Of a stretch of DNA of 64,000 nucleotides, positions 1-64,000 are shown one piece after another. Numbering within the stretch: position 1 is the first letter of the stretch; every line of letters starts with the position of its first letter. The position numbers and the translations under genes were made by a program. The DNA comes from Candidatus Latescibacterota bacterium (lineage in GTDB: Bacteria > Latescibacterota > UBA2968), in the NCBI GenBank assembly GCA_965222605.1, contig OZ244960.1:4096001-4160000 (forward strand), in the 5' to 3' direction. A model generated the notes under the pieces. The model did no database searches. It worked only from the letters and a program-made list of their open reading frames with translations, and was not told where the DNA came from.

Positions 1-630
1 GGGGCCAATATGATCTTTGGCAATTAATTTATAGGTCTGGTCTGCAATATGGGGAAAATCATCTTCGGGAGAAATACCTTCGTAATAATGGACATTTCCC
101 GGGTCATAACACGCTCGCACCGAAGGCCGATCAATTTCGGGCAATAACCGAGCGAGGTGTTTTGCGGTCGCCGTATTGCCCGTGTGCGGTTTGGGAGCGA
201 GGATAATATTTCGATCCTGTGCATAGGTTCCCGCTTCTTGCATGTCTGCGACATAGGCTTCGTGGGCAGCTTGGAAAACTTCGGGGGCGAGCGGTTCATT
301 GGGAAATCGCCGATACCCGCCCGCACCGGCTATCTGAATTGCTTCGGCACCGAGTGCCTGGCACACATCAATTCTTCGCATAAGATAATGTGCGTTATCC
401 CTTGCCGGGGTCGATCCAAGCCCGATCACAACAGGGGTTAAACCCGCTTGTTCACACAGGGTTTTGGTTCGATGCACAAGCGGTCCGTCGGGATCAAAAC
501 CCAGTGTATCTTCGCCTTCGTGCGACCAGCCCAAACCCACATAGGAATATCCCGCGCGGGCAACACCTTCAATCCCTCGTTCGAGAGGATAGTTTGAATA
601 GGGCAATGTTAGACAGACGAGTTTGACCAA
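1..630 (-). CDS. Sugar phosphate isomerase/epimerase (xylose isomerase-like TIM barrel), runs off window edge
   Basis: Not in ORF track. Manual translation from TTG at 630 (GGAGG upstream): MVKLVCLTLPYSNYPLERGIEGVARAGYSYV...APKPHTGNT...CYDPGNVHYY...IAKDH, open to position 1. Confidence 0.75.
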   Translation of the reverse strand, partial: MVKLVCLTLPYSNYPLERGIEGVARAGYSYVGLGWSHEGEDTLGFDPDGPLVHRTKTLCEQAGLTPVVIGLGSTPARDNAHYLMRRIDVCQALGAEAIQIAGAGGYRRFPNEPLAPEVFQAAHEAYVADMQEAGTYAQDRNIILAPKPHTGNTATAKHLARLLPEIDRPSVRACYDPGNVHYYEGISPEDDFPHIADQTYKLIAKDHIGP

Positions 631-648
631 AAGAGACCTCCACAGGTG

Positions 649-1194
649 TTAGTCGTTTTTCCGCGTTATAAATAGTGCGAGAAATCCGGGCAAAAAGGCA
701 ATGGTCCAGCAGAGCAAATTATAGAGATAATTGGGGCCGCCGGGCGTGTGACTGGTCCAAATGCCCGAAATCGCGTAGAAGGCGAGGCCGGAAGTCGCGG
801 CGGCCAGAATACCTCGAAGAAAAGTATGCTTCAGGTTTTTGGGGATGGCACCCACCCATTGGTGGAGCAGAGCTGTAAGAATCCACAGTTCCATCCACGC
901 GACGATCATCGCGGCATAGCGAATGAACGGGCGTAAAAAATAATATCCACCAGCGGATAAAATGCCAACAGCGAGGCCCCCGAGTGCGCCCAGCAAGATT
1001 GATTGTGGCGTTTTGCCACCATATCCGAGAACTGCGCCCAAACAGAGGCATAAGAGTGCCCCGTGAAGGATGCCGGCGAACATGTGGTGTTTGATCGCGT
1101 AGTGCGCCCACAAAAAGTCGCCCAGTGTGCTGATCGCGGCGAGAATGATCGCAGCGACGAGTGCGCGTAAGATTCCGTTGAATTGAACAGTCAT
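649..1194 (-). CDS. Hypothetical integral membrane protein
   Basis: 181 aa with about 6 hydrophobic segments; co-oriented with neighbours. Confidence 0.7.
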   Translation of the reverse strand: MTVQFNGILRALVAAIILAAISTLGDFLWAHYAIKHHMFAGILHGALLCLCLGAVLGYGGKTPQSILLGALGGLAVGILSAGGYYFLRPFIRYAAMIVAWMELWILTALLHQWVGAIPKNLKHTFLRGILAAATSGLAFYAISGIWTSHTPGGPNYLYNLLCWTIAFLPGFLALFITRKND

Positions 1195-1211
1195 GTGCTC
1201 GCTCCGGAGAT

Positions 1212-2603
1212 TTATTCCCGATACGCGGGATTGGGCGTGGGTATCACGGCGCCGGTATCTGTCAGGTATTGGTCCATTAATTTGTCCAATTCGGAGACCA
1301 GATCGGGATATTCGTCCGCCAGATTATTTGTTTCGCCAATGTCTTCAGTCAGGTTGTAAAGTTCTACGCGGTCGCTCTGGTCGTCGTTGTTGCAATAGAA
1401 CCGGATGAGTTTCCAATCGTCTTTGCGGACATAAGTCGATGGTAGGCCACCTGCTGCTGGCGTATAGTGCGGAAAGTGACAGAAAATGGTGTTCCGCGCA
1501 AGGGATTCGCCGCGAAGTGCGGGTGCAAAACTGATGCCGTCAACCGATTCGGGCATGTCGAGGCCGCAGAGTTCGGTCAGTGTGGGAAAGAAATCGATGC
1601 TCTGTACGATTGCCTGGTCGTCGCGGCTGCCCGCTTCAATATGGTCGGGCCACGCGATAATCAACGGTTCGCGGGTGCCGCCCTCATAGATATTTGCCTT
1701 TCCACCGCGCAGGGGCGCGTTGCTCGTGATGGGTACATCGACATAATCGGGATGGACATTGTCTTTCGCGCTCCAGTGTACTCCGCCATTGTCGGAAAAG
1801 AAGATCACGATGGTATTGTCTAAAATTCCCTCTTCCTCCAGCGTTCCAATCAATTGCCCTACCGCGTCGTCCATTGTTTCAACCATGGCTGCGTAAACGG
1901 GATTGTGCTGGGGGTATTCGACATCGGCTTTTTGCGCGTATTTTTCTATTACATCCTGTTTGGCGTGCCATGGGGAATGTACGGAAAATTGCCAGAAATG
2001 GAGATAAAAAGGCGCGTCTTTGTTTTGGCGAATAAATTCAATGGCTTCTTGTGCCATGCGATCTTCCAGGTGTTCGCCGGGTTCGCCTTTGTTGGGATAG
2101 ACTTTCCACGGCGCGAACCAGCCATCGGCCAATGGACTGGGGGCAGGTGTGTGCGGGATGTCGATATCGAATCCGTGCTCAAACGGGCTATAAGGTTCTG
2201 CACCCAGATGCCATTTTCCAATGTGTGCGGTTTTATATCCCGCATCGCGAAATACCGATGATAGAGTTTGGTATTCCGTGCTCAAGCGGGTGACGCTTTG
2301 TGCGACCAGAGCCTTGTTGTGCGGTGGTCCTTTTTCGCTTAAAAAGGATTCGAGTACAATGCGGTCCAGATGGCATCCCGGCGTTGTAATGCCAACGCGC
2401 GCGGGCCACAATCCCGTCATGATGCTCGCGCGAGTGGGCGAACACAACGGATTGGCCGCGTACGCGTTGGTAAACATCATGCCGCGCTCGGCAAGGGCAT
2501 CGATATTTGGGGTTTCGCAAAATGCGCTGCCGTATAAGGATGTATCGCGCCAGCCCAGGTCGTCTGCGAGAATGAATACCACATTTGGTTTGTTTTTTTG
2601 CAT
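1212..2603 (-). CDS. Formylglycine-dependent sulfatase (arylsulfatase A-like)
   Basis: PNVVFILADDLGW, CSPTRASIMTG, GKWHLG, FFSDNGG motifs; start set at MQKNKPN. Confidence 0.95.
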   Translation of the reverse strand: MQKNKPNVVFILADDLGWRDTSLYGSAFCETPNIDALAERGMMFTNAYAANPLCSPTRASIMTGLWPARVGITTPGCHLDRIVLESFLSEKGPPHNKALVAQSVTRLSTEYQTLSSVFRDAGYKTAHIGKWHLGAEPYSPFEHGFDIDIPHTPAPSPLADGWFAPWKVYPNKGEPGEHLEDRMAQEAIEFIRQNKDAPFYLHFWQFSVHSPWHAKQDVIEKYAQKADVEYPQHNPVYAAMVETMDDAVGQLIGTLEEEGILDNTIVIFFSDNGGVHWSAKDNVHPDYVDVPITSNAPLRGGKANIYEGGTREPLIIAWPDHIEAGSRDDQAIVQSIDFFPTLTELCGLDMPESVDGISFAPALRGESLARNTIFCHFPHYTPAAGGLPSTYVRKDDWKLIRFYCNNDDQSDRVELYNLTEDIGETNNLADEYPDLVSELDKLMDQYLTDTGAVIPTPNPAYRE

Positions 2604-2671
2604 AGGAATCTCTATGAACAAAAGTGAGTGTAGCACTAAATTTGTTTTTGGAAAGCATCCTCCGTTGCCAG

Positions 2672-2953
2672 TCATTTCACCCAGTAGAAATTACCGCTGG
2701 AAGCCGGCCAGTCGAGAACATACAGAATTTGGGCTTTCGTCTCGTATTTTTCAACTTCATCGCGTATATTTGCCCAACGCTTTTGGATTTCATCAGATTC
2801 CAGTTCTTTCGAAGTCGTTGTGCCGTACTCCGGAATAACTTCATGCCAGCATGTAATAGCAAGTTTCTGGAGCCTTTTAATTTTTTTTTCACGAAGCGTG
2901 TGTGTATCTCTAATCACTTCGTCTATTTCGTGAATAATTTCTGGGACTGACAT
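2672..2953 (-). CDS. Hypothetical protein
   Basis: 93-aa ATG ORF filling the gap between co-oriented genes; no motif recognised. Confidence 0.5.
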   Translation of the reverse strand: MSVPEIIHEIDEVIRDTHTLREKKIKRLQKLAITCWHEVIPEYGTTTSKELESDEIQKRWANIRDEVEKYETKAQILYVLDWPASSGNFYWVK

Positions 2954-2978
2954 TTATGTTAGCGTCCATAGTCGGTAG

Positions 2979-3200
2979 TTACACGCTACTTTTTGATGGT
3001 GCCATCTCGATCCCTTTTCGGGTTTCGGCAATTAGCAGATCGACGACGGCGTGCAATGCCTCCATTTCGGTGGCACCCTCCAGGCAGCGGATGCGAAAAT
3101 GGTCAACCTGCCGGTCGGCGCTGCTGCCGTCGCGGATGATTTCAGATACGCGGTGTAATTCTTCTTCGACGCCGAGGGTGATTGTGAGGTCTTCATGCAT
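2979..3200 (-). pseudogene. Internally deleted carboxylate-amine ligase (YbdK-like) remnant
   Basis: N-terminal TLGVEEE motif joined directly to C-terminal-type IIRDGSSADRQ...LHAVVDLLIAET in only 73 aa. Confidence 0.6.
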
Positions 3201-3221
3201 ATTGAGTAGCTCGTTATTTGG

Positions 3222-3917
3222 TTATGCAATTGCTTCGGCCAATTCTGTAAAATCAGTGACTGTTATATCTGCGCGATACGGCGAATCTTCATAGGGCAGG
3301 TCATAGCGGTTTACATACGCACCGCGCAAACCGCACGCGCGAGCACCCACCACATCAAACGAATTGGTCGATACCATCATGCACGCGCCTACTTCCAGGC
3401 CGAGAATTTGTGCGGCGCGGCGATATACGGCGGGATGCGGCTTGAATGCGCCCATTGTAGTTACGGAGATGACGTCGTCGAAATCCCACTGGATCCGATT
3501 TTTTGCCAGGTGATCGAGAAAGGCGGGATCGCCGTTGGACAGACCGACGAGTTTGTAATGCGCGGCCAATTTTTTTAGTCCTGCTCTGACTTCGGGAAAA
3601 GGCGATAGGTTCTGCCAGCATGCGAGAAATGTTTTCACTTCCTCTTTTGACATTTCAATTTTATTCAGGGCGAGCACATATACAAATGCCCGTCGCACTG
3701 TCTCCAGGTAGCCTCCATGACCGAGCATCATGATTGTGTCCTGAAATTGCTCCAATCGCTGACGATAGCGCCATTGTTGCCAGAACTGTTCTGCTGTGGT
3801 ATCGGCTCCTTTTTTTTGAAGCATCTCGTCGATAAATGGCGTCAAACTACCGCCCAGATCCAAAATCGTGCCAAATAAATCAAATGTCAATGCCTGTACT
3901 TGTTCGAATTTTGCCAT
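3222..3917 (-). CDS. Haloacid dehalogenase type II (HAD superfamily)
   Basis: FDLFGT, LSNG, FKPHPAVY, STNSFDVVGA motifs. Confidence 0.9.
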   Translation of the reverse strand: MAKFEQVQALTFDLFGTILDLGGSLTPFIDEMLQKKGADTTAEQFWQQWRYRQRLEQFQDTIMMLGHGGYLETVRRAFVYVLALNKIEMSKEEVKTFLACWQNLSPFPEVRAGLKKLAAHYKLVGLSNGDPAFLDHLAKNRIQWDFDDVISVTTMGAFKPHPAVYRRAAQILGLEVGACMMVSTNSFDVVGARACGLRGAYVNRYDLPYEDSPYRADITVTDFTELAEAIA

Positions 3918-4002
3918 TAGAACCTCCAGCTTTCTCTATTTTTATTTTTGATCACGGACAATCAGGGGTTGATTCGCTACTGCAAATAGTCTATTTTTTC
4001 GG

Positions 4003-4263
4003 ATGCTTACTTCTCCAGATAAAAAAACAGTTATCGCAACAAGCGTCCGTTTTGACAATGACCTTCTGTATGTCGCATTAAGCGATGGGCGCGAAATGAG
4101 TCTGCGGTTGGACAATATTCATTGGTTAGATTGGTTATACAGGGCAACCGATGAACAACGTGCCGACTGGTCAATAGAACCGGGCGGTTTTGCTATTTAT
4201 TGGGAAGATTTAGATGATGGCATTGAACTTTGCCATCTCTTGAGCCTTGAATCCCTTTTTTGA
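4003..4263 (+). CDS. DUF2442 family protein
   Basis: LYVALSDGRE...LYRATDEQRADW...IYWEDLDDGI pattern. Confidence 0.8.
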   Translation: MLTSPDKKTVIATSVRFDNDLLYVALSDGREMSLRLDNIHWLDWLYRATDEQRADWSIEPGGFAIYWEDLDDGIELCHLLSLESLF

Positions 4264-4275
4264 GCTATTCGGCAA

Positions 4276-5271
4276 TCATTTGGGCGAACTTACTGGTGCT
4301 TCTACTTTGCGACCTGTGCGGGCAGATTCATGGGCGGCGAGAGAAATCGCAATGGTGCGTCGGCCATCGAGGCCATTGGACTGCGGTTGCTCGCCTGTGC
4401 GGATGCACTGCAAAAAATAAATCATTTCTTCCAGCAAGCCGTTGTTCCGCTCAAATGTCATGTGTTCGGGTTTTTCGCCCATCCGGTTGAGTGTGAGTTG
4501 CGCGCCTGTTCCACTGGTGATTTTTACCGAACCTTCAGTGCCCGCCACGCCCAGTTCGTAGCTTCCGCCTGGATAAATTCGGCTGCTGCTCAAAGATCCG
4601 ATCGCGCCTGAGCTGAATTCCAAATTGATAAAAATACTTTCCTCTACAGTATTATCTGATTCATCGCCATATCGCATTGCGGCTTGAACAGCGCGCACTT
4701 CGCCCGCCATCCAGGTCAGTTGATCCAGTTCGTGGCTGTGCATTGAAAAAAGCCCGCCGTATCTCTCCCTATCCAACTGCCATCCCGCCACGCCCCCAGG
4801 CGCTCCTGTGCCCAAACGCACGGCATGCGCCATACGCACTTCGCCAATTCGTCCTTCTTTGATCAACCGTTTCATTTCGCGGTAGGCATTTTGAAATCGC
4901 CGCACGTACCCGATCATCAAAAAAACACCCGCGTTATCAGCCGCTTCAATCATCGCGTCACAATCTTCAACCGTGAGTGCCATTGGTTTTTCGCAAAAGA
5001 CATGCGCGCCCGCTGTGGCGGCATCGACTGTGATGGGACTGTGTACAAAATTGGGGGTTACTACCAGTACGGCGTCTGGGGATTGCGCTGATAACATGGT
5101 TCGGTGGTCGTCGTAAACAGCCGGCTGGGATGTGAGTTTGTCGGCTAAAGCCTTTGCCGAAGCGAGTTCATAATCGCAAACCGCCACCAGTTCTGCGCCT
5201 TCTATGCTCTCTACATGGGCGGCGTGTCGCGATCCCAGTCCTCCACAGCCGACGAGTCCTATTTTGAGCAT
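4276..5271 (-). CDS. Gfo/Idh/MocA family oxidoreductase
   Basis: GLVGCGGLG Rossmann motif, CEKPMA, HELD. Confidence 0.95.
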   Translation of the reverse strand: MLKIGLVGCGGLGSRHAAHVESIEGAELVAVCDYELASAKALADKLTSQPAVYDDHRTMLSAQSPDAVLVVTPNFVHSPITVDAATAGAHVFCEKPMALTVEDCDAMIEAADNAGVFLMIGYVRRFQNAYREMKRLIKEGRIGEVRMAHAVRLGTGAPGGVAGWQLDRERYGGLFSMHSHELDQLTWMAGEVRAVQAAMRYGDESDNTVEESIFINLEFSSGAIGSLSSSRIYPGGSYELGVAGTEGSVKITSGTGAQLTLNRMGEKPEHMTFERNNGLLEEMIYFLQCIRTGEQPQSNGLDGRRTIAISLAAHESARTGRKVEAPVSSPK

Positions 5272-5290
5272 TTGGTCTTCTCCCGATTTT

Positions 5291-6304
5291 CTATCTCAGG
5301 TGAATGGGTGTACCCCGATCTCGCGCGGATGCTTCAGCGGCAAAGCAGGCCTGATGGGTATTGACCGCTACGGATAGATTATCGTGGGATTCCGCGTCGG
5401 TCGAGATACAGTCGATGAAATGGTCAATCATTTCCTGGAAAGGATGGTGTGATACTGCGCCGCTGTCTGGCAATACGGTTGGAATTTCAGCCAGATCCCG
5501 TTGTCCTACGATTTGTTTTGTATAGAACCGATTGTTGCGGATTACGCCTTCGTCGCCGAATACTTCCAGGTTGAATACATAAGGCATGAAAAATTCGGTT
5601 GATCCCGAAATTTTTCCCGCGGTACCGCGTTCAAACTGAACCGCGGCCGCGGTTGTTGCGAGATATGTTTCGGGATGAGTGGAATTGCGAGCAGAGACTC
5701 CAGACACCTGAACGATGGGGTCATTATCCAGCACATATCGCGCTGCATCCATTGCATGGCATCCCCCGTGTACAATAGCCCCGGCAGTCATGGGATTCCA
5801 CCGGGGTCGTCCAAATTGTTTGGGACGCTGATGGGTTGGCCCGTGCCAGTAATCGGCCTGTACGAGAAGAGGCTGTCCGACCCATCCCTTTTCAATGGCG
5901 TGTTTGATGGACAGCACCATCGGGTTCCACCGCAGGACAAAGCTCACGACGGTTTTTACCCCGGCTTTTTGAACCGCTGCATCCATGGCGTGAAGTTCGT
6001 CTGGATTCAGGGCCACTGGTTTTTCGATCAGAATGTGTTTGCCGGCCTCGGCTGCTGCGATGGTTTCCGCTGCGTGCAAATCCGGGGGGGTGCAAATCGA
6101 TACGAGGTCCACGCCTGGATGGGCGAGCATGCGGTCGTAGGAGTCGAATAATTCACAATCTATATCGCAGGCGATGGCCTTTTTTTGCGCGCCTTCCAAT
6201 GTGCGGCTGCCAATGGCTACGACCCGGGTATGGGGATTATTCTGATAGGCTTTGATATGTTCGGTAGATACATTTCCCGCGCCCTGAATTGCTACTCCAA
6301 TCAT
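5291..6304 (-). CDS. Gfo/Idh/MocA family oxidoreductase
   Basis: GAGNVS, IEKPVA, GCHAMD; start at MIGVAIQG with AAGGA upstream. Confidence 0.95.
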   Translation of the reverse strand: MIGVAIQGAGNVSTEHIKAYQNNPHTRVVAIGSRTLEGAQKKAIACDIDCELFDSYDRMLAHPGVDLVSICTPPDLHAAETIAAAEAGKHILIEKPVALNPDELHAMDAAVQKAGVKTVVSFVLRWNPMVLSIKHAIEKGWVGQPLLVQADYWHGPTHQRPKQFGRPRWNPMTAGAIVHGGCHAMDAARYVLDNDPIVQVSGVSARNSTHPETYLATTAAAVQFERGTAGKISGSTEFFMPYVFNLEVFGDEGVIRNNRFYTKQIVGQRDLAEIPTVLPDSGAVSHHPFQEMIDHFIDCISTDAESHDNLSVAVNTHQACFAAEASARDRGTPIHLR

Positions 6305-6317
6305 CTCAAATTCCTTT

Positions 6318-8282
6318 TTAATAATTGTGTACATTGTGCCCGCGTGCGGGGAACCACACGCAATCGATGGCGAAGACCAGAGCCGTGCTCACAGCCTGGG
6401 CGACGATCAATCCGATAAAAAAGGGCTTGCCGCGTTCGTAGAGATCCACGCCGCCTATTCTCATCAGCAGCGATTTGATTGCCCAGACGATCAGAATTGA
6501 AAATACGACCTTTGTCACGCCGTAGTTGCCCTGTATGGCCAGGCCAATGGGATGCAGGGGCCACCAGGGGAGCCAATAGCGCGCCAGCGTGAACGCGGCC
6601 ATAGCTGCCGCACCGATTAAAGCCCATATTGCCAACCCGCCTTTGCCACCCATTGGAATTGGGTTGCGGATGGAGTTGATCGCATTGTCAAATGCGCCCG
6701 GCGCGGCTTTTTTGAGTCCCATGTTGCCCAGGTTGTACGCGCCATAAGCGTATCCCAAATACAGTGTGTTGGCGATGGAAACCACATAGCCCAGGATGAG
6801 TGATACCCCAATCATCATGGCAATCTGTCTGGGTTTTACCACGCGATCTACGGCTTTGACGGATTGTGTCATCGCGGGCATGACATAGCCTTTGCCAGCA
6901 CTGTTAAATATGCGCATAAACGATAAGATTGTGACACTTTGACCGCTGATTGTTGGCGTGCCCCAAATTTGCAACACGGCGTCAAAAGGCTGTACCTGAT
7001 AGTACACATATACCAGGCCGAGTTCGGCAATCACGCGGGAAAGCCCCAGAAATGTCAACAGGGCAATTGGCAAAAATGTGAGAATGACGAATAGTGCCAT
7101 ACCCGCAGCGTATAACCACGCAGCGACAAATGATAGGGAGACAGCCAGGCCGATCACAGCCGTGCGATACGACAACAATTCGTCGCTGTCATCGACATCG
7201 CAACCTGGATGCATGGCTTTTCGCCAGACATCCAGGAGGTGTGCGCGGCCCATCCACAGGCTCCAAATCGCCAGAAAAATGAGCGCCCCCCCGCTTTGCC
7301 AACCCAGTGCGGGACTTTGCCACTGTCGGTCTGCTGCGCCCGGCGTGTACCCAAATTTATTGAATAAAAAGACCTCAGAGCCAGATAAAAACACCCATAC
7401 CCAAACGCTGAACAGCACGTCCAATCGCGCAAAATAACCAAAACCTACTGCGTAAAAACTGACTCTGCGAATTAAAAAAGGAAAGTCTGGGTAGAACCGA
7501 AACTGCCCGCCTTCAAACGGAATGTGCGGAAAAATCGGTGTGAAGTACGACCCGATGTTCCAGACTTTTAGCAGCATCACGAGTCCAAACGCGATCCAGA
7601 ACAGAGGCGACGAAAAAACCTGGGATAGCCTGCCTCCTTTTTGGGTCTCGGTCAATAGTGTGCCCACTTCTACGATGGGATAGGTCAGGCGTTCGTGATC
7701 GACCCACTGTCGGCGCAACATGACGACCACACAAAAAACGGCAAATGCGACTGCGCCGAGGAAGCAGGTCCACCAGAAAAGCGGGGTTACCCACGCGCCG
7801 AGTGCGGGAACATGGCCTGCGGGCGTGCCCTCGAAGAACCAGTTCATGGCGCCCGTATCATTTTGCGGTGCCAACCAGGTTGGGATATTGTGGTGGAGAT
7901 AAAAATTCCATCCATTTTCTGGTGTTGCAAAATAATACACCCCGGCCAAAACACCGATGAGATGCCCCGTAACGCCGTCATAAGGCACAATTGCGGCAAC
8001 GAGTCCCATTCCCAAAACCACGCGCAATTCTGGTGGTGTGAGCACGAGAGAAGGCAAAAACCGGCGCGCGATGATGTTCAATACGGCCAGGGACAAGAAT
8101 GGAAAGAGCAGAGCGAGAGGGAAATGGCTGCGGCTGATATTGGAGCCGCTCATGTAGTAGGCCATCCACTCGTCCCACAAGACGGTTATTATGATGATTA
8201 CAACGGCCACAAAAATGGCCCGGGGCGTTACGGCGCGCTCGCTTTGAACCTCAGTTGTCCGATATGTGGATGCTTCTGCCAT
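6318..8282 (-). CDS. Large polytopic membrane protein, DUF6785/DUF6784-like (putative transporter)
   Basis: 654 aa, many TM segments; LRRQWVDHERLTYPI, WWPLHPIG, KPFFIGLIV motifs. Confidence 0.75.
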   Translation of the reverse strand: MAEASTYRTTEVQSERAVTPRAIFVAVVIIIITVLWDEWMAYYMSGSNISRSHFPLALLFPFLSLAVLNIIARRFLPSLVLTPPELRVVLGMGLVAAIVPYDGVTGHLIGVLAGVYYFATPENGWNFYLHHNIPTWLAPQNDTGAMNWFFEGTPAGHVPALGAWVTPLFWWTCFLGAVAFAVFCVVVMLRRQWVDHERLTYPIVEVGTLLTETQKGGRLSQVFSSPLFWIAFGLVMLLKVWNIGSYFTPIFPHIPFEGGQFRFYPDFPFLIRRVSFYAVGFGYFARLDVLFSVWVWVFLSGSEVFLFNKFGYTPGAADRQWQSPALGWQSGGALIFLAIWSLWMGRAHLLDVWRKAMHPGCDVDDSDELLSYRTAVIGLAVSLSFVAAWLYAAGMALFVILTFLPIALLTFLGLSRVIAELGLVYVYYQVQPFDAVLQIWGTPTISGQSVTILSFMRIFNSAGKGYVMPAMTQSVKAVDRVVKPRQIAMMIGVSLILGYVVSIANTLYLGYAYGAYNLGNMGLKKAAPGAFDNAINSIRNPIPMGGKGGLAIWALIGAAAMAAFTLARYWLPWWPLHPIGLAIQGNYGVTKVVFSILIVWAIKSLLMRIGGVDLYERGKPFFIGLIVAQAVSTALVFAIDCVWFPARGHNVHNY

Positions 8283-8283
8283 C

Positions 8284-10179
8284 TTATTTTATATGCCAAT
8301 CGGGGTCTTCGAGGGCTTCGTAAACCACGCCGCCTTCGACCTGCATCGGCATGGGCACACCGGTGAGATAACAAATTGTGGGCGCGACATCGATTGAGCG
8401 CACTTGTTTTGTGAGCAAGCCTGTCTGCTTAATTCCCGCGCCTGCAATCACAAATGTCGAATGTTGTCCGCCCATGCCAAAGCTCACCGAGGGCAATTGC
8501 TTGCCGTGTGCGCCGTCAAATTCGGGATGTAGTGCATAGACCACATCGCCGACCAGATCGCTCCACAAATTGACCATTTCGGCATTTTCGCGGGTCAGGG
8601 CCAGCGCGAATGGATGGCGTCCAGTGGCTTTGTCTTTGTATTCCATAAGTGCGGCAATCAGCTCTCGGCGCACGGTTTCGCAATCGTCCTGCGAAACAAT
8701 CCCGTCGGGTTCGCGTCCTTCCAGATTGATGAAGATATGCACCAATCCCACGTCGCATGCGCGCGTTTTGCTCCAGTCGATTTGTCCATTTTCATGGTAT
8801 TTCACGAATCCCGTTTCTGTGAGGACCTTGCGGATGTTGACTGAGGGGAATTGATTGGAGGTGCCGCCGTGATCGGCCACGACTGCGACGACGGTATCTT
8901 CATCGGCAATATCGTCAACGATGCGCCCGATCAGGCGATCAATTGACTGATAGGTGCGGAAGACGCCTTCGCGCGATCGCTCGAGGACCGATTGCTCGGC
9001 ACCGCTTGTGGGATCGGCCTGTCCCAGGAAGAAGTGGCTCGTATAATCCGAAGCGTGCGTTTCGATCATCAGCAGATCCCATGTACGAGATCCCGTCAAG
9101 TATTGCGCGACATCGGCCAGTCGCTGGTGGTGGAACTCCAGCAATTCAAAATACGTGTCATCGTCGATTTTACCCAGGGCATCGCGGGCGGGATTTTGCA
9201 AGAAGTTCCCGACGTTTTCGTCGATTTCTCGCGCGATTGACGCCGGTTTGGTATAGCCGTCGGAAGGCCAGATTTGCGGCACAAATAGCTCGAACATATC
9301 GGCATTTTCGGTCAGCGCGATCAGCTTCATCTGCACGTAGCCGCTCACCTGCTCGCCGTCAATTTCAAATGTATCGAGCCACCAGTCGCTCCATTCGCCC
9401 ACGCCGAGGTCACACACTTTTGAACCTCCATCGCGCGCGCGGCATACGCACACGCGGTCATATCCTTGCGCGGTTGTCGCGTAGATCAAACCGTAAAATG
9501 GTTTGGGCGTGCCTTTCTTTCCCCGGTTCATGGGTTCGCGCCCGCGTGCCAAAGGCGCGATCACCATTTCGACCTCGAGAGGCGGCTTTTCGGAATCGGG
9601 CAGTGCTGTCCATCCATCTGCCGCTTTGAGGGTGACGGGATCAAATTCCGAAACGGTTTGCAGGGCACTTGGGTCCAGTGTTTCGGGGTCGCGCTGTACG
9701 ACCAATCGCCGCGGTGCCCACTTACCTCCTACAAATAAGTGATAGCCCGCGACCTGATGGTGATTGGATACACCGGGTCCCGTGCCTTCCACCTGGATTC
9801 CAGTCGTCACGGTGGGCGGCCACGACATTTCCCATTTGACCAGAATCGGCGTTTTGCCCGCTCGCTCAAACGTATTCCAGATATACTCGGATTTGGACAG
9901 CCCCGTATTGATGCCCCAGACGGTCTGATCCAGTCGCTTGCCCAGGGCGCGGATGTTAAAATCCATCACTTCGTGGTTGCCCGGCCATGACCCCGTGGCT
10001 ACGGCAGTCCATCCCGGCGGCGTGAGGGTGGGAAATACGCCAATCATGGGGCGCCATGCCCCGCGCTCGATAAGCTTTGCCACATTGGGCATGTGCCCCC
10101 AGTCGGCCATATTTTTGACAATTTCCATGCTCGCCCCATCCATCCCAATGACAATTGCCTTCTTTGCTGGACTTTCCAT
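8284..10179 (-). CDS. Alkaline phosphatase superfamily (type I phosphodiesterase/nucleotide pyrophosphatase-like) protein
   Basis: VIGMDGAS, PTLTPPGWT, VADHG, DVAPT; GAGGAGG RBS before MESPAKK. Confidence 0.85.
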   Translation of the reverse strand: MESPAKKAIVIGMDGASMEIVKNMADWGHMPNVAKLIERGAWRPMIGVFPTLTPPGWTAVATGSWPGNHEVMDFNIRALGKRLDQTVWGINTGLSKSEYIWNTFERAGKTPILVKWEMSWPPTVTTGIQVEGTGPGVSNHHQVAGYHLFVGGKWAPRRLVVQRDPETLDPSALQTVSEFDPVTLKAADGWTALPDSEKPPLEVEMVIAPLARGREPMNRGKKGTPKPFYGLIYATTAQGYDRVCVCRARDGGSKVCDLGVGEWSDWWLDTFEIDGEQVSGYVQMKLIALTENADMFELFVPQIWPSDGYTKPASIAREIDENVGNFLQNPARDALGKIDDDTYFELLEFHHQRLADVAQYLTGSRTWDLLMIETHASDYTSHFFLGQADPTSGAEQSVLERSREGVFRTYQSIDRLIGRIVDDIADEDTVVAVVADHGGTSNQFPSVNIRKVLTETGFVKYHENGQIDWSKTRACDVGLVHIFINLEGREPDGIVSQDDCETVRRELIAALMEYKDKATGRHPFALALTRENAEMVNLWSDLVGDVVYALHPEFDGAHGKQLPSVSFGMGGQHSTFVIAGAGIKQTGLLTKQVRSIDVAPTICYLTGVPMPMQVEGGVVYEALEDPDWHIK

Positions 10180-10189
10180 ATACTCCTCC

Positions 10190-11494
10190 TCAAAGTGATT
10201 GAAGAACGTCTCGCGTTTTTGAGAGCGTCTCATCTATATCCGTTTGTGAATGTGCAAACGAGATACTGCCTTGCTTTGTTGCCAGTGGAAAGTGATATAT
10301 GCCCTTTTCAATCAATGCGCGGCGATACCGCTCGTCAAGCGTGAAATCGTGGTGTTCGGCAATATCGTGCCAATCGACGGGCGCGTGGTTCATAAAATAA
10401 ACGCAAAAAGCCGATCCCTGTCGCACAATTGTCACTTCTATTCCGGTCTCTTCGAATAATGCCGTCAATTCCGTTTCCAATTGTTCGCCCACCGCGTAAA
10501 GTTGTTCAAAATCTGCCGATGCCAGTTTTTCCATTGTGGCAATGGCGCCCGCGCATGATATGGGATGGGCATTGTACGTTCCGGCGATCAATACGCGCTT
10601 TGCTGGATTTTCGTGGACAAAATAATCCATGAGCGACGCCCGCCCGCCAATCGCGCCGATGGGATAGCCATTGGCTATTGCTTTGCCAAATACGGACAGG
10701 TCTGGCATGATGCCACACACGCTTTGATAGCCTCCCATTACGTGGCGAAATCCCGTTTTTACTTCGTCAAATATTAGCACAACCCCTCGCGCATTGCACA
10801 AATCTCGCAATTCCTGTAAATAGCCCGCTTGCGGATGTACGATGCCGATATTTTGCAAAATTGGCTCGAGAATCAGCGCGGCAATATCGTACTGTTCCAT
10901 TGCCCAGCGCACGGAGTTGAGGTCGTTAAAATTTACCACATGTATATCGTCTAACACGCTATCGGGCACGCCGGCAGAGAGCGGTATTTTTTTGTATTCA
11001 CCGGGTGAGACCCGCGGACCAATCGCATCTATCGGCGTCATCACATTCAATGCCACATCATTGTGCCAGCCGTTATACCCCCCTTGCATTACAATGACGC
11101 CGTTGCGTCCCGTGTGCGCCCGCGCGATGCGAATGGCGTGATAGGTGGCTTCTGATCCCGTATTTGTGAGCATTACCTTTTCGACGGAAGGTACGTGTTT
11201 TACAATCAATGCGGCACAATGCCCTTCCCACGGATTGGTGCCCGATCCCATTAGTGTTGTGCCGTCGGCAAGTACTTTTGCCACTGCCGCGTTCACATCC
11301 GGGTCGTTATGTCCCAGAATAAATGGCGCGAATGCCGCGTGATAGTCGATGTATTCATTGCCGTCTGCATCCCACACATGGCTGCCCTGCCCCCGTACAA
11401 AGGCAATTTCCGGCTCGACGGCGCGGTTGACTGATACCACGCCTCCGGGGATGACTTTGCGGTTTTTTTGGAAAATTGTTTTGGAAGACCACAT
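10190..11494 (-). CDS. Class III aminotransferase, glutamate-1-semialdehyde aminomutase-like
   Basis: IPGGVVSVNR, NTGSEAT, IFDEVKTGFR, FGKAIANGYP, AGTYNAHP; catabolic context, so hemL not assigned. Confidence 0.9.
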   Translation of the reverse strand: MWSSKTIFQKNRKVIPGGVVSVNRAVEPEIAFVRGQGSHVWDADGNEYIDYHAAFAPFILGHNDPDVNAAVAKVLADGTTLMGSGTNPWEGHCAALIVKHVPSVEKVMLTNTGSEATYHAIRIARAHTGRNGVIVMQGGYNGWHNDVALNVMTPIDAIGPRVSPGEYKKIPLSAGVPDSVLDDIHVVNFNDLNSVRWAMEQYDIAALILEPILQNIGIVHPQAGYLQELRDLCNARGVVLIFDEVKTGFRHVMGGYQSVCGIMPDLSVFGKAIANGYPIGAIGGRASLMDYFVHENPAKRVLIAGTYNAHPISCAGAIATMEKLASADFEQLYAVGEQLETELTALFEETGIEVTIVRQGSAFCVYFMNHAPVDWHDIAEHHDFTLDERYRRALIEKGIYHFPLATKQGSISFAHSQTDIDETLSKTRDVLQSL

Positions 11495-11500
11495 AGCTTA

Positions 11501-12214
11501 TCACACTCCGCGTTTGTAATAATTTTCCCAGCGTTCAGCCGGTTCGTAACCCAAAATGCGTTTTGCTTTTTCCATGGTGTATTTCTGGTGTGCTGTCATG
11601 CTCACCATGTTGAATTCCTGATAATTATCCGGCACGGATTCGATATCCAGCGCGAGACAACACGCATGCGCCAGGTCTTTCCAGAATATGCGAAATGGGG
11701 GAAAGTCCTCGCCTTTGATCGGCTCACTCGGCTCTGGGCCCAGACCGTTGAATACAAAGCAAATCGTCTGTATATCGTAAATCCGCGCATAGGTGCGACA
11801 AATCTCGTAACTGAGCATTTTGGTCACGCCGTAATATCCGGTGCCGGGTGCGCGGGGGACATCGGTGATTTCAAAATCCTGATCGTAATAACTCCGCACC
11901 AGTTGCGGCCCCGTATGCACCACTTTTTTGATGCCCAGTTCGGCCGCGGCTTTCATGACATGTAATGCACCCAGTACATTGACGTGAAAGCTCAAGATGG
12001 GATCGGGACGATTTACTGTAAAATTCATCACCGCGTCCATGCCCTGCATGGCATCGCGCACCTGGTCGTAATGACGTATATCTACATATTCGATGGGCCT
12101 GCCATCGGGATAGGGATTTATATCGGTCAGTATGAGATCGCAATGCGATTCCATATCCGGTATAATATTAGGTGCAATCTGTCCCGAAGCACCCAGCAGA
12201 AGTACTTTTTTCAC
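11501..12214 (-). CDS. NAD-dependent epimerase/dehydratase (uronate dehydrogenase-like SDR)
   Basis: LLGASGQIA, YGVTK catalytic motif. Confidence 0.85.
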   Translation of the reverse strand: MKKVLLLGASGQIAPNIIPDMESHCDLILTDINPYPDGRPIEYVDIRHYDQVRDAMQGMDAVMNFTVNRPDPILSFHVNVLGALHVMKAAAELGIKKVVHTGPQLVRSYYDQDFEITDVPRAPGTGYYGVTKMLSYEICRTYARIYDIQTICFVFNGLGPEPSEPIKGEDFPPFRIFWKDLAHACCLALDIESVPDNYQEFNMVSMTAHQKYTMEKAKRILGYEPAERWENYYKRGV

Positions 12215-12978
12215 GCGCCACCTCCTTGCCAGATGGCTTCAAAATTGTGCTGCGGTTGAAAACCTCGCAACTGAGATCCACTAATTTGGCCGACCAGATA
12301 TTTTGGATTTGGAATGTCTGCACAAATGTGATGGAGGGCAAATCGCCTGTTCCACTTCAATTCGGACTGTGCATCGCGATTGAGAGATAGGCGAAATGCC
12401 CGCGCTGCATCGCGATAATCGACCCACATGAGGTCTGGTGCCTGTGCGGAAACGTCTTCTTCTGCAATCAGCTTGCCCAATCGCAATACTGTGACGGCCA
12501 CGGGAAAATCGCGCGCAAATTCGCGCGCTGTCATTTCGCCGAGATACCGCGTGAGCTGAAATTTGTCTGTCGATGGCATGGGCCGCCACATCTCGCTGAT
12601 ATATACGTCATCGGGATATGCTTCAAATATTTGGAGGGTGCTTCCATATACAAATCGCTTTATACCGGCATCTATACCGGCTTTAAATAAGACATGGGTG
12701 CCCCGCGTTGCCAGATCCAGCAGTTCTTGTTCGCAGGCGAGGTCGTCTTCGGACAGATTGGGCGGTGGCTCACCTGTGTGTATAATAGCCTGGATGTTTC
12801 GAACTGCTCGCCACGCCACGCCTGGGTCGCGCATGTCGCCTTCAAAATAGGTGATATTTTCACCGAGTTCAGAAGGCGGATCGTCCGCTCCCCAGAGTCG
12901 CAACCGGTTGCCCGGTGCTAATTCTCTGGCAATTGCCTGTCCCAAACGGCTCTCGGCTCCTGTTATCAGTATATTCAT
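12211..12978 (-). CDS. NAD-dependent epimerase/dehydratase-like protein with degenerate catalytic motif
   Basis: ITGAESRLG N-terminus; YxxxK replaced by FQLTR. Confidence 0.75.
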   Translation of the reverse strand: MNILITGAESRLGQAIARELAPGNRLRLWGADDPPSELGENITYFEGDMRDPGVAWRAVRNIQAIIHTGEPPPNLSEDDLACEQELLDLATRGTHVLFKAGIDAGIKRFVYGSTLQIFEAYPDDVYISEMWRPMPSTDKFQLTRYLGEMTAREFARDFPVAVTVLRLGKLIAEEDVSAQAPDLMWVDYRDAARAFRLSLNRDAQSELKWNRRFALHHICADIPNPKYLVGQISGSQLRGFQPQHNFEAIWQGGGA

Positions 12979-13080
12979 AAGTCGGCCTCCAGATCAAATT
13001 CCCAGCCAAATTGCTGGAATAAGTGCTGAATTGGACCGGGGATTGGCGCGAAAATAGTGAAAATCGGTACCAATTCCTGT

Positions 13081-13109
13081 AAAAAATAGGGCAGACCATG
13101 CGTCTGCCC
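13081..13109 (-). terminator. Intrinsic terminator after FKBP gene
   Basis: GGGCAGAC-5nt-GTCTGCCC hairpin followed by a T tract on the minus strand. Confidence 0.7.
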
Positions 13110-13134
13110 GTCAAGACTTCAGATTATATGTCCA

Positions 13135-13833
13135 TTATTTGATCTCGAGCAATTCCAATTCAAATACAAGCGTTGAATTGGGGCTAATTTGCCCGGCCTG
13201 TCGCGCGCCGTAGGCCAGATAGGATGGGATATAAAGTTCCCATTTCGATCCCGCGGGCATGAGTTGCAGGGCTTCTGTCCAGCCGGGAATGAGTTTATCT
13301 ACGCGAAATTGCGCCGGCTGCCCGCGATCATAAGAGCTGTCAAATTGCGTACCGTCGAGCAATGTCCCGCGGTAGTGGCATACTACTGCATCGGTTTTTT
13401 TTGGTTTCTGCCCATCACCGGCTTTGATCACTTTGTATTGCAAGCCGCTGTCCAATGTCATCACGCCTTCTTTTTTCATGTTTTCCGCGAGGAAAGCCTC
13501 GCCAGCTTTTTTGTTTTCTGCTGCCATTTTGTTTTTCTCCGCGAGTTGTTGTGCCCTTTGTTCTTCTTGTATCTCCATTAGAATTTTTAGTGCTTCGTCA
13601 GAGGAAAGCAGAGGGGATTCTCCGCTATAACCGTCTTTGAACCCCTGTACAAATACATCCACATCAATTGTCATGCCCAGTTGCTTTTTCAATTGATCGG
13701 AGAAATTTAAGCCCAGCGCATAACTCAGCTTGTGTTCCTTGTCTTCGAGGTTGACTTCTACAACTTCGGGTTTTTCTAGTGCCTGGCAACCCAATAAGCC
13801 AGCAGCAATGAATACTGCAAAAAGGCGCTTCAT
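13135..13833 (-). CDS. FKBP-type peptidyl-prolyl isomerase (FkpA/Mip-like lipoprotein)
   Basis: LLGC lipobox, KLSYALG, SGLQYKVI, HYRGTLLDGTQFDSSYDRG, IPGWTEAL. Confidence 0.95.
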   Translation of the reverse strand: MKRLFAVFIAAGLLGCQALEKPEVVEVNLEDKEHKLSYALGLNFSDQLKKQLGMTIDVDVFVQGFKDGYSGESPLLSSDEALKILMEIQEEQRAQQLAEKNKMAAENKKAGEAFLAENMKKEGVMTLDSGLQYKVIKAGDGQKPKKTDAVVCHYRGTLLDGTQFDSSYDRGQPAQFRVDKLIPGWTEALQLMPAGSKWELYIPSYLAYGARQAGQISPNSTLVFELELLEIK

Positions 13834-13907
13834 AATTGCTCCTAAATAAACAGGTAAACGTCCGCCTGCAAGGTCTGTCCCAGCAGGTCTGTGAGGACGT
13901 GTACAGA

Positions 13908-15431
13908 CTAAATAGCCTGAAATCGCGTTTTTACTTCCGATAGGACAATATCTGGAATATCTTCTGTGCGTTCAACTGCATAAACGCAAATGTGATCTGC
14001 AGTAGCGGCCTGCTGGCGAAATCGATGGGCGTCCCGATTTTGCGCTACATGAACAGCGGTTACCCGGTTTTCTTTTTTGATTAGAAATTGCATGAGGGCA
14101 TCGAGATTGGTAATCTGCATATCTGTAATGAGAAAAATATCCACATGATTTTTGAGTAGGGGTTCCAGATCGGGCAGATGTAATGCGGTTCCACCGCCGA
14201 AGTAGCGGCACAGTGCAAAAAATACGCGCTTGCGATCTCTTGAGAAATCCAGTACCTCTTTCCCTCCTGCCTGTGCATCGCTAAAATTGTAAACGGCCAC
14301 GCGCTTGCCCCGTCGCAAATACGCATCGGCCGCGCATCCGGCACCTAAGACAGCGTGGGATATTTCTCGGCACGGATCGACCATACTGCCCGAGGAATCG
14401 ACAATGACCACACAATCGGGTATGCCATCGCCTTCGCCGTGGGTTTCGCCATCTCGCCAGTTCCACATCTGGGAAATGCCCGGCATGACGCGCCCAAAAC
14501 TCGTCCATACATCGATGTGCTGAACGGGTTTGCCAATTTCCCAGGGCGAATGAGAATGCGGATGTAACCCGCCGACCTTTTCCAATGGCATGGTTTGTAC
14601 GGGCAGGCGAAATGCGGATGCGCGCGCCATGTAAAACAAGAGGTCGGCATCCGAGGGCGTGCCTTTGCCCCGGCCCATATCGGGCATCATATTGGCGTCT
14701 TGTAGTTCGTCGGCAAAATCGCGCACCATTTCTCGAAAGGCGTAAAATCCCTGCTCGGCAAATTGCGCCATTCCCTCCGCGAGTTCGCCTGCGGAATACT
14801 GCTGGACATCGCCCATCATGCCGCCCTGTCCATTTCCCTCGCCCATTTCTTTTTCGATCAAGGGGGCAATCACCTGTGCAAACGACCGAAGGCTGTCACC
14901 CCACTGCGAGGCGTCCAGATAGGGTATGCGCGCGAGCCGATCCACTTCGCCGCGATCTTCCACGCCCAAATTTTCACCCCAAAGACGCTGATACAATGCC
15001 CGAATTACGTCTGTTACTTCATTCGATTCAGTGTGGCGATAAACCTCTGGCAATTTCGATTCGCGCTCGCGCACAGCATGGGTATCGACTACCACGTCCG
15101 AGAAATACTCGACCACCTGCTTGACCAATGCCCCATCTAATAATACGGGTTTGAGCGCGGCATATAGTTTTAAGTGCGTCTCAAAATCCCAGGGACAAAT
15201 GGTGTGATGTCCTACGCCGTGATCCAGTAGTGCAGAGGTGGCGTCTTCTATGTCCATCACTTGCGCGAGGGCGGCCAGCCGATTGGCATTCAATTGGATC
15301 ACTTTGTCCGTCATTTGAATGCTCGCGGCTTCGTCGCCCGTTTCGATTACTTCTGGCGTTGGCAATTCGGGAAATAGATGGCGCTTGCGAACAGCGGGCC
15401 AAACGCGCTGGATGATGTCGTTGAAGTTCAT
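13908..15431 (-). CDS. VWA (MIDAS) domain protein
   Basis: VIVDSSGSM, FGGGT, LITD; start at MNFNDII overlaps upstream stop (ATGA). Confidence 0.85.
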   Translation of the reverse strand: MNFNDIIQRVWPAVRKRHLFPELPTPEVIETGDEAASIQMTDKVIQLNANRLAALAQVMDIEDATSALLDHGVGHHTICPWDFETHLKLYAALKPVLLDGALVKQVVEYFSDVVVDTHAVRERESKLPEVYRHTESNEVTDVIRALYQRLWGENLGVEDRGEVDRLARIPYLDASQWGDSLRSFAQVIAPLIEKEMGEGNGQGGMMGDVQQYSAGELAEGMAQFAEQGFYAFREMVRDFADELQDANMMPDMGRGKGTPSDADLLFYMARASAFRLPVQTMPLEKVGGLHPHSHSPWEIGKPVQHIDVWTSFGRVMPGISQMWNWRDGETHGEGDGIPDCVVIVDSSGSMVDPCREISHAVLGAGCAADAYLRRGKRVAVYNFSDAQAGGKEVLDFSRDRKRVFFALCRYFGGGTALHLPDLEPLLKNHVDIFLITDMQITNLDALMQFLIKKENRVTAVHVAQNRDAHRFRQQAATADHICVYAVERTEDIPDIVLSEVKTRFQAI

Positions 15432-16204
15432 TTTGTTTTTGTTCCTCTGAGCATTTGATCGCGGTGATAAATCGCGCCGCCTTCGGTGTTGCCCACCCCC
15501 CCCAGACGTCCATTGATGTGGATTTCGCCAGCTTGCATTTGTTCGCCGATAGATCTGCCGGCGTCTCCCGATACCTCGATCCGTCCATCTATCATGCCCG
15601 CGCCGAGATAGTGGCGGACATTTCCCTCGACTTTCAGGCAGCCTCCCATAAGCGAAATGCCCGTGAGGTCGCCCAGGTCGCCCACAATGGTCAGTGTGAT
15701 GCCTTTGCGAAGGCGATATCCCATAAGAGACAGGCGCAAATCGTGCCCCGTGAGATCGAGGTGAATATCCTCCTGGGACGATGCGTTGCAAAAGGCCGAT
15801 AAGAATAAGCCGAGGGGTTCCATGACAAAAAAAGCCGCGTCATTGCTTTGCAGGGCGTGCGCGCAAAACGCTTCGAGATCGGTCATTTCCCAATCGATTT
15901 GTCCCACAATCCGCGAGGCCACAGCATAGGTCGATTCAATGGTTTTGCGGTCGGCTTGCCAGAGTCCCTCGCCTACGCATTCGTCGATTAGTGCGCGATA
16001 AGCTGCTGTTAAGCGATCCATTGCTGCGGCATGAGAGGCGAGAATTTCATCCATGGGCATGGCGCGTTTTTTGCGTTTGTCTTCGACAAATTCGACGAAG
16101 GGATTGCGCTTTGTGGATAGCAAGCCGTTGACGTGCACTGCGTTTTCGGGGTTCAAATCGGATGGTACAATCCGTTCAAATTCTCGAAATGGATTTTGTC
16201 GCAT
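15428..16204 (-). CDS. GXGXG beta-helix protein (FwdC/FmdC- or GltB C-terminal-like domain) with uncharacterised N-terminus
   Basis: Repeats LTIVGDLGDLTG.MGG / LKVEGNVRHYLGAGMIDG / IEVSGDAGRSIGEQMQAG / IHINGRLG; start uncertain. Confidence 0.75.
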   Translation of the reverse strand: MRQNPFREFERIVPSDLNPENAVHVNGLLSTKRNPFVEFVEDKRKKRAMPMDEILASHAAAMDRLTAAYRALIDECVGEGLWQADRKTIESTYAVASRIVGQIDWEMTDLEAFCAHALQSNDAAFFVMEPLGLFLSAFCNASSQEDIHLDLTGHDLRLSLMGYRLRKGITLTIVGDLGDLTGISLMGGCLKVEGNVRHYLGAGMIDGRIEVSGDAGRSIGEQMQAGEIHINGRLGGVGNTEGGAIYHRDQMLRGTKTK

Positions 16205-16226
16205 GTTTGGCTCTGTAAAATTGGAA

Positions 16227-17549
16227 TTACGAAAATTCTGGACGCACAGGCTCTTGTCCCAGATCGCGCATAATTTCCATGTAAATGGGGTGTTCGCCCT
16301 GAATGGGTTTCTCGTCGTCACCATTCAAGATGCGATTGGCAGTCATCAGAGCCGATTGGATGCGCTCGCTCTGCTCGGTATAGCGCCGAAAAACCTGCCG
16401 AACTGCTTCTCGCGCTCTGTGAATGGGCAACACATCGTCTCGGTGGTCTTGTGTTTCATCCTCATCTCGCCATTGGATGCGGTGAGCACATGTGTATGGC
16501 AATATCGTGCGAATATGTTCGAGATGCACTTCTTTGTCGCGCAGTACCCAGGCAAGTGCCTGTGCGTAGCGCCGGATGGAAATGGGCAGGCGATTGGACG
16601 GACATGTTTGTACTTCGTAACACAGGTAGCCCGTGTAGTGACAGCCTTCGCCGCAGACTTCATTTGTGCGTTTTTGTCCGTATTTGCAGCAAAAAGACAA
16701 TTCGGCCAAAAAGGTTCGCACATAGGCGCTGGCATCGGTCTGAAAAGGCAATGCGCTCATTTCATTGCGAATCGTTTCTCGCTCAGTACGCCCCAGGGTA
16801 GGTACGGACAAACGCTCGGAAATCGCTTTTCCGTAATCCGCGCAAATCGCTTCTATCTCTGCTTCGGCATTGGGGTTGAGCAGGCACGCCTGAAGTGCTT
16901 GCTCGCGTTGTGGATCTCGCAGGAGATGTGCGGGAGAGGATTTGGTGCCGATCATCCAGGACAAATTTGCGCCCGGATATTTGGATTCCACCATCACGTC
17001 AAAGCGATCCAAAAGGGGTACAACGATGGTATTTGTGCCGCGGTCCTGATAATTGGCCGTTGCGAACAAACAGTATTCATCGTTGATTTGCATCTGGTTC
17101 AAATAGCTCCAGTTGCCGCGATCTACGCCGTTGAGAATCAAGCTTTGCTTTGTTTCTGGCAGGCGGTTGATTTCATCTACAACTTTGACGGGTAAGACGG
17201 AAAATGCCGACCAGACCACATCTTCTTCGCCGCGGTTGAGCGCGCCGAGGTTTGGCCGTCCGACAATTTTTTCTTCGGTCTGTTCGGGATGGCCGCTCAC
17301 TTCTGCTTCCCAAACCGCCCCCAATGGCATGCGGTATAGCAGTGCGCCGATATACTCCGCCGATGTTGTTTTGCCCAGGCCGGGTTCGCCCACGATCAGA
17401 ATTTTGCCGCCCAATAATCCCGTTAGTGTGCTGAGGAGCAAAGCGGCATTGTGTTTTTGTCCTTCGATCTCCAGGTCTGCCCGATTAAAATACAACCGAT
17501 CCTGGATAAAGGTCAAAATATCGCTTACTGTTGTTTGTAAATCGGCCAT
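16227..17549 (-). CDS. MoxR-like AAA+ ATPase
   Basis: Walker A GEPGLGKT, Walker B VVDEINR, ATAN, LLDRF; extra Cys/His cluster CCK...C..GCH....C. Confidence 0.9.
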   Translation of the reverse strand: MADLQTTVSDILTFIQDRLYFNRADLEIEGQKHNAALLLSTLTGLLGGKILIVGEPGLGKTTSAEYIGALLYRMPLGAVWEAEVSGHPEQTEEKIVGRPNLGALNRGEEDVVWSAFSVLPVKVVDEINRLPETKQSLILNGVDRGNWSYLNQMQINDEYCLFATANYQDRGTNTIVVPLLDRFDVMVESKYPGANLSWMIGTKSSPAHLLRDPQREQALQACLLNPNAEAEIEAICADYGKAISERLSVPTLGRTERETIRNEMSALPFQTDASAYVRTFLAELSFCCKYGQKRTNEVCGEGCHYTGYLCYEVQTCPSNRLPISIRRYAQALAWVLRDKEVHLEHIRTILPYTCAHRIQWRDEDETQDHRDDVLPIHRAREAVRQVFRRYTEQSERIQSALMTANRILNGDDEKPIQGEHPIYMEIMRDLGQEPVRPEFS

Positions 17550-17558
17550 GTTTTGACC

Positions 17559-18386
17559 TCAGTCTGCCTGCGAAGACGCAGCGGCGCGGCGGCGCAGCCA
17601 TTCGACGGTGAGCAGTAGCAATACGGCGAAGGCGATCAGGAATGTTGCCACGGCGAGGATGGTCGGGCTGATTTGCTCGCGGATGCCCGCCCACATCTGG
17701 CGCGGGATTGTGCGCTGTTCGATGCCGCCCATAAAAAGGATTACGACCACTTCGTCGAAAGATGTTGCAAACGCGAAGAGAGCGCCAGAAATAACGCCCG
17801 GTGCGATTATCGGTAGTTGTACTCTGCGGAACGTGAGTAATGGTGAGGCGCCGAGGCTTGCAGCAGCGCGCGTCAGGTTTGTATCAAAGGCGGATAGGGT
17901 AGCGGTTACGGTAATTACGACAAATGGCGTGCCCAGTGCAGCGTGAGAGAGGATCAATCCGATGTGGGTCTGTGCAAGGCCCAGGGATGAGTAAAAAAAG
18001 AACATGCCCGCCGCGGAGATGATCACCGGTGTGACCATCGGCGAGATCAACAGTGCCATTGCGATGCGACGACCGGGCATGGCGGGGCTGGATAGCCCCA
18101 GCGCGGCGAGTGTGCCCAGCGCGGTTGCCAGTGCGGTAGAGGCGATGCCGATGATCAGGCTGTTGACCAGTCCGCGCGTCCACAGTTCGTTTTCGATGAT
18201 CTGTCGGTACCAGCGCAGGGAATACGCTTCGGCATCCAGGCGCAGCATGCCTTCGGTGAAGGTGAAGTAGGGTTCGGCATTGAAGCTCAGGGGTACGATC
18301 ACCAGAATTGGCGCGATCAGGAACGCGAAGATCAGGGTACAGGAGGCCAGGTACGCGCCCCGGCCAATGCGTTGTGTCGAGATCAT
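17559..18386 (-). CDS. potC: Polyamine-type ABC transporter permease (PotC-like)
   Basis: YSLRWY, AAASLGAS EAA loop, FATSFDEVV. Confidence 0.85.
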   Translation of the reverse strand: MISTQRIGRGAYLASCTLIFAFLIAPILVIVPLSFNAEPYFTFTEGMLRLDAEAYSLRWYRQIIENELWTRGLVNSLIIGIASTALATALGTLAALGLSSPAMPGRRIAMALLISPMVTPVIISAAGMFFFYSSLGLAQTHIGLILSHAALGTPFVVITVTATLSAFDTNLTRAAASLGASPLLTFRRVQLPIIAPGVISGALFAFATSFDEVVVILFMGGIEQRTIPRQMWAGIREQISPTILAVATFLIAFAVLLLLTVEWLRRRAAASSQAD

Positions 18387-18387
18387 G

Positions 18388-19623
18388 TTAGCCCAACCTC
18401 ATGCGGTCAATGCCGACTATGCGGTCGTAGAGCAGATAGAGCGCGATTACGCATACCAGCAAAATGCCGCCAAGTGCCCCAGCCAGACTCCAGTTGAGCG
18501 AGGTCTGCATGTGGTAGGCGATCATGTTGGAGATGAGTTGCCCGGTGCTGCCGCCTACCAGCGCGGGGGTGATGTAGTAACCGATGGCGAGGATGAATAC
18601 CAGCAGCGATCCAGCACCTACGCCGGGCAGGGTCTGTGGCCAGTACACGCGCCAAAATGCCTGAAAGGAGCTCGCACCCAGCGATGCCGCGGCACTCATC
18701 TGGCTCGGTGGAATGGCGCGCATGATGGAGTAGAGGGGCAGGATCATAAAGGGCAAGAGCACATGGGTCATTGCCACCAGTGTGCCAATCATATTGTAGA
18801 TCATGGCGAGGCGGTCGTCGTCGCCGATCAGCCCAAGTGTGACGAGCAAGTCGTTGATTACGCCCTGGGTCTGGAGCAGTACGATCCAGGATGTTGTTCT
18901 CACCAGGAGCGATGTCCAAAAGGGCACGAGTACGAGGATGAGGAGCAGATTTGCGATGCGCGGAGTCGAATGCGCGATCAAGTGGGCGATGGGATAGCCG
19001 AGCAACAGGCAGAGCGCGGTGATGCTGAGGCTCACGACGAAGGTACGCCACAAGAGGGCCAGGTAGATGCGGCGTTCTGAAGGCTGGCGAGCGATGGAGC
19101 CGTCGGGCAGGGGTCGCAGGTCGAGGGCATTGAGATAGTGCCGCGTGGTGAAACGCGCCCCAGCACTGCGGATCGCATGCCAGATTTGCTCATCGCCCCA
19201 TGCGGTATCAAGGCCGATCATGACATCGCGCCAGGGACCTTCGCGGACATTTTGCAATTCTCGCGCGCTGCGCATGAAGACACTGCGAAGTCCCGAATGC
19301 ACGCGGTTGACGCGGGTGGCGACCCGTCCCAGCGAGCGATTTTCGCGTGCTTTTAACAATTCGCGTGCGGCCGTTGCGTACACTGCCTCGTCGGGTGTGC
19401 TCTTTCCTTTCCATTCCCTTAGCATGTTGAGGGTTTCGGGCAGGGTATTGGCGACTGTGGGATCGTACACACTCTGCACGAGCATTGTCGCCAGTGGCGC
19501 GACAAAGGTGATGGCAATGAAAGCCAGCAGTGGCAATACCAATCCCGTAGCACGCATTCGCGGGCGGAGAGTGTTGGTTTTGATGTCTGTCTCTGGTTTC
19601 ATTTTACGGTGTCTCTTCGACAT
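18388..19623 (-). CDS. potB: Polyamine-type ABC transporter permease (long PotB-like)
   Basis: LLGYPIA, PFWTSLLVRT, LPFMILPLY, GYYITPALVGG. Confidence 0.85.
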   Translation of the reverse strand: MSKRHRKMKPETDIKTNTLRPRMRATGLVLPLLAFIAITFVAPLATMLVQSVYDPTVANTLPETLNMLREWKGKSTPDEAVYATAARELLKARENRSLGRVATRVNRVHSGLRSVFMRSARELQNVREGPWRDVMIGLDTAWGDEQIWHAIRSAGARFTTRHYLNALDLRPLPDGSIARQPSERRIYLALLWRTFVVSLSITALCLLLGYPIAHLIAHSTPRIANLLLILVLVPFWTSLLVRTTSWIVLLQTQGVINDLLVTLGLIGDDDRLAMIYNMIGTLVAMTHVLLPFMILPLYSIMRAIPPSQMSAAASLGASSFQAFWRVYWPQTLPGVGAGSLLVFILAIGYYITPALVGGSTGQLISNMIAYHMQTSLNWSLAGALGGILLVCVIALYLLYDRIVGIDRMRLG

Positions 19624-19767
19624 CTTTGTTTTTCTGGTCTTTTGCGCCGTTTATACTCTATCCTATCGCAACTTTTTTGTATCGCGTACCCTAAGTCCCC
19701 CCCCTTTTTCATTCAACCAAATCATCCAACGCCACGTCTAAAACGTTCGAGAGTCGGCGAAATATAT

Positions 19768-20154
19768 CTATTCGCCCCTACCGCCAATCACGAGCAAAAA
19801 GGCACTATCCTCCAGGGCTTTGACGCTATGAGGTAAGTGGGCAGCGCAAACCGCAGCGTCACCTGTTCTCAATGGCTTAGATTCAGTGGCTGTCGAGAAC
19901 TCGAGGTGCCCAGACAGGGCTGTGACAGTGATCGGCCCCGGGGCGGTATGTTCATGAAGCACGGCTTGGGCCTTTAATACTATCAAGACAACCGTCAAAT
20001 CATTTCCATGCACTAAGGACAAGGAATTACGTCCCGTATGTTCAATGACATCCTCCGTCATGAGTTGATCAGCCATGCTCAACAGCGAAAAGGACGTAAC
20101 GGTAGAATCGGTTATTTCGGTAGGCCGAAAAGGACGTTCATAGGCTTGGCTCAT
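19768..20154 (-). CDS. Cupin domain protein
   Basis: LHEHTAPGPITV...PHSVKALEDSAFLL. Confidence 0.8.
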   Translation of the reverse strand: MSQAYERPFRPTEITDSTVTSFSLLSMADQLMTEDVIEHTGRNSLSLVHGNDLTVVLIVLKAQAVLHEHTAPGPITVTALSGHLEFSTATESKPLRTGDAAVCAAHLPHSVKALEDSAFLLVIGGRGE

Positions 20155-20166
20155 GAGTGTATTTCC

Positions 20167-21750
20167 CTAAAGATCTATGTGAGTTATCTCAAATACCGCG
20201 ATGTTACGGCTCTCTCGGCTGAACTCTACTGCGATCAGGTGGATTGGCTCGCCCCGGGCGCGGTATTTGTCGGCGTAACGCCGCGCTTTTAATTGCGCCA
20301 TTGCCGCGCCTTTGGGCGCCATTTCCACCACTTTGAATTCGAACAGGTACACGTTGCTGTTGAATAATACGGCCATGTCCAGACAGCCGTGGCTGCTGCT
20401 GTCTTCCACCGTGATGTCAAGCCCCAGTGCTGCGAAATAGGAATAAAACACACTCGCGTAGTAGCCCTCGTAGTTGGCGATGTCGTTGTTTGTGTACCAC
20501 TCGTAGGGAATACTGGCGAAGAATGCGTGGAACAGTGTCTTGAGTCTCTCAAAGTCATTCGCTTCCAGCAGGCGGTAGAGTTGGACGCTGTTCGCCATAA
20601 GGCGCGTGGCGTCTTTTACCAGGTAGCGCAGCAGGCTGCGATTGAGGCTCTGGCGCACCTCCCGATTGGGATAACCCAGTCGGTAAAGGGATTCACCGCC
20701 CAGGTTCTCCTCACCGGTAATGGTCAGGTACCCGGTCTGAAACAACAGGGCTTCGGTCGCGATTTCATCGACATCGAAGGTCGATAGCAAGTCGATACTG
20801 CCCACCATCTCGTCAAGTGATAGAGAACTGACACGGCGTTTGAACAGGGTCTCGATTAGGAATGTCGGCGTGCCGGTCTCGAACCAATAGGCTTCGAAGC
20901 TGCGTCTTCGGAACAGCAGGAGGATGTCAAAAGGGTTATAGACCTTCTCATCGCCCCGCCAGTTATAGCCATTGTACCAGTCGCGGATTTGATCGCGGTC
21001 CAGGCTGGGTAGCTCAGGCGCGAATATCGTGTCAAGGTCTGCCTCGGTGTAGCCGCAGATGGCTGAATAGCCCGGATCCATGGTGATGTCGGTCAGGTTG
21101 TTGAGGCCTGAGAACAGATGCACCTTGGAGAACTTGCTGACGCCAGTGAGAAAGGTGAACTTGATATGCGCATCGCTGTCCTTGATGGTTGCGTACAGGC
21201 CGCGCAAAAAGTCGCGGTTGGCGCGTGCGACCTCTGGCACTTCGAGTGCGTCCAGGATCGGCTTGTCGTATTCATCTACCAGAACGGCCACAGGTTGTCC
21301 AGCACGCTCGTGCAGTGCCTCGATCAGATAGGCGAAACGACCCGGTATTGTTTCGGACTCGACAACCACCCCGGTTCGGCGTTCGATAGCGGTCAATTGA
21401 TCCAAAAGGTTCGCTTGCAGGTAGTCAGGCTCTTTGAAGTTGCCACTGCCAAAGCTCAGACGCAGGACAGGATAGCGGACCGACCAATCCCAGCGGTCGT
21501 GAATGTGAAGCCCCTCGAACAGCCCCTCGTTGCTCTCGAAAAGTTCCTTCAAGGTGTCGAGAAAGAGGCTCTTGCCAAAGCGGCGAGGACGCGATAAAAA
21601 GTAATGCGTGCCTTCATCTATCAGCCGCTGAATATAAGCGGTTTTGTCAACGTAATAGCAGTTCTCCTCCCGAATTTTGCGGAAGGTCTGAATGCCGATG
21701 GGCAACTTGCGTCTATCTGCCCGCAATGTGCTGGGACTCGGATTTTTCAT
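20167..21750 (-). CDS. AAA-ATPase-like domain + PD-(D/E)XK nuclease (PDDEXK_9-type) protein
   Basis: LPIGIQTF, YYVDKT, RPRRFGKS, LVDEYDKP, WYNGY, YNPF; C-terminal D..LFEFK..Q....Y. Confidence 0.9.
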   Translation of the reverse strand: MKNPSPSTLRADRRKLPIGIQTFRKIREENCYYVDKTAYIQRLIDEGTHYFLSRPRRFGKSLFLDTLKELFESNEGLFEGLHIHDRWDWSVRYPVLRLSFGSGNFKEPDYLQANLLDQLTAIERRTGVVVESETIPGRFAYLIEALHERAGQPVAVLVDEYDKPILDALEVPEVARANRDFLRGLYATIKDSDAHIKFTFLTGVSKFSKVHLFSGLNNLTDITMDPGYSAICGYTEADLDTIFAPELPSLDRDQIRDWYNGYNWRGDEKVYNPFDILLLFRRRSFEAYWFETGTPTFLIETLFKRRVSSLSLDEMVGSIDLLSTFDVDEIATEALLFQTGYLTITGEENLGGESLYRLGYPNREVRQSLNRSLLRYLVKDATRLMANSVQLYRLLEANDFERLKTLFHAFFASIPYEWYTNNDIANYEGYYASVFYSYFAALGLDITVEDSSSHGCLDMAVLFNSNVYLFEFKVVEMAPKGAAMAQLKARRYADKYRARGEPIHLIAVEFSRESRNIAVFEITHIDL

Positions 21751-21805
21751 ATTTTTATCCGGCCATTTCAGTTGTATTACTTAGATAGGCAGCGTAATAC
21801 TTCTC

Positions 21806-22912
21806 TCACTGAGCCAGCCAGGCGCTGAAGCGCTCGTTCATTTCATCCCGGTGATCGCTCCACCATTGCCAGGCATTTCGCAGGGCGCGCTTGGCGTTTT
21901 GCGGGCTGTTGGGCATGTGGGGGTTCATATCGACGCCCTTCTCGGCGTGCGTCGATATCAGCGGCTCCGCAGAGATGCGCGTGGGGCTGTAGGCGATGTA
22001 GCTACCGACGGCGGCTATGGCTTTCGCCGTCGAGGCGTAATTGAGAAATTTCTTCGCGGCGTCGAGGTTCGGCGTTCCCGCGACAATGGCAAGCCCGCCT
22101 ATGTCCAGTATTTGCCCGTCCCAGACAATGACAAAAGGCTGGTTTTCCAATACCTGAGCATTGAAGATACGCCCGTTGTAAGCCGTGCTCATCACCACTT
22201 CGCCATCGGCGAGCATCTGCGGAGGCTGTGCCCCGGTTTCCCACCATACGATGTGGTCTTTGATGGTGTCCAGCTTGCGGAAGGCGCGATCCACGCCTTC
22301 AGGCGTATCGAGTGTGGGATACACTTTGTTGAGTGGTACGCCGTCGGCAATCAGCGCGAATTCCAGGTTTACCTGGGGTGAGCGGCGCATGCCTCGGCGA
22401 CCGGAGAATTTTTCGAGGTCAAAAAAGTCGGCCATTGTGGTGGGTTTTTCACCCGGGATATTCTCCTCATTGTACGCGTATATAGTAGAGTAAAACATCG
22501 TTGCCGGACCGCAATCTGTCGTCGTCCCGAGCGGAAAGTCCTGCGCTGCAGGCGTTCCATCGGCACCTGCTGGCAGCGAGTTGACCGGGATGGGTTCGAG
22601 CAGGCCCTCGTCACAGCCCCGCACCATGTCGTGGATTTCCAAATCGACGATGTCCCAATGCACATTGCCCGACTCAACCTGCGAGCGGACCTGCGCCAAC
22701 CCGCCGTTGTAGTCTTCGAGGTTGATTTTGATGCCTGTTTCAGCGGTGAACACCTCGTGGTAGCCTTTGACGCAGGCACGCGCATAAGAGCCACCCCAGG
22801 AAACTACGGTTAGTGGTCGATCGTTGGCAACTGCACGATCTGAGGTCAATATCGCTAGCGCGATCAGTACAGTTAGGTAAAACGCCGTTTTACACTTGTT
22901 TTTCCACTTCAA
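21806..22912 (-). CDS. Polyamine-type ABC transporter substrate-binding protein (paralog 2)
   Basis: Signal peptide, VVSWGGSYA, DFFDLEKF, QPPQMLADGEV, AYNGR. Confidence 0.9.
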   Translation of the reverse strand: MKWKNKCKTAFYLTVLIALAILTSDRAVANDRPLTVVSWGGSYARACVKGYHEVFTAETGIKINLEDYNGGLAQVRSQVESGNVHWDIVDLEIHDMVRGCDEGLLEPIPVNSLPAGADGTPAAQDFPLGTTTDCGPATMFYSTIYAYNEENIPGEKPTTMADFFDLEKFSGRRGMRRSPQVNLEFALIADGVPLNKVYPTLDTPEGVDRAFRKLDTIKDHIVWWETGAQPPQMLADGEVVMSTAYNGRIFNAQVLENQPFVIVWDGQILDIGGLAIVAGTPNLDAAKKFLNYASTAKAIAAVGSYIAYSPTRISAEPLISTHAEKGVDMNPHMPNSPQNAKRALRNAWQWWSDHRDEMNERFSAWLAQ

Positions 22913-22977
22913 GTTATGTCCTCCTCATATGGTATGGATAGAATATCCAGTAGTCTGCGGTATAGATAATATATCCC

Positions 22978-24078
22978 TTATTGAGCCAGCCAGGTGCTGA
23001 AGCGCTCGTTCATTTCGTCGAGGTGAACGCTCCACCATTCCCAGGCATTTCGCAGGGCGCGCTTGGCATTTTGCGGGCTGTTGGGCATGTGGGGTTTCAT
23101 ATCTACGCCCTTCTCGGCGTGTGTCGTTATCAGCGATTCCGCAGAGTGGCGCGTGGGGCTGTAGGCGATGTAGCTACCGACACCGGCCATGGCCCTCGCC
23201 GTTGAGGCGAAATTGAGAAACTTCTTTGCGGCTTCGAGGTTCGGTGTTCCCGCGACAATAGCAAGTCCAGATAGATCCAGTATTTGCCCGTCCCACACGA
23301 TAACAAAGAGTTGATTTTCCAATACCTGTGCATTGAAGATGCGCCCGTTGTAAGCCGTGGTCATCACTACCTCGCCATCGGCGAGCATCTGTGGCGGCTG
23401 CGCCCCGGCTTCCCACCATACGATGTGGTCTTTGATGGTGTCCAGCTTGCGGAAGGCGCGGTCCACGCCTTCGGGCGTATCGAGCATGGCATATACCTTA
23501 TTGAGCGGCACGCCATCGGCGATTAGTGCGAATTCCAGGTTCACCTGGGGTGAGCGGCGCATGCCTCGGCGTCCGGGAAATTTTTCGAGGTCAAAAAAGT
23601 CGGCCACTGTGGTGGGTTTTTCGCCCGGGATATTCTCTTCGTTGTACGCGTATATGGTGGAGTAAAACAGTGTTGCCACGCCACAGTCTGTCGATGTGCC
23701 GAACAGAAAATCCTCTTCCGCAGGCGTTCCGTCGGCCCCCGCTGGCAGCGAGTCGATCTCAACGTGTTCGAGCAGGCCCTCATCGCAGCCTTGCGCCCAT
23801 GTCGGGAATCTCAAATCGACGATGTCCCAATGCACATTGCCCGCTTTAACCTGTGCGCGAATCTGCGCCAGCCCGCCGTTGTAGTCTTCGAGGTTGATTT
23901 TGATGCCAGTTTCAGCGGTAAATGCCTCGTGGTATCCTTTGACGCAGGCGCGTGCATAAGAGCCGCCCCATGAGACCACGGTTAATGGTCGGTCTTCAGA
24001 AACAGCACAACCCAGGGTCAACATCGCCAGCGCGGTTATTACCGCGGTGCATAATGTCTTTCTCTGTTTGGTATTCAT
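22978..24078 (-). CDS. Polyamine-type ABC transporter substrate-binding protein (paralog 1, possible lipoprotein)
   Basis: Same motifs as the downstream paralog; TLGC possible lipobox. Confidence 0.9.
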   Translation of the reverse strand: MNTKQRKTLCTAVITALAMLTLGCAVSEDRPLTVVSWGGSYARACVKGYHEAFTAETGIKINLEDYNGGLAQIRAQVKAGNVHWDIVDLRFPTWAQGCDEGLLEHVEIDSLPAGADGTPAEEDFLFGTSTDCGVATLFYSTIYAYNEENIPGEKPTTVADFFDLEKFPGRRGMRRSPQVNLEFALIADGVPLNKVYAMLDTPEGVDRAFRKLDTIKDHIVWWEAGAQPPQMLADGEVVMTTAYNGRIFNAQVLENQLFVIVWDGQILDLSGLAIVAGTPNLEAAKKFLNFASTARAMAGVGSYIAYSPTRHSAESLITTHAEKGVDMKPHMPNSPQNAKRALRNAWEWWSVHLDEMNERFSTWLAQ

Positions 24079-25184
24079 GTTGTATCCTCCTCGTCGTCCG
24101 GGTCGAGCACCCGGCAGTCTGTTGGTGTCCAGCCGATGCGGATGTTATCGCCTTCCAGCACGGCTCCGTGCCCCACGGTGTTGGGTATTTTTGCGATGAA
24201 ATCCGAGGACTCACACACGTTCAGGCGAATGCGCAGATGGTCGCCCAGAAAGGTGATGTCCTCGATTTTTGCTTCGAGTTCATTGGTGTACAGGCCTGGC
24301 TCGGGTGCGAGGGCGACGCGTTCTGGGCGAATCGACAGCGTGGTGGCGTCGCCGCGCTGGCAGGGTGCAACGCGCAATGCATGGATGATTTGGCCGCCGG
24401 TTTCCACTTCGCAAATGTCCCCATTTAGTTTTATTACGCGGCCGTGCAAGCGGTTGTTTTCGCCGATGAAGCGGGCTACAAATGAACGCTCTGGCTCTTC
24501 GTAGAGGGCCTCGGGTTCGGCAATTTGCTGGATGTCTCCCTCCTGCAGGACAGCGATGCGGTTCGACATCACCATGGCCTCTTGCTGGTCGTGCGTGACG
24601 TAAACGACGGTCACACCGAGGCTCTGGTGGATATGGCGGATTTCGTACTGCATCTCTTCGCGCAGACGCCGGTCAAGTGCGCCGAGGGGTTCGTCCATCA
24701 GCACCAGATCGGGTTCGAATACCAGCGCGCGGGCGATTGCTACGCGCTGCTGCTGACCGCCAGAGAGTTGGTTGGGGCGTCGGTCTTCCAGGCCGCTGAG
24801 ACGAACCAGATCCAGGGCACGCGCTACGCGTTCGCGGCACTGTTCTCGGTCAAAGCCACGCACCTCGAGGGGAAATGCGAGGTTACCGCCTACTGTCATA
24901 TGCGGGAAGAGCGCGTAGTTCTGAAATACCATGCCAATGCCTCGCTTGCGCGGGGGCAGTGCGTGTACAGAACGCCCGTCAATGCGGATGTCGCCCGATG
25001 TGGGTGTCTCGAAGCCGGCGAGCATCATCAAGCAGGTTGTTTTCCCCGACCCGGATGGGCCGAGCAGGGTCAGAAATTCGCCCTTGCGGACGCTGAAGTT
25101 GACGTTTTGGACAATTAGTGTACGACCGTCGTAACTTTTGCAGACATTCTCAAATTCGACGTAGGCTTTATCTTTTTGAGGCAT
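24075..25184 (-). CDS. potA: Polyamine-type ABC transporter ATP-binding protein
   Basis: GPSGSGKT, FQNYALFPHMTV, LSGGQQQR, MDEPLGALD, C-terminal TOBE; start at MPQKDK. Confidence 0.9.
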   Translation of the reverse strand: MPQKDKAYVEFENVCKSYDGRTLIVQNVNFSVRKGEFLTLLGPSGSGKTTCLMMLAGFETPTSGDIRIDGRSVHALPPRKRGIGMVFQNYALFPHMTVGGNLAFPLEVRGFDREQCRERVARALDLVRLSGLEDRRPNQLSGGQQQRVAIARALVFEPDLVLMDEPLGALDRRLREEMQYEIRHIHQSLGVTVVYVTHDQQEAMVMSNRIAVLQEGDIQQIAEPEALYEEPERSFVARFIGENNRLHGRVIKLNGDICEVETGGQIIHALRVAPCQRGDATTLSIRPERVALAPEPGLYTNELEAKIEDITFLGDHLRIRLNVCESSDFIAKIPNTVGHGAVLEGDNIRIGWTPTDCRVLDPDDEEDTT

Positions 25185-25373
25185 TCGCGTGTCCTTATCC
25201 GAAGTCCAGAATTTCGCTAAAAACACAGATCGGCAAGCTGGTGGATCAAGGTTTGAAGTAAATTCAAAACTACTCAAATGTCAACGTCTTTCCTCTTTCG
25301 CCATATCTCGCTTCGCTATATATTTTAGAAGCTATCATTAACATTCATTATTTTTTTAAAGGAGTCAGATTGT

Positions 25374-26138
25374 ATGCGGTATAAACGCGTTGTTCTCAAA
25401 CTCAGTGGCGGTGCTGTTTCAGGTGCTTTGGAATCGGGATTTGACCCGGAAGCCCTCGAACATATTGCTGATGAAATTCTCGACATTCACAGCCGAGGTA
25501 TTGAAATCGGCATTGTTATTGGTGGGGGCAATATTTTTCGGGGCGAACAGAGTGTGCGGTGGGGTATTGAACGCTCCGAAGCCGATAATATCGGTATGCT
25601 GGGCACTATTATCAATAGTCTGATGCTGCGCGGTGTGCTCAATGCCAAAAGCGATGCCGAGGTGCGCGTGATGACCGCGATTCCGATTAACACAGTCGCA
25701 GAACCCTTTATTCGCCTGGTTGCTGCTCGGCATCTCGATAAGGGGTATATTGTCATTTTTGCTGGGGGCATTGGCAATCCCTTTCTCACGACCGACTATC
25801 CTGGCGTACAGCGCGCCCTTGAGGTACGTGCAGATGCCATTTTGTTTGCCAAGCACAAAGCCAATGGCATTTATACAGACGATCCGAACAAAAATCCCGA
25901 TGCCAAACTCTATCGCCGCATCAATCACGATACAATTATTCAAAAAAACCTGGGTGCTCTGGATCAGTCCGCAGTGATTCTCGCCCGAGACCATCATTTG
26001 CCGATTCACGTTTTTGATTTTGAACAAAAAGGCCTGATGCGCCGCATTGTAGAAGGTCAGGACGTTGGCACACTGATTGCCCAAACGCCAGAAGATGTGC
26101 TCGAAGAAGAAACAGTCGCTCAGGAGAACGCCACATGA
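25374..26138 (+). CDS. pyrH: Uridylate kinase family protein (atypical variant)
   Basis: YKRVVLKLSG, IVIGGGNIFRG, GNPFLTTD, YTDDP. Confidence 0.85.
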   Translation: MRYKRVVLKLSGGAVSGALESGFDPEALEHIADEILDIHSRGIEIGIVIGGGNIFRGEQSVRWGIERSEADNIGMLGTIINSLMLRGVLNAKSDAEVRVMTAIPINTVAEPFIRLVAARHLDKGYIVIFAGGIGNPFLTTDYPGVQRALEVRADAILFAKHKANGIYTDDPNKNPDAKLYRRINHDTIIQKNLGALDQSAVILARDHHLPIHVFDFEQKGLMRRIVEGQDVGTLIAQTPEDVLEEETVAQENAT

Positions 26139-27409
26139 AACTCCTCGTCGTTGGCAGAGGCGGGCGCGAACACGCCTTTGTCTGGAAACTCGCTCAGAGC
26201 AACAAGATTACCAGGTTATACGCAGCGTCCGGAAGCCCGGGTATGGCACAATATGCCGAATGTGTTGATATATCGGATAGCGACCTCGATGGTCTCGCAG
26301 ACTTTGCACAACGAGGGGACATTGATATTACGGTCATCGGTCCCGAAGCACCCCTCGCGGATGGTATTGTCGATATTTTTACAGAACGCGGCCTCGCGGT
26401 TTTTGGTCCCACACAGGCAGCGGCGCAAATTGAAGCGGATAAAGATTTCGCGCTTGAACTCATGCACAAATACGATATTCCAACCGGTGCTTACGAAACG
26501 TTTGTGGATGCGGAAACAGCCCGAGAACGGCTCGTGGAATGGCAACACCCACTCTATCTCAAAGTGAGCGGCCTGGCTGCGGGCAAAGGGGCGATTTATT
26601 GTGAGACCCTGCAAGATTCGTATAAAACTGTGGATGAAGTGATGGTGCAACGCGCTTTTGGTGACTCGGGTGACAAGCTGGTTGCTATGGAATTGCTCGA
26701 GGGGGAAGAGGCGTCGATATTTGGATTTTCAGATGGCGAGAATATTGTTTGTGTTGTGCCTTCGCAGGACCACAAGACTATTGGTGAAGGCGATGTGGGG
26801 CTAAACACGGGTGGTATGGGTGCGTATGCGCCTGCCCCGGTTGTTACGCCCGAACTCTTTGACGATATTGTTCAGCGCATTATGAAACGCACGGTACACG
26901 CCCTGGCACGGGAAGGCCGTCCGTACAAAGGTATTCTCTACGGTGGTATTATTGTCACGGCTGATGGTCCCAGGGTGATCGAATTTAACTGTCGCATGGG
27001 CGATCCGGAAACTCAGGTGGTTCTCCCATTGCTCAAAACCGATCTTGTCGATATAATCGCGGCTGTGTGCAATGGTTCGGTGGCGGATCTCGATATTGAA
27101 CTCGACAATCGCGCGGCGACTTGTGTGGTCATGGCATCGGGGGGCTATCCCGAAGCATACGATACCGGTTTTCCCATTTCTGGGATTGACCGCGCCGAGG
27201 CACCGGGCGATGTTATTGTTTTTCACGCTGGTACGGGGCGCAATGACGGTCAACTCGTCACCAATGGCGGGCGCGTTATCGGCGTTACCGCAATTGGTGA
27301 TTCTATCAGATCTTCTATTGACCGCGCTTATGAAGCCGTGGGCAAAATTGATTTTGACAACGCCTATTTCCGACGGGATATTGGGTATCGCGCTGTGACA
27401 AATGCCTGA
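26135..27409 (+). CDS. purD: Phosphoribosylamine-glycine ligase
   Basis: GGREHA, GPEAPL, GLAAGKG, QDHK, NTGGMGAY, EFNCRMGDPETQ, TNGGRV. Confidence 0.97.
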   Translation: MKLLVVGRGGREHAFVWKLAQSNKITRLYAASGSPGMAQYAECVDISDSDLDGLADFAQRGDIDITVIGPEAPLADGIVDIFTERGLAVFGPTQAAAQIEADKDFALELMHKYDIPTGAYETFVDAETARERLVEWQHPLYLKVSGLAAGKGAIYCETLQDSYKTVDEVMVQRAFGDSGDKLVAMELLEGEEASIFGFSDGENIVCVVPSQDHKTIGEGDVGLNTGGMGAYAPAPVVTPELFDDIVQRIMKRTVHALAREGRPYKGILYGGIIVTADGPRVIEFNCRMGDPETQVVLPLLKTDLVDIIAAVCNGSVADLDIELDNRAATCVVMASGGYPEAYDTGFPISGIDRAEAPGDVIVFHAGTGRNDGQLVTNGGRVIGVTAIGDSIRSSIDRAYEAVGKIDFDNAYFRRDIGYRAVTNA

Positions 27410-27531
27410 GCCACCACTCTTACGATTCTTACGATAGAGATTTTCTGATCTTTGCCAACCAATTTGGCGGTTAAGCGTCATAACGTGTATCTTTCTTGAA
27501 CAAGATAACCAGACATTTCTGGAGGCTTACG

Positions 27532-28623
27532 ATGTCTTACAAAGCAGCGGTTATTGGTCTGGGGCGTATGGGCAGTACTTTTGATGATGAAATCATGCAT
27601 GGTGGATCCATTTTCTTGCCCTATTGCCACGCGCCCACTTATTGCGCGCATCCGCAAACCGATCTCATTGCCGGGGCTGATCCCCACGATGAACAATGCG
27701 CTCTGTTTGGCGAGCGGTGGGGTGTTGATAGCGAGCATCTGTATGCCAATCATCACGACCTGCTGGAAAAAGCGAAACCCGATATCGTCAGTGTGACTAC
27801 CACAGCGCGTTACCGCCCGCAAATTGTACTGGATGCTGTGGAAGCTGGTGTCAAAGCTTTATGGGTGGAAAAACCGATTGCCTTTAGCCTTGAAGAAGCC
27901 GATGCTATGGTCAATGCGTGCCGGGAAAATGGCGTTGCCATTGCTGTGTATTGCTCGCGCCGTTACAATCCCTATTTTAGTGAGACCCGCCGCATGATTG
28001 AATCTGGTGACCTCGGCGATATTCTCCAGATAACGGCTTATGCCCAGTGTGGTTTGTCGCACAATGGCAGCCACGCGATAGACACGATTCGCTATCTCGC
28101 TGGTGGCGCTGTTTCATGGGTTTTTGGAGAAATGGCGTCGGATGTGGAAGCCGCATCTGATGACGATCTGATGGGCAATGGGTATCTCGCTTTTGACAAT
28201 GGCGTTCGGGCATATCTTCGCGGGACATCGACTGGTGTTGCTTCGTGGGAATTTGATATTATTGGGACACGGGGCAGGGTACGCACGTTATCGGACGCGC
28301 TTGAGTTTGAGTTTTTCCAGAGGGTTTCGGACGGCAGGCGGAGTGTCCCCGCCAGGTCTCCCTTCCCGCAACCAGCGCGTCCCGTAGGTCAGGGTATTAT
28401 CACTGTTGATGATTTGATTGATGCCATGGAGAACAACCGTCCGCCGCGTTGCTCTGGAGCCGATGGTCGCGCTGCTCTTGAGGTTGCTATTGCACTGCGG
28501 GAATCCCATCGGCGGGGTGGCGTCCGCATTGATTTGCCCATTGAGGACAGGTCGCTCAAGATTTTTTCCAGCGAGACTCAGGCTGACCACACACCTGCGC
28601 GAGTGCGCCGGTTGAATCAATAA
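27532..28623 (+). CDS. Gfo/Idh/MocA family oxidoreductase
   Basis: IGLGRMG, VEKPIA, NGSHAID; GGAGG RBS. Confidence 0.92.
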   Translation: MSYKAAVIGLGRMGSTFDDEIMHGGSIFLPYCHAPTYCAHPQTDLIAGADPHDEQCALFGERWGVDSEHLYANHHDLLEKAKPDIVSVTTTARYRPQIVLDAVEAGVKALWVEKPIAFSLEEADAMVNACRENGVAIAVYCSRRYNPYFSETRRMIESGDLGDILQITAYAQCGLSHNGSHAIDTIRYLAGGAVSWVFGEMASDVEAASDDDLMGNGYLAFDNGVRAYLRGTSTGVASWEFDIIGTRGRVRTLSDALEFEFFQRVSDGRRSVPARSPFPQPARPVGQGIITVDDLIDAMENNRPPRCSGADGRAALEVAIALRESHRRGGVRIDLPIEDRSLKIFSSETQADHTPARVRRLNQ

Positions 28624-28650
28624 AAAAAGCTAAATACCAAAGGAGATTTT

Positions 28651-29106
28651 ATGGCAGATCCGGTTGTTGGCATTATTATGGGCAGTTCATCGGATGAACC
28701 CACGATGCAAAAAGGCTGCGCCATTCTCGACGAACTCCAGATTCCTTACGATATGATTGTATGTTCCGCCCATCGCAACCCCGGGCGCACCGCTGAATAC
28801 GCCAGCACGGCAAAGGCGCGTGGTCTCAAGGTGATTATTGCAGGTGCTGGATTGGCCGCAGCACTGCCCGGTGTGATTGCCGCGCATACGACCTTGCCGG
28901 TTATTGGCGTTCCATGTGCTTCGGGTGCGCTCAACGGCGTTGATGCACTATACGCTATTGTTCAGATGCCTCCGGGGGTCCCCGTTGCGACTGTGGGTAT
29001 TGACAATGCGCGCAATGCCGCTGTGCTGGCAGCACAAATTCTCGCGCTTTCAGATGAGGGCATACAAGAGAGCCTGCAAGCCTATAAAGACGCCCTGGGT
29101 GGATAA
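28651..29106 (+). CDS. purE: N5-CAIR mutase
   Basis: IIMGSSSD, SAHRNP, AGAGLAAALPG, VQMPPGVPVATV. Confidence 0.97.
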   Translation: MADPVVGIIMGSSSDEPTMQKGCAILDELQIPYDMIVCSAHRNPGRTAEYASTAKARGLKVIIAGAGLAAALPGVIAAHTTLPVIGVPCASGALNGVDALYAIVQMPPGVPVATVGIDNARNAAVLAAQILALSDEGIQESLQAYKDALGG

Positions 29107-29136
29107 TACCTTTGCGTTTTAACACGGAGGTCTTTT

Positions 29137-29694
29137 TTGGAACGTCATATATTTGTTTTTCTTGTTCTTCTTTTGATCGGTTGCGACGCACCCAAAACAG
29201 ATCGCGTATCGAATAAGGATCCGTACCTCATTCCTGCGACTGCAGAGGAGATTCTCAAGAATGTGAAAAATACCGATGCCAGGGTCGTTCTGGTCAATGT
29301 CTGGGCAACGTGGTGTCAACCATGTGTTGAAGAGTTTCCCGATTTGATGGCTGTTTATCAGCAGTACAAAGAACAAGGCGTAAAGCTCGTCTTTATTTCT
29401 GCCGATTTTGAAGGTCAGGCCGATGGCGCGATTGCCTTTCTCAAAGCGCAAGGTGTTGACTTTCCGAGCTATCTCAAGTTGAGGAGCGATAGGGCGTTTA
29501 TCAATACATTAGACCCCAACTGGTCGGGCGCAATACCCGCTACATGGTTATACGATAGCGAGGGCAATAAACGCTATTTTTGGCTCGGTAAGACCTCGCG
29601 CGAACAATTTGAGAAAAAAATACGCGATGTATTGATGGAGGGCGATCAGCAGTCAGGTCCCCCTTCATTCTTAAAGGCGAGAGGCGAGACGTGA
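29137..29694 (+). CDS. TlpA-like thiol-disulfide oxidoreductase lipoprotein
   Basis: LIGC lipobox, VNVWATWCQPC, WSGAIPAT. Confidence 0.9.
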   Translation: MERHIFVFLVLLLIGCDAPKTDRVSNKDPYLIPATAEEILKNVKNTDARVVLVNVWATWCQPCVEEFPDLMAVYQQYKEQGVKLVFISADFEGQADGAIAFLKAQGVDFPSYLKLRSDRAFINTLDPNWSGAIPATWLYDSEGNKRYFWLGKTSREQFEKKIRDVLMEGDQQSGPPSFLKARGET

Positions 29695-29842
29695 GAGTGA
29701 GAGGGCCTCACACAAAGACACAAGATGTGAGCAGCGAAACAGCCTGCCCTGAGTGCAGGGAATGGGTAAGGGATGCTTCAGCAGCCCATTCGAGAATCCA
29801 GACTACAGATACGCTCATACCACCAAATATCAGGAGGATTCC

Positions 29843-30454
29843 ATGCGTAAATTATTAGCTATTGCACTTGTCGCAGCGATGGGTTTCAATGTCGAAGCGG
29901 GCAAAAGCGAAACCCTCGCATTGGGCGCGGAAGCACCGGCAACCGACCTGGAGATGAAAGGAACCGATGGTAAGATGTACATTCTGGATAGCGTGCAGGG
30001 CGAGAAGGGCACTCTGGTCATTTTTTCGTGCAACTCCTGCCCGTGGGCCGTTAAATGGGAAAGTCGCGTAGCCAGTATTGGCAATGCGTATCGCAGTAGG
30101 GGTTTTGGCGTTATTGTGATTAACTCCAATGATCCTACACGTGCTGCAGAAGATGGTTTTGATGAGATGGTCGCTCGTGCGAAAGCTCTGTCTTACGAAT
30201 TTCCCTATGTGGTTGATTCCGCATCCCAGGTCGCCCGCGCATTTGGTGCCAGCCGCACACCAGAAGTTTTTCTTTTTAATGATAAAGGCAAGCTGGCGTA
30301 TCACGGTGCGATTGACGATAATGCTTCGGATGCGAATGCCGTGGAAGCGGCCTATCTCAAAGACGCGCTCGACGCATTATTAGCCGGAGAAGCCATTTCA
30401 ATATCCGATACCAAAGCTCTCGGTTGTAGCATCAAATTCAGCGAAGACTCATAA
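29843..30454 (+). CDS. Exported thioredoxin/AhpC-TSA family protein
   Basis: FSCNSCPW, INSND, GASRTPEVF, YHGAIDD, GCSIK; AGGAGG RBS. Confidence 0.9.
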   Translation: MRKLLAIALVAAMGFNVEAGKSETLALGAEAPATDLEMKGTDGKMYILDSVQGEKGTLVIFSCNSCPWAVKWESRVASIGNAYRSRGFGVIVINSNDPTRAAEDGFDEMVARAKALSYEFPYVVDSASQVARAFGASRTPEVFLFNDKGKLAYHGAIDDNASDANAVEAAYLKDALDALLAGEAISISDTKALGCSIKFSEDS

Positions 30455-30471
30455 ATCAATAATTTCAAAAT

Positions 30472-30507
30472 ACCAAAAGCCACTTCAAAACGAGGTGGCT
30501 TTTGGTG
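30472..30507. terminator. Strong hairpin, probable intrinsic terminator
   Basis: ACCAAAAGCCAC...GTGGCTTTTGGT 12-bp perfect stem just after the thioredoxin gene. Confidence 0.7.
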
Positions 30508-30588
30508 TTCATGATATGTAGGAGCGGGTTCCAGTATTCGCATATCTTTGATTTCGATATCGGTGTGTCAATTCGCATAAGACAAGAA

Positions 30589-30632
30589 ATTTTCACAATA
30601 TTTTTGAAAATATTGTGAAAATGGAGTATTAT
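30589..30632 (+). promoter_or_regulatory. Sigma70-like promoter overlapped by 34-bp palindrome (candidate operator)
   Basis: ATTTTCACAATATTTT-TG-AAAATATTGTGAAAAT at 30589-30622; TTGAAA(30604)-17 nt-TATTAT(30627). Confidence 0.6.
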
Positions 30633-30697
30633 TTAATTAACCAATTATAAAAAGACAGAACGACGTACCGGATGTGTATTAAGAAAGGAACGACATT

Positions 30698-31212
30698 TTG
30701 AAATTTCAGACGAAAACCATTGGACGTTTATGTTCACTATTTAAACAGGGGCCAGACCCGATCTTGCTGCTTGGTGCCGGAGCTTCTGTTAAATCAGGTA
30801 TTCCTCCATCGGATGAATTGGTGGAAAAAATAGCCAAATGGGGATACTGTAACGAAAATAACTCTTCTCCCGCAGATCCGTATATACGGCGTAGCGACTG
30901 GTACCCTTGGCTAAAAAAACAGAACTGGTATGGTGAGGATAGGAAGCGAGCGGATAATTATCCTGATGCAGTTGATAACATTCTTCAACCCAGAGAAACT
31001 CGAAAAAAATTCTTTATGGAATTAATCAATCCTCAAGTTCCACCAAGCTCAGGGTACGAACGAGTGGCCGAACTTATGGCGCGAAAACGCATTCTTACCA
31101 TACTAACTACGAATTTTGATACAATTTTGCTGGACTTATGCAAGAGCAATAGTCGTCCCCACCATGTTAGTGTCATTCAGACTAAGTCTGACTTTACCAA
31201 AATCTCAACAAG
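30698..31212 (+). pseudogene. SIR2-like domain gene, 5' fragment truncated by IS256
   Basis: LLLGAGASVKSGIP and ILTTNFD motifs; frame runs into the IS left end before the expected xHG motif. Confidence 0.85.
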
Positions 31213-32645
31213 GACATTGTGCTTATCTTAGTTGAAATAGTAGAGGCTCCAATGTAAATTGGATACAGCAAATTCAAGCCAGAAAACGCTGTGTCCTCAA
31301 CCAAAGGAGCCCGTGATGAAAAAAGTATCGCACAACGCCCCCAAAGTCAAGGCCATCCACAAAGACGATGCAACGCCAGAGACACCCCTTGAAGAAGAGA
31401 TGAGCACCCTGGATACACGGATCGCGTTGATCCAAGCCTTGATTCCATTAGGATTAGACGCCGTGGCAGAAGAATTACAGAACGAAGTGACCCGCTTGGC
31501 CGGGCAGAGATACACACGCAAAGAGGGCCAAAATTCCAATCGTCGGTGGGGCAGTCAACAAGGCTCGGTGTATCTCGCCGATCAGAAAGTGCCTATCTCT
31601 GTTCCCAGGGTGCGTAATGTGGTGACCGATGAGGAAGCCTCCCTACAGACCTATCATCATCTCCAGCATCCCCGAAAGATGGATGAAGGACTGCTCCTTC
31701 GGATGATAAAAGGCATTGCCACACGCTCTTATCAAGAATGTGCCGAGACGGTACCGGAGGCCTTTGGGCTATCTTCATCCACCGTGTCGAGACGCTTTAT
31801 CAAGGCGTCGGCACAAAAGTTGAAGCAGTTTCAAAATCGGTCTTTAGCACAGTATGACCTCGTCGCCCTGTTTATAGATGGGAAGACCTTTGCAGATCAG
31901 GAGATGATCATTGCCCTTGGTGTGACTATAAAAGGCGATAAAATCCCGTTGGGCTTTGTCCAGGCCGCCACCGAGAACGAGCGCGTCTGTCGGCAGTTTA
32001 TACGGTCCCTCATAAATCGTGATCTGGTCTATCACAAGGGCCTGCTGTATCTTATTGACGGCTCAAAAGGCTTATATGCCGCTCTGACAAAGGCATTAGA
32101 TGGCTATGTGGTCATTCAACGTTGCCAGTGGCACAAACGAGAAAATGTGAGGGCCTATCTGCCCAAAGGCAAGCAAGATGAGATTAAAAAGGCCCTACAA
32201 AATGCCTACGGTCTGCTCACCTACAAAGAAGCCAAAGCTGCTCTTTATGCACTCAAACCCGAACTCACTTTGATCAATGAAGACGCGACAAAAAGCCTTG
32301 AAGAAGGACTCGAAGAAACCCTGAGCCTGCACCGCCTAAGACTCATGCCGCAGTTGAAGCAATCCTTTCGTACCACCAACTGCATTGAGTCCCTCAACTC
32401 AATGGTAGCGCAACTGACGAGAAATGTGAAGCGATGGACAAACTCGAATCAACGCACACGCTGGTTGGCCACTGCGCTGTTGGATATTGAACCGCGCTTG
32501 CGAAGGGTTAAAGGCTTCCGAAGCCTGCCCACGCTCAGGCGCGCGCTTCAAAAGGACTTGAAGATAGATACGGACTGGCAAGACGCGCTTGCTGCTGATT
32601 GAAACCACCGGCCTCGATTATTTCAACTAAAAATAGGACTTGACC
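31213..32645 (+). mobile_element. IS256-family insertion sequence
   Basis: Imperfect terminal IRs sharing TTAGTTGAAATA(g/a)T(a/c)GAGGC; single transposase; flanks (TCAACAAG / GAATAAAA) show no direct repeat. Confidence 0.9.
31316..32602 (+). CDS. IS256 (Mutator-like) DDE transposase
   Basis: VPRVR, LFIDGK, LIDGSKGL, QRCQWHK, RTTNCIESLN. Confidence 0.95.
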   Translation: MKKVSHNAPKVKAIHKDDATPETPLEEEMSTLDTRIALIQALIPLGLDAVAEELQNEVTRLAGQRYTRKEGQNSNRRWGSQQGSVYLADQKVPISVPRVRNVVTDEEASLQTYHHLQHPRKMDEGLLLRMIKGIATRSYQECAETVPEAFGLSSSTVSRRFIKASAQKLKQFQNRSLAQYDLVALFIDGKTFADQEMIIALGVTIKGDKIPLGFVQAATENERVCRQFIRSLINRDLVYHKGLLYLIDGSKGLYAALTKALDGYVVIQRCQWHKRENVRAYLPKGKQDEIKKALQNAYGLLTYKEAKAALYALKPELTLINEDATKSLEEGLEETLSLHRLRLMPQLKQSFRTTNCIESLNSMVAQLTRNVKRWTNSNQRTRWLATALLDIEPRLRRVKGFRSLPTLRRALQKDLKIDTDWQDALAAD

Positions 32646-32928
32646 GAATAAAACGACTACATATCTATTCACCACAGGTTACATGCCTGAATGGAGAACA
32701 TATCCTGGACCACACATTCCCGCTCCTGTTAGACTTGTGAGCAATGATGGGGCTGACCTGCACCGGGTTGCGTCGGATATTTTAGGGCTTGCACGCATGA
32801 ACTGGAATACTGCAAGCATCAACAATGCCCACCCGGTAACCCTCTTTTTTTCTCGGCGAGTCGGTGGCATCATGGCCGAAGTGGGAGAAGACCAGCAACC
32901 GCTTCCGTCCTTCCGTTATTATATGTAA
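32646..32928 (+). pseudogene. Prokaryotic Argonaute PIWI domain, 3' fragment
   Basis: Open from the IS end: YLFTTGYMPEWRTYPGPHIPAP...DILGLARMNWN...PVTLFFSRRVG...FRYYM*, the typical pAgo C-terminus. Confidence 0.85.
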
Positions 32929-33274
32929 AATCAACCTAATGGCATCAAAGCCGCTAAAAAATTTAAAAAAAGAACCAAACCGATTTCTTCCACCTTCGGC
33001 AGTAAAAGGGCCACATCCAAATCCTTAATCAAAGAACAACAATTCACTACGTTGTTCCCGATAAGAAATACAAGTTTACCGACTCATAAGAACAGGTTCG
33101 CGCAAGATACTATTGAAAAACGACAATATCCGTTTAAGCGCATCCTTTCACACACCCTCTGTTTATCGGCAAAATTTTGTACAAGACCTCTGATATTGTG
33201 TTATACGAAAAAATGCCGTATATATAAGCCGTGGAACAAAAAAGAAATAACAGCAAAGAAAGGAGGATGAGAAG

Positions 33275-33517
33275 ATGAGTGTATCATCTGCTTACCTGGA
33301 AATCATCGATTTTATTGCAGAGGGGATAACCCCCGAAGATTTGGTAGCTTTTCATCCATCTGAAACTGCCAAAAAGCAAGTCGCAGATCTGGTCTATCGC
33401 GAGAAAACAACAGGACTTACTGCAGAAGAGACGGCTGAACTCAATCATTATTTGGAACTTGAGCATCTGATGCGTCTTGCTAAGGCTCGTACTCGCCACT
33501 ATTTGAAAGATGAGTAA
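33275..33517 (+). CDS. Small helical hypothetical protein (antitoxin-like partner of HNH)
   Basis: AGGAGG RBS; 80 aa; 8-nt overlap with the HNH gene. Confidence 0.7.
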   Translation: MSVSSAYLEIIDFIAEGITPEDLVAFHPSETAKKQVADLVYREKTTGLTAEETAELNHYLELEHLMRLAKARTRHYLKDE

Positions 33518-33953
33518 AACCTATATCAGCGTTGCCTTGCGACAACTTGTGATAACACGCGCCATGGGGCTGTGCGAGTACTGCCTGATTCACGAAGATG
33601 ATGCCTATTTTGGATGCGAAATTGATCACATCATTAGTGTGAAACATGGCGGACCAACAGAAGATAGCAATCTGGCCTATGCGTGTTTGTTCTGCAATCG
33701 CAACAAGGGTAGTGACATTGGGTCTATCGTGAGACAAACGGGGCAATTTTGTCGTTTTTTTAATCCACGTATTGATCATTGGGCAGACCATTTCGCTTTG
33801 AACGGCGTGAGAATTGATACCCTTACAGAAATAGGCGAAGTGACTGCTCGTATTTTGGATTTCAATTATATAGACCGTTTAATTGAGCGTCAGGAATTGG
33901 AGACATTTGGCTATTATCCTCCTCCTGACGCTCTTATATTAATCTCAAGGTAG
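33510..33953 (+). CDS. HNH endonuclease
   Basis: CEYC...EIDHII..KHGG....NLAYACLFCNRNKG; FFNPR...WADHF. Confidence 0.92.
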   Translation: MSKTYISVALRQLVITRAMGLCEYCLIHEDDAYFGCEIDHIISVKHGGPTEDSNLAYACLFCNRNKGSDIGSIVRQTGQFCRFFNPRIDHWADHFALNGVRIDTLTEIGEVTARILDFNYIDRLIERQELETFGYYPPPDALILISR

Positions 33954-34040
33954 CAGATCGCCTGAGTTGTATCGGATTCTACCCACATCAGAACTGACAG
34001 ACGAAAAAAAGTCGCGTTCATTTTGAAAGGAGTTCTCATT

Positions 34041-35249
34041 ATGACTATGCCGATCACCCCATCTCTTAGCGAGCAACAGATTGCGGATTACTATGAGGAT
34101 GGTTATCTGATTATTCGCAATGTGTTATCCGCGACTGAAGCGAAGGAACTTCGTCGCGTCGTGCAAGAACAGGTCAAACGCGGTGCGTACCCACCAAAGC
34201 TCACCTATCCCGCGCCGGCGAAGTACACAGTCAGTGGCAACAGGCTGGCAGAGCCAGGGCTTACCTCGATTGCCGAGCATCCGACGGTTATTGGTGCCGT
34301 AGAGTCCGTGCTGGGTCAACCCGCGCATTTGACGGCTTTTGTCGCGTATTTGCGGACGCCGGGGGATAAGGGGGGTGGTGCCCACTGCGATTACAAACGG
34401 TGGCGTCCCGTGGGTTCGTCGATGAACTGGGTGTTTGCCATTATTCCGTTGACTGATTTCGATCCGGTGTATGGCCCCTTTCTGGTATCGCCCAGGTCGC
34501 ACAAACTGACGCGGGTAATCGACGAGGAGGCACATATCTTAGATGTCAACCGTCCCGATGCGAGCCAATTGCCGGATTTTATTGATCCGGAACTCAAAGC
34601 GGGGGATTTGCTGATTGTCAACGAGCATGTCTGGCATGAAGCACCTGCCGGTACGAGTACAGAAGACCGTTGCGGTATTTTCAATAAGTATTGTGCGGCA
34701 AACGCGCCTCCTGCGGCGGGATATTATCCGTACAATTCCGCGGCACTTGAGGCTTTGAGCGATGATGGGAAACGGCTTATCCCAGTCTGTTTTGACAAGC
34801 CGATTGAGACGACACGTTTGCTTATCGAGTGTCCGAACGGCGGGGAACCGAGGTTCTTGCTGCGACGCGATGATGAAACGAAGCGCTGGGAGTTGCCGGG
34901 AGGCGAGGGGTGGGAAGAGGAGAAACTGGTCGGCTGGGATATTGGCGCGCGGGTCGGCTCTTTGCAAGCTCTTACCAGAACGCAGCTCGAGCTGGAGGTG
35001 CCGTGGATGTCCTATATTGAGGATGTGGAAGAGGAAGATGGTGTTTGTCGAGTTTATGGCTTCTCGGATGAAAACATAGACGCCGATGCGCTGGCAAATG
35101 GGCACTGCGACTGGTTCACCAGAGCACAGATCCAACAGCATCTCGGCGAGAGTGACGCGATTTGTCGCGCTGTTGAGCTGTGGCAGCGAGCAGATATTAT
35201 TCGCGGCAAAGGCAAGGCATGCAATCAGAGTAAAAGTCAGTTTGAGTAA
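34041..35249 (+). CDS. PhyH-family Fe(II)/2OG dioxygenase fused to a Nudix-like C-terminal domain
   Basis: YYEDGYLII, HCD, PRSH, ELKAGD...WH; C-terminal RFLLRR....WELPGG. Confidence 0.8.
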   Translation: MTMPITPSLSEQQIADYYEDGYLIIRNVLSATEAKELRRVVQEQVKRGAYPPKLTYPAPAKYTVSGNRLAEPGLTSIAEHPTVIGAVESVLGQPAHLTAFVAYLRTPGDKGGGAHCDYKRWRPVGSSMNWVFAIIPLTDFDPVYGPFLVSPRSHKLTRVIDEEAHILDVNRPDASQLPDFIDPELKAGDLLIVNEHVWHEAPAGTSTEDRCGIFNKYCAANAPPAAGYYPYNSAALEALSDDGKRLIPVCFDKPIETTRLLIECPNGGEPRFLLRRDDETKRWELPGGEGWEEEKLVGWDIGARVGSLQALTRTQLELEVPWMSYIEDVEEEDGVCRVYGFSDENIDADALANGHCDWFTRAQIQQHLGESDAICRAVELWQRADIIRGKGKACNQSKSQFE

Positions 35250-35291
35250 AAAGCAAATCAACGGAGTGGTGTACAATTGCGATAACACAAT

Positions 35292-35318
35292 GTAGGGGCG
35301 GTGCCCCCGTGCCCGCCC
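35292..35318 (+). repeat. GTAG-type REP-like palindrome between convergent genes
   Basis: GTAG followed by GGGCGG...CCGCCC stem. Confidence 0.5.
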
Positions 35319-35349
35319 GTTGGATGGCGGGGTGGGATCACCCATTCGT

Positions 35350-36624
35350 CTATTCGCGCAGTTCTTTTTTAAACACGACGACGCGATTGGTGTTTGTCCC
35401 TTTTTTTAAATTATCGACGCCCCAAACATTGGCGGTTTTGGTGAATTTTTGGTCGTTGATTAAGACCAGCAATGGCGTAAGTCCAGCTTCGATACCGCAC
35501 GGGATAACCGCTTCTTCGAGTTTGACTTTGCCGTGTCTGACTTCACCGACTTCAAAGGCGATATGTCCTCCGGGTTTCAAAACGCGCTCTAATTCGCGGA
35601 AAATCTTTGTCATTTCGCGTTGCCACTGCTCGACTTTTCTCGCCATGGTGATGGGAACAGCCGCGGGGTCTATCCCGCAAAACCAGCATCGCAACCAATT
35701 GTCCTGTGCGTAGTTGACGACATCGAGAAATGGTGGGGAGGTTATGACAAGGGCGATGGAGTTGGAGGCAATTTCGGGGACACTATGTGCTGGTTGGGTG
35801 AGGAATTGCGTTTGGGGAAAGACGCCTGTTAGGGTATGCCGAGTTTGTTCGTCGCAGTGTTTCAAAAGGGCGCGCGTTTTTTTTAAGATGAGGTTTTTGA
35901 CATCTCGCAATGGCGGTGCTTGATTTCTCTTCTGGTTGATTTTTTTTTGTGAATCAACGGAGACCGCCTGGTTAGGGGGCAGGGTATAAACGGAGAAAAA
36001 GCCGGATGAGTGACCCGTTAATCTGTTCATTGCGACCACGCGAAGCCATTGATCGATCCAGCTGCCGGTTTTTTCTTTAAGATATTTTTTTAAAGCACAA
36101 ATCTGCTTGAGGGTTTCCGGGTGATAAAAGACCCGTAGTTCTTCTGGATATTCATCGACATCTTCGAGTTCTATACGGGATAGTCTGTCGGCGACTTGAT
36201 CAATGGTGGGTGGATTCAGGCGGGGGAGCGTGAGGATTACACTCAATGGATTGACGTCGCATCCTATGGGAACGCGACCTAAAAGTGCGGATTCGATAAG
36301 TGTTGTACCCCGTCCGGCAAAGGGGTCATAAACCGCGTCGCCCGGTGTGGTTAATCGTTCGATAAAGAATCTGGGGAGTTGAGGCTTGAAGCACGCTCGA
36401 TATGATATTTCGTGGAGTGCGTTGGCCGCTCTTTGTTTTGAGGTCCAAAATTCGTTTATGTAAGTTTCAATGCGAACCCGCTCGCAATCAGTCGCGGCTT
36501 CCGTAGAAGTCACAATTGTATCTTTGCCGAATGCGTTGAAATCCGCCAATTCCCGTTTGAGCCTGTCAGATGCAGGGGATTTGGAGCGCGTGTTTATCAT
36601 TAATGTCAGTTGTTTTGCAGTCAT
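35350..36624 (-). CDS. Amino (N4-C/N6-A) DNA methyltransferase, orphan
   Basis: YRACFKP, DPFAGRGTT (motif I), TSPPF (motif IV), RVLKPGG. Confidence 0.85.
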   Translation of the reverse strand: MTAKQLTLMINTRSKSPASDRLKRELADFNAFGKDTIVTSTEAATDCERVRIETYINEFWTSKQRAANALHEISYRACFKPQLPRFFIERLTTPGDAVYDPFAGRGTTLIESALLGRVPIGCDVNPLSVILTLPRLNPPTIDQVADRLSRIELEDVDEYPEELRVFYHPETLKQICALKKYLKEKTGSWIDQWLRVVAMNRLTGHSSGFFSVYTLPPNQAVSVDSQKKINQKRNQAPPLRDVKNLILKKTRALLKHCDEQTRHTLTGVFPQTQFLTQPAHSVPEIASNSIALVITSPPFLDVVNYAQDNWLRCWFCGIDPAAVPITMARKVEQWQREMTKIFRELERVLKPGGHIAFEVGEVRHGKVKLEEAVIPCGIEAGLTPLLVLINDQKFTKTANVWGVDNLKKGTNTNRVVVFKKELRE

Positions 36625-36727
36625 ATATGTGTTCGTTATAGAGAAGTTTACCCCAAGTATTTATAGATACAAAACTGCCTGGTGTCAAGGAGGAGGGAAT
36701 ATTCCATTCGGTGCATGAAAACGGATT

Positions 36728-38710
36728 ATGAATATTTTTATCAAAAAGAAAATATGTCGCGATCTCGATCCGGCAATGGGACGGGAGTGGCTTGAAACCA
36801 ATGGTCTGGGTGGTTTTGCGTGTTCGACTATCATCGGGATGAACACGCGGCGGTACCACGGCTTGCTCATTCCCGCACAAAATGAGTTGCACGGTCGATT
36901 TGTCGCGCTGTCCAAATTTGAGGAAACGCTCGTTGCGCCCGGTATAGGGACTTTTGAACTGAGTAGTAATTGCTATTTTGGCGATATCCATCCGCACGGT
37001 TACAGCTATCTCGAAAACGTTCGTTTAGATCCCTACCCGATCTTTACCTATTGCGTTGGCGACTTGTGTTTTGAAAAGCAAATTTTTATGGTTTACGGTC
37101 ACAATACCACTGTGGTCGCGTATGGCCCCTTTGATCGTCCTGTTATGCTTACGCTGCGACCACTCGCGGCTTTCCGAGATTACCATCACCTGACGCACCA
37201 GAATTCTTTGCTCAATGGCGATGTCGATGTTCGCGATGGCCTGATGAGTTTTCAGCCTTATCCCGAATTTCCGCCTTTGTATATCGCGCACAATGGAGAA
37301 TTTCAATCGCGTGGCGATTGGTATTACAATTTTGAATATGTCGTTGAAGCCTATCGCGGCCTCGATAATCGGGAAGATTTGTATTGCCCCGGAGAATTTA
37401 CCTTTGATCTCGAAACGGGTGAATCCGCGCACTTGCTCGGCAGCCTTGAACGGGGTACTTGCGATCAGGTGAACGCGCTTCGGCAGGCTGAGATAGATCG
37501 GAGAAATAAAATTGTCCAAACAGTTCCCAAATGTACGGGGCTCAGTCTGAGTGCAGATGCCTTTCTCGTCAAGCGCAGCGACGCATGCGCCACCATTATC
37601 GCGGGTTATCCCTGGTTTACGGATTGGGGCCGCGATACGATGATCGCGCTGCCCGGTCTCGCGCTGGTGACCGGACGATTTGACGAAGCCCGCGACATTC
37701 TCGCTGCTTATGCGCGTTTCTGCGATAAGGGGATGATTCCAAACCGATTTCCCGATTGCGGTGATATACCCGAGTACAATAGTGTGGATGCAACGCTGTG
37801 GTATGTCTATGCGGTGGATCGCTTTTTGGCGTACACAGATGATTATAATTTTGTGCGTGAAACTCTCTGGCCGGTGCTACAAGAGATCATCCACTATTTT
37901 GTTCGGGGAACGCGCTATAACATCCATCTGGATTGCGATGGATTGCTCTATGCCGGGGAACCCGGTGTGCAACTCACATGGATGGATGCCAAGGTCGAAA
38001 ACTGGGTCGTTACCCCGAGGCAGGGCAAACCCGTTGAAGTCAATGCGCTGTGGTACAACGCGCTGTGTGTGATGCGGGACCTGGCTGATAGATATGGCGA
38101 ACCCAATCTCAGCACTGAATACGCCGGGCTTGCTGAAAAAATAGCTGCGCGCTTTGCCGACGCATTTTGGAACCCCGGTGCCGGATGTCTGTACGACTGT
38201 CTGATCGATACGGTGCCCGATGCGGCGATTCGCCCGAACCAGATCTTTGCCCTTAGTCTGCCGCATCGCATGCTCGACGCCGGGCGTGAACGCAGTATTC
38301 TCGATGTGGTCGAACGCGAGTTGCTCACGCCTTATGGTTTGCGAAGCCTGTCGCCATCCGACGCGGCATATAGGGGTACTTATGGCGGGGATCCGTATAG
38401 TCGCGATAGTGCGTATCACCAGGGGACGGTTTGGGCATGGCTTATGGGGCCATTCATCACTTCATGGGTTCGCATTCACAGAAAAGAGGCAGATGTCCAT
38501 ACTAATGCAAGACACATGTTGTGCCCTTTGTTGCGCCAGGTTGAAGAATCGGGCCTGGGACATATTTCTGAAATTTTCGATGGCGATCCTCCCCATGCAT
38601 CTCGCGGCTGTTTTGCCCAGGCGTGGAGCACGGCCGAAGTCTTGCGCGCTTTTGTAGAAGATGTGCTTGACCAGGGACCGGAAAAAAATGAAATAGAGGT
38701 GGCAGTATGA
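36728..38710 (+). CDS. Glycogen debranching enzyme (amylo-alpha-1,6-glucosidase)
   Basis: EWLETNGLGG, TRRYHGLL, AGYPWFTDWGRD, LTWMDA, RPNQ, YHQGTVW, QAWS. Confidence 0.95.
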   Translation: MNIFIKKKICRDLDPAMGREWLETNGLGGFACSTIIGMNTRRYHGLLIPAQNELHGRFVALSKFEETLVAPGIGTFELSSNCYFGDIHPHGYSYLENVRLDPYPIFTYCVGDLCFEKQIFMVYGHNTTVVAYGPFDRPVMLTLRPLAAFRDYHHLTHQNSLLNGDVDVRDGLMSFQPYPEFPPLYIAHNGEFQSRGDWYYNFEYVVEAYRGLDNREDLYCPGEFTFDLETGESAHLLGSLERGTCDQVNALRQAEIDRRNKIVQTVPKCTGLSLSADAFLVKRSDACATIIAGYPWFTDWGRDTMIALPGLALVTGRFDEARDILAAYARFCDKGMIPNRFPDCGDIPEYNSVDATLWYVYAVDRFLAYTDDYNFVRETLWPVLQEIIHYFVRGTRYNIHLDCDGLLYAGEPGVQLTWMDAKVENWVVTPRQGKPVEVNALWYNALCVMRDLADRYGEPNLSTEYAGLAEKIAARFADAFWNPGAGCLYDCLIDTVPDAAIRPNQIFALSLPHRMLDAGRERSILDVVERELLTPYGLRSLSPSDAAYRGTYGGDPYSRDSAYHQGTVWAWLMGPFITSWVRIHRKEADVHTNARHMLCPLLRQVEESGLGHISEIFDGDPPHASRGCFAQAWSTAEVLRAFVEDVLDQGPEKNEIEVAV

Positions 38711-40312
38711 GCGAAATAGATCAAAACGGCCATGCGCTAGTTGTGACAAAATGGGGACGCATTGAGATCGATTTCGAGAGTGATAAAGACTACGAAAATC
38801 CCATTCAAGAAGCGGCATTGCAGGTGGTGTTTACTTCGCCGTTTGGGTCGGTCTATAATGTGATGGGATTTTGGGATGGCGGGCGGCAATGGCGCGTGCG
38901 TTTTTGTCCAGATGAAGAGGGCGAGTGGTCGTATGCGACATTTTTTTCAGATGCGGAAAACGCGGAATTGCACAATCGCGAGGGGCGTTTTATATGTGGG
39001 CCATCGCAGACGAGCAGTGAATTTGATGTACACGGTCCCATTGCGCTGTCCGCAAACAGGCGGCATTTTATTTATGCCGATGAGAAGCCGTTTTTCTTTA
39101 TGGCAGATACGGCGTGGAATGGGTGTTTGCGGGCGACGCGAGATGAATGGCGCTATTATCTCAGCGAGCGCGTGCGGCAGGGGTTTAATACCGTACAATG
39201 GGTGGCTACGCAGTGGCGGGCGGCTCCAGATGGCGATATCGAGGGCAATCTGGCGTTTTTTGGCGTGGAAAAGATCGCAATAAATCCGGCCTTTTTTCAG
39301 CGTTTGGATGACTGGGTGGATATGATCTTTCAGGCGGGCCTGGTTAATGCGCCCGTGATGTTGTGGGCACTGGGGGGGCGTAATCATCCGGAAAAGAGTC
39401 CGGGCGTCTCGTTGTCAGAGGATCAGTTGATCCTGTTGGCTGAGTATATGGTCGCGCGCTGGGCGTGTTATCCCGTGGTGTGGATTTTGGGTGGGGATGG
39501 CAATTACGATGGTGAGAATGCCGAGCGATGGCAGCGCGTTGGGCGAGCGGTTTTCGGGAAAGGTCCTCACGCGCCTGTGGCGATGCACAGTTCGGGACGG
39601 CGATTTCCTGCTGATGAATTTCGGTCTGAAAATTGGCTCGATGTGGTGGGCTATCAAAGCGGGCACGGTGACAGTGACGAGACTTTGCAGTGGATTGTGA
39701 CGGGCCCCCCCTTCAGAAGATTGGAAAAAGACACCGCGCCAATTTTATATTAATATGGAGCCTGCTTATGAAAATCACGTGGCGTATCATTCAAAGCGGC
39801 CACACGATGCAGCGTCGGTTAGAAAGGCAATGTACTGGAGCCTGCTCAATGCGCCAACCGCTGGCGTGACTTATGGGGGGCATGGTGTATGGGGGTGGGA
39901 CGATGGCAGCGGCCCGCCCGTTGATCATCCCAATTCGGGAACGCCTCTGCCCTGGCATGATGCGTTGCTGATGGATGGGGCAGAGCAAGTGCGCCATCTT
40001 GTGGATGCATTTGATTCGATTGGGTGGTGGAGATTGCGTCCGTCGCCAGAGTTATTGGGCGTGCAGCCCGGACGGGAAGATGTACACAAACACATTTTGA
40101 TTTCTAAATCTGTGGAAAACGATCTCGTGGTGGCCTATACACCACAGGGCGAGGCGGTGGAGGTGAAGATGGCGGGGCTGTCACCACATCTTCGAGGTAT
40201 CTGGTACAATCCGCGCGATGGCGATGTGGAAGCAGCAGAAGTACGCGAGGGTAATGGCAGGCGTATTTACGAAGCACCGGGAGATGGCGACTGGCTCCTG
40301 GTTTTGGCATAA
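38707..40312 (+). pseudogene. DUF5060/DUF4038 (apiosidase-like glycoside hydrolase) + collagen-binding-like domain, split by a +1 frameshift
   Basis: GFWDGG..WRVRF, FFMADTAW, QSGH, EPAYE, GVTYGGHGVW, WYNPRDG; removing one C from the C7 run at 39705-39711 fuses both ORFs. Confidence 0.8.
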
Positions 40313-40321
40313 GGAGATGAT

Positions 40322-41161
40322 ATGGCTCACACTTTTGAACAGAATTACACAGTGTCTTATAAGGTTCTCAGTCCCAATACCCGCGGATCAGACCACCATT
40401 ACGAAATAGATGTCTGTGCATCGGCAGAGGAATTGCAGCAATTTGATCGGGAAGGGTATCTGGTGCGCGAGGGATTGTTCGCGGGCGAGGACTTGAAAGC
40501 ACTGCAAGACGCGCTGGATCGGTTGGAAGAGCGGGAATCGGGTGCGTTTCGAGATACTGGAAAGCGGTCCTGGGGGCGTATTCCGCGGCATTTGATGGAT
40601 AAAGATCCGGTGTTTTTGGATTTGTTGAAATTTCCGCCTGTGTTATCTATCGCGCGGGCGATGATGGGGCCGCTGGTCAGGCTTCGGGGACTGAGCGCGC
40701 GGATCAGTTATCCGGCTGCGGCACCTCATCAGACCCCATGGCACCAGCATTTGCGCGTGGTTTCCTATCCTTTGCCTCCGTGGTTTTCCAGACCTCACGG
40801 GTTGGATGCTTTGATTTATCTGGATGATTTGAATGATGATACGGGGGCTGTGGGAATTGTGCCTGGGTCGCACAATTGGTTGGACAGAGCACCGCCCCCC
40901 GATACTTATGAGCTAGTCGAAGGTGAGCTTGTGGTTCGCGTGAAGGCCGGGGGCGGCGTATTGATTCACAGCAATTTGTGGCATCGCGGATTGCCGACGT
41001 TGAGGACAAAGCGCAGGATGTTGATTTTGAGTTATACGCCGACCTGGTTGCGCCGATCACCACACGGTGGGTCGCCTCCCGATGATGGGTTGACGCAGGC
41101 GATTTTAGAGGGCGATGACGAAGAGGCGCGTATTTTGTTGGGCAAAGGTGGATATACATGA
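40322..41161 (+). CDS. PhyH-family dioxygenase
   Basis: [29 protein letters not shown]. Confidence 0.9.
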
Positions 41162-41180
41162 GTTTTCAAAGGAGTGGTAT

Positions 41181-43343
41181 ATGAGTGTGGTAGCGGTTGG
41201 AGAATTAAACGTAGATGCCGAGCTTTACGCATTGGTCAAAGACGAAATCGCGCCCGATACGGGCGTGGATGCAGAGGCTTTTTGGCAGGGGTTGGAGGAG
41301 ATTGTAAGAGATCTGGGGAAGGAGAACCGGCGTTTATTGGAAAAGCGCGATGTCTTACAGGCAAAGATCGATGCCTGGCACAAGGGGCGCGAATCTATTG
41401 ATGGGGAAGCGTACAGGGCATTTTTGCAAGAGATCGGGTATTTATTGCCCGAAGGGGATCATTTTCAGGTGTTGACGAATGGCGTTGATCCAGAGGTTGC
41501 GACGGTGGCCGGACCGCAGTTGGTCGTGCCGGTGGATAATGCGCGTTATTGTTTGAATGCGGCCAATGCGCGCTGGGGCAGTTTGTACGATGCGCTGTAT
41601 GGGACAGATGTGATCCCGGAGGATGGTGGTGCGGATAAGGGAACGGCGTATAATCCCGTGCGCGGCGAGAAGGTGATTGCCAGTGCGAATGAATTTTTGG
41701 ATGCGACTGTGCCGCTGTCCGGTGGGTCTTATGCAGAAGTGACGGCGGTTGCCCTGCGTGAAGAGGGCGGGCAAAAGGTGCTTGTTGTAGAGGTTGATGG
41801 TCGGGATGCGGGGCTGTCAGACCCGCATCAGTTTGTGGGCTATGCGGAGCGAGATGGGAAATTGTCCAGCGTGTTGTTGGCGCACAATGGGTTGCATATT
41901 GAGATTCTGATCGATCCAGACCATCCCATTGGCAAAGACCATCCGGCAGGGGTAAAAGATGTGGTGCTGGAGTCCGCAATTACCACGATTCAGGACTGTG
42001 AGGATTCCGTATCGGCTGTGGATGCCGCGGACAAGGTGCGCGTGTATCGCAACTGGTGTGGTCTGATGAAGGGCACATTGGAGACGACTTTTGAAAAGAA
42101 TGGACAACCCCTGAATCGCAGATTGAATCCCGATAGGAAGTATATCCGGCCAGATGGCGGTGCGTTGGTATTGCCAGGACGAAGTACGCTGCTGGTGCGA
42201 AATGTGGGTATTCACATGTACACCGATGCGGTGACGACTGCGGATGGAGAGGCGATTCCCGAAGGGTTTTTGGATGCGATGGTAACGTCGCTGGCGGCTA
42301 TTCACGATTTGAAGGGCAATGGCTTGTTTCAAAATAGTCGCTCGGGTAGCGTGTATATCGTAAAGCCCAAGATGCACGGGCCTGAAGAAGTGGGGGCGAC
42401 GGTAGAATTATTCGGGCGTGTGGAAGATGCGCTTGGACTTGCGCGAAATACGCTAAAAATCGGCATTATGGATGAAGAGCGGCGCACGACTATCAATTTG
42501 AAACGCGCTATGTGGGAAGCTCGCGAGCGCGTCATTTTCATCAATACGGGATTTTTGGATCGCACGGGTGATGAGATACACACGAGTATGGAAGCCGGTG
42601 CTATGCTTCCCAAGAATGAAATTAAGGCGCAACCGTGGTTGACGGCTTATGAGGATTGGAATGTGGATGTGGGTATTGAGACGGGGTTGATCGGCAAAGG
42701 GCAAATTGGCAAGGGGATGTGGGCGATGCCCGATGCGATGCGGGAAATGGTGGAGACGAAGATGAATCACCCCGAAGCAGGGGCGACAACCGCGTGGGTT
42801 CCTTCGCCAACTGCGGCCACATTGCATGCGATGCACTACCATCAGGTGAATGTTTCAGCGCGGCAGGCAGAACTCGCAAGGCGAGAACGCGCGAGTCTGG
42901 ATGCGATTTTGACGCCGCCTTTGCTGGATAGGGATCTGACGGATGAGGAGATTGTGCAGGAATTGGATAATAATGCGCAGGGCATTTTGGGCTATGTGGT
43001 GCGCTGGGTTAATCAGGGCGTTGGCTGTTCTAAGGTGCCCGATATTCACGATGTGGGCCTGATGGAAGATCGCGCGACATTGCGTATTTCGAGCCAGCAT
43101 ATCGCCAACTGGTTGCATCACGGGATTGTGAGTGCCGAGCAAGTCCGCGAGATATTTGAGAAGATGGCCGCGGTTGTCGATAGGCAGAATGCGGGCGATG
43201 CGGCGTATCGCAATATGGCTCCGAATTTTGATGAAAGCATTGCGTTCCAGGCGGCGCTCGATCTGGTTTTCAAGGGCCGCGAAGTTGCCAATGGATATAC
43301 CGAACTGGTTTTACACGCGCGGCGGCGAGAGGTGAAGGGTTAA
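41181..43343 (+). CDS. glcB: Malate synthase G
   Basis: [63 protein letters not shown]. Confidence 0.98.
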
Positions 43344-43364
43344 TCGCTGAATAGGGATTGAACA

Positions 43365-44135
43365 ATGGGGCGAAAGCTGCTGGTTTTTGATGTGGGCAAT
43401 TCGCGTTTGAAGGCGGCGTTATACGATGACGGTCGCCTGATTGCGCGTGCGTCTCTAAGTGCGGTGCAAGACATGGCCGGTGAGGATTGGGATAGGGCAC
43501 AGGTCGTGCGTGTACTTGAATCGCGTTTTGCCCCGAAGGGGATGCCCGATTACTGTCTGGTTGCTTCTGTGGTGCGCGGTGCAGATGCGGTGATCCACAA
43601 GGCGGTTCAGACAGTATGGGCGATAGCGCCACAGGTGGTCGATACAGAAATGGATCTGGGGATTGATATTGCTGTGCCTCGTCCCGACCATGTTGGCATT
43701 GATCGGCTATTGCAAGCCAGCGAGGCGTTTCGCGTATGCGCGGACGGTGTGGTTGTCGCTGCTTTTGGTTCTGCGCTGACTGTGGATGTGGTGACAGCAG
43801 ATGGTGTTTTTTGTGGAGGAACGATTGCACCGGGTTTGGGTATGGGGTTGCGCGCTTTGCACGATGAAACGAGTTTGCTTCCCCATGTGGCACTTCGACC
43901 GCCGGATTCGGCTGTTGGGACGGATACGGCTTCTTGTATCCAGGCGGGTATTGTTTATGGGGCTGCAGGTGCCGTAGAGCGACTGTTTTGTGAATTGGTT
44001 CCGGATGGGCGTGCGACGCTTGTTTTGACTGGGGGCGATGCCGAGTTGATTGCGCCCTTCATAAACTACCCTCACCGCGTGGAACCAGACCTGGTCATGC
44101 GTGCGCTGGTTTCGTTAGGTCACAGGATTTTTTGA
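43365..44135 (+). CDS. coaX: Type III pantothenate kinase
   Basis: FDVGNSRLK, VGIDR, FGSALTVD, GGTIAPG, LTGGDA. Confidence 0.92.
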   Translation: MGRKLLVFDVGNSRLKAALYDDGRLIARASLSAVQDMAGEDWDRAQVVRVLESRFAPKGMPDYCLVASVVRGADAVIHKAVQTVWAIAPQVVDTEMDLGIDIAVPRPDHVGIDRLLQASEAFRVCADGVVVAAFGSALTVDVVTADGVFCGGTIAPGLGMGLRALHDETSLLPHVALRPPDSAVGTDTASCIQAGIVYGAAGAVERLFCELVPDGRATLVLTGGDAELIAPFINYPHRVEPDLVMRALVSLGHRIF

Positions 44136-44260
44136 CATAGCTGATTGCCTCTCATTTCTTGCGTCTTTTGTCTCTCTTTTGTAATATCTCCCCGGATGTT
44201 GGTGGAGTTTTTGCAGACGCACAATACCAGAATACAGACTATTTACTTTGGAGGAACCCG

Positions 44261-45298
44261 ATGGGAAAGCAGCAAATAGCAGCAACAACGCTCAATAAAG
44301 ACGATTTGATCGTTATTTGCGGGGCGGGCGGTTTTATTGCTGGCGCATTGACGCGATATTTTCATGAACAGGGGTTTGTGCGGCTTCGCGCTGTTGATAA
44401 GAAGCCCTTGCCCGAATGGTACCAGCGCGTGCCTGGGGTGGAGAATCTGTGTTTGGGTTTGAGCGATGAAGATAGTTGCAAACGCGCCGTTGAAGGTGCT
44501 GTCGAAGTGTACAATCTTGCAGCGGACATGGGAGGGATGGGATTTATTGAGCGATTCCGGGTCGAGTGTTTGCGGAGTGTTCTCATCAATACCCATCTGA
44601 TTGAAGCAGCCTATTGGGCAGGTGTAGATCGGTATTTCTTTTCTTCTTCTGCCTGCGCGTACAATACTGAATTGCAGAAGGACCCCAATGTGCGGGCACT
44701 TAAAGAATCAGATGCCTATCCAGCAATGGCCGAGCGCGGATACGGTTGGGAAAAGCTGGTTTCGGAAATGTTTTGCGAGGAATATTGGTCCGAACGCGGG
44801 ATGAAGACCGCGATTGCGCGGTTCCACAATGTGTATGGTCCTTATGGGACGTGGGATGGCGGGCGAGAAAAAGCACCTGCCGCGCTTTGCCGTAAGGCGA
44901 TTGAAGCCAAAGACAGTGGCAAACTCGAAATTGATATTTGGGGCGATGGCAACCAGACGCGCAGTTTTATGTACGTTGACGATTGTATCAGAGGCGTCGA
45001 TATGATTATGCACAGTGAAGACCTGGTTGCAACGCCTATCAATCTCGGTTCGAGCGAACTGGTTTCCATCAATGAATTGGTCAGTGTTATCGAGGAAATC
45101 GGCGATGTTAAACTCAAACGCACGTATGATTTGACCGCGCCTCAGGGCGTTGCTGGGCGCAATAGTGACAATGCGATGATTAAAGAAATGCTCGACTGGG
45201 AGCCAGATACCTCTTTGCGCGACGGTATGGCTAAGACTTATGCGTGGATTGCACAGCAATACGCTGACCGCAAAGCGGGTAAGCGCACGGTGAGTTAG
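44261..45298 (+). CDS. GDP-mannose 3,5-epimerase-like NAD-dependent epimerase
   Basis: GAGGFIA, LAADMGGMGFI, SSSACAY, YGWEKL, GTWDGGREKAPAALCRK. Confidence 0.85.
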   Translation: MGKQQIAATTLNKDDLIVICGAGGFIAGALTRYFHEQGFVRLRAVDKKPLPEWYQRVPGVENLCLGLSDEDSCKRAVEGAVEVYNLAADMGGMGFIERFRVECLRSVLINTHLIEAAYWAGVDRYFFSSSACAYNTELQKDPNVRALKESDAYPAMAERGYGWEKLVSEMFCEEYWSERGMKTAIARFHNVYGPYGTWDGGREKAPAALCRKAIEAKDSGKLEIDIWGDGNQTRSFMYVDDCIRGVDMIMHSEDLVATPINLGSSELVSINELVSVIEEIGDVKLKRTYDLTAPQGVAGRNSDNAMIKEMLDWEPDTSLRDGMAKTYAWIAQQYADRKAGKRTVS

Positions 45299-45320
45299 GC
45301 AGGGGTATTTGGAGAATTAT

Positions 45321-46115
45321 ATGAGTAAAGATATTACGGGTGTTATTGGCAATATTCCTTTTCGCATGGCTTTTGCCGGCGGGTGGATTGATCAGCCGTT
45401 TTTGTCACAGCACAATCCATCGCCTCCCGGATCAATGGTTGTGGTTTCACTCGAACCTACCAGCCGTTTTATGAATCGCTGTGGTATGGCGACGAGTACG
45501 AGGGATGTTGCGATGAGGCTCTGGGGAGCTACCTTTCCCGACCGCGCGCCATCCGATCTGGTGAAAGAATTGTACACGGTCGAAAATGAAGGCAAGGCAG
45601 AGCCATCGGGTTCGCAGGATATGATCGGGTTGCTTTATCCGGGCGTGAGCAGACTCGACTACGATTGCGATTACGAGGGCGGCTATTTTCCGGTTCATAT
45701 TGAGTCCAATAACGATTCCGATGTGGCACGTTGGCTCGAAGATGTGATCTATATGGTTCCCGTTGCTCCGCGCCCCGATGGCTATGAGCCGTTGGGTGAA
45801 AAGAATTTAGATCCGATATGGATTGAAAGATTGGGTCAGTCGGGCAAAGATTGTTATGATGCGATTATCACCAGAGATGCCCGGGGATTGGGTGCATCTC
45901 TGAATGAGTGTATGGTCTGTTGGGAGACCCTTTTGCCACATACGGTGCGACACCCAACTGTTTGGATTGATCTGATAGGTATTTTGGAATATTATCAATC
46001 GCGATATATCGGGGCGATGTATTCGGGTTGTGGCGGTGGGTATATTTACGTTGTTTCTGAAGAACCCGTGCCGGGCGCACTTCGCGTAGATGTTCGATAT
46101 GACAAAGGGAAGTAA
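45321..46115 (+). CDS. Divergent GHMP kinase family protein
   Basis: PFRMAFAGGWID, RCGMATS, SGSQD, SGCGGG. Confidence 0.75.
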   Translation: MSKDITGVIGNIPFRMAFAGGWIDQPFLSQHNPSPPGSMVVVSLEPTSRFMNRCGMATSTRDVAMRLWGATFPDRAPSDLVKELYTVENEGKAEPSGSQDMIGLLYPGVSRLDYDCDYEGGYFPVHIESNNDSDVARWLEDVIYMVPVAPRPDGYEPLGEKNLDPIWIERLGQSGKDCYDAIITRDARGLGASLNECMVCWETLLPHTVRHPTVWIDLIGILEYYQSRYIGAMYSGCGGGYIYVVSEEPVPGALRVDVRYDKGK

Positions 46116-46116
46116 T

Positions 46117-46914
46117 ATGAAGACCGTCATTGTTTCAGGTAGCTTTGACGATATGAGCGCGCGCGATATACGTTTTTTGGAAGAGGCATCCAAATACGGA
46201 TGTCTTCACGCGCTGGTATGGGGCGATAATGTCATTGTGGGGCGAACCAAATTTCCCCAGGAAGAACGTATGTATATGATGGATGCGATTCGCTATGTGG
46301 ATCGCGCGACGCTTATGACGGAATTGGCAGATAGGGACGGGCTTCCCGATACGATCCATACCGATATATGGGTGGTGGATGAACGAGATGATACACCGCA
46401 AAGACGACATTTTTGCGATATGCACAATATCACATATCGCGTTTTGACCGCGGATGATATCAGGGGGTTTCCGGTAACTGAGACAGCGGATGGGGATGGA
46501 AAAAATAAAAAAGTAATTGTGACGGGGTGTTTTGACTGGTTTCACTCCGGGCATATCCGATTTTTTGAAGAGGTGTCAGAGTTGGGCGATTTGTACGTGG
46601 TTGTGGGTCACGATGCAAATGTTCGTCTGCTCAAAGGCGAAAATCATCCCATGTTCAATGAAAACGAACGCCGATATGTTGTGCAGTCCATCCGTTTTGT
46701 CACACAGGGTCTGATTTCCTCTGGCAATGGATGGATGGATGCCGAGCCAGAGATCGCGGTTCTTAAACCCGATATTTACGCGGTGAATGAGGATGGGGAC
46801 AAACCGGAGAAGAGAGTTTTTTGCGAGGAACACGGTCTGGAATACGTCGTGTTAAAACGCGCGCCGAAGGAAGGACTGCCACATAGAGAAAGTACGGTTT
46901 TACGGGGGTTTTGA
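46117..46914 (+). CDS. Tandem cytidylyl/adenylyltransferase (RfaE-II/TagD-like) protein
   Basis: Two domains: degenerate SGSFDDMSARD and intact TGCFDWFHSGH; C-terminal ESTVLR. Confidence 0.8.
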   Translation: MKTVIVSGSFDDMSARDIRFLEEASKYGCLHALVWGDNVIVGRTKFPQEERMYMMDAIRYVDRATLMTELADRDGLPDTIHTDIWVVDERDDTPQRRHFCDMHNITYRVLTADDIRGFPVTETADGDGKNKKVIVTGCFDWFHSGHIRFFEEVSELGDLYVVVGHDANVRLLKGENHPMFNENERRYVVQSIRFVTQGLISSGNGWMDAEPEIAVLKPDIYAVNEDGDKPEKRVFCEEHGLEYVVLKRAPKEGLPHRESTVLRGF

Positions 46915-46998
46915 TTCTTTACAACGCCGTGACATGAAATTTGTCTTTGTATGTAGTAAAATCAAGACCTCCATATCTCTAAATAACAGGATTGTGCG

Positions 46999-48531
46999 AT
47001 GTCAAATGTCCTTCTCAATAAACCCGATCTCGAATCCCATTTTAAGACGCTCGGCTTCGACTCGGTTCTCGCTTATAAACTCTGGTGTTATCGCAATGGG
47101 TTGGATACCTGTCTGGATAAAGCCGCCGCTCAGCGTCGGGTAGAAATTGATCTTTTGCAACGCGAGGTTGAGCAGCGCGATCCCGATATTAGCCCGAGGC
47201 ACAATGCCCATCGCGCCAAATTTATCACCCGTATCTTTAATGGCGAGCTTCAGAATGAAACTGTCTCAGACTTGCTCTTTCGCATTCGCGCGATGTACAA
47301 TAATCTCGATGGTGATCCCGACGCGCAACAAGCGCTGGGCTACCTCGTTCTCCACGTTGAAAAATACGGCGATTTGATGCGGCCCGCACGCGCCTGCAAG
47401 CGTTTTGGTCATACGGTTGTCAATACCTATATCGCCGCTCTTGAGCAACTCGCTCGCAATCACGCGGATTGGATTCGGCCCGTTGAGGATTGGCGACCTG
47501 ATAGCTATAAACCAGTGCGACAATTCAATAGTCTTGCGCGTCATCTTCTGGCCAAATACGATGTGCCCGCATTTTTTGACACTGCATTTCTACAAGGCAA
47601 TATACCGCAGGCGCGACTGCAACAAGCGTGGTTCATACACGTTGGCATGGGGCAAAATATCCGCACAGCGAATGTGCCTATGCGGATCACAAAGCGCATG
47701 GCGCATTTGCTCCTGCAAGAAAGACGCAATTACCACACCGTTGTTCAGTGCCTTCGCAAAGTTCAGTACGAAGCTTATGGCGGCAACCCGAAAAACGCCT
47801 GGGAAATTGCCCACGGACCTCTGGGGCAAAAATTTGAAAACGAAGATTTTTGGGAGACGGTTGTCCATTTTCTCGCCAATCAGGCTTTTCTCGAACGCAG
47901 CTATATCAATCCCATCATCGACTATATCCGCAATCAAAAATTTACGCCTCAGCGCATTCCACAACCCGATGGCACGGAGATCGAAGGACCGCCGCTACAT
48001 CCCAACTTTTGCATGAAGGGCCGCAGTATTAATAAGCTCCTCCGCCAGGTCGATGAGTGGCATCAAGAACTCACGGGCCTGGAAGATGTGGAATTGGATA
48101 TCTGGAAGTCCTCTGGCTTTAGAGAATTTGAACACGTTACACTGGACCCCAAGCTCAAACGCAATGTCCAGTGGACGGTTCACGAGCTTATCACCTCGCA
48201 ACAACTCTACGCCGAGGGGCGCATCATGCATCACTGTGCAGGGTCTTATGCCAAACGCTGTGCGGCAGGTGAGAAATCCCTCTGGTCTTTGCGCGCGCTC
48301 GATCTCGGTGCTACTGAAGAAAATCAGGTGCAGGAACACGTGCTTACTATTGAGGTCGATAACAAGAAAAGAGTTGTCGTTCAAAACGCCGGCAAATTCA
48401 ATCTCAAACCCTTTGGCAAAAAACATCTCGCTAAGCAACGCCAAACAGGGAATATCTACCTCCATCTCCTCCGCCAGGCACCGACTATTATGCGCCTGTG
48501 GATGGATAACGCAGGATTGTCCCATGGATAA
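46999..48531 (+). CDS. PcfJ-like domain protein
   Basis: C-terminal LYAEGRIMHHCAGSY...LWSLR...LTIEV...VVQ pattern. Confidence 0.7.
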   Translation: MSNVLLNKPDLESHFKTLGFDSVLAYKLWCYRNGLDTCLDKAAAQRRVEIDLLQREVEQRDPDISPRHNAHRAKFITRIFNGELQNETVSDLLFRIRAMYNNLDGDPDAQQALGYLVLHVEKYGDLMRPARACKRFGHTVVNTYIAALEQLARNHADWIRPVEDWRPDSYKPVRQFNSLARHLLAKYDVPAFFDTAFLQGNIPQARLQQAWFIHVGMGQNIRTANVPMRITKRMAHLLLQERRNYHTVVQCLRKVQYEAYGGNPKNAWEIAHGPLGQKFENEDFWETVVHFLANQAFLERSYINPIIDYIRNQKFTPQRIPQPDGTEIEGPPLHPNFCMKGRSINKLLRQVDEWHQELTGLEDVELDIWKSSGFREFEHVTLDPKLKRNVQWTVHELITSQQLYAEGRIMHHCAGSYAKRCAAGEKSLWSLRALDLGATEENQVQEHVLTIEVDNKKRVVVQNAGKFNLKPFGKKHLAKQRQTGNIYLHLLRQAPTIMRLWMDNAGLSHG

Positions 48532-49570
48532 TGCTATGATAGCTGGTCACACGTTTCCTTTTATTGAAGTATCTGGTACGGCGTACGATATGGGTTATCA
48601 ACACGGCAAACAGGCTATAGATCTCGTTCACAAGTATCTCTTGTGGATTGAAAAACTCACGGGCAAACCCCGCGATGAACTCTGCCAAAGCGCGCGTGCC
48701 TTTTATCCCTTAATTGAAAAGCTGAGTCCGCTGCTTATGGAAGAAATTCACGGGCTTGCAGATGGTGCGGGTATTTCTTTTGACGAAGCTCTTTTGTGTC
48801 AGGCGCGGGGCGAAGCCGCTTGTGTTCCGCCCGAAGGTTGCACGGCTTTCGCGCTTACTGGCTCTGCGACTGCCGATGGGTATCCCCTGGCTGGTCAAAA
48901 TCAGGATCTCGCACCCGAATACGCCGATGTCGCCATTCTCTTACACGTCTGTCCTTCTGATGGCCGACCCAGGGCATTGCTCTTTACTTTTGCGGGACAA
49001 TTGGGTTACTCGGGTATGAACCAGTACGGTCTGGCCCATTTTGCCAATGCGCTTTACGATTGTCCCTGGCAAATGGGTCTGCCCCACTATCCGCTCAAAC
49101 GCATTATGCTGGAGCAGGAAGATCTGAATACCTGTCTTCGAATTCTCAGACAACATCCCACCTGTTCGGCTGGCAATATGGTCTTTTGTTTTGGCGATGG
49201 GCAGATTGCCGATCTCGAAATCCGCCCCGAAGGCGTGATGCAATTTACCGATACACATCCCGATGCTATTGTTCACGCCAACCACTACCTCACCCCTGAA
49301 TTTGCACCCTGCGAAACCAATAGTCTCGCCGATTCTTGTCCCCGACGCGACAGAATGCGCGATCTCGTCAAAGAACACTGGGGCAATATCACTGTGGATA
49401 CGATGAAAACTATCCTCGCGGATCACGACGGCGATCCCGCAGCGATATGCCGTCACGGTGCTGTAGATATGTATTCTATCTCGGGTTATATCGCCGAATC
49501 CGCAAAGGGATTGCTCCACGTTAGACGCGGACTGGGCTGCACGGGAACGTGGACGGCATACGAAGTGTAG
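48524..49570 (+). CDS. Peptidase C45 / Ntn-hydrolase (acyl-CoA:6-APA acyltransferase-like)
   Basis: YDMGYQHG, EGCTAF autoprocessing Cys, GQNQD, GMNQYGL, HANHY. Confidence 0.9.
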   Translation: MDNAMIAGHTFPFIEVSGTAYDMGYQHGKQAIDLVHKYLLWIEKLTGKPRDELCQSARAFYPLIEKLSPLLMEEIHGLADGAGISFDEALLCQARGEAACVPPEGCTAFALTGSATADGYPLAGQNQDLAPEYADVAILLHVCPSDGRPRALLFTFAGQLGYSGMNQYGLAHFANALYDCPWQMGLPHYPLKRIMLEQEDLNTCLRILRQHPTCSAGNMVFCFGDGQIADLEIRPEGVMQFTDTHPDAIVHANHYLTPEFAPCETNSLADSCPRRDRMRDLVKEHWGNITVDTMKTILADHDGDPAAICRHGAVDMYSISGYIAESAKGLLHVRRGLGCTGTWTAYEV

Positions 49571-49587
49571 TGTTTTTACAGGCGGGT

Positions 49588-50526
49588 TCAAGGGGTCCAG
49601 GTTTTGGCGCGTTCGGCGTAGTCTCGGGCCTGGGCGGGAATATTTATGCCGACTTCTTCGGACCAGGCTGCGAGAAGCTGTTGATAGATAGGACCGGGTT
49701 TGCCCGTGCCGACGAGTTGGAAGTTGAAGCGGGTGATGGGCACCATACAGATGGTGGTTGAAGTGTACCAGGCTTCGTCGGCTTCGCGTACATCGTAGGG
49801 TTCGATGTCGGTTTCATAGACAGGAATGTTCAGTTTGGCAGCGAGGTCCATGCAGACCTCCCGGGAGACGCCACGCAGGATATCGTGTGGTTTGGGCGTG
49901 TGGATTTCGCCATTGCGGGCGATGAAGAAATTGGTGCCAGTGCCTTCGGTGATAAAGCCGCGTTCGTCGGTGAGGAGGGCGTTGGCACCTTTTTCCAGGC
50001 GTTGAGCCTGGAGATTGGCAATCTGGTAGTAGATGCGGCTGCGGTTTTTGGCTTTGGGGTCTATGTACCGGGCGGGTACGGATTGCTGGGGCGTGATGAC
50101 AAAGTGAGTGCCCTGTTCGTAATAGTGGGCACTGCCTCCAATGTGGCGCACGAGCGGGATGACATTGATGGTGACGATGGGACGGGGGCCTTCTGTGACG
50201 AGGGTGTCGTAAAAGGATAGGGCACCCCGGGTGACGTTGTGCATGATTTGAAAGTCCAGATTTTCCAGGGCGGGTAGATTTCTCTCGATGGTTTTGTGCG
50301 TGGCGTCTTCCATCTGGGCAATGCTGAGGCCGCAGTCGATTTCGGCGTATTTCATGGAGGCGTACAGGCGTTTCAGGTGGTTGCGAAGGCAGTAGGGTTT
50401 TTGCTTGAAGGAGCGGGTCATTTCAAATACCATGTCTCCAAACATCAGGGCGGAGTCGAAAATGGAGATACGGGCTTCGCGTTCGGGAACGAAGTTTCCG
50501 TTGAAATAGACGAGGCGCTGGGGCAT
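49588..50526 (-). CDS. Class IV aminotransferase (branched-chain/D-amino acid type)
   Basis: SIFDSALMFGDMVFE, HLKRL, KAKNRS, TEGTGTNFF, LRGVSR. Confidence 0.92.
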   Translation of the reverse strand: MPQRLVYFNGNFVPEREARISIFDSALMFGDMVFEMTRSFKQKPYCLRNHLKRLYASMKYAEIDCGLSIAQMEDATHKTIERNLPALENLDFQIMHNVTRGALSFYDTLVTEGPRPIVTINVIPLVRHIGGSAHYYEQGTHFVITPQQSVPARYIDPKAKNRSRIYYQIANLQAQRLEKGANALLTDERGFITEGTGTNFFIARNGEIHTPKPHDILRGVSREVCMDLAAKLNIPVYETDIEPYDVREADEAWYTSTTICMVPITRFNFQLVGTGKPGPIYQQLLAAWSEEVGINIPAQARDYAERAKTWTP

Positions 50527-50609
50527 TGGGAGACCTTTCGTGAGAGCCAGAGGTTGGGAAACGGGTTGTTATATATACGATTAATTTTTTTGAAATTCAA
50601 GTTGTCCTG

Positions 50610-50648
50610 AAGGAGGATGGCGATGAAGATCACGGAGATTGAGGTGAT
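50610..50648 (+). repeat. 39-bp exact direct repeat, copy 1 (RBS plus first codons of the enolase-superfamily gene)
   Basis: AAGGAGGATGGCGATGAAGATCACGGAGATTGAGGTGAT, identical to 51779-51817. Confidence 0.9.
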
Positions 50649-50707
50649 GAGTTGTTGTTGAAGGGAGATTGGGACCTCACTATAAACCGAAAGAGAGGAT
50701 CGAGACA

Positions 50708-51763
50708 ATGGCGGAGCGATATAGAGCGGCGTTAATCGGATGCGGCAGGATGGGGGCGACGATTGACGATGAGGTGCGGGATCGTCCCGACAGTCATCTG
50801 TGGATCCCGTATTCACATGCAGCAGCGGCTGTGGCGTGTGAGCGGACGGAGCTCGTAGCGGTTTCGGATGTGATAGCAGAGAAGGCAGAGGCGATTCGCC
50901 AGCGGTACGAGGTTCCGGTTTGTTATACGGATTATCGGGAGATGATTGAGAAGGAGAAGCCGGATATCGTGTGCATCGCGACCCGTCCAGCGACCCATTC
51001 AGAGATAACGGTTTTTGCGGCCGAACATGGGGTGAAGGGGATTTATTGCGAGAAGCCGTTGTGCTGTTCGATGGCAGAGGCAGACGCGATGGTAGCAGCG
51101 GTTGAGAAGAACAGAGTGAAGTTCAATTACGGTACGCAGCGGCGATATATTCCGGTTTATTGGAAGATGCGGGAACTGGCGGATGCCGGGGAATTGGGTA
51201 CGGTGCAGGCTGTAATTGTGCAGGATGGGGTGACAGCGGCGTTGTGGGGGTTAACCCATGGGGCGGATATGATGTTATTATTAGCCGGAGATGCCGAGAT
51301 TGAGTACGTGCAGGGAACCATTGTGTGTGAGGATGAGGATTGGGAGGGCAACCGCCTGAATGTGGATCCGAGCATAGCCAGCGGGTATGTTCGGTTTGCC
51401 AATGGGGTTCATGGATATACAACGGCGGGCAGTGGCTCGGAGTTTGAGATTTGTGGCTCGGAGGGAAAGTTGAGAACGTTTAATAATGCGATGACTTATC
51501 AGTTTCGCAAGGCAAGCGGCGTGCAGTATGTGCTGGAGGAGCAGGCATTTCCAGAAGTTCCGTGCGAGAGCGGTACGGTGAATGGGATTCGGGATATTGC
51601 GGAGGCGCTGGATACAGGGCGTGAGACAAAGGGACCGGTTCATCTGGCGCGACGGAGCCAGGAGATGGTGATGGGGTTTATTGAGTCGCATCGGTTGGGC
51701 GGTGTGCGGGTAAGTTTGCCGATGGAGAACCGAGAACTGTACGTGGGTCGGGAGAGCTGGTGA
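50708..51763 (+). CDS. Gfo/Idh/MocA family oxidoreductase
   Basis: IGCGRMG, YCEKPL, THGAD; same subfamily as 27532-28623. Confidence 0.92.
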   Translation: MAERYRAALIGCGRMGATIDDEVRDRPDSHLWIPYSHAAAAVACERTELVAVSDVIAEKAEAIRQRYEVPVCYTDYREMIEKEKPDIVCIATRPATHSEITVFAAEHGVKGIYCEKPLCCSMAEADAMVAAVEKNRVKFNYGTQRRYIPVYWKMRELADAGELGTVQAVIVQDGVTAALWGLTHGADMMLLLAGDAEIEYVQGTIVCEDEDWEGNRLNVDPSIASGYVRFANGVHGYTTAGSGSEFEICGSEGKLRTFNNAMTYQFRKASGVQYVLEEQAFPEVPCESGTVNGIRDIAEALDTGRETKGPVHLARRSQEMVMGFIESHRLGGVRVSLPMENRELYVGRESW

Positions 51764-51778
51764 GCGCGTCATTTATTT

Positions 51779-51817
51779 AAGGAGGATGGCGATGAAGATC
51801 ACGGAGATTGAGGTGAT
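51779..51817 (+). repeat. 39-bp exact direct repeat, copy 2
   Basis: Identical to 50610-50648; forms the real start of the downstream gene. Confidence 0.9.
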
Positions 51818-53051
51818 TCCGCTTCGGGTCCCGTATGAGGCGCGTATCCGGAAGGCGTATTATCATTTTGCGATGAAGGAAGAGGTGACGGTGTATAAGT
51901 TTCATACGGATACAGGGCTGGTGGGGTTGGCAGAGAATGTGGGGTCGCCGTTTGGTCAGGAGATGCTGGAGACCTATATCGGGACGGATCCATTTGACCA
52001 TGTGATGGGGCAGGGGCGGTTTAATCTGGATATGGCGTGTTATGATTTGATGGGCAAGCACCTGGGGTTGCCAGCGTGGAAGCTGATGGGGCAGCAGGTG
52101 CGTCAGTGGGTGTCTATGGGGTGGTGGATGCCGTGTATGTCGGTGGAGGATACAGCGGTAGAGGTGCAGGTGGCGGCAGAGCGGGGATACCGGGGGTTGA
52201 AGTGCAAGGCACGGGCGTTTTACGATGTGGTGGCATGCGCGCAGGCGATCCAGGATGTAGCGCCAGTAGATTTCCGGGTGGAGTTTGATTTTAACGGGGC
52301 GCTGATTTGTGTGGAGAAAGCGTTGCCAGTGCTGCGGGAGCTGGAGAAGATTCCAGTGGTGAAGGGGGTGGAGGAGCCAATTTTTGCGTATGATATTGAA
52401 GGGTGGCGCAGGCTGCATGAGGCGATTCGGATACCGCTCTATCTGCACGGGGTGCGGGTGCTGTGTGAGGCGGCGTCGCGACAGCCGTCAGGACCGTGGA
52501 TAGGACTTCGAGCGGGCGATTTTGATGGGGCGCTTTGCAGCCACGAGTGTGTGCGGGATGCACTGGCGGCGGCATGGACTTTTGCAGCGGCGAATACGCC
52601 GATTTTGTTGCAGTATGTGGGAACGGGGATTACGACGGCGTTTGCGCTTCAGTTGGGCGCGGTGATGCCGACAGCGACGCTGCCGGGGGTGACGGCAAGC
52701 CATTCTTATGAGGACGATTTGATTGTGGATGCACATCCGGTGCAGCGCGGATTTATGAAGGTTCCAGAAGAATCTGGTCTGGGCGTGGTGCTGGATGAGG
52801 ATGCAGTGTCGAAGTATCGGGATACACCTGCTGAGGAATGGCTCCGGCATGTTTCGGTGGTGACGCTGCCGGGCGATGTCAAACATTATTATCGCAATTT
52901 GCAGCAGGCAGAGCGGCTGATGAAACAGGGAGTGGATGAGTCGTTTGCGCCGGGTGTGCGTCTGGATGAGTGGGAGGACGATGGGAGCGAGGCATTTGAC
53001 AGGTTGTGGACCCAACTGCAAGCGCAGGATGCACCGATTTGGGATGGGTGA
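51786..53051 (+). CDS. Mandelate racemase/muconate lactonizing enzyme (enolase superfamily) protein
   Basis: MKITEIE, TDTGLVG, DLMGKHLGLP, KCK, DFN, EEP, GLGVVLDE. Confidence 0.9.
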   Translation: MAMKITEIEVIPLRVPYEARIRKAYYHFAMKEEVTVYKFHTDTGLVGLAENVGSPFGQEMLETYIGTDPFDHVMGQGRFNLDMACYDLMGKHLGLPAWKLMGQQVRQWVSMGWWMPCMSVEDTAVEVQVAAERGYRGLKCKARAFYDVVACAQAIQDVAPVDFRVEFDFNGALICVEKALPVLRELEKIPVVKGVEEPIFAYDIEGWRRLHEAIRIPLYLHGVRVLCEAASRQPSGPWIGLRAGDFDGALCSHECVRDALAAAWTFAAANTPILLQYVGTGITTAFALQLGAVMPTATLPGVTASHSYEDDLIVDAHPVQRGFMKVPEESGLGVVLDEDAVSKYRDTPAEEWLRHVSVVTLPGDVKHYYRNLQQAERLMKQGVDESFAPGVRLDEWEDDGSEAFDRLWTQLQAQDAPIWDG

Positions 53052-53053
53052 AG

Positions 53054-54601
53054 ATGAGATGGTTTCTAATAGTATTGTTGCTATGGCCCCTGTGTGGGCA
53101 GGCTGAGGAGAGCAAGGTGATGCAGATTGCGACGACGATTGATTTTGGCAAAGATGTGGGGCAGAACTGGGGTACGTTATTTGAGGTGCGAGATTCAGAG
53201 GGTCGCGTGGTTTTGGGTGCGGGATTTACAGGTGTTTATAATACGGCGTTTCGCATGGATCGATATACGTTGCAGTTTTTTGTGCGGGATGATGAAGCGG
53301 AGATGAATTTTGAGACGTTGCCGCCTTCGACGGAGGATGGGGGGAGTTATTTGTTCGATCTGGATGGCCGGGTGTACGCGTGTAGCTATCACCAGGACCG
53401 GACTGCGAGAGCGTGGGACGATGTAGCAGGTGCCTGGCAGGTGGATGAGCGTTTTGGCGTGGGTGAGATGGTGAGCGGGGAGGGCAAGATGCGGGTTGCC
53501 GGGAAGGTGCTTCAGTTTAAGGGGGGTGAGGCGTGGTATGATGGCGAGCGGGTTCTCGCAAAACCGGTGTCCGGATATTACCATCATTTTTATTACGCGC
53601 TGGGCTATTTGACGTTTTTCTATAAGAACGAAGAGGTGGAACAGCCATATACGAAATTGTACGCGGTGTCCTGGGTGCCGGGAGATGGGGCGGTTGATCT
53701 GGAGAAAGCAGTGGTGCTCGATCTGAAGTACGATCGGGAGACGCCGTTTGCCATTGGGCAACTTGGGAATGAGATTGTAAATTCGTCCAATATGGGCGGG
53801 ATATATGCGTTTGACGGGGTGAGGTGGAAGGTGTTGCGCGCATCATTAGAGGGGGTGAGTTTTCAGCTTTATTCGATGTTGAATTGGTATGATAAGTTGT
53901 TGATGTCGCAGTATCCAACGGGCAATTTGTTTATTTACGATGGGGAGGAGGTTCGCCATCTAAAGGATTGGCCGCCCGTGATGCCGGGTGTGTCGGATAG
54001 GGTGCGAGAGGCGCAAACAACGGGGTTTTACGGTGGGGATCTCTATGTGGGCGTTTGGCCGTGGTCCGAGTTGTGGCGGTACGATGCGCACAGGGATCAC
54101 TGGCAGTTTGTGAAGCGGATGTTCCGGCGTCCGCCAATTACAGATGAGATGAATCACCCGTGGGAAGATCGGGTTGTGGCGTATAATGAAAAATACGATG
54201 GCGATATGGTGATCAATGAGTGGGGGCAGCGCGTGACGGGACTATCTCCGATGGGAGATGCGCTGTATCTTTCCGTGAGTGCTAAAGGGTGTCCCGAGCG
54301 AGATATGCGGCTTGCGTTTTTGCACGATGACGAGGTGTGGGATGAATACCGCGTGGTGCATAGGTTAAAAAAGCCCGGGCATATTTCTGTGCCGGTTGTG
54401 TGGCGCGAAGAGCCAACGATGCTGTTGTTCACGGTTGGCGAGACGGAGATTAGTATCAGGCAGGATGGGAGGCTTTTGGGTTCGGCGCCAGTTCGCCGAG
54501 AACAGGTGGAGCGAGTGGTGAAGGATGCCGAGATTCAGTGGGAATACGGGATGTATGGACCGCTGCGTGTGGGGTTGCAGTCAAAGGAAGTGGAACGGTA
54601 G
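53054..54601 (+). CDS. Secreted hypothetical protein, possibly beta-propeller
   Basis: Signal peptide MRWFLIVLLLWPLCGQA; repeated YAFDG/FIYDG/LWRYD strands. Confidence 0.7.
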   Translation: MRWFLIVLLLWPLCGQAEESKVMQIATTIDFGKDVGQNWGTLFEVRDSEGRVVLGAGFTGVYNTAFRMDRYTLQFFVRDDEAEMNFETLPPSTEDGGSYLFDLDGRVYACSYHQDRTARAWDDVAGAWQVDERFGVGEMVSGEGKMRVAGKVLQFKGGEAWYDGERVLAKPVSGYYHHFYYALGYLTFFYKNEEVEQPYTKLYAVSWVPGDGAVDLEKAVVLDLKYDRETPFAIGQLGNEIVNSSNMGGIYAFDGVRWKVLRASLEGVSFQLYSMLNWYDKLLMSQYPTGNLFIYDGEEVRHLKDWPPVMPGVSDRVREAQTTGFYGGDLYVGVWPWSELWRYDAHRDHWQFVKRMFRRPPITDEMNHPWEDRVVAYNEKYDGDMVINEWGQRVTGLSPMGDALYLSVSAKGCPERDMRLAFLHDDEVWDEYRVVHRLKKPGHISVPVVWREEPTMLLFTVGETEISIRQDGRLLGSAPVRREQVERVVKDAEIQWEYGMYGPLRVGLQSKEVER

Positions 54602-54666
54602 TTCGTGCGAGGATGGTCAGTCCATGCGGGCTGTTTTGCTCACACAATTTTATCCTGGAGGGACGC

Positions 54667-55716
54667 ATGGCTGTTACACGTGAGGATTTACAGGCTGCTA
54701 TTGATCGGTTTCCGCGTACGGAATTGGCGGATTTGCCGACGCGGTTGAACGATTGTCCGCGATTTTCAGAGGCGCTGGGTGGGAAGGTGCGGGTGATGGT
54801 GAAGCGGGATGATTTAACGGGGTTGGCGTTTGGGGGAAACAAGACGCGAAAGTTTGATCTGGCACTGGGAGATGCGGTGGCTCAAGGGGCTACTGCGATA
54901 ATAACGGGCGCGGCGTCGCAGTCGAACCACGCGCGGCAGGCGGCGGCAGCGGCTGCCAGGCTGGGGATGAAGTGCGTGCTGGTGAACCGACACGATCACC
55001 GGAGCCAAATGGGTATTCAGGGCAATCAGTTGCTGGACAATATTCTGGGCGCAGATGTACGGCTGGTGGTGGATGGCGTGAATCAGAACGAGGTGAAAGA
55101 GCGGGTCGTGGAGGAACTGACGGCGCAGGGAGAGAAGCCCTATCTGATCGGGCGGCGTGCGGTGGTGTTGGGTACGGTGGCTTATGTGGGCTGTGTGCTG
55201 GAGATTGTGGCGCAGCTTGAAGCGATGAACGCACAGGCGAATTTTATCTGTACCGCGTCTGGGCACGGGACACATGCGGGGCTGGCATTGGGCGTGAAAG
55301 CGCTGGGGTTGCCGATTCAGACGCAGGGGTTTTCGCCGAGCAAGGGGGATGAGGCACAGCGGAAGGCGAGGCTGGCGGAGGTGGCTAACGAGGCGGCAGA
55401 GCTTTTGGAACTGGATGTTCGATTGCGGGCAGAGGAGTTGGAAAATACGGATGCGTACGTGGGTGAGAATTATGGCATTGTGACGGAGGCGGGGCTGGAT
55501 GCATTGCATTTGCTGGCGCGGACAGAGGGAATTTTACTCGATCCGGTATATACGAGCAAGGCGATGTCGGGGGTGATTGACCGCATTCGGACAGGAGAAA
55601 TTCCAGAGGGATCTACGGTAGTGTACGTGCATACAGGTGGGAATCCAGCACTGTTCGCGTATGCGCCAGAGTTGATTTCACACGGAGATTATCGGCAAAA
55701 GCTCGTGACGAGTTGA
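54667..55716 (+). CDS. D-cysteine desulfhydrase / ACC deaminase family PLP enzyme
   Basis: KRDDLTGLAFGGNKTRK, QSNHAR, EGILLDPVYTSK, HTGG. Confidence 0.92.
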   Translation: MAVTREDLQAAIDRFPRTELADLPTRLNDCPRFSEALGGKVRVMVKRDDLTGLAFGGNKTRKFDLALGDAVAQGATAIITGAASQSNHARQAAAAAARLGMKCVLVNRHDHRSQMGIQGNQLLDNILGADVRLVVDGVNQNEVKERVVEELTAQGEKPYLIGRRAVVLGTVAYVGCVLEIVAQLEAMNAQANFICTASGHGTHAGLALGVKALGLPIQTQGFSPSKGDEAQRKARLAEVANEAAELLELDVRLRAEELENTDAYVGENYGIVTEAGLDALHLLARTEGILLDPVYTSKAMSGVIDRIRTGEIPEGSTVVYVHTGGNPALFAYAPELISHGDYRQKLVTS

Positions 55717-55741
55717 CGCAGGCATCACCCTTATTTAATCC

Positions 55742-57304
55742 CTATGCCATCTCGCCTTTCAACCGCAGGCCGCGTGATACAAACACGCGCTCAAACAATT
55801 CAAACAGTCCCTGTACAATGAGCGCCAGCAATGCCGCAGGTACAGCCCCTTGCAAAATCAAACCGATATCATCTAACCGAATCCCTGTTAAAATAGGCTG
55901 CCCATATCCCCCAGCGCCAATTAACGCCCCCAAAGTCGCCGTGCCCACATTGATCACAGCCGACGTTTTAATACCCGCCAGAATCGACCGCGAGGCCATC
56001 GGTAATGTTACCAATCGAAGTTGTGCCCCATCGGACAAACCCAATGCTGCAGCTGACTCTCGTATCCCCACTGAAATATCGTGCAATCCCGCGTATGTAT
56101 TTCGCACAATGGGCAGTAAGCTGTAGAAAAACAGCGCCACAATCGCAGGCGCCCCGCCAATCCCCAACAACGGAATCATAAACACCAACAGCGCCAGGGA
56201 TGGAATGGTCTGAATAATGCCCACCAATCCCAAAATAACTTGTCCACCTCTTACCCACCGGAATGCCACAATCCCCAGGGGAATCGCCACCACAATCGCC
56301 CCCAAAAGAGAAATCCCTACCAGTGTCAAATGATCCCACGTATGCCGCCAGAATCGAGTGCCAGCAGTCTCTTTTTTTATTTTGACCTGTACATTGAGAT
56401 TCTCAGCCAAAAAATCAGCCGCAACCTGAGCTTCTGGCTTTTTCTCCAACTTGACCTGTGCATTCATGACCATCATTTTTTTTTCTGAAATCAGCCCCTC
56501 TAATTTTAAAATTTCCCTCACCACTTGAGGCGCTCGATCTATCAAATCTACCCGATAGATAATGACGGCATTATAAATGGGGAAATGCTGCAAGTCATCG
56601 ACCAGCGACCGCAACCCGTAATACTGAATATCGGCATCTGTCGAATACATATCCATCACGTCAATTGTGCCACTCTCCAACCCGCGATAGGCCAAATCGT
56701 GATCCAATCCACTCACATTCTGATGCGGGAGCACATACCGGTTTCGCAAACTCGGCCACCCATCTCCTCTATCCATAAACTCATTGCCGAATCCCAACTT
56801 CAAATCTGGATGCTTCTTTAAATCCGAAATCGTCCGAATCCCCAGCGCTTCAGCCCTTGTTTCCACCATGCCCAGTACGTATGTATTGTTAAATCCCAAA
56901 GGCCGACTCATCACAAGGTCCATCTCTGCCAGCCGAGCGCGAATATCCGCTTCATCACTCAAATTTTCTCCCGCCAAAATTTCCCGACTCAGGGTACCTG
57001 TGTAATCCGGATAAAGATCAACCTCGCCCTTAATCAATGCATTCCACAACACCCGCGTCCCTCCCAACTCACGCCGATGCATAACCGATGCGTTTACACT
57101 GCGCCCGATATGAGACAGCACCTCACCCAAAACGACTGACTCAGTAAACTTCTTTGACCCCACAACAATCTCTTGTGCCTGGGCTGATGCGCAGAACAAA
57201 CAGCAAAATAGAATATGAGTGAAGCCCCTCGTCCACAGGGCGGTGAACTTCACTGACGTTGTGGTATTGGGCGCCGATAGATTGCGCCCGTGCGTGCGCG
57301 TCAT
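55742..57304 (-). CDS. Osmoprotectant (glycine betaine-type) ABC transporter, fused binding protein/permease
   Basis: VGSKKFTES, YPDYTGT, GFNNTY, QTIPSLALL, IGAGGYG. Confidence 0.92.
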   Translation of the reverse strand: MTRTHGRNLSAPNTTTSVKFTALWTRGFTHILFCCLFCASAQAQEIVVGSKKFTESVVLGEVLSHIGRSVNASVMHRRELGGTRVLWNALIKGEVDLYPDYTGTLSREILAGENLSDEADIRARLAEMDLVMSRPLGFNNTYVLGMVETRAEALGIRTISDLKKHPDLKLGFGNEFMDRGDGWPSLRNRYVLPHQNVSGLDHDLAYRGLESGTIDVMDMYSTDADIQYYGLRSLVDDLQHFPIYNAVIIYRVDLIDRAPQVVREILKLEGLISEKKMMVMNAQVKLEKKPEAQVAADFLAENLNVQVKIKKETAGTRFWRHTWDHLTLVGISLLGAIVVAIPLGIVAFRWVRGGQVILGLVGIIQTIPSLALLVFMIPLLGIGGAPAIVALFFYSLLPIVRNTYAGLHDISVGIRESAAALGLSDGAQLRLVTLPMASRSILAGIKTSAVINVGTATLGALIGAGGYGQPILTGIRLDDIGLILQGAVPAALLALIVQGLFELFERVFVSRGLRLKGEMA

Positions 57305-58059
57305 TTCGCTATGTCTCCCCGCGCCATACTTTCCAACGGACTTCTCTGCGCATGAATAAATTGCGTCACAAATTCATGTGCCGGGTTCTGTATCAAATTT
57401 TCCAAGCTTCCAATCTGAACGATCTCCCCTTCCCGCATCAACACAATCTGATCCCCGAAAAATCCCGCCTCGCCCATATCGTGTGTCACCGTCACTACTG
57501 TCTTACCCAACGTCTGAAAAATCGAACGCAAATCCGATTGCAAATCCGCCCGAATCATCGGATCCAGGGCACCGAGCGGTTCGTCTAACAGCAATACGTC
57601 GGGATCCAACATCAATGCCCGCATCAACCCCACGCGCTGCTGCTGACCACCTGACAATTCCCCTGGAAATCGCTCCAATCCATCTGCTGGAAAATGTGTT
57701 AAAGTTGCCAATGTCTCGATCCGAGAATCGATTCGATCCTCCGCCCAACCCAGATAATTTGCCATCAACGCTACATTTTTTCGCGCCGTTAAATGCGGAA
57801 ACAAGCCCCCCACTTGAATCACATAACCCATCTTCTGCCGCAGCGACAACACATTTGCTGGCGTCAGAACTTGTCCTTCATAAGTCACCGTGCCCTCATC
57901 GGGCCAGACCAGCCCCACCATCAACCGAATCAAGGTTGACTTGCCACACCCACTCGGCCCAATCAACACCGTCGTCTGCTCAGGATGCACTCTCAGGTCA
58001 ACCTCGCACAGCGCATGCAAATCGCCAAACGCTTTCGAAACACCTGTCATCTCAAACAT
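57301..58059 (-). CDS. Osmoprotectant ABC transporter ATP-binding protein
   Basis: GPSGCGKS, GYVIQ.GGLFPH, LSGGQQQR, LLDEP. Confidence 0.92.
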   Translation of the reverse strand: MFEMTGVSKAFGDLHALCEVDLRVHPEQTTVLIGPSGCGKSTLIRLMVGLVWPDEGTVTYEGQVLTPANVLSLRQKMGYVIQVGGLFPHLTARKNVALMANYLGWAEDRIDSRIETLATLTHFPADGLERFPGELSGGQQQRVGLMRALMLDPDVLLLDEPLGALDPMIRADLQSDLRSIFQTLGKTVVTVTHDMGEAGFFGDQIVLMREGEIVQIGSLENLIQNPAHEFVTQFIHAQRSPLESMARGDIAK

Positions 58060-58117
58060 AATGTCTTCATATCCGTGCTGATCCCAAGTTTTGATGTTTG
58101 CATTCTAGCTATTCTCC

Positions 58118-59149
58118 TCACAGACCCACTGTACTCGATGCGAGCCACAAATTGGGATTTGTTTCCAAAATCAAATCTGCCACTTTTTGCACCGCTTTTT
58201 TTATCCCCCATGTGGGGCGCGGCTGACCAATTGACGCGAGTTTGATCAATAGCTGGTTGTTCTTGCGAAATAAGAGGGATATGCCGAAATACTGGACGAG
58301 TTTTCCTTCGCGCACCATAATTGAGATGAGGCCGTGATTGTCGGGTAATTGGCGGTAGATGTCTGTCATTTTGATCACGACTTGCATATCCCGATGGGTT
58401 TCGCGCCACACTTGATCTGTGGCACGCGCGATAAGCTTCAGAATTTCCTCGCGTTGACATTCGCCTTCTAATATGATATTTGGCATATTTCCGACCTTTT
58501 GAATGCGCGTTTCGACTGATAGCTCTGATTCTCGACGCCAGACAAAATAGTGAATGGGCACGCCCGCATCTTTTGCTTTTTGTTCGTATTTGGTTGGGGT
58601 GCGTCCGGGTAGCTGGTGAACAGATGGCGTTTCGTAAATAGATTGCAAGTGCGATTGTCGCGTCAATATATCGGTGATCCACGTTGCGTAATTTGCGTGA
58701 TCTGTCGCTATGGTTACTGTGCCGCCCGGTTTTAATTGCTCGGCCAGTATTTTTACAAATGCATCCTGGATCAGACGCCGATTGTGGTGTCGCTCTTTGG
58801 GCCATGGATCTGAAAAATTGATCCATACTTCCGATAGGGATTGCGGGACAAATACATGTTGTAATAAATATGCGGCATCGCCCTCTATCGCACGCACATG
58901 ATTTAATTTTAGAGCGTTTAACCGCTTAAATAATCGGCGCATGGATCCCCAGGCGCGCTCGATCCCGATAAAACACGCATCGGAACGCGCTGCTGCCATA
59001 TCGGATAGAAAATGCCCATTGCCAAATCCGATTTCGAGGACGAGGTCGCCCGTCCGATCAAAAATCTGTGGCCAATTTATCGGCCAATCCAGTTGCAGCC
59101 ATGGAACGGTATATTTTTGAATTTCTTTACTCAGCGGTAAAGACATCAT
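58118..59149 (-). CDS. trmB: tRNA (guanine-N7)-methyltransferase with C-terminal extension
   Basis: LEIGFGNG, NFSDPWPKERHHNRRL, ATD, TKYE. Confidence 0.92.
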   Translation of the reverse strand: MMSLPLSKEIQKYTVPWLQLDWPINWPQIFDRTGDLVLEIGFGNGHFLSDMAAARSDACFIGIERAWGSMRRLFKRLNALKLNHVRAIEGDAAYLLQHVFVPQSLSEVWINFSDPWPKERHHNRRLIQDAFVKILAEQLKPGGTVTIATDHANYATWITDILTRQSHLQSIYETPSVHQLPGRTPTKYEQKAKDAGVPIHYFVWRRESELSVETRIQKVGNMPNIILEGECQREEILKLIARATDQVWRETHRDMQVVIKMTDIYRQLPDNHGLISIMVREGKLVQYFGISLLFRKNNQLLIKLASIGQPRPTWGIKKAVQKVADLILETNPNLWLASSTVGL

Positions 59150-59158
59150 GCGTTTAAC

Positions 59159-59989
59159 TCACCTGCGGATTTCCGTAAACCGCTTGACTTGAGCTGTCAT
59201 AGCCACTTCTGTAGGCAGGCGTTCCATTGAACTGGCGCCGTAGAAGCCATCGACTTCTGGAACTCGTTCGAGGATATAAGAGGCGTCGTCTGGTTCGGCA
59301 ATTGGCCCGCCGTGACAAAGCGTGATTACATCGCCTCGGATTGACTTACAGGCATTGCAAATCGCCTTTACCTCTTCCACACAATCATCGAGCGTTTTTG
59401 CTGTATGCGCGCCAATTGCGCCCTTGGTTGTCAATCCCATATGGGCCACAACGATATCGGCGCCTGCCTCTGTCATGAGCTGGCCTTCTTCGACATTAAA
59501 TGCATAGGGCGTTGTCAGCATGTCCATCTCATGGGCCGCCGCGATCATTTCCACTTCGAGGTGATAGCCCATACCCGTCTCTTCCAGATTGGCGCGAAAT
59601 AATCCGTCAATGAGTCCCACTGTTGGAAAATTTTGAATCCCCGCAAAGCCCAGGTCTCTCAGTTCCTGTAAAAAGTGATCCCGCAACATGAAGGGATCTG
59701 TCCCATTTACTCCGGCGAGTACGGGTGTGTGTGTTACTGCTGTGATGACTTCGTAAGCCATTTCTTTTACTATCTCGTTGGCATTGCCATAAGCCAGTAC
59801 ACCCGAGAGCGATCCTCGCCCCGCCATGCGATAGCGTCCCGAATTGTAAATTACTATTAGATCAATGCCGCCCGCTTCTTCGCATTTCGCCGAGATTCCC
59901 GTGCCAGCACCGCCGCCGATAAGCGGCAGTCCATCTGCGATTTTTTTTCGCAAGCGTTCTAAAATTGATGTTCGGCTCTCTGCTGCCAT
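59159..59989 (-). CDS. Phosphoenolpyruvate hydrolase-like TIM-barrel protein
   Basis: [51 protein letters not shown]. Confidence 0.92.
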
Positions 59990-60005
59990 TTTGGTCTCCT
60001 TTCAT

Positions 60006-61211
60006 TTATCTTATCGCCTGGAAACTCGCCACCAGTGCTGCTGCAAATTCCGGATCGTTGATGTTATTCGACAGCCGTTTGATTTGTCGATTTTCCGTTT
60101 GTTCGATTTGTGCTTCTATGGTTTCAAATAATGCCTTATCTGCATCTGGATCGTGAAAGGGTTGTCCTTCGTCATCGATTAGCGATACGCCGTTTTCCGG
60201 AATTAGAATTTGAATTGGCCCTGTTGATCGGTTCAATTTGTTCGCTATCCATTCGGCGAACTGGCGGTTTTCATCCGCTGTTGTTCGCATCAATGTTACC
60301 TGTGCGTTGTGTACGTGGAGCGTGCGGTTTTTAAATTGTTCGGGTACGGTTTCTCTGGCACCAAAATTTACCATGTCGAGTGCGCCCAGGCTCACGACAT
60401 AAGGTATTTCACGTGCGAGAATGCGATCCATTCGCTCAGGTCCAGCGGGAAATACGCCGCCCACCACTTCGTCGGCCACTTCGGTTGTGGTAATATCCAG
60501 AACGCCGTCGATCATTCCACTTTCGACCAGTTTTTCCATTGCCTGTCCACCCGTACCTGTCGCGTGAAATACCAGGCAGTCATATCCGTCCTTTTCCAGT
60601 GCTTCCCGCACCATGGTTACACACGGCGTTGTCACGCCAAACATGGTCATTCCAAGCGTGGGTTTGTCTTCGGCCTCTGCAACAGTATTTACGACCATCC
60701 CTGCTATCGCATGCGCTGCATTGCCCAATACTTGCCGCGATACGCGGTTGATCCCGGCTACATCTACTACTGAATACATCATCGCTATATCACAACACCC
60801 CACATAAGGCTCGGTATTGCCACTGGCGACGGTCGATACCATCACTTTGGGCACGCCAATGGGCAATGCCTGCATCGCTGGCGTAATGAGTGCCGTGCCT
60901 CCGCTGCCTCCAATGCCGATAATACCTGCCACGTTGCCTTCTGCATATTCTTGCAACAAATAGGCGCACAATGCTTCTCCCATCGCTGTGACGGCTTCGC
61001 CCCGGTCCGTATGCCCGATTACTGCGTCCGTTCCTCCCGCGTGACAGGCCGCTACGGTTTCCCGCGATACATCCGGCGCTCCCTGTGCGTCGCTTTGCGT
61101 GCCTACATCTATGACTGTCACCTCTGCGCCCGCGTTTCGGATGCATTCGGCGACATACCCGATTTCTTCACCTTTGGTATCCATTGTCGCAATTGCGTAT
61201 ATACTGCCCAT
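60006..61211 (-). CDS. Tm-1-like ATP-binding domain protein (UPF0261)
   Basis: TMDTKGEE, GGSGGT, PKVMVSTVASG, TMFGVTTPC, FHATGTGG, GALDMVNF. Confidence 0.92.
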   Translation of the reverse strand: MGSIYAIATMDTKGEEIGYVAECIRNAGAEVTVIDVGTQSDAQGAPDVSRETVAACHAGGTDAVIGHTDRGEAVTAMGEALCAYLLQEYAEGNVAGIIGIGGSGGTALITPAMQALPIGVPKVMVSTVASGNTEPYVGCCDIAMMYSVVDVAGINRVSRQVLGNAAHAIAGMVVNTVAEAEDKPTLGMTMFGVTTPCVTMVREALEKDGYDCLVFHATGTGGQAMEKLVESGMIDGVLDITTTEVADEVVGGVFPAGPERMDRILAREIPYVVSLGALDMVNFGARETVPEQFKNRTLHVHNAQVTLMRTTADENRQFAEWIANKLNRSTGPIQILIPENGVSLIDDEGQPFHDPDADKALFETIEAQIEQTENRQIKRLSNNINDPEFAAALVASFQAIR

Positions 61212-61402
61212 TATACTCTCCTTGATTTGATATGTTGATTTTTAGCTAATAGCCCGTAAGTCCCATCGGCTTTAGCGATGGGTCGCATGGCGGAGGGCTT
61301 ACGAATTTATGGAGCGTTGCTTTAGCAGTGGGCATATCGCTAAGCGGCGATATAGATGCGGTACGCCAACCAGATTCTTCCTCTATTCCCCCGAAAAATG
61401 GC

Positions 61403-61431
61403 TTGACATAATATGTTCATAAGTATATATT
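61403..61431 (+). promoter_or_regulatory. Near-consensus sigma70 promoter for tnpB
   Basis: TTGACA-17 nt-TATATT ending 6 nt before the ATG; no SD seen, so possibly leaderless. Confidence 0.7.
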
Positions 61432-61437
61432 TTTATT

Positions 61438-62556
61438 ATGCTTAAGTCCTTTAAATACAGATTGCGCCCAACGAAAAAACAGGAGAAAATCCTACTGGCG
61501 CACATTGAAGAATGTCGCTTGCTGTATAACCAACTTATCTGTGCAAGAGTCCAAGCATGGGAAAAGAATAAAGAAAGTTTGTCGCGCTATGAGCAACAGG
61601 CGACATTGCCAATGCTGAAGCAACAGCGTAAGTCTTTTTCTCTTGTCTATTCTCAAGTTCTTCAACAAGTATGCCAGAGAGTAGATTGGGCATTCAAAGG
61701 CTTTTTTAACCGCCTCAAAGAGAGGGCAAAGACGGGCGAGAAAGCTGGCTTTCCAAGATACAAGGGTCAGAATCGCTATGATTCTATCACCTATCCTCAG
61801 TTTTCCAATGGATGTCGACTGGACGATAAGGGCTTGCGATTGAGCAAAATAGGCTGTATTCGGATTGTCCAGCACAGACCACTTGAGGGTATGCCTAAGT
61901 CTTGCACGCTCAGGCGCACAGCGACGGGCAAGTGGTTCGCGTCTATCTCTTGTGATATAGGCGACGCGCCTGAAAAAACAGACGCTGGCCCCGCCGTTGG
62001 CATTGACGTGGGACTTGATAATTTTGCTATGTTTTCTGATAAAGAAAAGATAGCAAATCCTCGCTTTTTTCGGCAAGAGGAAAAGGCGCTTGCCAAAGCA
62101 CAGCGCAAGTGGGACAAAGTAAAAAAAGTGTCGCCGAAGAAACGAGAGAGAGCACGTAAGACTGTTGCCAGAGTGCATGAGCGTATCCGTAATAGACGAC
62201 ATAATTTTGTGCATCAAGAAGCTCGGAAAGTAGTAAATAAGTATGGCTTTGTTGCAACAGAAAAGTTAGACGCTAAAAAGATGCAAAAGAATCGTCGCTT
62301 ATCAAAAAGCATCTCAGACGCAGCGTGGTCACTGTTTAGGCGTTGTCTCGAATACAAAGCGGAAGAAGCTGGTATTGGATTCAAGGCCGTTGATCCTGAA
62401 TACACCTCACAAGATTGCTCTTCTTGTGGACACCGCGAGAAGAAAGCACTCTCTGATCGTGTGCATCATTGCAAAAAGTGTGGCTATACATCAGACAGAG
62501 ACCTCAATGCTGCGATAAACATATTGACTTTGGGATTACAAAGTCAGGTGGCTTGA
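61438..62556 (+). CDS. tnpB: RNA-guided endonuclease TnpB
   Basis: N-terminal KSFKYRLRPT HTH, GFPRYK, RuvC GIDVG / ATEKL / DRDLNAAINI, CSSC-CKKC zinc ribbon. Confidence 0.95.
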   Translation: MLKSFKYRLRPTKKQEKILLAHIEECRLLYNQLICARVQAWEKNKESLSRYEQQATLPMLKQQRKSFSLVYSQVLQQVCQRVDWAFKGFFNRLKERAKTGEKAGFPRYKGQNRYDSITYPQFSNGCRLDDKGLRLSKIGCIRIVQHRPLEGMPKSCTLRRTATGKWFASISCDIGDAPEKTDAGPAVGIDVGLDNFAMFSDKEKIANPRFFRQEEKALAKAQRKWDKVKKVSPKKRERARKTVARVHERIRNRRHNFVHQEARKVVNKYGFVATEKLDAKKMQKNRRLSKSISDAAWSLFRRCLEYKAEEAGIGFKAVDPEYTSQDCSSCGHREKKALSDRVHHCKKCGYTSDRDLNAAINILTLGLQSQVA

Positions 62557-62593
62557 CCGCCAAGAAGCCCAACTGATTTAGTGTTGGGAGTAA

Positions 62594-64000
62594 TCACCTG
62601 CTATTCCATCGAATATTACCAGGTTCGGGAGAAGATAGCAATATCATCCCCTGCTTGCGCGCCCAGATGTGTGCGGCTTTGGCCAGCACGGGGTGGCCGG
62701 CATTTAGATATGTCAGGGCCATTTCCTCGGTGCCATACTGATTCAGAGCCTGGACGAGCAGAGGTTCTGATTCGGATATCCCGTTTCGGATGAAGAAGGC
62801 GTGCGCGGATGCTATGATCAGGATGCGTTTCTGTTCCAGGGCTTGCAGGAGTTTCTGGCTCGCCCTTGGCGTGGCAATCTCTCCCAGGGCCTCGGCACAG
62901 CGCCATTGCACTTCTGGTTCTGGATGGTCGAGATGCTGCAAAAAATAAGTTTCTATCCGCAGAGTCGATTCTCGTTCCCGCCAATTGGTATCCAGGCGGT
63001 CCAGTACCCGCACCATTCGCCGCGCCCATATCCGTCCCTTTCCGATAATCGCAATGAGAGAATCCGCCACAGACGCATCGCCGATTGATCCCAGAGCATC
63101 GGCTGCTGCCCAGCGCACTTCGGCGGACAGATCATTCAGCATTTTGAGCAGAGGATCTACAGCCCTGCGGTCTCCAATTTCTCCCAGAGCCTCGGTCGCA
63201 ATGCGCCGAACCTGTACCGACGAATCGTCCAACTGCTCAATTAGCAAGGCTGTTGCACGGGGATCCTTTAGCGCACCCAGAGTTTGTATTGTTCCCATGC
63301 GAAATACGCCGTGCTCTGCATCGGATAGGATGGTCATGAGCGATTCGACAGCGCGTGTATCGCGCAGTTCGCCCAGGGCCTGTGCAGCGGCAGAAACGAT
63401 GCCGGGTTCCGGATGTTCGAGGACTTTTACGAGTGGATCAACGGCGCGTGCATCACGCAGTTCGCCCAGGGCTTTTATAGCGACATATTGCACTTGTATG
63501 TTCGGATCTTTTAGTGCCTTAAGCAGAGACGGCACGACCCGGGCGTCTCCGATCTGCCCCAGGCTCTCGACAGCTTGCATCCGTGCTATCAGGTCTTCCG
63601 TCGCCAGTTGTGCGACAAAAAAGTCCATGGCTGCCCCGGCGTTCGCGCGCGTTCTCCAATCGGCATCCATTTCCGATAGTACCTGAACCACCTGATAGCG
63701 CGATTGATTTGGCATCTTCAATCCGTCAATTAGTCGGTTGATCGCCTCTTCAGCGGGTGCGGAAGTTTGCCACGATGGATCGATGGTATTGAGTGCCCAT
63801 ACCATTACCCGGCGCAGTTCTCTGTCTGCCTGCGGCAGAGCCTCAATCAGGGGTGCCAGAGCCTGCGGATTTTTCAAATGGGCGAGGGTCAGCGCGGCCA
63901 CCCACCGCACATCGCGTGCCCTATCGGATAGTGCAGTGGTCAGTGCCTGTACAGACCAGTCTCCGCCTGTGGTACCCAGACTTTGGAGTGCTCCCAGGCA
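62594..64000 (-). CDS. HEAT/PBS-lyase repeat protein, 5' end beyond window
   Basis: Many VR..AA.ALG.IGD.RAV.PL repeats; frame open from 64000. Confidence 0.92.
   Translation of the reverse strand, partial: CLGALQSLGTTGGDWSVQALTTALSDRARDVRWVAALTLAHLKNPQALAPLIEALPQADRELRRVMVWALNTIDPSWQTSAPAEEAINRLIDGLKMPNQSRYQVVQVLSEMDADWRTRANAGAAMDFFVAQLATEDLIARMQAVESLGQIGDARVVPSLLKALKDPNIQVQYVAIKALGELRDARAVDPLVKVLEHPEPGIVSAAAQALGELRDTRAVESLMTILSDAEHGVFRMGTIQTLGALKDPRATALLIEQLDDSSVQVRRIATEALGEIGDRRAVDPLLKMLNDLSAEVRWAAADALGSIGDASVADSLIAIIGKGRIWARRMVRVLDRLDTNWRERESTLRIETYFLQHLDHPEPEVQWRCAEALGEIATPRASQKLLQALEQKRILIIASAHAFFIRNGISESEPLLVQALNQYGTEEMALTYLNAGHPVLAKAAHIWARKQGMILLSSPEPGNIRWNSR

Follow-up and report, generated by a model that had tools for sequence, protein, structure and literature searches.

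Remnants of a SIR2-effector/short Argonaute module flank an IS256-family element in a sponge-symbiont genome

SPARSA of Geobacter sulfurreducens (GsSir2/Ago; PDB 8in8, 8jkz and 8y80) is a two-gene operon in which a 584-587 aa SIR2-APAZ effector, with APAZ at its C-terminus, is followed by a MID-PIWI short prokaryotic Argonaute (pAgo). A second solved relative, PDB 9om4, pairs a short pAgo with an HNH-APAZ effector. Longer SIR2 partners are also on record: Ryazansky et al. 2018 describe og_40, in which SIR2_1 is fused with a Schlafen domain and APAZ in short-pAgo operons, and place 13 SIR2 proteins within APAZ group IIb. The PADLOC models PDLC02402 (Aga_SIR2-PNTD1-PNTD2) and PDLC02418 (Aga_SIR2-Kinase-PNTD1-PNTD2) have the same domain order as the module discussed here, whose identity with og_40 is by description only. 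The SIR2-GHKL-APAZ architecture is thus not new, being already catalogued in both places, which corrects the suggestion in an earlier sequence-only note that the intact allele may be an uncharacterised SIR2-pAgo variant; our literature search found no experimental study of the long-partner form. By analogy with solved SPARSA and related systems, in the intact module a pAgo/APAZ heterodimer would load a small guide and, once invader DNA complementary to that guide is bound, the SIR2 domain would be released and would oligomerise, after which it would hydrolyse NAD+ and bring about growth arrest or cell death.

The locus lies in a 64,000-nucleotide stretch of contig OZ244960.1 (the window) from a sponge-symbiont genome of Poribacteria type that is assembled as a single 6.34-Mb contig. 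Its features are as follows:

30455..30697, + strand: upstream non-coding part of the cassette, read from the sequence.
30698..31212, + strand: what is left of the SIR2-GHKL-APAZ partner gene, namely its first 171 codons and 2 further bases (from PADLOC, identity to P0121 and blastn).
31213..32645, + strand: IS256-family insertion sequence (IS) of 1,433 bp, its ends set by six other full copies of 84-94% identity.
32646..32928, + strand: what is left of the short pAgo gene, coding for the C-terminal end of PIWI; it starts with the last base of codon 403 and runs through codons 404-496 to the stop.
32929..33259, + strand: downstream non-coding part of the cassette, ending just before the ribosome-binding site of an 80-aa gene at 33275.

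The earlier note had read a SIR2-type N-terminus (GAGAS, TTNFD) that stops at the IS, and this was borne out: residues 9-171 of the left remnant match PDLC02402 at profile positions 3-165 of 876 (E 3.4e-68, over 30698-31212), and the remnant is 100% identical in protein to residues 1-171 of P0121, a 568-aa database protein, and 60-73% identical to proteins of 914-950 aa found by database search. Its open reading frame (30698-31231) begins with TTG and codes for 177 aa, among them LLLGAGASVKSG and ILTTNFD; it continues into the IS, where it meets a stop at 31231. The GAGAS cofactor loop and Asn139 of TTNFD are retained and the remnant ends at T171, so that the catalytic His182 and everything downstream are missing; both N139 and H182 are present in the intact allele. 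These two residues were assigned by alignment to GsSir2 chain 8jkz_A, in which N142 and H186, as named in PMC11452484, align with N139 and H182. P0121, the nearest whole partner allele, is itself shortened by an apparent frameshift at a G-run, near partner codon 556, which may be a second type of damage or an assembly error.

The frame at 32647-32928, after the IS, translates as NKTTTYLFTTGYMPEWRTYPGPHIPAP...ILGLARMNWN...HPVTL...FRYYM*. The claim that it encodes the last ~93 aa of a PIWI domain also held, in that PADLOC pAgo_I (PDLC02376) matches it at E 2.5e-31 over profile positions 364-455 of 455 and it is 100% identical in protein to residues 404-496 of the 496-aa protein P0001, which is encoded on the same 29,073-base contig as P0121. 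The window thus keeps 93 of 496 pAgo residues and no complete MID-PIWI protein, and the sole start-to-stop open reading frame left of the gene is, as had been predicted, one of 81 aa (32683-32928). Pfam, the other profile library, was weak on the SIR2 piece (SIR2 E 0.065, SIR2_2 E 0.2) and gave no match for the PIWI piece, so the proposed check against profiles succeeded on both sides with PADLOC and failed with Pfam; because Pfam alone misses both remnants, PADLOC and database searches were needed to recognise them. Neither remnant can work, since SIR2 ends 11 residues short of its catalytic His, and GHKL, APAZ and MID have been lost along with most of PIWI.

The intact form is known from related loci, 19 of which hold both parts; in 19/19 of these the left and right remnants align in the same locus and on the same strand, so the fragments do co-occur elsewhere, and where the locus is intact the two alignments stand 3,418-3,448 bp apart. 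Both genes are full-length, stop-free and adjacent in 16/21 related loci, and in 16/16 complete loci APAZ, which is absent from the window, is followed directly downstream by the pAgo gene. The remnants' inner boundaries recur as alignment limits: blastn of the left remnant ends at 31212 in 15/19 related loci, and that of the right remnant starts at 32646 or 32647 in 13/21. A six-frame search of the 6.34-Mb genome with full-length P0001 and the full-length partner P0122 recovered just the two remnants; the pAgo match was confined to query residues 403-496, and paralogues of the partner middle domain were weak (E 6.5e-7 or worse). The earlier proposal that the IS replaced the middle of a SIR2/pAgo locus is accordingly upheld, with ~3.4 kb missing relative to intact relatives and absent from the bacterium's own genome, and we regard a real, IS-associated 3.4-kb deletion of the module at this locus as almost certain.

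What was lost can be described from those relatives. Intact partners measure 914-923 aa because a putative GHKL/Schlafen-type module of ~300 aa separates SIR2 from APAZ, and the two genes have overlapping ends (17 nt in L033, where alone the stop was read); of the two arrangements that the earlier note allowed, separate genes and a fusion, only the first is found. Its SPARSA label fits as far as a SIR2-effector/short-pAgo operon goes and fails for the canonical ~580-aa SIR2-APAZ pair. P0122 aligns with the full length of PDLC02402 (1062 bits) and, over 151-904, with PDLC02418. For the partner middle region of the relatives, Pfam gave HATPase_c_4 at 24.4 bits, below the cut-off of 26, and no match to AlbA_2 (Schlafen). 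A fold predicted for this region with medium confidence (pLDDT 74.8) found PDB 3lmm (DIP2311) as its best Foldseek match (E 8.8e-8, prob 1.00), and ATP-binding domains of histidine kinases came next; TM-scores are modest (0.47/0.31). The fold search supports a GHKL-type module, in line with the 'Schlatpase' (Schlafen+GHKL) module of SLFN-pAgos described in bioRxiv 10.64898/2026.05.29.728809; the Schlafen half is putative here.

Compared with SPARSA, the module has the same gene order and effector plan, and its SIR2 domain aligns with that of GsSir2 over residues 22-304 (E 1.9e-14). It differs in the length of the partner and its GHKL/Schlafen-type insert, in an APAZ that matches REase-, HNH- and DUF4365-APAZ rather than GsSir2-APAZ, and in its pAgo, which scores just E 7e-26 against GsAgo (8in8_C); the window copy is, in addition, destroyed. 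The best solved relatives of both the pAgo (9om4_B, E 1.8e-75, 257 bits, the alignment of P0001 extending to the final residue) and the APAZ region (9om4_A, E 3.7e-15, residues 613-830) come instead from the HNH-APAZ system, whose effector is HNH where this one is SIR2+GHKL. End-to-end matches link intact P0001 to the pAgo_I profiles of 455 and 493 aa and to solved short pAgos 471-507 aa long; this placement is by scores against solved chains and PADLOC profiles.

The element between the remnants belongs, as the earlier note had it, to the IS256 family, and its left end lies ~5 bases left of the one there implied. The frame of its transposase (31259-32602, with a probable ATG at 31316) is unbroken; the protein matches Pfam Transposase_mut (PF00872; E 1.6e-34, profile 34-371 of 379) and has plasmid relatives annotated as IS256-family at 30-41% protein identity. 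A mutator-type DDE transposase, a length of ~1.4 kb, imperfect terminal inverted repeats (29 nt within 31219-31247 and 32611-32639, 79% complementary) and 8-9-bp target-site duplications in most copies are all like the family; the low identity to the annotated plasmid transposases, and a window copy that is chimeric and has no duplication, are unlike it. The genome carries at least 7 full copies of it, and both orientations occur among its copies. Clean 8-9-bp duplications flank 4/6 of the other full copies (GTTGTTTC, AGGCGAAG, AGACGAGGA and AGCGGGAA), whereas the flanks of the window copy, TCAACAAG and GAATAAAA, have nothing in common, which confirms the reported lack of a duplication. Of the remaining two, L004 also has none, so this lack is not unique to the window site, and L007 has an imperfect one. 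The window copy is a mosaic: over alignment columns 209-714 it has one difference from copy L002, and from column 1246 to its right end it has zero differences from L003/L004 and 31 from L002. Its nearest relative thus changes sharply near column 1246, the right ~220 bp being those of L003/L004 and the preceding ~1,000 bp L002-like, and the window IS is a chimera of two IS lineages.

How did such an element come to replace the middle of the operon? We favour, as the probable account, that what survives here is the stump of a defunct two-gene abortive-infection module, composed of a SIR2-GHKL(Schlafen-type)-APAZ effector of 914-923 aa and a MID-PIWI short pAgo of 496 aa, and that it was cut down by recombination between two IS copies. 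The cassette would first have entered a site with a thioredoxin-like gene on one side and an 80-aa/HNH gene pair on the other, as the relatives' empty sites (below) suggest; two diverged copies of a resident IS256-family element would then have inserted in direct orientation at effector codon 172 and pAgo codon 403; and homologous recombination between them would have removed 3.4 kb and left one chimeric IS without a duplication. We infer the second and third steps from the absence of a duplication and the mosaicism of the IS, and it is the chimerism of two lineages that favours the two-copy route. The chimera is suggestive and not proof, since gene conversion can make a mosaic IS without any deletion and L007, with its imperfect duplication, is itself mosaic. 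No related locus or contig showed a parental allele with just one IS, whether at codon 172 or at codon 403.

The earlier note had named both this route and adjacent deletion. Under the latter a single IS in one of the genes would have deleted everything up to the other breakpoint, either through intramolecular transposition or in an aberrant one-ended event, which would likewise leave one IS without a target duplication and would need no two-IS parent, of which there is none among the 21 loci or the run contigs. It leaves unexplained, however, why the right ~220 bp are those of L003/L004 and the preceding ~1,000 bp are L002-like. IS256 transposes by copy-out/paste-in via a circular intermediate, a route that is not known to give rise to frequent adjacent deletions. 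We therefore consider adjacent deletion unlikely, though it deserves a real share of the weight; recombination between two copies fits the chimeric IS and adjacent deletion does not account for it.

Could the assembly have collapsed two IS copies, with the interior still in the chromosome? The IS has the copy number for this, and runs X17 and X19 contain a pAgo contig (...PPRRGTLCTV/NK...) that is uninterrupted across 32646, so the pAgo interior does exist in those samples. A single residue (T for L) separates that contig from the 100%-identical allele, so it may come from a neighbouring strain. Contigs of the public runs X15, X17 and X19, from two studies, cross from the unique flanks into the IS without mismatch, those of the left junction reaching 31253, 31239 and 31242 and those of the right beginning at 32617 or 32618, with depths that agree between the two sides; these unitigs enter the IS by 27-41 bases at the left junction and by 28-29 at the right one, so that a 31-base bridging rule is passed by the X15 left side alone. 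The flank-IS junctions that the earlier note wished to see in reads are thus present on both sides in three runs, and the IS-end-to-interior junctions that a collapse requires were not recognisable among the loose ends listed. Nothing can be read, for or against, from run X1, whose share of words is small, or from the IS parts that have no matching long contigs. With the genome in one contig as well, we hold an assembly artefact to be very improbable.

A plain deletion followed by an IS landing exactly on the scar is similarly far-fetched: L043 does have an IS-free deletion across the same gene junction, but here a normal insertion would have given an 8-9-bp duplication, which is not there, and the position would have to be a coincidence. 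Relocation of the interior by inversion or translocation between IS copies, for which several copies in both orientations would provide the means, can be practically dismissed, the whole-genome six-frame searches with both full proteins having found no second piece.

Recombination between two resident copies, or whichever event removed the 3.4 kb, is recent, because the remnants are 100% identical in protein to the whole allele and the uninterrupted contig is present in X17/X19; the same two facts show a current presence/absence polymorphism of the system in sponge-symbiont populations.

The limits of the cassette come from comparison with the same genus. In G020, G017, G007 and G008 the homologue of 30454 is followed by 3 bases and then by the homologue of 33260 (junction letters read for the first three), and in eleven other genomes the match carries on through a stem-loop that follows the thioredoxin-like gene (~30470-30506) to ~30515. 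The upstream part also contains a perfect palindrome (TTTCACAATATTTT/AAAATATTGTGAAA, ~30590-30622) and a putative promoter-like site (30604-30632, a consensus match only). The downstream part, 32929-33259, is absent from 20/20 same-genus genomes searched save for one 27-base match, and none of the 20 has the cassette at this site, so it appears to be a lineage-specific insert at a variable site. Some pAgo match occurs in 6/20 of these genomes, at 28-38% identity; none has an orthologue, and so they cannot supply the intact allele. Among the 21 related loci, the flanking DNA and ten flanking window proteins have no match beyond the two genes, except for weak paralogue matches of one oxidoreductase, and the relatives' flanks therefore cannot define a mobile unit.

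Decay at this junction is not confined to the window. In two other Poribacteria loci this gene junction is spanned by independent deletions, and a frameshift is found in one more locus; with the window locus, the junction-spanning scars are three and all differ, one being a chimeric IS256 copy, one a MITE-like filler and one a plain microhomology join. We infer that the window deletion may have silenced a toxic system, as the earlier note proposed. Such recurrent independent decay is compatible with selected loss from toxicity and also with ordinary defence-gene turnover, and three independent deletions over one gene junction make a pattern that is testable for selection against autoimmunity. 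A bolder idea, to which we give little credence, is that the long module, common in Poribacteria, is an ATP-gated, NAD+-depleting Argonaute variant with an unusually high autoimmune cost, hence its repeated disarming; if true, the deletions would remove the effector's regulatory half and the Argonaute's guide-binding half in one stroke, and comparing the window locus with its whole sister allele would give a natural before/after measure of that cost.

The locus is an ordinary yet unusually clean record of defence-gene loss. On IS256 elements in the loss of defence systems, the literature search gave general or unrelated papers and nothing more specific. Annotation pipelines would give this pseudogene pair as two hypothetical proteins, and recognising it avoids falsely counting a defence system in the genome and provides a dated example of IS-driven loss. 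It also draws attention to a well-populated, experimentally untouched short-pAgo subtype, with SIR2 plus a GHKL/Schlafen-type module and an APAZ nearest to nuclease-type chains, for which whole, closely related genes are available in 16 loci.

Two smaller matters remain. P0217, P0220 and P0222 (562-564 aa) were considered as a recurrent truncation and rejected, their architecture being different, with just the SIR2 N-terminus in common. One contig of run X15 (depth 12.8, shorter side 42 letters) joins 30990 to 32659, and may represent a second deletion form, a relative or chance.

The remnants of a SIR2-GHKL-APAZ partner (effector) gene and a short pAgo gene lie on either side of an IS256-family element, and the features of this locus are as follows:

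30455-33259: cassette as now present, 2,805 bp
30698-31231, + strand: partner remnant frame, 177 aa, which starts MKFQTKTIGRL and continues with LLLGAGASVKSG and then ILTTNFD (ORF listing and direct reading)
31219-31247 and 32611-32639: imperfect 29-nt inverted repeats
31259-32602, + strand: transposase frame, 447 aa, Mutator/IS256-type (Pfam PF00872, E 1.6e-34)
32647 to the stop at 32926-32928, + strand: pAgo remnant frame, NKTTTYLFTTGYMPEWRTYPGPHIPAP...ILGLARMNWN...HPVTL...FRYYM (direct reading)

The earlier note had recognized a SIR2-type N-terminus before the element and the last ~93 aa of a PIWI domain after it, and profile searches bear out both identifications. Pfam is not convincing alone for the 5' piece (SIR2 E 0.065, SIR2_2 E 0.2) and gave no match in a profile search with the 3' piece, but PADLOC models match both: residues 9-171 of the 5' piece fall on positions 3-165 of the 876-position "Aga_SIR2-PNTD1-PNTD2" model (E 3.4e-68), and the 93-aa 3' piece covers the last 92 of the 455 positions of the short-pAgo model (E 2.5e-31). 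Database searches for longer proteins returned 409 relatives of the former and 327 of the latter, and the best match of each is 100% identical over the fragment; these are P0121, a 568-aa protein with SIR2_2, and P0001, a 496-aa protein (PADLOC pAgo_I, E 3.6e-148). Each is reported on one contig of 29,073 bases, and the two contigs are likely one and the same. Comparison with these proteins places the break in the partner after codon 171 (between ...KIST and S...) and that in the pAgo before codon 404 (between ...CTV and NKTTTY...).

A scan of species-representative genomes gave 21 related loci, titled Candidatus Poribacteria (19), "uncultured bacterium" (L043) and Christiangramia (one). In every one of the 19 loci with both parts, the two remnants align to a single locus on a single strand, so that the co-occurrence expected in the earlier note was found, and the missing middle that it proposed to seek in relatives is present in most of them (table below). 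The left alignments stop at window position 31212 in 15 loci and the right alignments start at 32646 or 32647 in 13; L035, L039 and L033 have the break points 3,418, 3,439 and about 3,448 bp apart, respectively.

State of the 21 related loci
Both genes complete, no stops: 16
Cut by contig end: 2
Frameshift in partner: 1 (L048)
Internal deletion: 2 (L043, L053)

Where the locus is complete, the partner measures 880-940 aa and the pAgo 492-496 aa, and the end of the first gene overlaps the start of the second (by 17 nt in L033). Residues 22-304 of the partner form a SIR2 domain akin to GsSir2 of Geobacter (E 1.9e-14), and residues 613-840 an APAZ region that matches 9om4_A, an HNH-APAZ protein (E 3.7e-15). 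At the sequence level the partner's middle region touches PDB 3lmm and, with a score under the cut-off (24.4 bits), HATPase_c_4. A fold predicted for it from a 16-sequence alignment (pLDDT 74.8) has 3lmm as top hit (E 8.8e-8) and histidine-kinase ATP-binding domains next, which makes it a predicted GHKL-type module. According to PMC11452484, N142 and H186 of GsSir2 are required for NAD+ hydrolysis, and in a phmmer alignment these are N139 and H182 of the intact partner allele. With its end at T171, the partner remnant still has the GAGAS loop and N139, but H182, the remainder of SIR2, the GHKL-type module and APAZ are missing; the pAgo remnant is 93 C-terminal residues only. Judged from its sequence, the remnant locus is dead.

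The earlier note took this to be a SIR2-APAZ/short-pAgo system of the SPARSA type lost via an IS; its outline essentially stands (both gene ends, the deletion), but the subtype does not. Instead of GsSir2-APAZ, the partner APAZ matches HNH-APAZ, restriction-endonuclease-APAZ and DUF4365-APAZ proteins, and the pAgo of the locus family matches 9om4_B, an HNH-APAZ-paired pAgo (E 1.8e-75), and the SPARTA and SPARDA Argonautes (E 1e-42 to 1e-49) better than GsAgo (only E 7e-26). By these scores, therefore, the system is not a canonical SPARSA pair. The architecture of the intact relatives fits a description in Ryazansky et al. (PMC6299218), and also the PADLOC "Aga_SIR2-Kinase-PNTD1-PNTD2" model. 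SLFN-APAZ proteins that pair with short pAgos are mentioned in a 2026 preprint (10.64898/2026.05.29.728809), as are Poribacteria modules that combine Schlafen and GHKL ("Schlatpase"). A search of one literature collection found no experimental work on the SIR2-GHKL-APAZ/short-pAgo subtype, and the locus points to this subtype as one with many intact relatives that is unstudied.

The missing interior is a deletion, neither a rearrangement nor an artefact, and the earlier note's observation was correct. In six-frame searches of the genome itself, a single 6.34-Mb contig, the full pAgo found the remnant only, and the full partner gave 11 matches, which are the remnant and ten weak middle-domain paralogues (E 6.5e-7 to 1.8e-3). 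Three public sequencing runs from two studies (X15, X17 and X19) contain mismatch-free contigs that run from the unique left flank into the IS (to 31253, 31239 and 31242, respectively) and others that start within the IS, at 32617 or 32618, and extend into the right flank, with left/right depths that agree (69.8/62.1, 31.8/29.6 and 23.9/21.9); these are de Bruijn contigs that end within the repeat, and the X15 left contig alone satisfies a 31-base bridging rule. A further contig, in X17 and X19, matches from 32646 on, and the letters before that point translate as ...PPRRGTLCTV, an uninterrupted pAgo one residue off P0001. Those samples thus also contain a whole allele or a closely related strain that has one, and the locus points to a live presence/absence polymorphism of the system. 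One X15 contig (depth 12.8) joins 30990 to 32659, skipping 1,668 bases, with a shorter side of only 42 letters, and may represent a different deletion allele, a relative or chance.

By what route was the interior lost? Alignment of copies sets the IS ends at 31213 (GACATTGTGC...) and 32645 (...GACTTGACC), a length of 1,433 bp; plasmid-borne relatives of its transposase (30-41% identity) are annotated IS256-family, and the genome contains six more full-length copies, 84-94% identical, plus fragments. As the earlier note had seen, the flanks (TCAACAAG and GAATAAAA) have no target-site duplication in common; among the six other full copies, four show clean duplications of 8 or 9 bp, one an imperfect duplication and one none. 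The window IS has one difference from copy L002 over alignment columns 209-714, where other copies differ by dozens, and like L002 lacks a 34-bp insert; from column 1246 to the right end it is identical to L003 and L004 and has 31 differences from L002. On this alignment the element is a mosaic. Of the two routes named in the earlier note, we somewhat favour homologous recombination between two directly oriented IS copies, at codon 172 of the effector and codon 403 of the pAgo, which would have removed the interior and left a mosaic IS with non-matching flanks; a left part from one lineage, a right part from another and non-matching flanks are the expected residue of such an event, although neither parental insertion has been observed. 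A caveat is that mosaic IS copies also arise by gene conversion, as in copy L007. One-ended adjacent deletion by a single IS, for which the mosaic is not the expected residue, is rather unlikely. Insertion of the IS into an older deletion scar is ruled out by the missing target-site duplication, as is any simple insertion. IS-mediated loss of a defence locus is an ordinary outcome, here in a known kind of system, and that it was selected to silence a toxic system is unproven. The full copy L004 (G000:C1:310738-312200) also has no target-site duplication and may mark another IS-associated rearrangement in the chromosome.

Decay is seen in other loci as well. In L043 the sequence passes without filler from about codon 191 of the partner to about codon 154 of the pAgo, a loss of 2,644 bp relative to L039; in L053 the break lies between about partner codon 572 and about pAgo codon 340, with about 2,034 bp gone. 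The L053 scar (9831-10015) is occupied by some 185 bp of MITE-like filler that is bounded by the terminal inverted repeats TAGGACTTACGCA/TGCGTAAGTCCTA and whose inner hairpin motif (GGTGCGGTTTCTAACCGCACC) occurs several times in the Poribacteria loci L035, L048, L042 and L034. It is notable that the three deletions (window, L043 and L053) cross the same gene junction with different breakpoints, in what is a small sample of metagenomic contigs. L048 has a frameshift near partner codon 215-220. The nearest partner with the whole arrangement, P0121, is cut short at residue 568 by an apparent frame slip at a G-run, either genuine or introduced during assembly.

The 20 same-genus genomes conserve the flanking genes, but none holds the SIR2/pAgo cassette. 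Four of them (G020, G017, G007 and G008) match as far as the stop of the thioredoxin-like gene (window 30454) and match again, three bases on, from the ribosome-binding site of an 80-aa gene (33260); the empty-site letters were read directly for the first three. In 11 genomes the stem-loop of the thioredoxin-like gene leads straight to a PhyH-type gene (window 34023), without the 80-aa/HNH pair. The cassette is thus a lineage-specific insert at a variable site. It is recent, since at the protein level the remnants have not yet diverged from a whole allele (100% identity). Just after the same stop G014 carries a 185-bp insert (G014:C1:1766230-1766414) with inverted ends (GTTTTAAAAT...ATTTTAAAAC), so the point 30454/30455 has three states across genomes (empty, 185-bp element, cassette) and resembles a small hotspot for insertions that has neither an integrase nor a tRNA close by.

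A possible operator, a perfect 14+14-nt palindrome (TTTCACAATATTTT / AAAATATTGTGAAA; 30590-30622), overlaps a promoter-like site upstream of the partner gene; the related loci, where alignment starts at 30671-30698, do not share it. At 33275-33953 lie the 80-aa gene and, overlapping it, a gene for a 147-aa HNH endonuclease (Pfam HNH E 8.3e-12; weak PtuB-like PADLOC matches, best E 3.5e-7); the pair is itself variable, being present at the site in five same-genus genomes and absent in 11. A 424-aa type II DNA methyltransferase lies 2.4 kb downstream (35350-36624, - strand; PADLOC MTase_II PDLC03325, E 1.2e-172; Pfam N6_N4_Mtase). Between two thioredoxin-like genes, a stretch of ~30-45 nt (29687-29731) with dozens of 90-100% matches in its own and same-genus genomes is probably a REP-like intergenic repeat.
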